Origin: Alloascoidea hylecoeti
Lineage: Eukaryota
Length of the DNA stretch: 20,000 nt
NCBI GenBank assembly: GCA_001600815.1
Contig: BCKZ01000011.1
Span: 751,231-771,230, forward strand
Direction: 5' to 3'
Position numbers and translations under genes: made by a program
Notes under the pieces: model-generated
Told to the model about the DNA's origin: nothing
The model's database searches: none
Seen by the model: the letters and a program-made list of their open reading frames with translations, nothing else
In this document: positions 1 to 20,000 of the stretch, piece by piece
Numbering within the stretch: the first letter of the stretch is position 1
Layout: each line of letters starts with the position of its first letter

Positions 1-1
1 T

Positions 2-265
2 GAGCTACATCCAGTTATGGGCATAAATAAATCAAAAAATAAACGTATAAATATTTCGGGCTTGGTTAGTAAGGATGTTTTAAATTTTGACGCTTTGTTA
101 GAGGATAAAAATGAAGAAAAAGATGAAGAAAAAGATGAGGAAGATGTTGAAGAAGAAGAAGATGATATAGACGAAGACGAAGACGATGATTATAATGCAG
201 AAAGGTATTTTGATGATGGTGGCAGTGATGATGATGATGGAGATTTTGATGAAGCTGCGTTTTAA
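2..265 (+). CDS. RPC31: RNA polymerase III subunit C31, C-terminal part (5' end lies outside the window)
   Basis: The frame is open from base 2 (ELHPVMGINK...). It has a long D/E tract and ends YNAERYFDDGGSDDDDGDFDEAAF, matching the YNAExYFDxG...EAAF C-terminus typical of Rpc31. Confidence 0.85.
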   Translation, partial: ELHPVMGINKSKNKRINISGLVSKDVLNFDALLEDKNEEKDEEKDEEDVEEEEDDIDEDEDDDYNAERYFDDGGSDDDDGDFDEAAF

Positions 266-409
266 AGAAATATTAATAATAATTTTCTCAGCTAAGGTAA
301 TAATAAATAAATTATATTGAAAGTTTTATTTTTTTGGTTGTGATGATTGATAAATGCATTTTAAAGCAGTATCAGTGTTTATACTTAAGTGTTAATGTTA
401 TTTGGTGAT

Positions 410-2302
410 TTATTCTCGTCTTCCATTCAGATCTTTCAAAAATTGTTGTTTTTCCAGTAAATAATACTCTCTATCACTGATACCCAAAGGAACTTTGGGA
501 GGAATAGCTGGCTTAGTCGAAGAAGCGGTGTTCATTCTTGATGCCCACTCGTTATAATCTCCTTCTGTCGAACTATACACAGGCTTATTATTAGACCATT
601 GCCCTCCGCCAATATACCCCGATACCCCAGGGTCCAACTTGAAATCTTCTTCTTTAGCTCCTCCGTGTTGTAAACGGACACTTTTTGCAAAATGTGTGCT
701 AGGGGTGGGCGCATAATACGAAGCATTATAAACTTCATCCTCGTTAGATATACGTTGTTCCGCAGCTGTCGATTTCTTGGGCGTATCGAAAGTTGGCTCT
801 AATATAGTGTCAGCAGAATAGGGCAATGATTTCCTTTGCCCTGTACCATTTGGACCGCTTGAATTTCCATAAACATTATCTTTCTCCGACATGGGGACGG
901 GTTTTTTTCGTAACTTAGGCTTTGATGATAACTTGTATGGTCTTGTATTACGATCCTGCGGAAATGAAGATATCGGCATTTGAGACTCTAAAGAGTTTTC
1001 TGGTTTTGAATAATCATTAATTAAATTTAATGCTGAAATCGATTGTGATAAATCACCAACGTCGTTACCCTCATAGCTATGACTGTTAACATTTGATTGC
1101 GCTCTATCGTGCCCATATATCAAGTCCTTGCTTCCGACTGGTGGTAACGATTTTCTCATGGGTGAAGCCCGGCCGGTATGGAGATACCTTTGAGATTGGG
1201 AGGGTTGGGATGTTCGCAATTCAGCTACCTGTGGATGGTTTCTATTCCAATCAGATTGCATCTCCATTTCTAGAACATCAAATGCATCTACATGCTTGCC
1301 ATTTTGATTCGGGGGTGGTCGTCTTGGTGGAGAGCTACGAAAATAACTCTGATCAGGCGCCGTTCCTGGATGAACACTATGCGTTAAGTTTGCATTGAGA
1401 CCTCCAGTCGGGCTTGAAGTACGCCGATATCCCGCTGCTGGTTCAAAATCACTCCTAAATATTTGGGTCGACGAAATATATTCGTTGGATGGTGGGACCT
1501 TTGGCAAGTCTAAGTTTGGAATAGTATTATAGGGGACTGAATTGTGGCCTCTGTTATGCTGTTGATGATTTAGAGGTGGCAGTGTCGGTAAATCAACTGA
1601 TTGGAAGGAGTCCATTTCATATGGTTGCGTATTTGGTATATTATAACCCCCCTCATTCTCATATAAATGTGGGGCTTGAATAGAGGATACACTTGAGATA
1701 TATTGGGTTGTTTTAGCTTTCGCAATTGGAGGTGGAATGCTATATGAAACTGCTGGAGCTATAGGCTGCGGTGGAATGGGTGTCTGTGGTCCTAAAGGTG
1801 GCTGGTTTGGTAAGGAAGGTAAAGGTCTCCTAACAGCCTGAGTGAATGGAACATAACCTTTCTTTTTGGTGGATTCTGATTTCATTTTTGGGGGTAAAAA
1901 GGGTTGTGATGGGTAAAATGTCATTTCAATGTAGATCTCTCCAGCATCCTTTCCATTATAAGTTAAAGGATGCCATTTATCGTATCCTTCTTCAACCGAA
2001 CTTTCAATAGCTCCAACAAAATTCAAATCTGCTTCACCAATAAGTTCAGGACTCTTGTTATTCTCATCAAGTATTGATACTTTTAAGATAGGGTTTTGGT
2101 TTTGAGTCGTAGCAAATCTGGATTCATGATCCCATTCAGGGGTCTGTCCACCACGATCGACCGCTTCTGTTCGATCAATCACTGTTCCTACTCGAAGAAT
2201 ACAGTAAGGGTTTTGTTTCTCGATTCTGCGACGATTTGGCAAGTGACGAGCTCTTAAAACAACAGCAATTAATGTCCCTTTTGGAGTTGGGTAAGATGAC
2301 AT
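410..2302 (-). CDS. INN1: Cytokinesis C2-domain protein (Inn1/Fic1 family), 630 aa
   Basis: N-terminal C2 domain (GTLIAVVLRARHLPNRRRIEKQNPYC...RGGQTPEWD...AGEIYIEMTFY), followed by a long low-complexity region with PxxP motifs and a C-terminal KPAIPPKVP. Confidence 0.85.
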   Translation of the reverse strand: MSSYPTPKGTLIAVVLRARHLPNRRRIEKQNPYCILRVGTVIDRTEAVDRGGQTPEWDHESRFATTQNQNPILKVSILDENNKSPELIGEADLNFVGAIESSVEEGYDKWHPLTYNGKDAGEIYIEMTFYPSQPFLPPKMKSESTKKKGYVPFTQAVRRPLPSLPNQPPLGPQTPIPPQPIAPAVSYSIPPPIAKAKTTQYISSVSSIQAPHLYENEGGYNIPNTQPYEMDSFQSVDLPTLPPLNHQQHNRGHNSVPYNTIPNLDLPKVPPSNEYISSTQIFRSDFEPAAGYRRTSSPTGGLNANLTHSVHPGTAPDQSYFRSSPPRRPPPNQNGKHVDAFDVLEMEMQSDWNRNHPQVAELRTSQPSQSQRYLHTGRASPMRKSLPPVGSKDLIYGHDRAQSNVNSHSYEGNDVGDLSQSISALNLINDYSKPENSLESQMPISSFPQDRNTRPYKLSSKPKLRKKPVPMSEKDNVYGNSSGPNGTGQRKSLPYSADTILEPTFDTPKKSTAAEQRISNEDEVYNASYYAPTPSTHFAKSVRLQHGGAKEEDFKLDPGVSGYIGGGQWSNNKPVYSSTEGDYNEWASRMNTASSTKPAIPPKVPLGISDREYYLLEKQQFLKDLNGRRE

Positions 2303-2710
2303 GAGTAAAAATGTAATATCAAAAAGCTCTAGAAATAGTAATATATGATCAAAATTAATATATACTATAAATGTAAAGAGTTCTGTTTGTTTGTTTGAGA
2401 GATGTGAAATTGCTGAAAGATGTGCTATAATGAATATATTGGTCTTATAAGACAGAGAAATATGCCAATCACGTGCACACTGATTTCATGAATGGCAGTG
2501 TATGCTGGATGAGACTCCTTAATTCTTTAATTCCTCTATTTTAGTGTATAGCAACTAGGTGGTTCCGGATACAAAATTTCCATTCCTAGATGTTTCACGT
2601 ATAATGGCTATGTAGGTAAAAAAATAGCCTCTTATAATTACAGTATTGGAGTAAAATTATGAATATCAAATTAACCATTACAACTAGAAATAAACATGAA
2701 CAAAAATGAC

Positions 2711-5700
2711 CTATTCAAACTTTGTATAATGACGCCGTCTTTTTTCTGGCCCTGAAGTATCAACAATATTATCAGTACGCTGGTGCTTTCTTTGATTATC
2801 ATTCCGATTATCATTTCTATTCACTCGGGAACGGATACCAAATCTGTCTCTATCCTTAGTATCGCGCATCCTGTTGTCTCTATCTCGGTCGCGGTTTCTG
2901 TCACGGTCTCTATCTCGTTCTCGGATATCTCGCTCTCTTCTTTCATTAGTGCGTTCGCGGTTTCGTTCATTTCTTTCTCTTTCACGTTCCCTATCCCCTC
3001 GTCTATCAACACGATCTCTCCTATCTCTTAACTGGTTGTCACGCGCATTTCTCACAGAATCGGGTGTATTTCGTTTCGGTGGTTGTGAATCTCGTCTTCC
3101 AGGGTTCCTGGGATTTTGGTCTACTTTTCCGTCCTTTGGATCTTCTTCATTTGCCCTTTCACTCGCTGTTGGCGACGATTTGCTTATTTTACTGTCAATA
3201 CTAGCACTTCTAGAAATGGGCACAACATTTCGTGCTCCTATACGATCCGTAAAATTATCGTTAATGCGTTTTGTATTATTGGGTCTGATATCTGCAGACT
3301 TATCTTTGGATGCTCTATCTATTCCCCCTCTTACTGATGATGATGATCTAGACTGATTGATTGAAGAACGGTTATCTAAGTTTGATTTAGAAACATCTCT
3401 TGGTTTAGAATCCCTTTCGTAGTTATTTATCTTAACATTGCGTAGTCTAGCATCGAGACCTTTAACTTCAATTAAATTAGCCGATGTTGCAGAAGCCGTG
3501 TTACGTTTATCCATTTCTCTAACTCGATTATCATCCCGTCTTCCATTTCTTCGATCATCATTATCATTTCTAATTCTTGGACCAGATGGCGGAGGAAGTC
3601 CATTGCTGTTAAGCTTATTAGAACCACGATTGTATCCATCACGATGATTATCTCTATCAACATCCCTAGAATTGAATCGATCCAATTCTTTGTTGAATGT
3701 GCTATCACCAAAGCCATCCCTAGTTTTAACTGATTCCCTTGTTCGTGAATTCCCTTTTACATGATCAATACCATTTTCTCTTTCATTATTTCGAACAAAA
3801 TCCCGAGGTCTGTCTTTGGATATATCTCTTGGGGAGTTCTTTGGACTATTTCTTTGGCTATTATCCTTTAATCGGTCCATCTTATTTTCCCGTGATGAAA
3901 TCGGGTCGTCCAACTCGTCCTTGACTATTCCCTGGCGTTCTGATTTATCATCACTGTCTTTACCGTTAGATGGAATTTTTGGGAGAGAAATTGGAGTCTT
4001 CCCCCCACTAAAAGATCTAGGTTGTGTTGGAACCTGAGAACTCTTGATATCACTCTTGGGTTGTGAAAGCGTAGATTTCACTTCTGAAATGTTTGTATCC
4101 TTAGACTTTTCGAGTGCAGATTTGTTCTTCTCCAGTGTTGCTAGGGAAGGTTTGAGTAGAGTAGCACTTGCTACCTTTTTTCCAGGGTTCTTCCTGGATT
4201 CACGAGCAGCCACTCTTTTCCTTTTTTCTGCTATTAGTTTTTCCTTTTGATCAGAAGTAGTGCCATAAAAGTCCCATAGGTCAATCCAGTCTTTCGAAGA
4301 GCGTTGAAGATGCCCTCTGAGCGCTGTGGCAGACAGTTTTAGATCTTCTCTTTTTTCTTTCTCTGCGATATTCTCAATTTCATCCAATATCTCATAACCA
4401 TGATACTCTGCTATAGGGAATACGGATATCATATTCTTTAAGACTGTAATAGCATTTCGTCTAGACATATAGTTATCACTTTGCAAGGAGCCTTTAATGT
4501 CAATCATTGTCTTTTTGTGCCATTTTTCAAGAACTCTTCTAAATTCTTCATATGAGGCCAAACTTTCATTTTCTGGTTTGTTATTAAACTTGATTCTCAT
4601 TCCAGGTAAAGTGGGCTTCGCACCATCCATTTTCCCTAATGCAACAAGGTTGTAAAGATTTTCATTTTTACGCCACTTATCAAACTCTGAAAAGATATCA
4701 CAAAAGAACAAACCGATATTTTCAGCTTCAAGTGTTGAACACGTTAACAAAGTACCATATAAAATATTTTTTGCAAACAGATTATCTAACAATAAAACAG
4801 TCGGAATAGTCGATCCAAGACGATGTAAAGTAAATATGAACTTGGAACAGAATATTGCATCTAAAGGGGAGTGCAAAGCACGAGGTAAAACACAAGTATT
4901 TATAAATTCAAAAACCTGATGATATCTATCGCTCATTGCTTTTTGTGGGTCATCATTTGCATTATCGGAAATATAAAAATGTTTGACTTCTACCAGTAAT
5001 CTTTTCATAATTGCCTTATGATGATTCAGATGTGCAATCTTTTCTCCTTCGAGTTGAGATGTCATTGAAGATAATTCGTCTCTTTCCGATTTAAGTTGTC
5101 GAATAGCCGAAGATCCTTCTCGTGAATTATCACCTCGAGAGATAGAGACACTAAGTGATGAAATTGTTTCTCTTAATTTCTTCTCTTCTGAAAAATATTT
5201 TTCAGAAGAAAAAAATATATCATAAAGCGAGAGCTGCCAGAAAGTAACATAAAATCCAATGTCCAGGTACTTAATTCCAGATTCCCCAAAAAAGGTTGAC
5301 AACTCCGACATAACAGGTACTAGTACAGGGTGCCATGGTGATATTTGTGCTTCTTCCTTATTACTATCTGGTTGAGACGATAAATCTATAACCACGCTGT
5401 CCTTGATTGTAGGTTGTTCTAGTGCTTTTACATCTTTAATTGGGCGATGGGTTTCGTCATATTCAATCATTTTAACTTGCATCATCTTTCTCCATAGTTC
5501 GAAGGCCCACTTAGGTTTAATGCCATATTTTGTGCAAAGTTCAGTAACAGAAATGACATGATTTTGAAAGGCTTCAGTAGGAAGAAAGTAATTTATCATG
5601 TCGATGAACTGATGAAGTACAGACGAGGCATCATCATATCGGCTTGATAAAACCTTCAAATGTGCTTCTGAGTCTGAGATTGTGAATACAATATTTTCCG

Positions 5701-8391
5701 TCAACTGAGCTAGTAGAACAAAAAGTTCGGCTAGAATGTTGTTATTAACCATCACATCCAAAAGACGTTTTGCAGATCTATTGGACATTTCTCGGTTATC
5801 TTGAATAACTTTATAGACTATTTTTTGTAATTTTGCACTACCCCCAAGGCCTTCAATTTGAGGTATGGTTAAATTAGAAATTTTCTTGATGCCAGACATT
5901 TGTTCAATGATTTCACCAAACAAAGAGGTTTCACCACTCTCTCTGTTGTGTAACTGTTTTATGATGTATAATAAAATTGGTGTGGAATCCATAACTGAAT
6001 ATCTTTGGCATAATTTTGCAGTAAATGAAGAGAGCGCTATAAATAAGATAAGATAGTTAGTTCCTAAAGCTGAAAGGGAATTGAATATTAATTTTACTTA
6101 CATTTCAACCAAATACGGTCATTCAAGCCATCTCGTTGTACAGTCCCTCTCCCAGAAGTCAGTTGCATCATAATCACAATTGGTAAAGCATCCCAACTAA
6201 GGTCTGTAAAATACCTTGCAGCATCAACAACTAAAGCACCCAAGTTATCATAACTTTCCACTTGACCAATAAAGGCTGTAAAAGTGGCTAAAGGATTTGC
6301 ATGTGAGATTTTAGCTAATCTCCTCATCATTTCTCGATCATTAGTTTTTGAGAGTCTTTTCATAACACCTTTAGTTGCCTTTTCTGATTTTAGACTAGCA
6401 ATTTTCAATTCAAGAATTGTTTTATTTATTGACAACCATTCTCCATATAAACTGTATCTCGTCTCAAATGAGAAAAGCTTGATGAGTTTAAATATCTCAT
6501 TAATTACTGATGGATTTTCTTCAATTAATGATACTGAAGGATGAATAAAATTTCTAAAATATTGGTACCAGAATTCAACCTTTTCAACGTTTTTCGTTGC
6601 TTGTAGACTATTGACACCAATTCTACAAAGTTTCACCAATAATATCAAATCTCTATATAATCTCGGGCCAGAAAATCGCAAAAACGCTGCAGATAATTCT
6701 TGTAAATCTTCTATAGTTGAGATCGGCTTTAATTCAGATGTCCAGTCATCATAAAAGAAACGATGAGTTACACCAGCTTCAGTAGGCGTTTTTAATGGTG
6801 TCAAAACTCTCCGATGACTTTTTTGTTTCGGAGGTACCAAAGTTGTGGTTTTATTAATAGATGAGGGTAAGTTGAGTGGAGTTGAAATATTTCCTTGTCT
6901 TTTAAAAGGTCTGATTTCTTCATAAAGAGGAGTGATACAATGATTGATTATTCTGTGAATCAAGTCTGCAATTTCTGGATCTGGACCAGGCAAGAATGGA
7001 AATTTTGATAAAAGAAATAAAGAGGGCCATATAGCACCAACGGCAAGTAAAGCTTTCAGTAATTGAACCTTCTGGTTCTTGGCCAATTCTTTTCCGGAAG
7101 AAAGAATAGTCGGTTCTTCCTTTTTCTGTTCGGTTTGTGTTGAAGAACGTGATTGAGAATCTTTCGACGAAGGAGCAGAATCGTCAGCCAAAGGGGCGGC
7201 CATAGCTAATGCAGAAGAACGGGCCATAAGTGCTTTATTTTCCATTTCTTCCCGCCAACTTTTGTTGATTTCATTCATTATTTCATCTGATGGTGATAAA
7301 TAATGATATATCTCACCAAAACTAATAAATTTTTCTTTTATCAGAACAGCTATCATAACCATTAAATTTTCTGGGGCAGCTTCGTTCTTGTCAGCATAAA
7401 ACTTGAGCTTGAACCCAAGCAATTTTGCAGCAGATGTGTTTCCACCAGGTTTACCAAGATCGTTAAGAGAAGTAGGTGAAGCCAGTTTCAATGGCCACCA
7501 TGGTGATTTTTTCAAGACATTTAAAAAGAATTGAGAATTTGCTACTATATTTATTGAAAAAATGTCAAGAAAAATATCTAAGGAACGAATTGGATCCAAG
7601 TCGAAAAACCCAATCAAAGAAATAATCGCCTCAGAAGTGGATGCTATTTTTGACATATTATTAGGCGAATAAGAGGCAGAATGAATTTCAACTATAAATC
7701 GGGCATAACCTTCTGATTCTTCTCTTGGTAAGTTAAATCGAATCTGAAGGTACTGTAATGTTGTATTTGTTTTAACTACTTTTTTTTCAAACAAAGCAGT
7801 CACTACATTTAGTTTTACTAGAGTTTTTGGATCAAGTTGTACTAGCATTAAGGATTTATCAAGTGGGACTTGCTTCATCAGAGAGATAAGATCGTCTGTT
7901 AAGTCAAATGTTGAGAAAATCTCTAAGAAAAGAGATAAAAGTTCATTTGTTCGTGTAGAATAAAGTTTTGCGGTATTTGTGAAAAATTGTGAGAGCAAAT
8001 CAGCGAGTATGGGTATACTTATTCGATTCAAATTGCAAGCTTGAAATATTTCGTAAAAAAAAGTAGATAGAGCAACCACATCGAACGGCTGAACCAGTTT
8101 CGTAACATCATCCAGACTGAACGCGGTGTTGATCCTGTTAAAATTTGTTCTTTCCGTTTTTCATTCATTTACTGTTGTTTCGCAGCTAACGACGCCAAAA
8201 TCCAAGAGAAATACATACATGTTGGGGTCTTGTGTTGAGCACCAGGCTTCCAGAAAGTCATCTGACAGGTAACACCATTCTGGGCCATCATCAGAAATGA
8301 GACTCAATGGTGTCACCGTGAGGTGATGGCTGGACACGGGGGCTGCGCCCATTTCTGGGCTCTGCGGGGTGTTTTCAAATACAGCAGCCAT
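2711..8391 (-). CDS. THO2: THO complex subunit 2, about 1843 aa, 3 exons: 8391-8219, 8134-6102, 6036-2711
   Basis: Intron 8218-8135 (GTATGT...TTAACAG) and intron 6101-6037 (GTAAGT...ACTAAC...ATAG) join three ORFs in frame, with junctions DPNM-INTAF and WLKS-LSSF. Tho2 motifs: FNLPREESEGYA, LIGFFDLDPIRSLD, QVESYDNL, FYVTFWQLSLYDI, YMSRRNAITVL. Confidence 0.93.
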
Positions 8392-8528
8392 GTTGGAGAC
8401 CTAAAGAAGTGAACGAAAAAAGGAAACTTTGTAGGTTTGTAACACCCGTGCACCCATCAGGCTAAGATTTAATCCGAGCAACGCATTCCTTACAACACTA
8501 ACTTCTTCGTCCCGCCTTTTCACCAACA
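8392..8528. promoter_or_regulatory. Short divergent intergenic region, probable bidirectional promoter for THO2 and RHO3
   Basis: Only 137 bp lie between the two divergent predicted start codons. Confidence 0.6.
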
Positions 8529-9225
8529 ATGCCTATCTGTGGAGGAACAAAGAAACCACTTTCGAGAAAAATCGTCATCTTGGGCGATGGTGCTTGTGGA
8601 AAGACATCCCTTCTGAATGTCTTTACCAGAGGCTACTTCCCACAAGTATACGAACCTACTGTGTTTGAAAATTACGTTCATGATATTTTCATTGATGGTC
8701 AGGCTGTTCAGCTTTCTCTTTGGGATACTGCTGGTCAAGAGGAGTTTGATCGTTTGCGCTCGCTGTCTTATTCAGATACACACACAATCATGCTATGTTT
8801 TTCTGTCGATTCGCCTGATTCATTGGAAAACGTCCAAACAAAATGGGTAGGAGAAATCGCAGACCACTGTGAAGGTGTGAATCTGGTCTTGGTCGCTCTA
8901 AAATGCGATTTGCGCAACAATGAAGAAGATGCCGAGGAAGACCAGCAGGTTACTCCTGGAAAACGATTAATAACCTATGAAGAGGGTTTAGATGTAGCAA
9001 AGAAGATTGGTGCCTTACGATATTTGGAGTGCTCCGGTAAAAAGAACAGAGGCGTGAATGAAGCTTTCACGGAGGCAGCTAGATGTGCTTTGTCGGCAAA
9101 ACCGAAGGGTAAGCAATATGTTTTTCTTGATTTTGATATTGTTGAATAGTCCTATTAACACGGGTTTTGTTTTCTTTTTAGGAGCCCATGATGATCCTGT
9201 GGAAGGAGGATGCATCATAATGTGA
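8529..9225 (+). CDS. RHO3: Rho3 small GTPase, 207 aa, 2 exons: 8529-9108 and 9182-9225
   Basis: GDGACGKTS P-loop, the Rho3-type effector loop YEPTVFENY, WDTAGQEEFDRLR, and an N-terminal Cys (MPICG). Removing intron 9109-9181 (GTAAGC...TTTAG) restores a CaaX C-terminus, GAHDDPVEGGCIIM*. Confidence 0.95.
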
Positions 9226-10043
9226 ATTGTTAATATTACAAATAAAATAAAAAGTGTCGAAATTTAAGGTGAACTGAACTGAACTAAAATAACCAAGACT
9301 CCATAATGTATCATTTTTCATTCCTCTTCCCCTCCTTTAAAAAATAAATCCATATTACTAATAACTTTTTTTACCCCCTTAATTTTTTTAATTTTTGTTT
9401 CGTTGCACCAAAATTGTGGATAATTATTATCAGAAATTGTTCATGAATTTTTTTTTACTAATACTAATTATTATTTTATTTCCCGGTGTTATAATTTGTT
9501 CTGTGTTATTCGGCTCTCCAGTAGAACGTTTCGCAAGTTCGAGCGCTACTTTTTTACCCTCACACTATTTCCTTGATCCGGCTGAATAGATGTCAGATAT
9601 TTGTAAACTGAAACTGTTGCTGTTAATGTTTTTATTTGTTTTTTAATAGGTCACAGTTAGTGTCTTGTCTTACTTTATAACTACTTTTGTTACTTGTAAC
9701 TTTCTATAGCTTTAGCTTTTTGTTCAGAAATTGCGACTATAGCGAATAAAAATAATAATCGATAAGTTATATGTTATTCTATATAAATCTCATAATTATA
9801 TGTGTATATTCATTATATTATAGTAGTTGGCATTTCTGAAACACGGATATGCTATAACGTTGAAGAATTAGAGGGCGATTGCCAAATTAATATAAACAAA
9901 CTAACGTCTCATCTCTAATTGTCTGCTAAATTCTAATTGTTCACCCATGCATGATCGGGTAACTTCTACCGCCGAAGACTATTTAACCCATAAGCTTTGC
10001 AAATTTGATCTGATTGATAACGTTTCCTGGAATTGTCTTAGCA

Positions 10044-10979
10044 ATGTCTTCAATTAGAGAGAAAATGGAGGCCCTCATCATCCAAAAACAAAAGGAGATT
10101 GTAGCGGGTCTAGAAACTTTGGATACCAAAAAATTCCAATCTGATTCTTGGGAAAGACCAAACAATGGTGGAGGAGGAACTTCTTGTGTGCTTCAAGAAG
10201 GTACTTGTTTTGAAAAAGGAGGTGTAAATATCTCGATAGTTCATGGAACTCTACCACCGAATGCTATTGCAAAAATGAGAGTAGATCATAAATCAATGAG
10301 AACCGATGTTGATGGTTCTTTGAATTTCTATGCTTGTGGTTTATCCATGGTTTTACATCCTTATAATCCAATGGCCCCTACTGTTCATCTTAACTATAGA
10401 TACTTTGAAACATCAGATAAAGATGGGAATCCAGAGGCTTGGTGGTTTGGGGGAGGAGCCGACTTAACCCCTTCATACCTGTTTGAGAAAGATGCTATTC
10501 ATTTCCACAACGAACTTAAACAGGCCTGCGATAAACATGACTCTTCGTACTATCCTAAATTTAAGAAATGGTGCGACGAGTACTTTTTCATCAAACATCG
10601 TGGCGAATCCCGAGGTATTGGTGGAATATTCTTTGATGATCTTGATGATAAATCTCCTGAAGAGCTACTGTCATTCGTAAATGATTGCTTTGATGCTTTC
10701 CTTCCTTCGTATTTGCCTATTGTTCAGAGAAGAAAGGATTTGCCCTTCACTGAAGACCAAAAGAAATGGCAACAAATTCGGAGAGGAAGATACGTTGAAT
10801 TTAACCTAGTGCTTGATAGAGGAACTCAATTTGGTCTGATGACGCCAGGATCTAGAGTTGAATCTATCCTAATGTCGTTACCAGTCACAGCAAGTTGGTA
10901 TTATGACCACCACCCTGAAGCTGGATCCAAGGAAGACAATCTTTTACAGGTCGTTAAGAATCCACGACAATGGGTGTGA
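10044..10979 (+). CDS. HEM13: Oxygen-dependent coproporphyrinogen III oxidase
   Basis: The first ATG is at 10044 ([12 protein letters not shown]). Family motifs: [55 protein letters not shown]. Confidence 0.96.
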
Positions 10980-11131
10980 TCATTCCTTATAATATTTTTA
11001 ATATAACTAGTTCTAAAAGGTGGGCGTGGAAATCACGTGTCGGGACTTGTAGCAAGTTTTTAGTTTTTGTTTTCTTTGTGTGTGAACATTCTCTTCGACA
11101 TTAATACGTCGGCATCCAGGTTTTTTTCAAT

Positions 11132-12310
11132 ATGAGCTACGGAAACAATCAAGGGGTGAGTTATTTATCTGTATTTTTCTGCCAGTTACAGCGATCTTAT
11201 GTGACTTGGTCGGTTCATTTTGGATATTTTTGAACATTTTGGGACATGTTTATATTTTTGTTTCGTCAGCCTCAGGAGTTGGATGAAACACGTTGAAAGT
11301 TGAAACTGGCACGAAAACAACCCTAACGTTCTTGTTTACTAACAATACTTTTATTTTTCCATTTAGAATAATCAAGGGTATGCCTGCTTATTTTCCATGC
11401 GGTTATTTCATGGGGTCTACTTTTTTGATTTTTTTGAGTTTCGTCATGACTAACATTTAATAGACCTAACAACGAATCCCCTAATTCCTATCAACAGGAT
11501 TTCGAGATGAACCCATATAGCGGGGGTGATGACTTCGGCACTTTTATGCAGGACGTTGATGCAATTAATAGGGGGTTAGATCAATATGCTGCCAATATTA
11601 ACAACATTCAGGCTGCTCATCAACAACTGTTGAACGAAGTATCGGAAGACCAGGAAGAGCTCCTTACTAAGAAGCTGGACTCTTTGGTTGCTACTACTTC
11701 AGCTCTTGCTGGAAGCTTAAAAACACAGATCAAACAAGCACAAGGTGAAGGTCAAAATGATAAGGCAAAATACGCTCAAGCAGAAGCGGTTAAAAACAGA
11801 TTTTTGGGGTTGATTCAGGATTACAGGAAAGTAGAAGCCGACTATAGAGCTCAAAGTAAGCAACGTGCCGAAAGACAATATAGAATTATTCGCCCCGAAG
11901 CATCCGATTCCGAAGTACAAGATGCCATTGAAGACGCTTCTGGCTCTCAATTATTTTCCCAGGCTCTCTTGAATGCAAATAGAAGAGGTGAAGCTAGGTC
12001 GGCTCTTAATGAAGTTCAATCACGTCACAGAGAACTACAAAAATTAGAGAAAACAATGGGTGAATTAAACCAATTGTTTCATGACATGGAGGAACTTGTT
12101 GCCGAACAAGAAGCTCCTATCCAAGAAGTCGACGAACAGGTCGAAGCTGCTCAGGGTGATATTGAACAGGGAACAGGACATACAAGTAAGGCTGTGGTGA
12201 GTGCAAGAAAGGCAAGAAGGAAGAAGTGTTGGTGTTTTTGGATTTTGGTGCTCATTATCTGTATTATCATTGCTGCAGTTGTTGGTGGTGTTGTTGGTTC
12301 AAGGAATTAA
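11132..12310 (+). CDS. SSO1: Plasma-membrane syntaxin t-SNARE (Sso1/Sso2 family), 293 aa, 3 exons: 11132-11155, 11367-11377, 11464-12310
   Basis: Habc region, FSQALLNANRRGEARSAL, Qa-SNARE motif and C-terminal transmembrane helix. Intron 11156-11366 (GTGAGT...TACTAAC...TTAG) and intron 11378-11463 (GTATGC...GACTAAC...TAG) give the in-frame N-terminus MSYGNNQGNNQGPNNESPNSYQQDFEMNPY. Confidence 0.9.
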
Positions 12311-13206
12311 ACAAATTGGCTTTGTATCATACATTGTTAACTAAAGTTACATCCTTCCTGATAAAATCATTGTTATTATCTTTTACTCTTTCTTTACTAA
12401 CTTTCTGTTAAATGTTTTTCTATTTATTTAATTAATCAGACCCTACTTAATACTTTGTTTTAGCAAATCAACAATAATACTTGTTATAAATTCTACCTAA
12501 TTTTTACGTTTAATTAATATGTTTATATATATTTCATTTTCAAACATATATCCAGTACTCTTAATATGTTCGAGTAGCTATTTTATATGTTATATAATCT
12601 TTTTCCGCAGAATAATGAAATAGTCTTATAAATGTCAAAATAAAATTAAAGTTTGTATCTAATTATAAAATATAGTATTAGGCAGTTGCACTGCCATTAT
12701 TAATGGCACTCAAATATATGATATAATTTCTCAAATTAAATATAAATCATATGAAATAATAGAACTTCTTTATTTTAATTATGCTCAGTACTGCCACTTG
12801 CACTAGAAAATACAGCTTACAATTGCAACATTTATTATTAATGTTAGCAGGCAAACCAAATGTATAACCCTCATTATTAATTTGAATATAATGTTACCTC
12901 AATCGCAGAACCATTAACCACTAGCCGTTTATCATAAAGATTTAACGAAGAGAAATGTTAATTATATATATATTATTCTGTTATTTCAATTGGACAATAT
13001 TAAATCGCACATGAATGTTGACCCAAGATGATAGAGCTAAAAAGTCACAATATTATATTCAAGCTCGACCTCAAGTGCAATCGAAAGATTACCTTTACAA
13101 TAACACTAAATGCTCAAGAGTGTATTGATGCTTAGATGTTGGGAGCTATTATCAATGTTTACTGCAATACCTATAAATCTAGATGTTTTATATATATTGT
13201 ACTGTA

Positions 13207-14863
13207 CTAAAAAATCCCTTCAATAAATGTCCCATTTTTCATAATAAATGTCCCTAATTTTGGAATTACTTCTACCTGAAACGGCTCAAATGGAAATGAT
13301 TCACCATCGACACTAATATAACCAGAGTCAACCTTAGGTATTAATCGATATGCTGTGATCTTTGAATAATGTACTTGGGGTTCGGAGAATGGTGACCCTT
13401 TATCAATATTGGTGAGGATTTTGAGACTGTCCAAAAAGGAGACTCTAGAATCCATCATGACAAGATCCATTGCACCATCATCTGGAAGACAGGCGGGAAA
13501 AAAGAGTGTATCTGGTGCCATATATGGCATCTTTCCAACATAAAATATTGCAATGTTCCTTGTGAAAGATGTTTCAAGTTGTTCCCAGTCACTTGCGACC
13601 GGCTCTTCCAGAGATGGAAAGTTTCCTAACATATATTTAGGATGATCGGATTCAGATTCAAGCAAACCTGAAGAACTGTATTCTCTAACTTCTTCTTGAG
13701 TTCTTTTTGATTTAGAGTCATATTCAAGTCCATCGGATGCCTGGTCAGAGTCCAATTCATTTAAGTCTTGTCTTTTATTTGAGTGTGCCTCATACGTCTT
13801 TCTAACTTCAAGTTTACTTTTCGCAGAGTATTTGATAAAGATATCACATGGATATTTTGTCCTAATCAATCGCCGATGTAAAACTCCAAGATCAAATCTA
13901 GCGGGGCCTAGCCATCTCATATTCTCAGTTCCTATGTCACAGTCGGCAATCAAACCATATGTCTGACTCAAGAATGAAAGGCTAGTTCGTTTATGGCTAC
14001 CAGTTCCTTGTGTTAAAGCCATTAAATCAACTTTAGTTGCAATCCCTTTTATGGAAGCTAACGCGGATAAGCTTGGACTAGTAGAGCCAACACAGCTGAC
14101 CGAGAAGGCATTTCCCGATCCACATGGTAATTGCACTATTGGAGTATTCAATGCTTCTTTGGCATCTTGCCTGTTGAAAAACCCATTAAGAACTTCGTGG
14201 GGAATACCATCCCCTGAAGCACAAGCTACCACATCATATGAATTAATATCTAACTCACTTGCAATATCATAAGCATGGTGATGGTACTGGGTTTCGCATA
14301 TTCTAATGTTAGTTTTTGCGGCAACGAAGATAGGAGCACATGAGTTCTCGTAGATTTTAAAAGCATTTCCCTGGCCTCCGTGAGGATTTATTAAAATCAA
14401 TAGTTTTCTCTGCACTTTGGAACCCCTATATGATAAATCAATAATTTGTTCAGTTAATTCTTGGGCTCGATCGTAGGGAGAGTTGTTATTTCTAAGAGGA
14501 TCAAATTGTAGCATCACATTATATGGTTTCACGGTTGTTCTATCAGTATATCGAGCAAATGTTACTAAAATTGATATATATCGATCAGACTCTCTACTAG
14601 TTTTATTTTCAGCCCAAAGAATGTTATAGAATGGTATTATATTTCTAAATAAATTATTATTCTCTAAAAAATAGCGTTAGATTGGTTCTTAAAGAATGGA
14701 CCCTGCAAATGAACTCACCCATGGGAACGCAAAAACAGGCCCCGAATATTGAACTGTCCGCATCAAGACTGAGTATATTTGTGTCTTGGTTTTCTTGAAT
14801 AACAACCCCAAAATCATTGAGAGATTCAGCTTTAGCAATTAATAAACCGGTTTGAGAACTCAT
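13207..14863 (-). CDS. LCB4: Sphingoid long-chain base kinase (Lcb4/Lcb5 family), 533 aa, 2 exons: 14863-14719 and 14663-13207
   Basis: DAG-kinase-like motifs LILINPHGGQG, SGDGIPHEVLNG, LPCGSGNA, DIGTENMRWLG, ISVDGE. Intron 14718-14664 (GTGAGT...CTAAC...TTTAG) joins exon 1 in frame to ENNNLFRNIIPFYNILWAE. Confidence 0.9.
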
Positions 14864-15647
14864 TGAATATATATATGCTATGATTAAAGATAACCGGGAC
14901 TTTCGGTTCGAGTTCCTATCACTCTGATAATTACGGGATTTGAATTAGTTAAATTTATAGGATTTTATTCCAATAGTCGTGATGTATTAATCGTGTAAAG
15001 ATTTATAACCAAAGTAAAGGTGGGTGTAAGTTATTATTAGTATCATTATATCAAATTTATTATGCTTCCGGCTCCGGGTATTGTGAACGTGATATCTGAT
15101 AAATCCTTCTCCACTCATTTACAAACCAAAAAAATGTTATCAGCACAAACATTACAAGACTTATTTAATTAATTTAAGATTTTTAGTGAACCTATCTGCT
15201 AAATTTTGGTAAGTTGGTCCGTAAGGTTAAATTAAAAAAAAAAAATTCGTTGATTTTGGGAAAGCAGATTGGCTTACATGATGATAATAGTTAATTAGTG
15301 ATAACAATTTGCTCATATATAAAACTTTACATGTAACTTATAGTATTATCTACCAATTGCAATTAACTCATTTTATTTCACCAATTCTATTGTTTTGGGT
15401 GTTTTTGATGATCAAATTTGCGATATAAATATATGGTAGTAGATAAATTTAACTATTACCAGTAGGAATGAAAGAATAAGATTCAGGTGTTTCGGTGTAC
15501 TTATTTATATTTAATCTATTTATTGAGTCTAGGGCAGTCTAGACTTTGAATGAGTATAAGTAAATGAGATGATGAAGCATGAATGAGATGAAAGATCATC
15601 TTACAGTGTTTTGCGTTAATATCGACCATATGATCACTAAGTAATCG

Positions 15648-15780
15648 GACACTTGGAGGACTAATTATTTGAAAACGCGTACGAAAAAGGGCACTAACTT
15701 ATACATAGCTTAAAATTAAAGAAGTGAAAGATAATCAGATTATTCGCACACGTTTTCGAATAATTAGTCCTCCAAGTGTC
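15648..15780. repeat. Inverted repeat with 40-bp arms (MITE-like hairpin)
   Basis: 15648-15687 (GACACTTGGAGGACTAATTATTTGAAAACGCGTACGAAAA) matches the reverse complement of 15741-15780 at 36/40 positions, with a 53-bp spacer. Confidence 0.85.
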
Positions 15781-15811
15781 TGATATTAATTGAAAATACT
15801 ATATCATCTCA

Positions 15812-16759
15812 ATCACTCTTTATCTTAAATATTCGCCCACCTTTGCGTAAATATCCGATTACGTGATGTAATAATATTCAACCATATTTTAAACTAAATA
15901 TCAGGCCATTTCATGCAAAAGGTTCGATGATCTATTAGTTAATGTATTCGCCCACTTATTAAGTTAAATATTGGACTACTTCACGCATAATGATTCGCTT
16001 AATTTATACTTAATATATGACCAGCTCCTAAGTTAAATATTCGGCAACATGGATGACTTTCCTTAAGTATTTGACCACTTCTTGAATTAAATATTCGGCC
16101 ATACCTTCAATTATTATTCCACCATCCTACACTACTTTTCGGCCACCTATACTTTCAAAATTTTAACACGCTTTGTACTTGTTTGACTACATTCTCTTCA
16201 CTAACTATTCTTTTACAACAAGCTTCTCTTTAAAGAAAAATTGAGTCCCTCGAAAAAGAATCATGGAAGCAGTATTGAAAACCCCAGTAGAACGGCGTAT
16301 CAAAACATGCTGCCATATTACGTATTTTGGATTTATTTCAAAAAGTATATTTTTATTGTCAATAAGTAGATTATATAGAAATAAATATAATTTATACTGA
16401 CTATTATGATCAAAAATTGTGGACTAGCTTCGAATAAAATGTGTACTGTATGTGAATGAAAATATCAATGGGTAAATATATATTATTGATGTGTTAAAGA
16501 TGATCAACATGTACAAGTATGAAAGTATGGTTGAAAGTTAGTGGTCGAATATAAATTTAAGGTGTGACCGAATGTTTAATTTAAGAAGTGGTCGAATATT
16601 TAAGTAAAAAGGTGGATGAATACTGATTCAAGAAAATGGTAGAACCATTATGCGTGACATGCTGAGTAAATATGTTGTACCCAAGGGTGAATAGAAACGA
16701 GAAGATTAATATAAATGAAGTAATGACTAAGAGTACTCCAAATAAGATAATAGAGTGAT
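15812..16759. repeat. Foldback-like structure whose arms consist of a degenerate ~23-bp repeat (core AAATATTCGRCCAC)
   Basis: About 14 direct units at 15827-16146 and about 5 inverted units at 16525-16650. Three nested inverted matches: 16062-16110/16556-16604 (42/49), 15981-15992/16646-16657 (12/12), and 15812-15827/16743-16759 (1 indel). Confidence 0.75.
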
Positions 16760-16784
16760 ATCTACTTGTTTACTCTACAGTTTT

Positions 16785-17205
16785 TCCACCTATTAGCGCT
16801 CTCTTCGAAAATGATTAGCGTCGCATTTGGTAATTAATTAGTGCTATTTTCGTAAATTAATTACCTTCTCTTTGGTGAATAATTGAAATTATTTTCCATA
16901 ATTAATTAATGGTATTTCAGGTAATTATTTGATGCTTCCCGGGAGAATTTGGAAGCACTATGTGTGACAATTAATTGGTCACAAGTTGGCGTTAAATTTG
17001 AAAATTATTTATCTATTATGTTGAAAATTAACTGGCGCCATTTTTTGAAATTACTTAGCGATCGGGTGTGAATCAATAATTAGTCACCTCTCCAGATATT
17101 AACTGGTGCTGTGTGTGAATAATAACTAGCTATTTTGCTGAAATGTATTTAACGTTATGTATGGCAAGTAGTTAGCGTCTAGTGAGGGAGCTAATTAGCC
17201 AACCC
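16785..17205 (+). repeat. Second degenerate tandem array with ~23-bp period (core AATTAAYTRGYG)
   Basis: The YTRG-type core recurs at 16793, 16815, 16838, 16861, then 17032, 17055, 17080, 17103, 17126, 17149, 17172 and 17195, mostly 22-23 bp apart. Confidence 0.7.
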
Positions 17206-18061
17206 CCAGGTAAATAGGTATAGGAGACTGACAATAATAATCGGTAAACCTAATAGAATAAAATGATGAAATTATTATATAGATATTATAAATTATATTA
17301 TAAGATTATAGTTGTATATACTTAAAATTAATATAAATAGAGACTAAATCCACCATTGGATTTAGTTCTCTACCCTTTTTATCTTACACTCATCTTACAA
17401 TTATATTTACTAATAAGCGTAAAAGTTTAATAGATTTCCAATCTTTTTAGCCTTAAAACAAATATTAGCTAAATACCAACATCTTTTTACACTTATTAAA
17501 ACTTACCAACTTTCACTACAAAAACTTACCGATCTTTACTACTAAAATTGGCCGAATAAACTTCAGGTTTTAAGGATGAATATAATAAAGATGACCCCGT
17601 TGTGTCTTTGAATCAATTGAAAGACTTTGACATCCCTTACGATGCCTTGAAATCATTCAAAGACACGATGGTCAAAACTGCTTCTAAATAAAAACATGGT
17701 TACTTCTTCCCGGCATTCAAGGCTTATCTCATTGGTAAACTAAAATCACAGTTTAATCTAGACCCATCCGATATCAATAAATTGGATGAGCATATATGTA
17801 CAAACTCAATGATCAATCTCATGTACCTAATTATTTCTGCACTTTTATTGAAATTATTATTAATGACAAATTTGATCAAAGCGTTTGTGAAGACTTCGAC
17901 CCGGATTTTAATGGAATCAATATGTGTCATTACCTTGTTGAAAATTATGGAGAAGATAAATTGCCTGTTTTAGAAAGACAATCAATCTTGAAACAACTCT
18001 TAAACAACGTATTATAGAAAGGCTATAATTTTACTGAATTTGAAGAATATACAATGATTCT

Positions 18062-18453
18062 TGTTAAAGTTCAAAGTGCCTGTTCTCCTAGTTGCGCCAA
18101 AAAGCCAATCGACTTTTTAGTGAACTGTTCCAAGAGTGTAATATATCCAACACACCCCCCAACCTTAGGCAGGTCACTTTACTAATCGCCATATCTGCTC
18201 ACCCCCGTGATTTTTCGGGTTTCGGACTTCTTGCAGACTGACTCGGACATTTTACTTTCGGGCCATTTACGCGTTACCCTAGTAAGCCTCAACTAGACTG
18301 ATGTAAACTACTGTCCTACGGCGGACTCGAACCTGATGCCTCTCGTGGCGGCGCCGCTACCATGTTAAATTTCAAAGTGCCTGTTCTCCCAGTTGCGCCA
18401 AAAAGCCAATCGACTCTTTAGTGAACTGTTCCAAGAGTGTAATATATCCAACA
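18062..18453 (-). mobile_element. Terminal-repeat retrotransposon in miniature (TRIM), 392 bp, non-coding
   Basis: Two 91-bp direct repeats (18062-18152 and 18363-18453, 3 mismatches) with TGTT...AACA ends. Target-site duplication ATTCT at 18057-18061 and 18454-18458. On the minus strand, the PBS TGGTAGCG (18362-18355) abuts the 5' LTR and the PPT GGGGGGTG (18160-18153) abuts the 3' LTR. Confidence 0.95.
18323..18400 (-). promoter_or_regulatory. Putative type-2 RNA polymerase III promoter within the TRIM
   Basis: A-box match TGGCGCAACTGG (18400-18389) and B-box match GGTTCGAGTCC (18333-18323), on the same strand and 55 nt apart. Confidence 0.6.
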
Positions 18454-19312
18454 ATTCTTAAAACGTACATCGCAGGCTTTAAACAAATGTTACCATATCT
18501 AATTACCATGAAAATCAATGATCAACAACTGTATCAAACATTAGAAGAATTGGAAGGCGGTAATGATAACAAAACATTTATTGAACTTGAACATAAGAAA
18601 ATCATCAAGCAACATAAATTCTTTGACAAATTACACGAATCTGAACACGTCAACTATATCAAAAATAATCAGGCTAACAATAATAATTCTTATAATCATT
18701 CTTCTTATCACAATGACAGCAATAACTTTGACAAAAAGGTCAAATGTTACATCTGCAGACGATTTGGTCATCTAGGCCCAGACTGTCCAAAGTACGACCC
18801 TGCCAAGGATTAGAAGAACTACGATAAGGTACAATATATAGAACTTCCTCTCAACACAACTGTTTACACCGAGACCATTCAAGATACTTCAGCACCTTCA
18901 GAAGAAATTTTCTACACCTCTGAAACAGCCTTTATTCATGACTTAGGAAATTTTTGTCACTTAGTCAAAGATTCATCATTATTAACTAATTTACAACAAT
19001 CTTCTACAACTGTCAAAGGAATTGATAATACTCCCACTAAGGTAATGGAAGGTGATTTGAAGATCGACAACTTAGTATTTCATAATGTTAAAGTATTTCC
19101 TAAAGCCGATCGTGATATTAATTTAGGCCATCTATTAGCCAAACAAGGATATCATATCAATTTAACAAATGACAACGCTACAATTATTAAAGATAATGAC
19201 ATTATTTTGCACGCTGAGAAAAACGAGCGTTTTTGGAAACTCACCCCTAAGGACTTTCGCCAGGAGACGGTTTTACAAATTGACAAATTAGATGACACTG
19301 ACATAATGAGGT

Positions 19313-19728
19313 TACACATATGCCCGTCAAGTTTGTTTGATTCAGATGGATCTAAATTGAATTGTGACTTGAGTTTGTCTTGAACGCTGGGAAGAAGTAA
19401 CCATGTGTGTATGTTTGGAAGCGGATTTGACCATCGTATATTTGAAAGATTTTAAGGCATCTTAAAGGATGTCAAAGTCTTTCAATTGGTTTAAAGACAC
19501 AAATGGGTAGTTTTTGCTATATTCATGGTTTCGAACCTGAAGTTGAATCGGCCATATTTTGTAGTGAAAGTTGGTAAGTTTTAATAAGTGTAAAAAGATG
19601 TGGGTATTTAGCTAATATTTGTTTTAAGGCTAAAAAGATTGGAAATCTATTAAACTTTTACGCTTATTAGTAAATATAATTGTAAGATGAGTGCAGGATA
19701 AAAAGGATGGAGAACTAAATCCAATGGT
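19313..19728 (-). mobile_element. Second, inverted fragment of the same copia family (leader plus start of gag)
   Basis: Its reverse complement aligns with 17352-17800. It retains ATGGCCGAT where the first copy has TTGGCCGAA. Confidence 0.9.
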
Positions 19729-19754
19729 ATTAATTTTGTAAATTTTTCACTTTT

Positions 19755-19888
19755 AGTAGTAAGAGATGATGATAAGATAAACAGGATAGAGATCTAAATC
19801 CTGAGGAGGATTTAGTCCCTTTTATATTCATTTTTCTTATATATCTATATAGTTTATTTATNTTATTGTTGAATATTATTTTTTAACA
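19755..19888 (-). mobile_element. Third, more diverged LTR-like fragment of the same family; boundaries approximate
   Basis: The minus strand reads AATATAAAAGGGACTAAATCCTCCTCAGGATTTAGATCTCTATCCTGTTTATCTTA, similar to 17330-17386 (AATATAAATAGAGACTAAATCCACCATTGGATTTAGTTCTCTACCCTTTTTATCTTA). Confidence 0.65.
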
Positions 19889-20000
19889 TTCTTTTTAATA
19901 TTCAAAAATAATTAAATAATACAAATGTAGTTAAAGAAAAATGGGCGTTAATAAGATAATGATAGAATAAGATAATTTTGAATAATAATGAAATAAAGAT

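Follow-up and report, generated by a model that had tools for sequence, protein, structure and literature searches.

A decayed gag gene in the 20,000-nucleotide stretch of DNA analysed here (the window) is interrupted by a segment with direct repeats at both ends, and the question raised by this locus is what the segment is and whether it belongs to a family. The preliminary description had proposed an intact, non-autonomous miniature LTR retrotransposon (TRIM), and was aware of no well-described example from Saccharomycotina. We conclude, with a probability of roughly 0.88, that the segment, 392 bp in length, represents a non-autonomous miniature LTR retrotransposon of the TRIM/SMART type in a single copy, lying on the minus strand and ordered as read below.

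Anatomy of the miniature element

The 392-bp element consists of two 91-bp direct repeats around a 210-bp interior (Table 1). As had been described, the repeats carry the termini TGTT...AACA and differ at only 3 of their 91 positions (97% identity), and the 5-bp ATTCT duplication on the two sides is perfect. Two sub-patterns of the LTR each matched the two repeats and nothing else in the 20-kb window, whereas 200 shuffles gave an expectation of 0 matches, and a word-7 blastn of the element against the 20-kb window returned no further copy. To the first reading we can add the orientation: the element is antisense to gag and reads on the minus strand, where its order is 5' LTR, primer binding site (PBS), 210-bp interior, polypurine tract (PPT) and 3' LTR.

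Table 1. Features of the miniature element and of the gag relic around it (positions in the window; LTRs named in element orientation)
Feature	Position	Strand	Basis or remark
Host, upstream part of decayed gag, Ty1/copia-type by its homologues	17692..18061	+	aligns to P0122 residues 92-182; frameshift, TAG at 18015-18017
Target-site duplication ATTCT, left copy	18057..18061	.	identical to 18454-18458
3' LTR, 91 bp, TGTT..AACA	18062..18152	-	direct-repeat comparison and sub-pattern matches
Polypurine-like tract GGTTGGGGGGTG, adjoins 3' LTR	18153..18164	-	sequence read directly
Non-coding interior, 210 bp	18153..18362	-	ORF listing, GC values, fold test, Rfam, read depth
Putative Pol III B-box-like motif GGTTCGAGTCC, 30 nt into interior	18323..18333	-	pattern match
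PBS TGGTAGCGGCGCCGCC, adjoins 5' LTR	18347..18362	-	first 8 nt = TGGTAGCG at 18355-18362
5' LTR, 91 bp	18363..18453	-	direct-repeat comparison
Target-site duplication ATTCT, right copy	18454..18458	.	identical to 18057-18061
Host, downstream gag (CCHC knuckle), TAG at 18811-18813, then open frame like the post-gag region of copia polyproteins	18459..19380	+	Pfam zf-CCHC, homologues

Both priming sites were found where they had been placed, that is, the PBS directly against the 5' LTR and a G-rich PPT directly against the 3' LTR. The first 8 nt of the PBS, TGGTAGCG, are what we take to be the canonical tRNA-iMet 3'-end motif, the match to tRNA-iMet being only 8 nt long; this motif occurs once in the window, and 32 of 200 shuffles contain one or more. 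The PBS also contains a perfect 10-nt palindrome, GCGGCGCCGC, which, speculatively, might serve RNA dimerisation. Self-priming of the Tf1 type was considered and rejected: the first 40 nt past the LTR are free of complementarity to the LTR of 6 nt or more, and the sole match is that of the PBS's own palindrome.

Within the LTR, a TATATT motif occupies positions 8-13 and a single T5 run positions 50-54. A 91-bp LTR has very little space for U3, R and U5.

The interior is non-coding, as claimed, the longest ATG ORF touching the element being 45 aa long. Since the element has no coding capacity, it is non-autonomous, which the first reading had also proposed. The warning that the ORF track hides it was justified as well, as ORF 18421-18813 starts inside the LTR. 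The GC content of the interior is 53%, compared to 35.5% for the window, and its sense strand has no run of four or more T. Rfam gave no match on 17000-20000 with an E limit of 1, nor any on the element with the limit relaxed to 10, the latter search including the hammerhead ribozymes that in LTRs mark retrozymes, and ARAGORN found 0 tRNA genes in the window. There was no excess of RNA structure in the interior either (z = +1.95; its fold was equalled or surpassed by 197 of 200 shuffles).

The interrupted gag relic and the host genome

The interrupted gene provides a check of these boundaries that is independent of the repeats. A HMMER search with the downstream gag part (one TAG read as X) against 1.84 billion representatives yielded 28 matches, the best of which, P0122, is a protein of 936 aa with 43% identity and no Pfam domain. 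On four of the 28 homologues, Pfam detected RVT_2 and Pol_BBD in three, one of which also carries Retrotran_gag_2, while on the host pieces themselves it detected the CCHC knuckle only. Judged by these homologues, the host gag is of the Ty1/copia lineage.

Excision of 18062-18458 (397 nt, i.e., a frameshift) joined the upstream frame 0 to the downstream frame 1. The excised translation aligned to residues 92-306 of P0122 in one block, gap-free at the junction, with a score of 426, whereas the two halves, when the element is left in, score 185 and 254. At the insertion point P0122 reads SYTMILKEYLPGF, where the upstream piece ends with EYTMI and the downstream piece begins with KTYIAGF, a Leu codon of the host gag being split by the insertion. 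The 91-bp sequence, for which an origin within the host gag had been named as the competing possibility, is not part of gag, because the excised translation aligns gap-free to the uninterrupted P0122, which lacks this sequence and is colinear across the insertion point.

The further claim that excision exactly repairs the gag frame holds at the junction but not for the gene, which keeps two in-frame TAG codons and an upstream frameshift. The first TAG (18015-18017) falls at an ordinary residue of P0122 in the same alignment; the second (18811-18813) lies just past the alignment end and, by eye, also corresponds to an ordinary P0122 residue. Because both in-frame TAGs fall at ordinary P0122 residues, we consider the host a mutated relic. 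An inverted copy of it is also present in the window. The relic was considered as a partner of the miniature element and rejected, since its putative LTR end and its leader differ; in this leader TGGCCGA follows the putative LTR end, unlike in the miniature element.

The other genes of the window are typical nuclear ones and encode Tho2, a Rab-type GTPase, HEM13, a syntaxin and an LCB kinase. Among the 120 matches listed for the LCB kinase, all named ones are from Saccharomycotina, with identities of at most 49%. HEM13 has one relative at 81%, and its named relatives, at up to 71%, are spread across yeasts and Pezizomycotina. Because the named LCB-kinase matches listed are all from Saccharomycotina and the genes are typical nuclear ones, the host is, on the evidence of its proteins, a budding yeast of an under-sampled Saccharomycotina lineage.

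A dispersed family in public sequencing runs

Words of the element were present in six public runs from three studies, two of them coded "organism A" and one on wood-decay metagenomes; the best-matching run may be the window's own sample. Contigs of four runs (X1, X3, X4 and X5, covering the three studies) were placed on 17600-19000 (Table 2).

Table 2. Contigs of four public runs placed on 17600-19000 of the window (summed contig depths, to be read as orders of magnitude)
Run	Contigs placed	Fitting both LTRs	Flank depth	Depth of central interior (18258-18304)	Highest LTR bin
X1	210	101	about 55	1539	73,800
X4	199	95	3-9	170	10,300
X3	162	80	5-8	195	10,700
X5	3	0	no cover	9	9

In X1, X4 and X3 the depth of the interior exceeded that of the flanks roughly 20- to 50-fold, and that of the LTR was much higher still; in each of these three runs, more than 80 contigs carried an LTR. 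Depth also rises over the 50 nt next to the PPT. X1, X3 and X4 each have, in addition, one contig (229-485 nt, about 25 times flank depth) with an LTR of 88% similarity in its middle. Summed contig depths are not copy numbers; used as orders of magnitude only, they correspond to a family with interiors in the tens and LTRs in considerably larger number, as is usual where solo LTRs accumulate. A contig of 333 nt in X5 covers the LTR, the interior and the start of the next LTR (18062-18391).

The preliminary description had made its reading depend on the existence of other copies. Many copies were found, and it is precisely at the LTR ends proposed there that their sequences part into different flanks. 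The loose ends of contigs from X1, X4 and X3 begin exactly at 18362/18363 and at 18453 and continue into mutually different AT-rich sequence (agreement 0.56-0.62), so that their starts coincide with the LTR edges inferred from the window copy. Each of the loose ends listed is formed by three or four contigs, and 87 more rows exist beside those listed.

The contigs also allowed the window copy to be compared with its relatives. The majority sequence of the family differs from it at positions 18115, 18131, 18212, 18215, 18270, 18282, 18312 and 18370. Relative to this majority, the 3' LTR of the window copy has a private T at 18115 and its 5' LTR a private T at 18370, where 25, 23 and 23 contigs of the three runs have G. 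With 3 mismatches between its 91-bp LTRs and 5 departures from the majority within the 210 bp of the interior, the window copy is not young; it is a somewhat diverged member of the family, at about 3%. The element can therefore be called intact, as it had been, in its structure but not with regard to its age.

No empty allele was seen, that is, no joint skipping 18062-18458 in the contigs of the three runs that cover the locus; X1, X3 and X4 all bridge both insertion junctions, with the insertion present. An LTR core pattern and a PBS-region pattern each gave 0 matches in a metagenome contig collection, and the LTR pattern gave 0 in collections of viral contigs and genome contigs.

Mobilisation, transcription and comparison with known elements

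Since the element has all the structural parts of an LTR retrotransposon and lacks only the genes, we infer that the element follows the canonical cycle of these retrotransposons. Its RNA would start in the 5' LTR, probably as a Pol II transcript directed by the TATA-like TATATT in the LTR, and would end in the 3' LTR. This RNA would be packaged in particles of Gag made by an autonomous element of the same yeast. Minus-strand synthesis would be primed at TGGTAGCG by the 3' end of initiator tRNA-Met, the probable primer to judge from the motif, and plus-strand synthesis would begin at the G-rich tract. Finally, the integrase of the partner would insert the cDNA with a 5-bp staggered cut, producing the ATTCT duplication, and at this locus the insertion would have split the gag relic of an unrelated Ty1/copia element. 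Mobilisation would probably occur in trans; a blastn of the element detected no autonomous partner in the 20-kb window.

With regard to the type of this partner, Ty1/copia is the better guess in view of the 5-bp duplication, the PBS touching the LTR, the TGTTGG start and the Copia partners of fungal TRIMs and grass SMARTs. The LTR of Ty1 also starts with TGTTGG. Of the three features that together would point to copia dependence, namely a 5-bp duplication, a PBS with the tRNA-iMet 3'-end motif abutting the LTR, and sequence shared with a copia element, the first two are seen at the window copy. A partner of the Ty3/gypsy type instead appears unlikely. Ty3 uses the 8-nt TGGTAGCG as a PBS for tRNA-iMet and makes 5-bp duplications, which counts in favour of such a partner, as does the fact that the contiguous match to the canonical motif is only 8 nt. 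However, the miniature LTR begins with TGTTGG like that of Ty1. The PBS of the element touches the LTR, whereas a gap of 2-10 bp is described as common in gypsy-class elements in the relevant passage of PMC4139406. Moreover, fungal TRIMs with 5-bp duplications are tied to Copia partners in section 3.6 of PMC10886601, and SMART, the element closest in size, has a copia partner according to the account of it in PMC3281118.

The same element could alternatively be transcribed by Pol III, as in the TRIMp3 class (Helenus, Cassandra and Ajax), from a split promoter formed by an A-box-like TGGCGCAACTGG in the LTR and the B box GGTTCGAGTCC in the leader. The latter is an exact match to the B-box consensus GGTTCGANNCC, for which 0.03 matches are expected per window, and the A-box-like motif lies 67 nt upstream of it in the 5' LTR. 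The GC-rich interior without T4 runs on its sense strand would also suit a Pol III transcript, and fungal TRIMs with Pol III promoters do exist, as the sections on Helenus in PMC10886601 document. In those sections, however, both boxes of Helenus sit inside the LTR. Furthermore, the A-box-like pattern is at chance level in the window (2 found, 2.23 expected), and the motif is mutated in the other LTR. The T5 run of the LTR lies directly upstream of it, so that a transcript with the usual start would meet a terminator or else have no R region, and no tRNA-like or 5S-like sequence was detected in the element (ARAGORN 0 genes; Rfam 0 matches at E up to 10). We thus regard Pol III transcription as improbable and retain a Pol II transcript from the TATA-like motif as the preferred reading.

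The B-box consensus has a second match in the window (2 observed versus 0.03 expected), at 19527-19537, which places it in the inverted host relic, within the leader and just before the gag ATG. Both leaders thus have the motif TCAGGTTCGA.., a match to GGTTCGANNCC, at a distance of some 15-30 nt downstream from a primer site that begins with TGG. One could imagine that this tRNA T-arm/B-box-like motif, common to the leaders of two unrelated LTR elements, is a shared cis signal, serving either as part of a TFIIIC/Pol III promoter divided between LTR and leader or, in packaging or priming, as a mimic of tRNA, but we hold this to be quite unlikely. If it were true, the 392-bp element would define the minimal cis requirements of Ty1-like retrotransposition in a budding yeast, its functional LTR being only 91 bp long.

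Finally, a full-length element that suffered a single internal deletion, or two adjacent solo LTRs, without any propagating miniature family, would agree with the single copy within the window but is highly improbable, given the depth of the central interior (in three runs about 20-50 times that of the flanks), the separate contig of a fourth run (X5) spanning LTR, interior and LTR, the PBS and PPT exactly at the inner LTR edges, and the one 5-bp duplication flanking the whole element.

With Ty1-Ty5, budding yeasts provide the reference system of LTR retrotransposition, and natural miniature non-autonomous LTR elements are apparently undescribed in them, as far as literature searches reach. 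Literature searches confined to full-text papers, and not extending to Repbase, Dfam or the original C. albicans description, turned up no TRIM-sized or miniature element reported for Saccharomycotina. The novelty suggested in the preliminary description is upheld to that extent, but TRIMs are known in fungi and non-coding LTR elements in Candida albicans. The family described here, with a 91-bp LTR, a 210-bp interior, dozens of full copies and many more LTRs (orders of magnitude based on depth), indicates that even the compact genome of a yeast can be a favourable place for parasites of retrotransposons. The family further offers a natural minimal substrate for studying what Ty1-like machinery needs in cis, namely promoter, R region, packaging or dimerisation signal, PBS and PPT. 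The engineered mini-Ty1 of S. cerevisiae is likewise ORF-less, consists of LTRs and short adjacent cis sequences and is mobilised in trans by a helper; it is, however, artificial, and its cis requirement of several hundred nt on each side exceeds the whole window element. Standard LTR finders, if set for LTRs no shorter than 100-260 bp, overlook some of the repeats in yeast genomes; the Methods of a survey of Scheffersomyces stipitis give an LTR range of 260-430 nt (PMC8546629).

Non-coding LTR elements without gag/pol ORFs have been described from other Saccharomycotina. In the passages of PMC4139406 that deal with them, C. albicans Tca1, Tca9, Tca10 and Tca13 have no gag/pol ORFs, and Tca9 and Tca13 reportedly have an intact PBS and PPT as well as 5-bp duplications. 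The LTRs of these four families measure 192-507 bp, the shortest of the 34 C. albicans families in Table 1 of the same paper being 127 bp; Tca1 is 5.6 kb long, and an internal region of about 2 kb is given in the passage on Tca10. LARDs are reported at S. stipitis centromeres in the corresponding part of PMC8546629. As far as these passages go, the C. albicans elements and the S. stipitis LARDs resemble the window element in host group and in the lack of gag/pol ORFs but are LARD-sized, not miniature, Tca9 and Tca13 being compared by LTR length only.

A closer counterpart among fungi is Helenus (TRIMp3), a TRIM of Pucciniales and Agaricomycetes with 5-bp duplications, the LTR copies of which outnumber the interiors, for example 529 LTRs versus 144 interiors (PMC10886601, sections on Helenus). 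Helenus as portrayed there and the window element are thus alike in being fungal TRIMs with a 5-bp duplication and an excess of LTRs over interiors. In contrast, Helenus carries a tRNA-like sequence with A and B boxes inside its LTR, whereas none is detectable in the window element, where the B-box match is in the interior only.

By the features used to recognise TRIMs and SMARTs, the window element belongs among them: it has TG..CA repeats, a PBS and a PPT at the LTRs, a non-coding total size below about 1 kb, a target-site duplication and many dispersed copies. Classical TRIMs have LTRs of 100-250 bp. With 91 bp, the LTR of the window element is slightly under this range and nearer to the 85 bp of SMART, and its host clade is different from that of classical TRIMs. 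SMART/FRetro129 of grasses, as described in the portions of PMC3281118 devoted to it, is 292 bp long and has 85-bp LTRs with ends of the TGT..ACA type, a 5-bp duplication and a non-coding interior; it is present in tens to hundreds of copies plus solo LTRs, and its putative Ty1/copia partner itself has very short LTRs. On this description SMART is the closest form, with a near-identical architecture (292 versus 392 bp in total, LTRs of 85 versus 91 bp). The two differ in that SMART has a plant host and a candidate partner that shares its interior, while the window element is from a budding yeast; no sequence relation between them is claimed. Overall, the element behaves like the TRIMs and SMARTs found elsewhere and changes no concept; it is an additional member, from a budding yeast, of a known element type and, as such, of moderate interest.

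The copia-type host relic

The decayed Ty1/copia-type relic whose gag is split by the miniature LTR retrotransposon was found, by repeat comparison within the window, to be flanked by two inverted copies that are 80 to 95% alike. The locus is made of two partial elements lying head-to-head, and the same inverted joint was present in contigs from three public sequencing runs.

The host gag carries two in-frame TAG codons. Because both fall at ordinary residues of P0122, an uninterrupted 936-aa homologue (43% identity), they probably represent decay and not a readthrough signal. In the relic's family, gag and pol probably occupy a single frame.

A B-box-like motif, GGTTCGANNCC, was matched twice in the window (0.03 matches expected), once in the leader of the host relic and once in that of the miniature element. 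The two sites have the 10-mer TCAGGTTCGA in common, and the motif is mutated in the left arm of the relic.

Features located in the window
Feature	Position	Strand	Remarks
Tho2 homologue	2711-8079	(-)	two ORFs: 6094-8079 and 2711-5992
Inverted repeat, 45 nt, 89%	15644-15688 / 15740-15784		in AT-rich stretch
Unit of ~32 nt ending ..TTAAATATTCGGC	15875-16099		four spaced copies, in AT-rich stretch
Inverted copies of this unit	16542-16624		in AT-rich stretch
Arms of copia-type relic	17336-17721 / 19379-19823	inverted	each holds the relic's putative LTR, leader and gag start
In-frame TAG, host gag	18015-18017		ordinary residue in P0122 (alignment)
In-frame TAG, host gag	18811-18813		ordinary residue in P0122 (by eye, P0122 sequence)
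B-box-like GGTTCGANNCC	18323-18333	(-)	miniature element leader
B-box-like GGTTCGANNCC	19527-19537	(-)	host relic leader

Variants of the miniature element

Among the run contigs, one per run in three runs, at single-copy depth, lacked 36 nt of the interior (18177-18214); these contigs represent a deletion variant of the miniature element family. Others harbored an 88%-alike LTR copy in mid-contig (444 nt in X1, 485 nt in X4, and 229 nt in X3), at a depth of about 25 times that of the flanks in all three runs, with non-matching, high-depth sequence on either side. They could belong to a related family, to a longer LTR holding the LTR module, or to a tandem form.

Elsewhere in the window

The stretch 15640-16625 is AT-rich, is devoid of genes, and holds three repeat features. 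A further mobile element may be represented here by its subterminal repeats; alternatively, the stretch may be a centromere-like or TE-graveyard region. The two ORFs of the Tho2 homologue are separated by about 100 nt, a split that could reflect a short intron or a frameshift.

What the first reader, a model, noticed from the sequence alone, without database searches (positions are those of the whole stretch)
18323..18447. TRIM may be RNA polymerase III-driven: A box in the LTR, B box in the internal domain
Seen on the element's sense (minus) strand: GATATATTAC near the LTR start, then TGGCGCAACTGG (18400-18389, fits the 12-nt A-box consensus TRGYNNARYNGG), then GGTTCGAGTCC (18333-18323, a canonical B box) 55 nt later. 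The B box lies outside the LTR, so a complete promoter forms only at the 5' LTR. The 3' LTR A box reads TGGCGCAACTAG. The interior has no sense-strand run of 4 or more T, although the opposite strand has such runs. The only such run is a T5 in each LTR, overlapping the start of the A box. Known: tRNA-type promoters are A+B boxes bound by TFIIIC, Pol III stops at oligo-T, and plant Cassandra TRIMs carry 5S-type Pol III elements in their LTRs. Inference: a SINE/LTR hybrid whose ~300-nt RNA starts about 15-20 nt upstream of the A box and may end at the T5 of the 3' LTR, leaving a very short R region. Caveat: the T5 in the 5' LTR would have to be read through.
Basis: partly seen in the sequence, partly recalled or inferred. 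Interest (0 to 1): 0.85.

Follow-up and report, generated by a model that had tools for sequence, protein, structure and literature searches.

The report
Mini retrotransposon with tRNA-type promoter boxes
A 392-base, gene-less LTR retrotransposon in a fungal genome carries the two sequence boxes of a tRNA-gene promoter, one in its repeat and one just inside it, so it may be copied by RNA polymerase III, but no RNA data exist to show this.

Summary
On the minus strand, 18062-18453 is a complete 392-bp TRIM. It has 91-nt LTRs (88 of 91 identical, TG..CA ends), a 5-bp target duplication, a PBS abutting the 5' LTR that starts like the antisense of initiator tRNA-Met, and a polypurine tract. It sits inside a gag-like ORF of another retroelement.

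A perfect A box (18400-18389) lies in the LTR. A perfect B box (18333-18323) lies 55 nt further on, beyond the PBS. The only runs of four or more T on the sense strand are one T5 per LTR. About 5e-6 such box pairs are expected by chance per element.

The lack of internal T runs is not unusual: 46-59% of shuffles show it. No tRNA fold is detectable. Conservation cannot be tested, because about 28 copies share one identical 156-nt stretch.

No RNA run, genome or related locus could be reached, so Pol III transcription stays an inference (about 0.45). Pol III-type TRIMs are already described (TRIMp3: Cassandra, Helenus, Ajax; Kojima 2024). New here would be a promoter split across the LTR/PBS boundary, and a host that looks like an intron-poor yeast. 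I call it a new variant of a known kind.

The parts
18454..18458 (.). Target-site duplication, copy next to the 5' LTR (ATTCT on +, AGAAT on -)
   Evidence: identical 5-mers flank the element.
18363..18453 (-). 5' LTR, 91 nt, TG..CA ends
   Evidence: family D1, 97%; 88 of 91 positions identical to the 3' LTR.
18439..18448 (-). TATA-like GATATATTAC, LTR positions 6-15. It lies about 22-27 nt upstream of the start site predicted from the A box.
   Evidence: An (AT) length variant is seen in 2-4 contigs per run (table 4, laid at the 3' LTR place 18140).
18400..18404 (-). T5 run in the 5' LTR (LTR positions 50-54). Its last T is the first letter of the A box. In the model this weak Pol III terminator must be read through.
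18389..18400 (-). A box TGGCGCAACTGG. In tRNA numbering it fits T8 R9 G10 Y11 A14 R15 G18 G19, followed by G20 A21.
   Evidence: the only match in the window; no other letter at 5% or more of the depth at these places.
18350..18362 (-). Primer-binding site TGGTAGCGGCGCC, directly abutting the LTR. Its first 8 nt equal the antisense of the 3' end of S. cerevisiae initiator tRNA-Met.
   Evidence: compared by eye with the probe printed in PMC11791190 and the tRNA template printed in PMC7957392.
18323..18333 (-). B box GGTTCGAGTCC, internal-domain positions 30-40, 55 nt downstream of the A box.
   Evidence: Unchanged in the main unitig (about 28 copies) and in the one diverged contig (records 3 and 4).
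18153..18362 (-). Internal domain, 210 nt, non-coding.
   Evidence: no frame of note in the sense strand; 0 Rfam matches at E up to 10.
18153..18166 (-). Polypurine tract AAGGTTGGGGGGTG, abutting the 3' LTR.
18062..18152 (-). 3' LTR, 91 nt. Its A-box place (18099-18088) reads TGGCGCAACTAG, which misses the pattern. Its T5 is at 18103-18099, the proposed transcript end.
18057..18061 (.). Target-site duplication, copy next to the 3' LTR.
17790..18813 (+). Host of the insertion: a degenerate gag-like ORF of another retroelement with a CCHC zinc knuckle, interrupted by the TRIM.
   Evidence: zf-CCHC, E about 3e-4; removing the TRIM plus one TSD copy in silico gives one open frame from 18018 to 18813.

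Best explanation
The element is a member of a recently amplified family of 392-bp non-autonomous LTR retrotransposons (TRIM). A Ty1/copia-type element supplies the proteins that move it. This is inferred from the 5-bp target duplication, the PBS matching the 3' end of initiator tRNA-Met, and the TG..CA ends.

Its sense strand carries the two internal control boxes of a tRNA-type (type 2) RNA polymerase III promoter. The A box is in the U5-side part of the LTR. The B box is 55 nt downstream, behind the PBS.

Proposed mechanism (inferred, not shown):
1. TFIIIC binds the B and A boxes of the 5' LTR plus leader.
2. TFIIIB is placed over the TATA-like AT-rich stretch at LTR positions 6-15.
3. Pol III starts near LTR position 35 (about 18415-18420).
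4. It partly reads through the weak T5 at +16 to +20 and transcribes the 210-nt interior, which has no T4 or longer run.
5. It stops at the same T5 in the 3' LTR.

The product would be an RNA of about 320 nt with an R region of about 20 nt. A partner element's proteins would reverse-transcribe it from a tRNA-iMet primer. Solo LTRs and 3' LTRs have an A box but no B box, so they would be inert. In Kojima's terms the element would be a TRIMp3 whose promoter is split by the LTR/PBS junction.
For: Anatomy of a complete TRIM is shown.

Both boxes match perfectly, in sense orientation, in the right order, with a 55-nt gap. The joint chance expectation is 4.9e-6 per element.

The boxes fit the conserved tRNA positions, while the surrounding tRNA stems are not kept:
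- Rfam gives 0 hits at E up to 10.
- ARAGORN gives 0 calls down to the 80% threshold.
This is the pattern expected if the promoter rather than the tRNA is what matters. Kojima argues the same for Helenus and Ajax (PMC10886601, Results and Discussion read).

The family consensus keeps both boxes. The main unitig over 18222-18377 has depth 1537.7 against about 55 for single-copy flank in X1. No variant reaches 5% at the A-box places.

The AT-rich stretch lies about 22-27 nt upstream of the start predicted from the A box (positions; the start rule is recalled).

A T5 gives only intermediate release by S. cerevisiae Pol III, and T6 is needed for efficient release (passages). The same signal could therefore be passed in the 5' LTR and used in the 3' LTR.

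The Pol III-driven TRIM class already exists: Cassandra (PMC7215508 passages), and Helenus and Ajax (PMC10886601).
Against: - There is no RNA evidence of any kind.
- A T5 only about 15-20 nt after the predicted start would abort part of the transcripts.
- The absence of T runs inside is not significant.
- No conservation signal can be extracted. The copies are nearly identical. The one diverged contig has 5 private changes in 18286-18362 and none in the 11-nt B box, which chance gives about 46% of the time (my arithmetic).
- LTR depth is far above internal-domain depth in X1: about 39,000-45,000 at 18370 and 18418, against about 1,600. The PPT-side 40 nt of the interior is 4-5 times deeper than the B-box side in all three runs. 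Other elements, possibly an autonomous Pol II-driven one, may therefore share this LTR without this leader. If so, the LTR must also work with Pol II.
- The LTR carries a TATA-like stretch and AT-rich signals that could serve Pol II start and polyadenylation.
- A tRNA-like fold appears only at ARAGORN's noise level: 5 calls in 521 nt, against a mean of 2.9 in 30 shuffles.
Confidence: 0.45

Rival explanations
1. This is a conventional Pol II-driven TRIM. Transcription starts downstream of the TATA-like stretch in the 5' LTR and ends at an AT-rich polyadenylation signal in the 3' LTR, or the element is read through from outside. The A and B boxes would be a non-functional relic of a captured tRNA or SINE-like piece, or a rare coincidence.
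For: - The TATA-like GATATATTAC lies at LTR positions 6-15.
- LTR copies greatly outnumber this internal domain. The PPT-side of the interior is 4-5 times deeper than the B-box side. This hints at sister or autonomous elements that use the same LTR with another leader; an autonomous one must be Pol II-transcribed (argument in PMC10886601 Discussion).
- A T5 sits between the predicted Pol III start and the A box.
- No tRNA fold is detectable.
- Most described TRIMs are not Pol III elements (recalled).
Against: - The box pair is expected 4.9e-6 times per element by chance.
- A decaying relic should lose box letters as it lost the stems. Yet all specified letters of both boxes match while the stems are broken.
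- No partner element with this LTR was actually seen.
Confidence: 0.35
2. The boxes bind TFIIIC, with or without Pol III, but do not produce the RNA that is reverse-transcribed. They would act as an extra-TFIIIC-type site: a chromatin boundary that keeps copies from being silenced, or a landmark that attracts integration of Pol III-targeting elements.
For: - The B box is perfect.
- A second B-box-like motif lies in the leader of the neighbouring retroelement copy (19527-19537), inside a nest of retroelement fragments.
- Targeting of Pol III genes by yeast LTR elements is well known (listing of PMC5911963; otherwise recalled).
Against: - A matching A box at the right distance and a start-site geometry inside the LTR are not needed for a TFIIIC-only site.
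- The second motif is not kept in the paralogous copy at about 17566-17576.
- No tRNA gene lies in the 20 kb.
Confidence: 0.1
3. The B-box-like stretch belongs to an extended primer interaction, or is left from read-through copying of the tRNA primer. The leader would be complementary to further parts of initiator tRNA-Met, as in the bipartite or extended PBS of Ty1 and Ty3. Alternatively, the element primes itself from its own LTR.
For: - The PBS is of the initiator tRNA-Met type.
- By eye, GAGG-CATCAGG in the leader resembles the antisense of the variable-loop region of the yeast tRNA (alignment).
Against: - Local alignment of the 34-nt antisense tRNA-iMet oligo printed in PMC11230868 to the element scores 18. 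264 of 2000 shuffled oligos score as high, and unrelated parts of the window score 20 and 23.
- Only the S. cerevisiae tRNA was available as a stand-in.
- No LTR-PBS complementarity of 8 nt or more exists. The single inverted pair found is a palindrome inside the PBS.
Confidence: 0.05

Closest known systems
Helenus (TRIMp3 with a tRNA-derived sequence in the LTRs; Kojima 2024, PMC10886601; Abstract, Results, Discussion, figure legends and Tables 1-2 read)
   Same: - Tiny non-coding LTR element with PBS and PPT.
- A and B box motifs of a tRNA-type promoter on the sense strand.
[quoted passage not shown]
- The tRNA part is generally not a functional tRNA.
- Pol III transcription is inferred, not shown.
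   Different: - In Helenus the whole tRNA-like piece, with both boxes, lies inside the LTR, so every LTR carries a full promoter. Here the B box is outside the LTR, behind the PBS.
- No tRNA similarity beyond the boxes is detectable here.
- At 392 bp the element is within the paper's stated length range for Helenus (311-1263 bp). Its 91-bp LTR is shorter than the only short LTR length quoted in the parts I read (120 bp); Table S1 was not opened.
- Fungal Helenus is reported only from Basidiomycota (Pucciniales and a few Agaricomycetes). This host looks like an intron-poor yeast.
Cassandra (plant TRIM with 5S rRNA-derived Pol III promoter and terminator in the LTRs; PMC7215508 passages, PMC10886601)
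   Same: TRIM architecture, PBS for initiator tRNA-Met, and an internal Pol III promoter proposed to drive the element.
   Different: Cassandra has a type 1 (5S: box A, IE, box C) promoter lying wholly within the LTR, and occurs in plants and ferns. No 5S similarity is found here.
tRNA-derived SINEs (SINE2)
   Same: Short, non-coding, with an internal A+B box promoter, ending at an oligo-T. The copy carries its own promoter wherever it lands.
   Different: SINEs have no LTRs, PBS or PPT, and are moved by LINE target-primed reverse transcription. This element has the full LTR-retrotransposon cis kit and a 5-bp TSD.
Ty1/copia elements of budding yeasts (Ty1 PBS and LTR ends; recalled, except the tRNA sequence)
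   Same: PBS beginning TGGTAGCG directly after the LTR, an LTR starting TGTTGG and ending CA, and a 5-bp TSD.
   Different: Ty1 is 5.9 kb, coding, Pol II-transcribed, with LTRs of about 330 bp (recalled).
S. cerevisiae SNR6 (U6) promoter layout (recalled)
   Same: An upstream TATA-like element combined with an intragenic A box and a more distant downstream B box.
   Different: In SNR6 the B box lies beyond the terminator, and the gene is not mobile.

Membership tests
TRIM (terminal-repeat retrotransposon in miniature) | Two short direct terminal repeats with TG..CA ends | tested here: met
   91-nt LTRs with 88 of 91 positions identical, starting TGTTGG and ending AACA.
TRIM (terminal-repeat retrotransposon in miniature) | Target-site duplication flanking the element | tested here: met
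   A 5-bp duplication, ATTCT on the + strand, at 18057-18061 and 18454-18458. Virtual excision restores the host frame.
TRIM (terminal-repeat retrotransposon in miniature) | PBS next to the 5' LTR and PPT next to the 3' LTR | tested here: met
   TGGTAGCGGCGCC abuts the 5' LTR. Its first 8 nt equal the antisense of the 3' end of S. cerevisiae tRNA-iMet. The host's own tRNA was not available. AAGGTTGGGGGGTG abuts the 3' LTR.
TRIM (terminal-repeat retrotransposon in miniature) | No coding capacity, small size, multiple copies | tested here: met
   The 210-nt interior has no ORF of note. Contig depth of the interior is about 29 times the single-copy flank in X1 (1,600 against 55). The tool warns that depth is not an exact copy number.
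Helenus / TRIMp3 (Kojima 2024) | A tRNA-derived sequence lying within the LTRs | tested here: not met
   Only the A box is in the LTR. The B box is at internal-domain positions 30-40. No tRNA is detected by ARAGORN at default, 95% or 80% thresholds or by Rfam at E up to 10.
Helenus / TRIMp3 (Kojima 2024) | Conserved box A (TRGCY ... YGG) and box B (GGTTC) motifs | tested here: met
   TGGCG...TGG matches TRGC and YGG. The fifth letter is G, not Y. GGTTC is present (motif wording).
Helenus / TRIMp3 (Kojima 2024) | Transcription of the element by RNA polymerase III | not testable with these tools
The paper also leaves it untested for Helenus and Ajax.
Type 2 (tRNA-type) Pol III promoter | A box and B box consensus on one strand, A upstream of B, tens of nt apart | tested here: met
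   The gap is 55 nt. The usual 30-60 nt range is recalled.
Type 2 (tRNA-type) Pol III promoter | Oligo-T terminator downstream and no strong terminator inside the unit | tested here: inconclusive
   The only T runs are T5, one 15-20 nt after the predicted start and one in the 3' LTR. T5 is weak to intermediate in S. cerevisiae. The lack of internal T4+ is not unusual.
Type 2 (tRNA-type) Pol III promoter | TFIIIC binding and Pol III occupancy | not testable with these tools
   Needs ChIP or in vitro transcription.
Cassandra | 5S rRNA-derived sequence in the LTR | tested here: not met
   0 Rfam matches at E up to 10 in 18000-18520.
tRNA-derived SINE | No LTRs; LINE-type tail and target-primed insertion | tested here: not met
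   The element has LTRs, PBS, PPT and a 5-bp TSD.

The most novel reading that the evidence does not exclude
This would be a SINE/LTR hybrid in which a tRNA-gene-type Pol III promoter is split by the LTR boundary. The A box sits in U5. The LTR end plus the PBS occupy the place where a tRNA intron would lie; ARAGORN at its noise threshold draws exactly this. The B box sits in the leader.

Only the 5' LTR with its leader is then a Pol III gene. The roughly 700 LTR equivalents without a leader (rough depth ratio) would be silent. A deliberately weak T5 would serve both as a leaky obstacle at the start and as the terminator that defines a 20-nt R region.

It would be the first Pol III-driven LTR element in an ascomycete-type yeast, and the first whose promoter is not contained in the LTR.
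Probability: 0.4. Interest if true: 0.8.

Novelty: new variant of a known kind. Interest (0 to 1): 0.6.

Why it matters
If Pol III does transcribe this element, three things follow.

- LTR retrotransposons could shrink their LTRs to about 90 bp by moving promoter function into the transcribed region, as SINEs do.
- The old problem of telling the 5' LTR from the 3' LTR could be solved by placing half of the promoter outside the repeat.
- The TRIMp3 class (Cassandra, Helenus, Ajax) would extend to a new fungal lineage and a new layout. It would also give a compact yeast system in which Pol III-dependent LTR retrotransposition could be tested genetically.

There is a practical point too. About 30 dispersed perfect B boxes, with A boxes beside them, would be extra TFIIIC and Pol III sites that genome annotation misses, because tRNA finders do not call them.

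If Pol III does not transcribe it, the element is an ordinary, tidy, recently active TRIM.

Tried and rejected
Reaching more sequence of this organism:
- No whole genome is held.
- Exact-pattern scans with a 21-nt interior stretch and a 22-nt LTR stretch found 0 loci in metagenome contigs.
- The 22-nt LTR stretch also found 0 loci in viral contigs and genome contigs.

RNA evidence: no RNA holder was listed. Run X9 (organism B) laid 0 contigs. The tool says neither is evidence of absence.

tRNA origin:
- ARAGORN gave 0 calls on the window, and 0 on 18000-18520 at default, with introns, and at the 95% and 80% thresholds.
- At the 60% threshold it calls a tRNA-Ser(tga)-like shape over 18311-18408(-) with a 15-nt 'intron' that is the LTR end plus the PBS start. 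That setting makes 5 calls in 521 nt, a mean of 2.9 in 30 shuffles, and 65 calls in the window. It is a lead only.
- Rfam gave 0 matches at gathering score and at E up to 10. That also excludes a recognisable 5S, 7SL, snRNA or hammerhead (retrozyme) origin.

Extended-PBS idea: not significant.

Self-priming, a lead from earlier scan notes: no LTR-PBS complementarity of 8 nt or more.

Hairpin-assisted termination. I considered that ACUCUU/AAGAGU (LTR positions 16-21 and 36-41), which is complete only in 3' LTR transcripts, might boost the weak T5 there, given. The fold of LTR positions 1-54 prefers another hairpin and is no better than shuffles: z = +0.70, and 148 of 200 shuffles fold at least as well. 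The putative 321-nt RNA has z = -1.6, with 8 of 100 shuffles as good. No structural support.

Other dead ends:
- The ESM Atlas call on the HEM13 protein gave only bacterial clusters and no help with lineage.
- Pfam on the host-element frames gave only the zinc knuckle, so the host element's superfamily is not assigned.

Literature:
- 'TRIMp3' occurs in 6 held papers, of which only Kojima 2024 concerns transposons.
- A search joining non-autonomous LTR, yeast, A box, B box, TFIIIC and retrotransposon listed 15 of 16 papers, none describing such an element by title or abstract.
- A search joining the TRIM phrase with yeast terms showed the phrase only in a sugar-beet paper among the 15 listed of 1,230.
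- These are listings only, so a report elsewhere is not excluded. Supplementary Table S1 of Kojima 2024 was not opened.
Full report
WHAT IS THERE

Read on the minus strand, 18453-18062 is a complete miniature LTR retrotransposon of 392 bp.
- Two 91-nt LTRs (18453-18363 and 18152-18062) are identical at 88 of 91 positions. They start TGTTGG and end AACA.
- The element is flanked by a 5-bp target-site duplication, ATTCT on the + strand, at 18057-18061 and 18454-18458.
- Directly after the 5' LTR comes TGGTAGCGGCGCC. Its first 8 nt equal the antisense of the 3' end of S. cerevisiae initiator tRNA-Met. I compared it by eye with the northern probe printed in PMC11791190 (passage) and with the tRNA template printed in PMC7957392 (passage).
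- Directly before the 3' LTR lies the polypurine tract AAGGTTGGGGGGTG.
- The 210-nt interior is non-coding.
- The element interrupts a degenerate gag-like frame with a CCHC zinc knuckle on the + strand. Removing the element and one TSD copy in silico gives a single open frame from 18018 to 18813.

The rest of the window carries ordinary eukaryotic genes: C2-domain protein, THOC2, a Rho-type GTPase, coproporphyrinogen oxidase, syntaxin and a DAG-kinase-like protein.
- There are few introns. The one I looked at reads GTAAGT...CTAAC...TAG.
- The best solved relatives of the coproporphyrinogen oxidase are 1tkl and 1txn (489 bits), ahead of 2aex (415 bits). I recall 1tkl and 1txn as the S. cerevisiae enzyme.
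- DNA of the locus is held by three genome-sized runs from two samples of one coded organism and by a wood-decay metagenome. Contigs of the two genome runs I laid (X1, X4) and of the metagenome run X3 lie on the flanks with 0 differences (records 1, 8, 9, 16, 17, 24).
- I therefore treat the host as an intron-poor fungus, probably a yeast. I did not try to name it.

THE OBSERVATION

- The A box TGGCGCAACTGG is at LTR positions 54-65 (18400-18389).
- The B box GGTTCGAGTCC is at internal positions 30-40 (18333-18323), 55 nt further on and outside the LTR.
- The AT-rich GATATATTAC is at LTR positions 6-15.
- The only sense-strand T runs of four or more are one T5 per LTR (positions 50-54), overlapping the first T of the A box.
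- The 3' LTR reads TGGCGCAACTAG.

In tRNA numbering the A box supplies T8, G9, G10, C11, A14, A15, G18 and G19, followed by G20 and A21. The B box supplies G52, G53, T54, T55, C56, G57, A58 and C61, C62. These are the invariant and semi-invariant tRNA letters (recalled).

IS IT MORE THAN CHANCE?

The B-box pattern occurs twice in the 20-kb window against 0.03 expected, and 0 of 200 shuffles reach two.

For an element of this length and composition, an A box 25-80 nt upstream of a B box on the sense strand is expected 4.9e-6 times. As a check, single-motif shuffles gave a B box in 197 and an A box in 6,816 of 200,000. The pair is not a coincidence in any ordinary sense, even allowing for a scan of many windows.

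The 'no internal terminator' argument fails. 59% of mononucleotide shuffles and 46% of dinucleotide shuffles of the 296 nt between the two T5 runs also lack T4 or longer.

THE FAMILY

No genome is held. Four collection scans with element patterns found nothing. The only view of other copies is the laying of assembled contigs of four runs on 17950-18570.

Depths in X1:
- Single-copy flanks have depth about 55.
- The interior 18265-18348 has depth about 1,600. Most of this is one 156-nt unitig (18222-18377, depth 1,537.7).
- That unitig differs from the window copy at 4 places: 18270, 18282, 18312 and 18370.
- Roughly 28 copies therefore share one identical sequence across the PBS, the B box and the LTR edge. 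This points to a recent burst, with the window copy a slightly older member.

One diverged contig (depth 62; 15 other letters and 17 gap letters over 18188-18395) keeps the B box. With 5 private changes in the 77 nt around it, missing an 11-nt box happens about 46% of the time by chance (my arithmetic).

LTR places reach summed depths of about 39,000-45,000 (18370, 18418). That is several hundred LTR equivalents, most with heterogeneous flanks (loose ends at 18362/18363 and 18453, agreement 0.56-0.62). Solo LTRs would look like this. The tool warns that summed depth is not an exact copy number.

No other letter reaches 5% of depth at the 5' LTR A-box places. A few single contigs laid on the 3' LTR carry changes in it (18096, 18097, and a 2-nt loss at 18099).

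Comparison with the bulk shows that G at LTR positions 38 and 64 and C at position 84 are the family letters. The A-box defect of this copy's 3' LTR is therefore private.

IS THERE A tRNA BEHIND THE BOXES?

- ARAGORN finds nothing at default, intron-allowing, 95% or 80% thresholds.
- Rfam finds nothing at gathering score or at E up to 10.
- At ARAGORN's 60% threshold a tRNA-Ser(tga)-like cloverleaf is drawn over 18311-18408(-). Its 15-nt 'intron' is exactly the LTR end plus the PBS start. That setting yields 5 calls in 521 nt, 2.9 on average in shuffles, and 65 calls in the window.

The picture is suggestive, because the LTR/PBS junction sits where a tRNA intron would. It is not evidence. What can be said is that the box letters are all there while the stems are not. 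That is the state Kojima describes for most Helenus and for Ajax, and reads as selection for the promoter rather than for the RNA (PMC10886601).

A RIVAL I TESTED

The leader could be complementary to further parts of the primer tRNA, as in the extended or bipartite PBS of Ty1 and Ty3 (recalled). The quasi-palindromic B box would then be a by-product.
- I aligned the 34-nt antisense tRNA-iMet oligo printed in PMC11230868 to the element. The best local score was 18.
- 264 of 2000 shuffled oligos do as well, and unrelated window sequence scores 20 and 23.
- This gives no support, with the caveat that only the S. cerevisiae tRNA was available.

Self-priming, suggested by earlier notes of this scan on other TRIMs, is also unsupported. 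The only inverted pair of 8 nt or more in 18153-18453 is a palindrome inside the PBS.

HOW IT WOULD WORK

These steps are inferred.
1. TFIIIC on the B and A boxes would place TFIIIB about 30 bp upstream of a start that lies some 18-20 nt before the A box (recalled rule). The start would fall near LTR position 35 (18415-18420), with the AT-rich stretch at about -27 to -22.
2. The T5 then lies at about +16 to +20.
3. In S. cerevisiae five T are the minimal terminator and give intermediate release. Six are needed for efficient release, and RNA structure or Sen1 can help weak sites (passages of bioRxiv 10.1101/2021.08.27.457903).
4. A leaky T5 is what an element needs when the same signal stands in both LTRs: some polymerases pass the first and some stop at the second. 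R would be about 20 nt (positions 35-54).
5. Even read-through of the second T5 would leave an RNA whose 3' part can accept the strong-stop DNA.

I looked for a hairpin present only in 3' LTR transcripts that might make termination asymmetric. The folds give no support.

WHAT SPEAKS AGAINST IT

- There is no RNA evidence. No RNA run was listed.
- The T5 so near the start is a real cost.
- The LTR has a TATA-like stretch and AT-rich signals that could serve Pol II.
- The PPT-side 40 nt of the interior (18160-18201) is 4-5 times deeper than the B-box side in all three runs. One contig per run follows the LTR for only 5 nt of PBS and then departs (loose end at 18358). LTRs outnumber this interior by more than 20 to 1.
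- Other elements may therefore use this LTR with a different leader. If one of them is the autonomous partner, it must be Pol II-transcribed, and the LTR must then work with Pol II. Kojima makes the converse point that TRIMp3 LTRs should not be shared with their partners.

I could not resolve this without the genome.

COMPARISON WITH WHAT IS KNOWN

Pol III-type TRIMs are an established class.
- Cassandra carries a 5S promoter and terminator in the LTR and is transcribed (PMC7215508 passages).
- Helenus carries a tRNA-like sequence with boxes A and B in the LTR. It occurs in fungi, animals and one plant.
- Ajax carries 5S promoter motifs only.
- Kojima groups all three as TRIMp3 (PMC10886601).

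The element does not meet the Helenus definition, because the tRNA-like sequence is not contained in the LTR and no tRNA similarity beyond the boxes is detectable. The reported fungal hosts are Basidiomycota only (Table 1).

What would be new is the split layout, which makes only the 5' LTR plus leader a promoter, and the host lineage. Searches of the held library found no such report (listings only).

VERDICT

- The element is certainly a TRIM, moved by a Ty1/copia-type partner.
- The box pair is real and non-random.
- Pol III transcription is the best single explanation at about 0.45.
- An ordinary Pol II TRIM with relic boxes stands at about 0.35, a TFIIIC-only role at about 0.1, and primer-related explanations at about 0.05.
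- Novelty: a new variant of a known kind. Interest: 0.6.

Noticed in passing
window 19527-19537 (-): A second perfect B-box-type motif, GGTTCGAAACC, lies in the leader of the inverted copy of the gag-bearing host retroelement, just before a possible gag ATG. It shares the 10-mer TCAGGTTCGA with the TRIM leader. The paralogous copy at about 17566-17576 (+) reads CAGGTTTTAAGG instead. No A-box match lies upstream.
   Followed up: partly
window 17336-17721 (+) and 19379-19823 (-): Two 5' parts of one retroelement family face each other; the inverted arms are up to 182 nt long and 95% complementary. Copy 1 runs on through the TRIM insertion into a CCHC gag frame and a further 189-aa frame ending at 19383, where copy 2 begins. 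This is a nest of degenerate retroelements.
   Followed up: partly
window 18160-18201 against 18265-18348: The PPT-side of the TRIM interior is 4-5 times deeper in assembled contigs than the PBS and B-box side in all three runs. This suggests that other elements share the 3' end and LTR but not this leader (table 2).
   Followed up: no
window 18358 (loose end, table 7): In each of X1, X3 and X4, one contig follows the LTR and the first 5 nt of the PBS and then continues with unrelated sequence. It may be a different internal domain, possibly the autonomous partner or a deletion derivative, on the same LTR.
   Followed up: no
window 18384 (loose end, table 7): Contigs in X1 (5) and X3 (4) share LTR positions 1-69, including the A box, but have a different LTR tail (agreement 0.81-0.82). 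This looks like an LTR subfamily.
   Followed up: no
window 18177-18214: A 36-nt deletion variant of the interior is present in one contig of each of the three runs (table 5).
   Followed up: no
window 18140 (3' LTR; equivalent to 18441 in the 5' LTR): An (AT) insertion lengthens the TATA-like stretch of the LTR in 2-4 contigs per run, about a quarter of the depth at that place (table 4).
   Followed up: no
window 5993-6093 (-): The THOC2 gene is split into two long frames (6094-8079 and 2711-5992) by a short intron with GTAAGT, a CTAAC branch site and TAG.
   Followed up: partly
window 16831-17056: Three diverged copies (72-100%) of a 32-nt AT-rich unit lie in the gene-free, AT-rich stretch before the retroelement nest (family D2).
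   Followed up: no
window 19862: The single N of the window.
   Followed up: no
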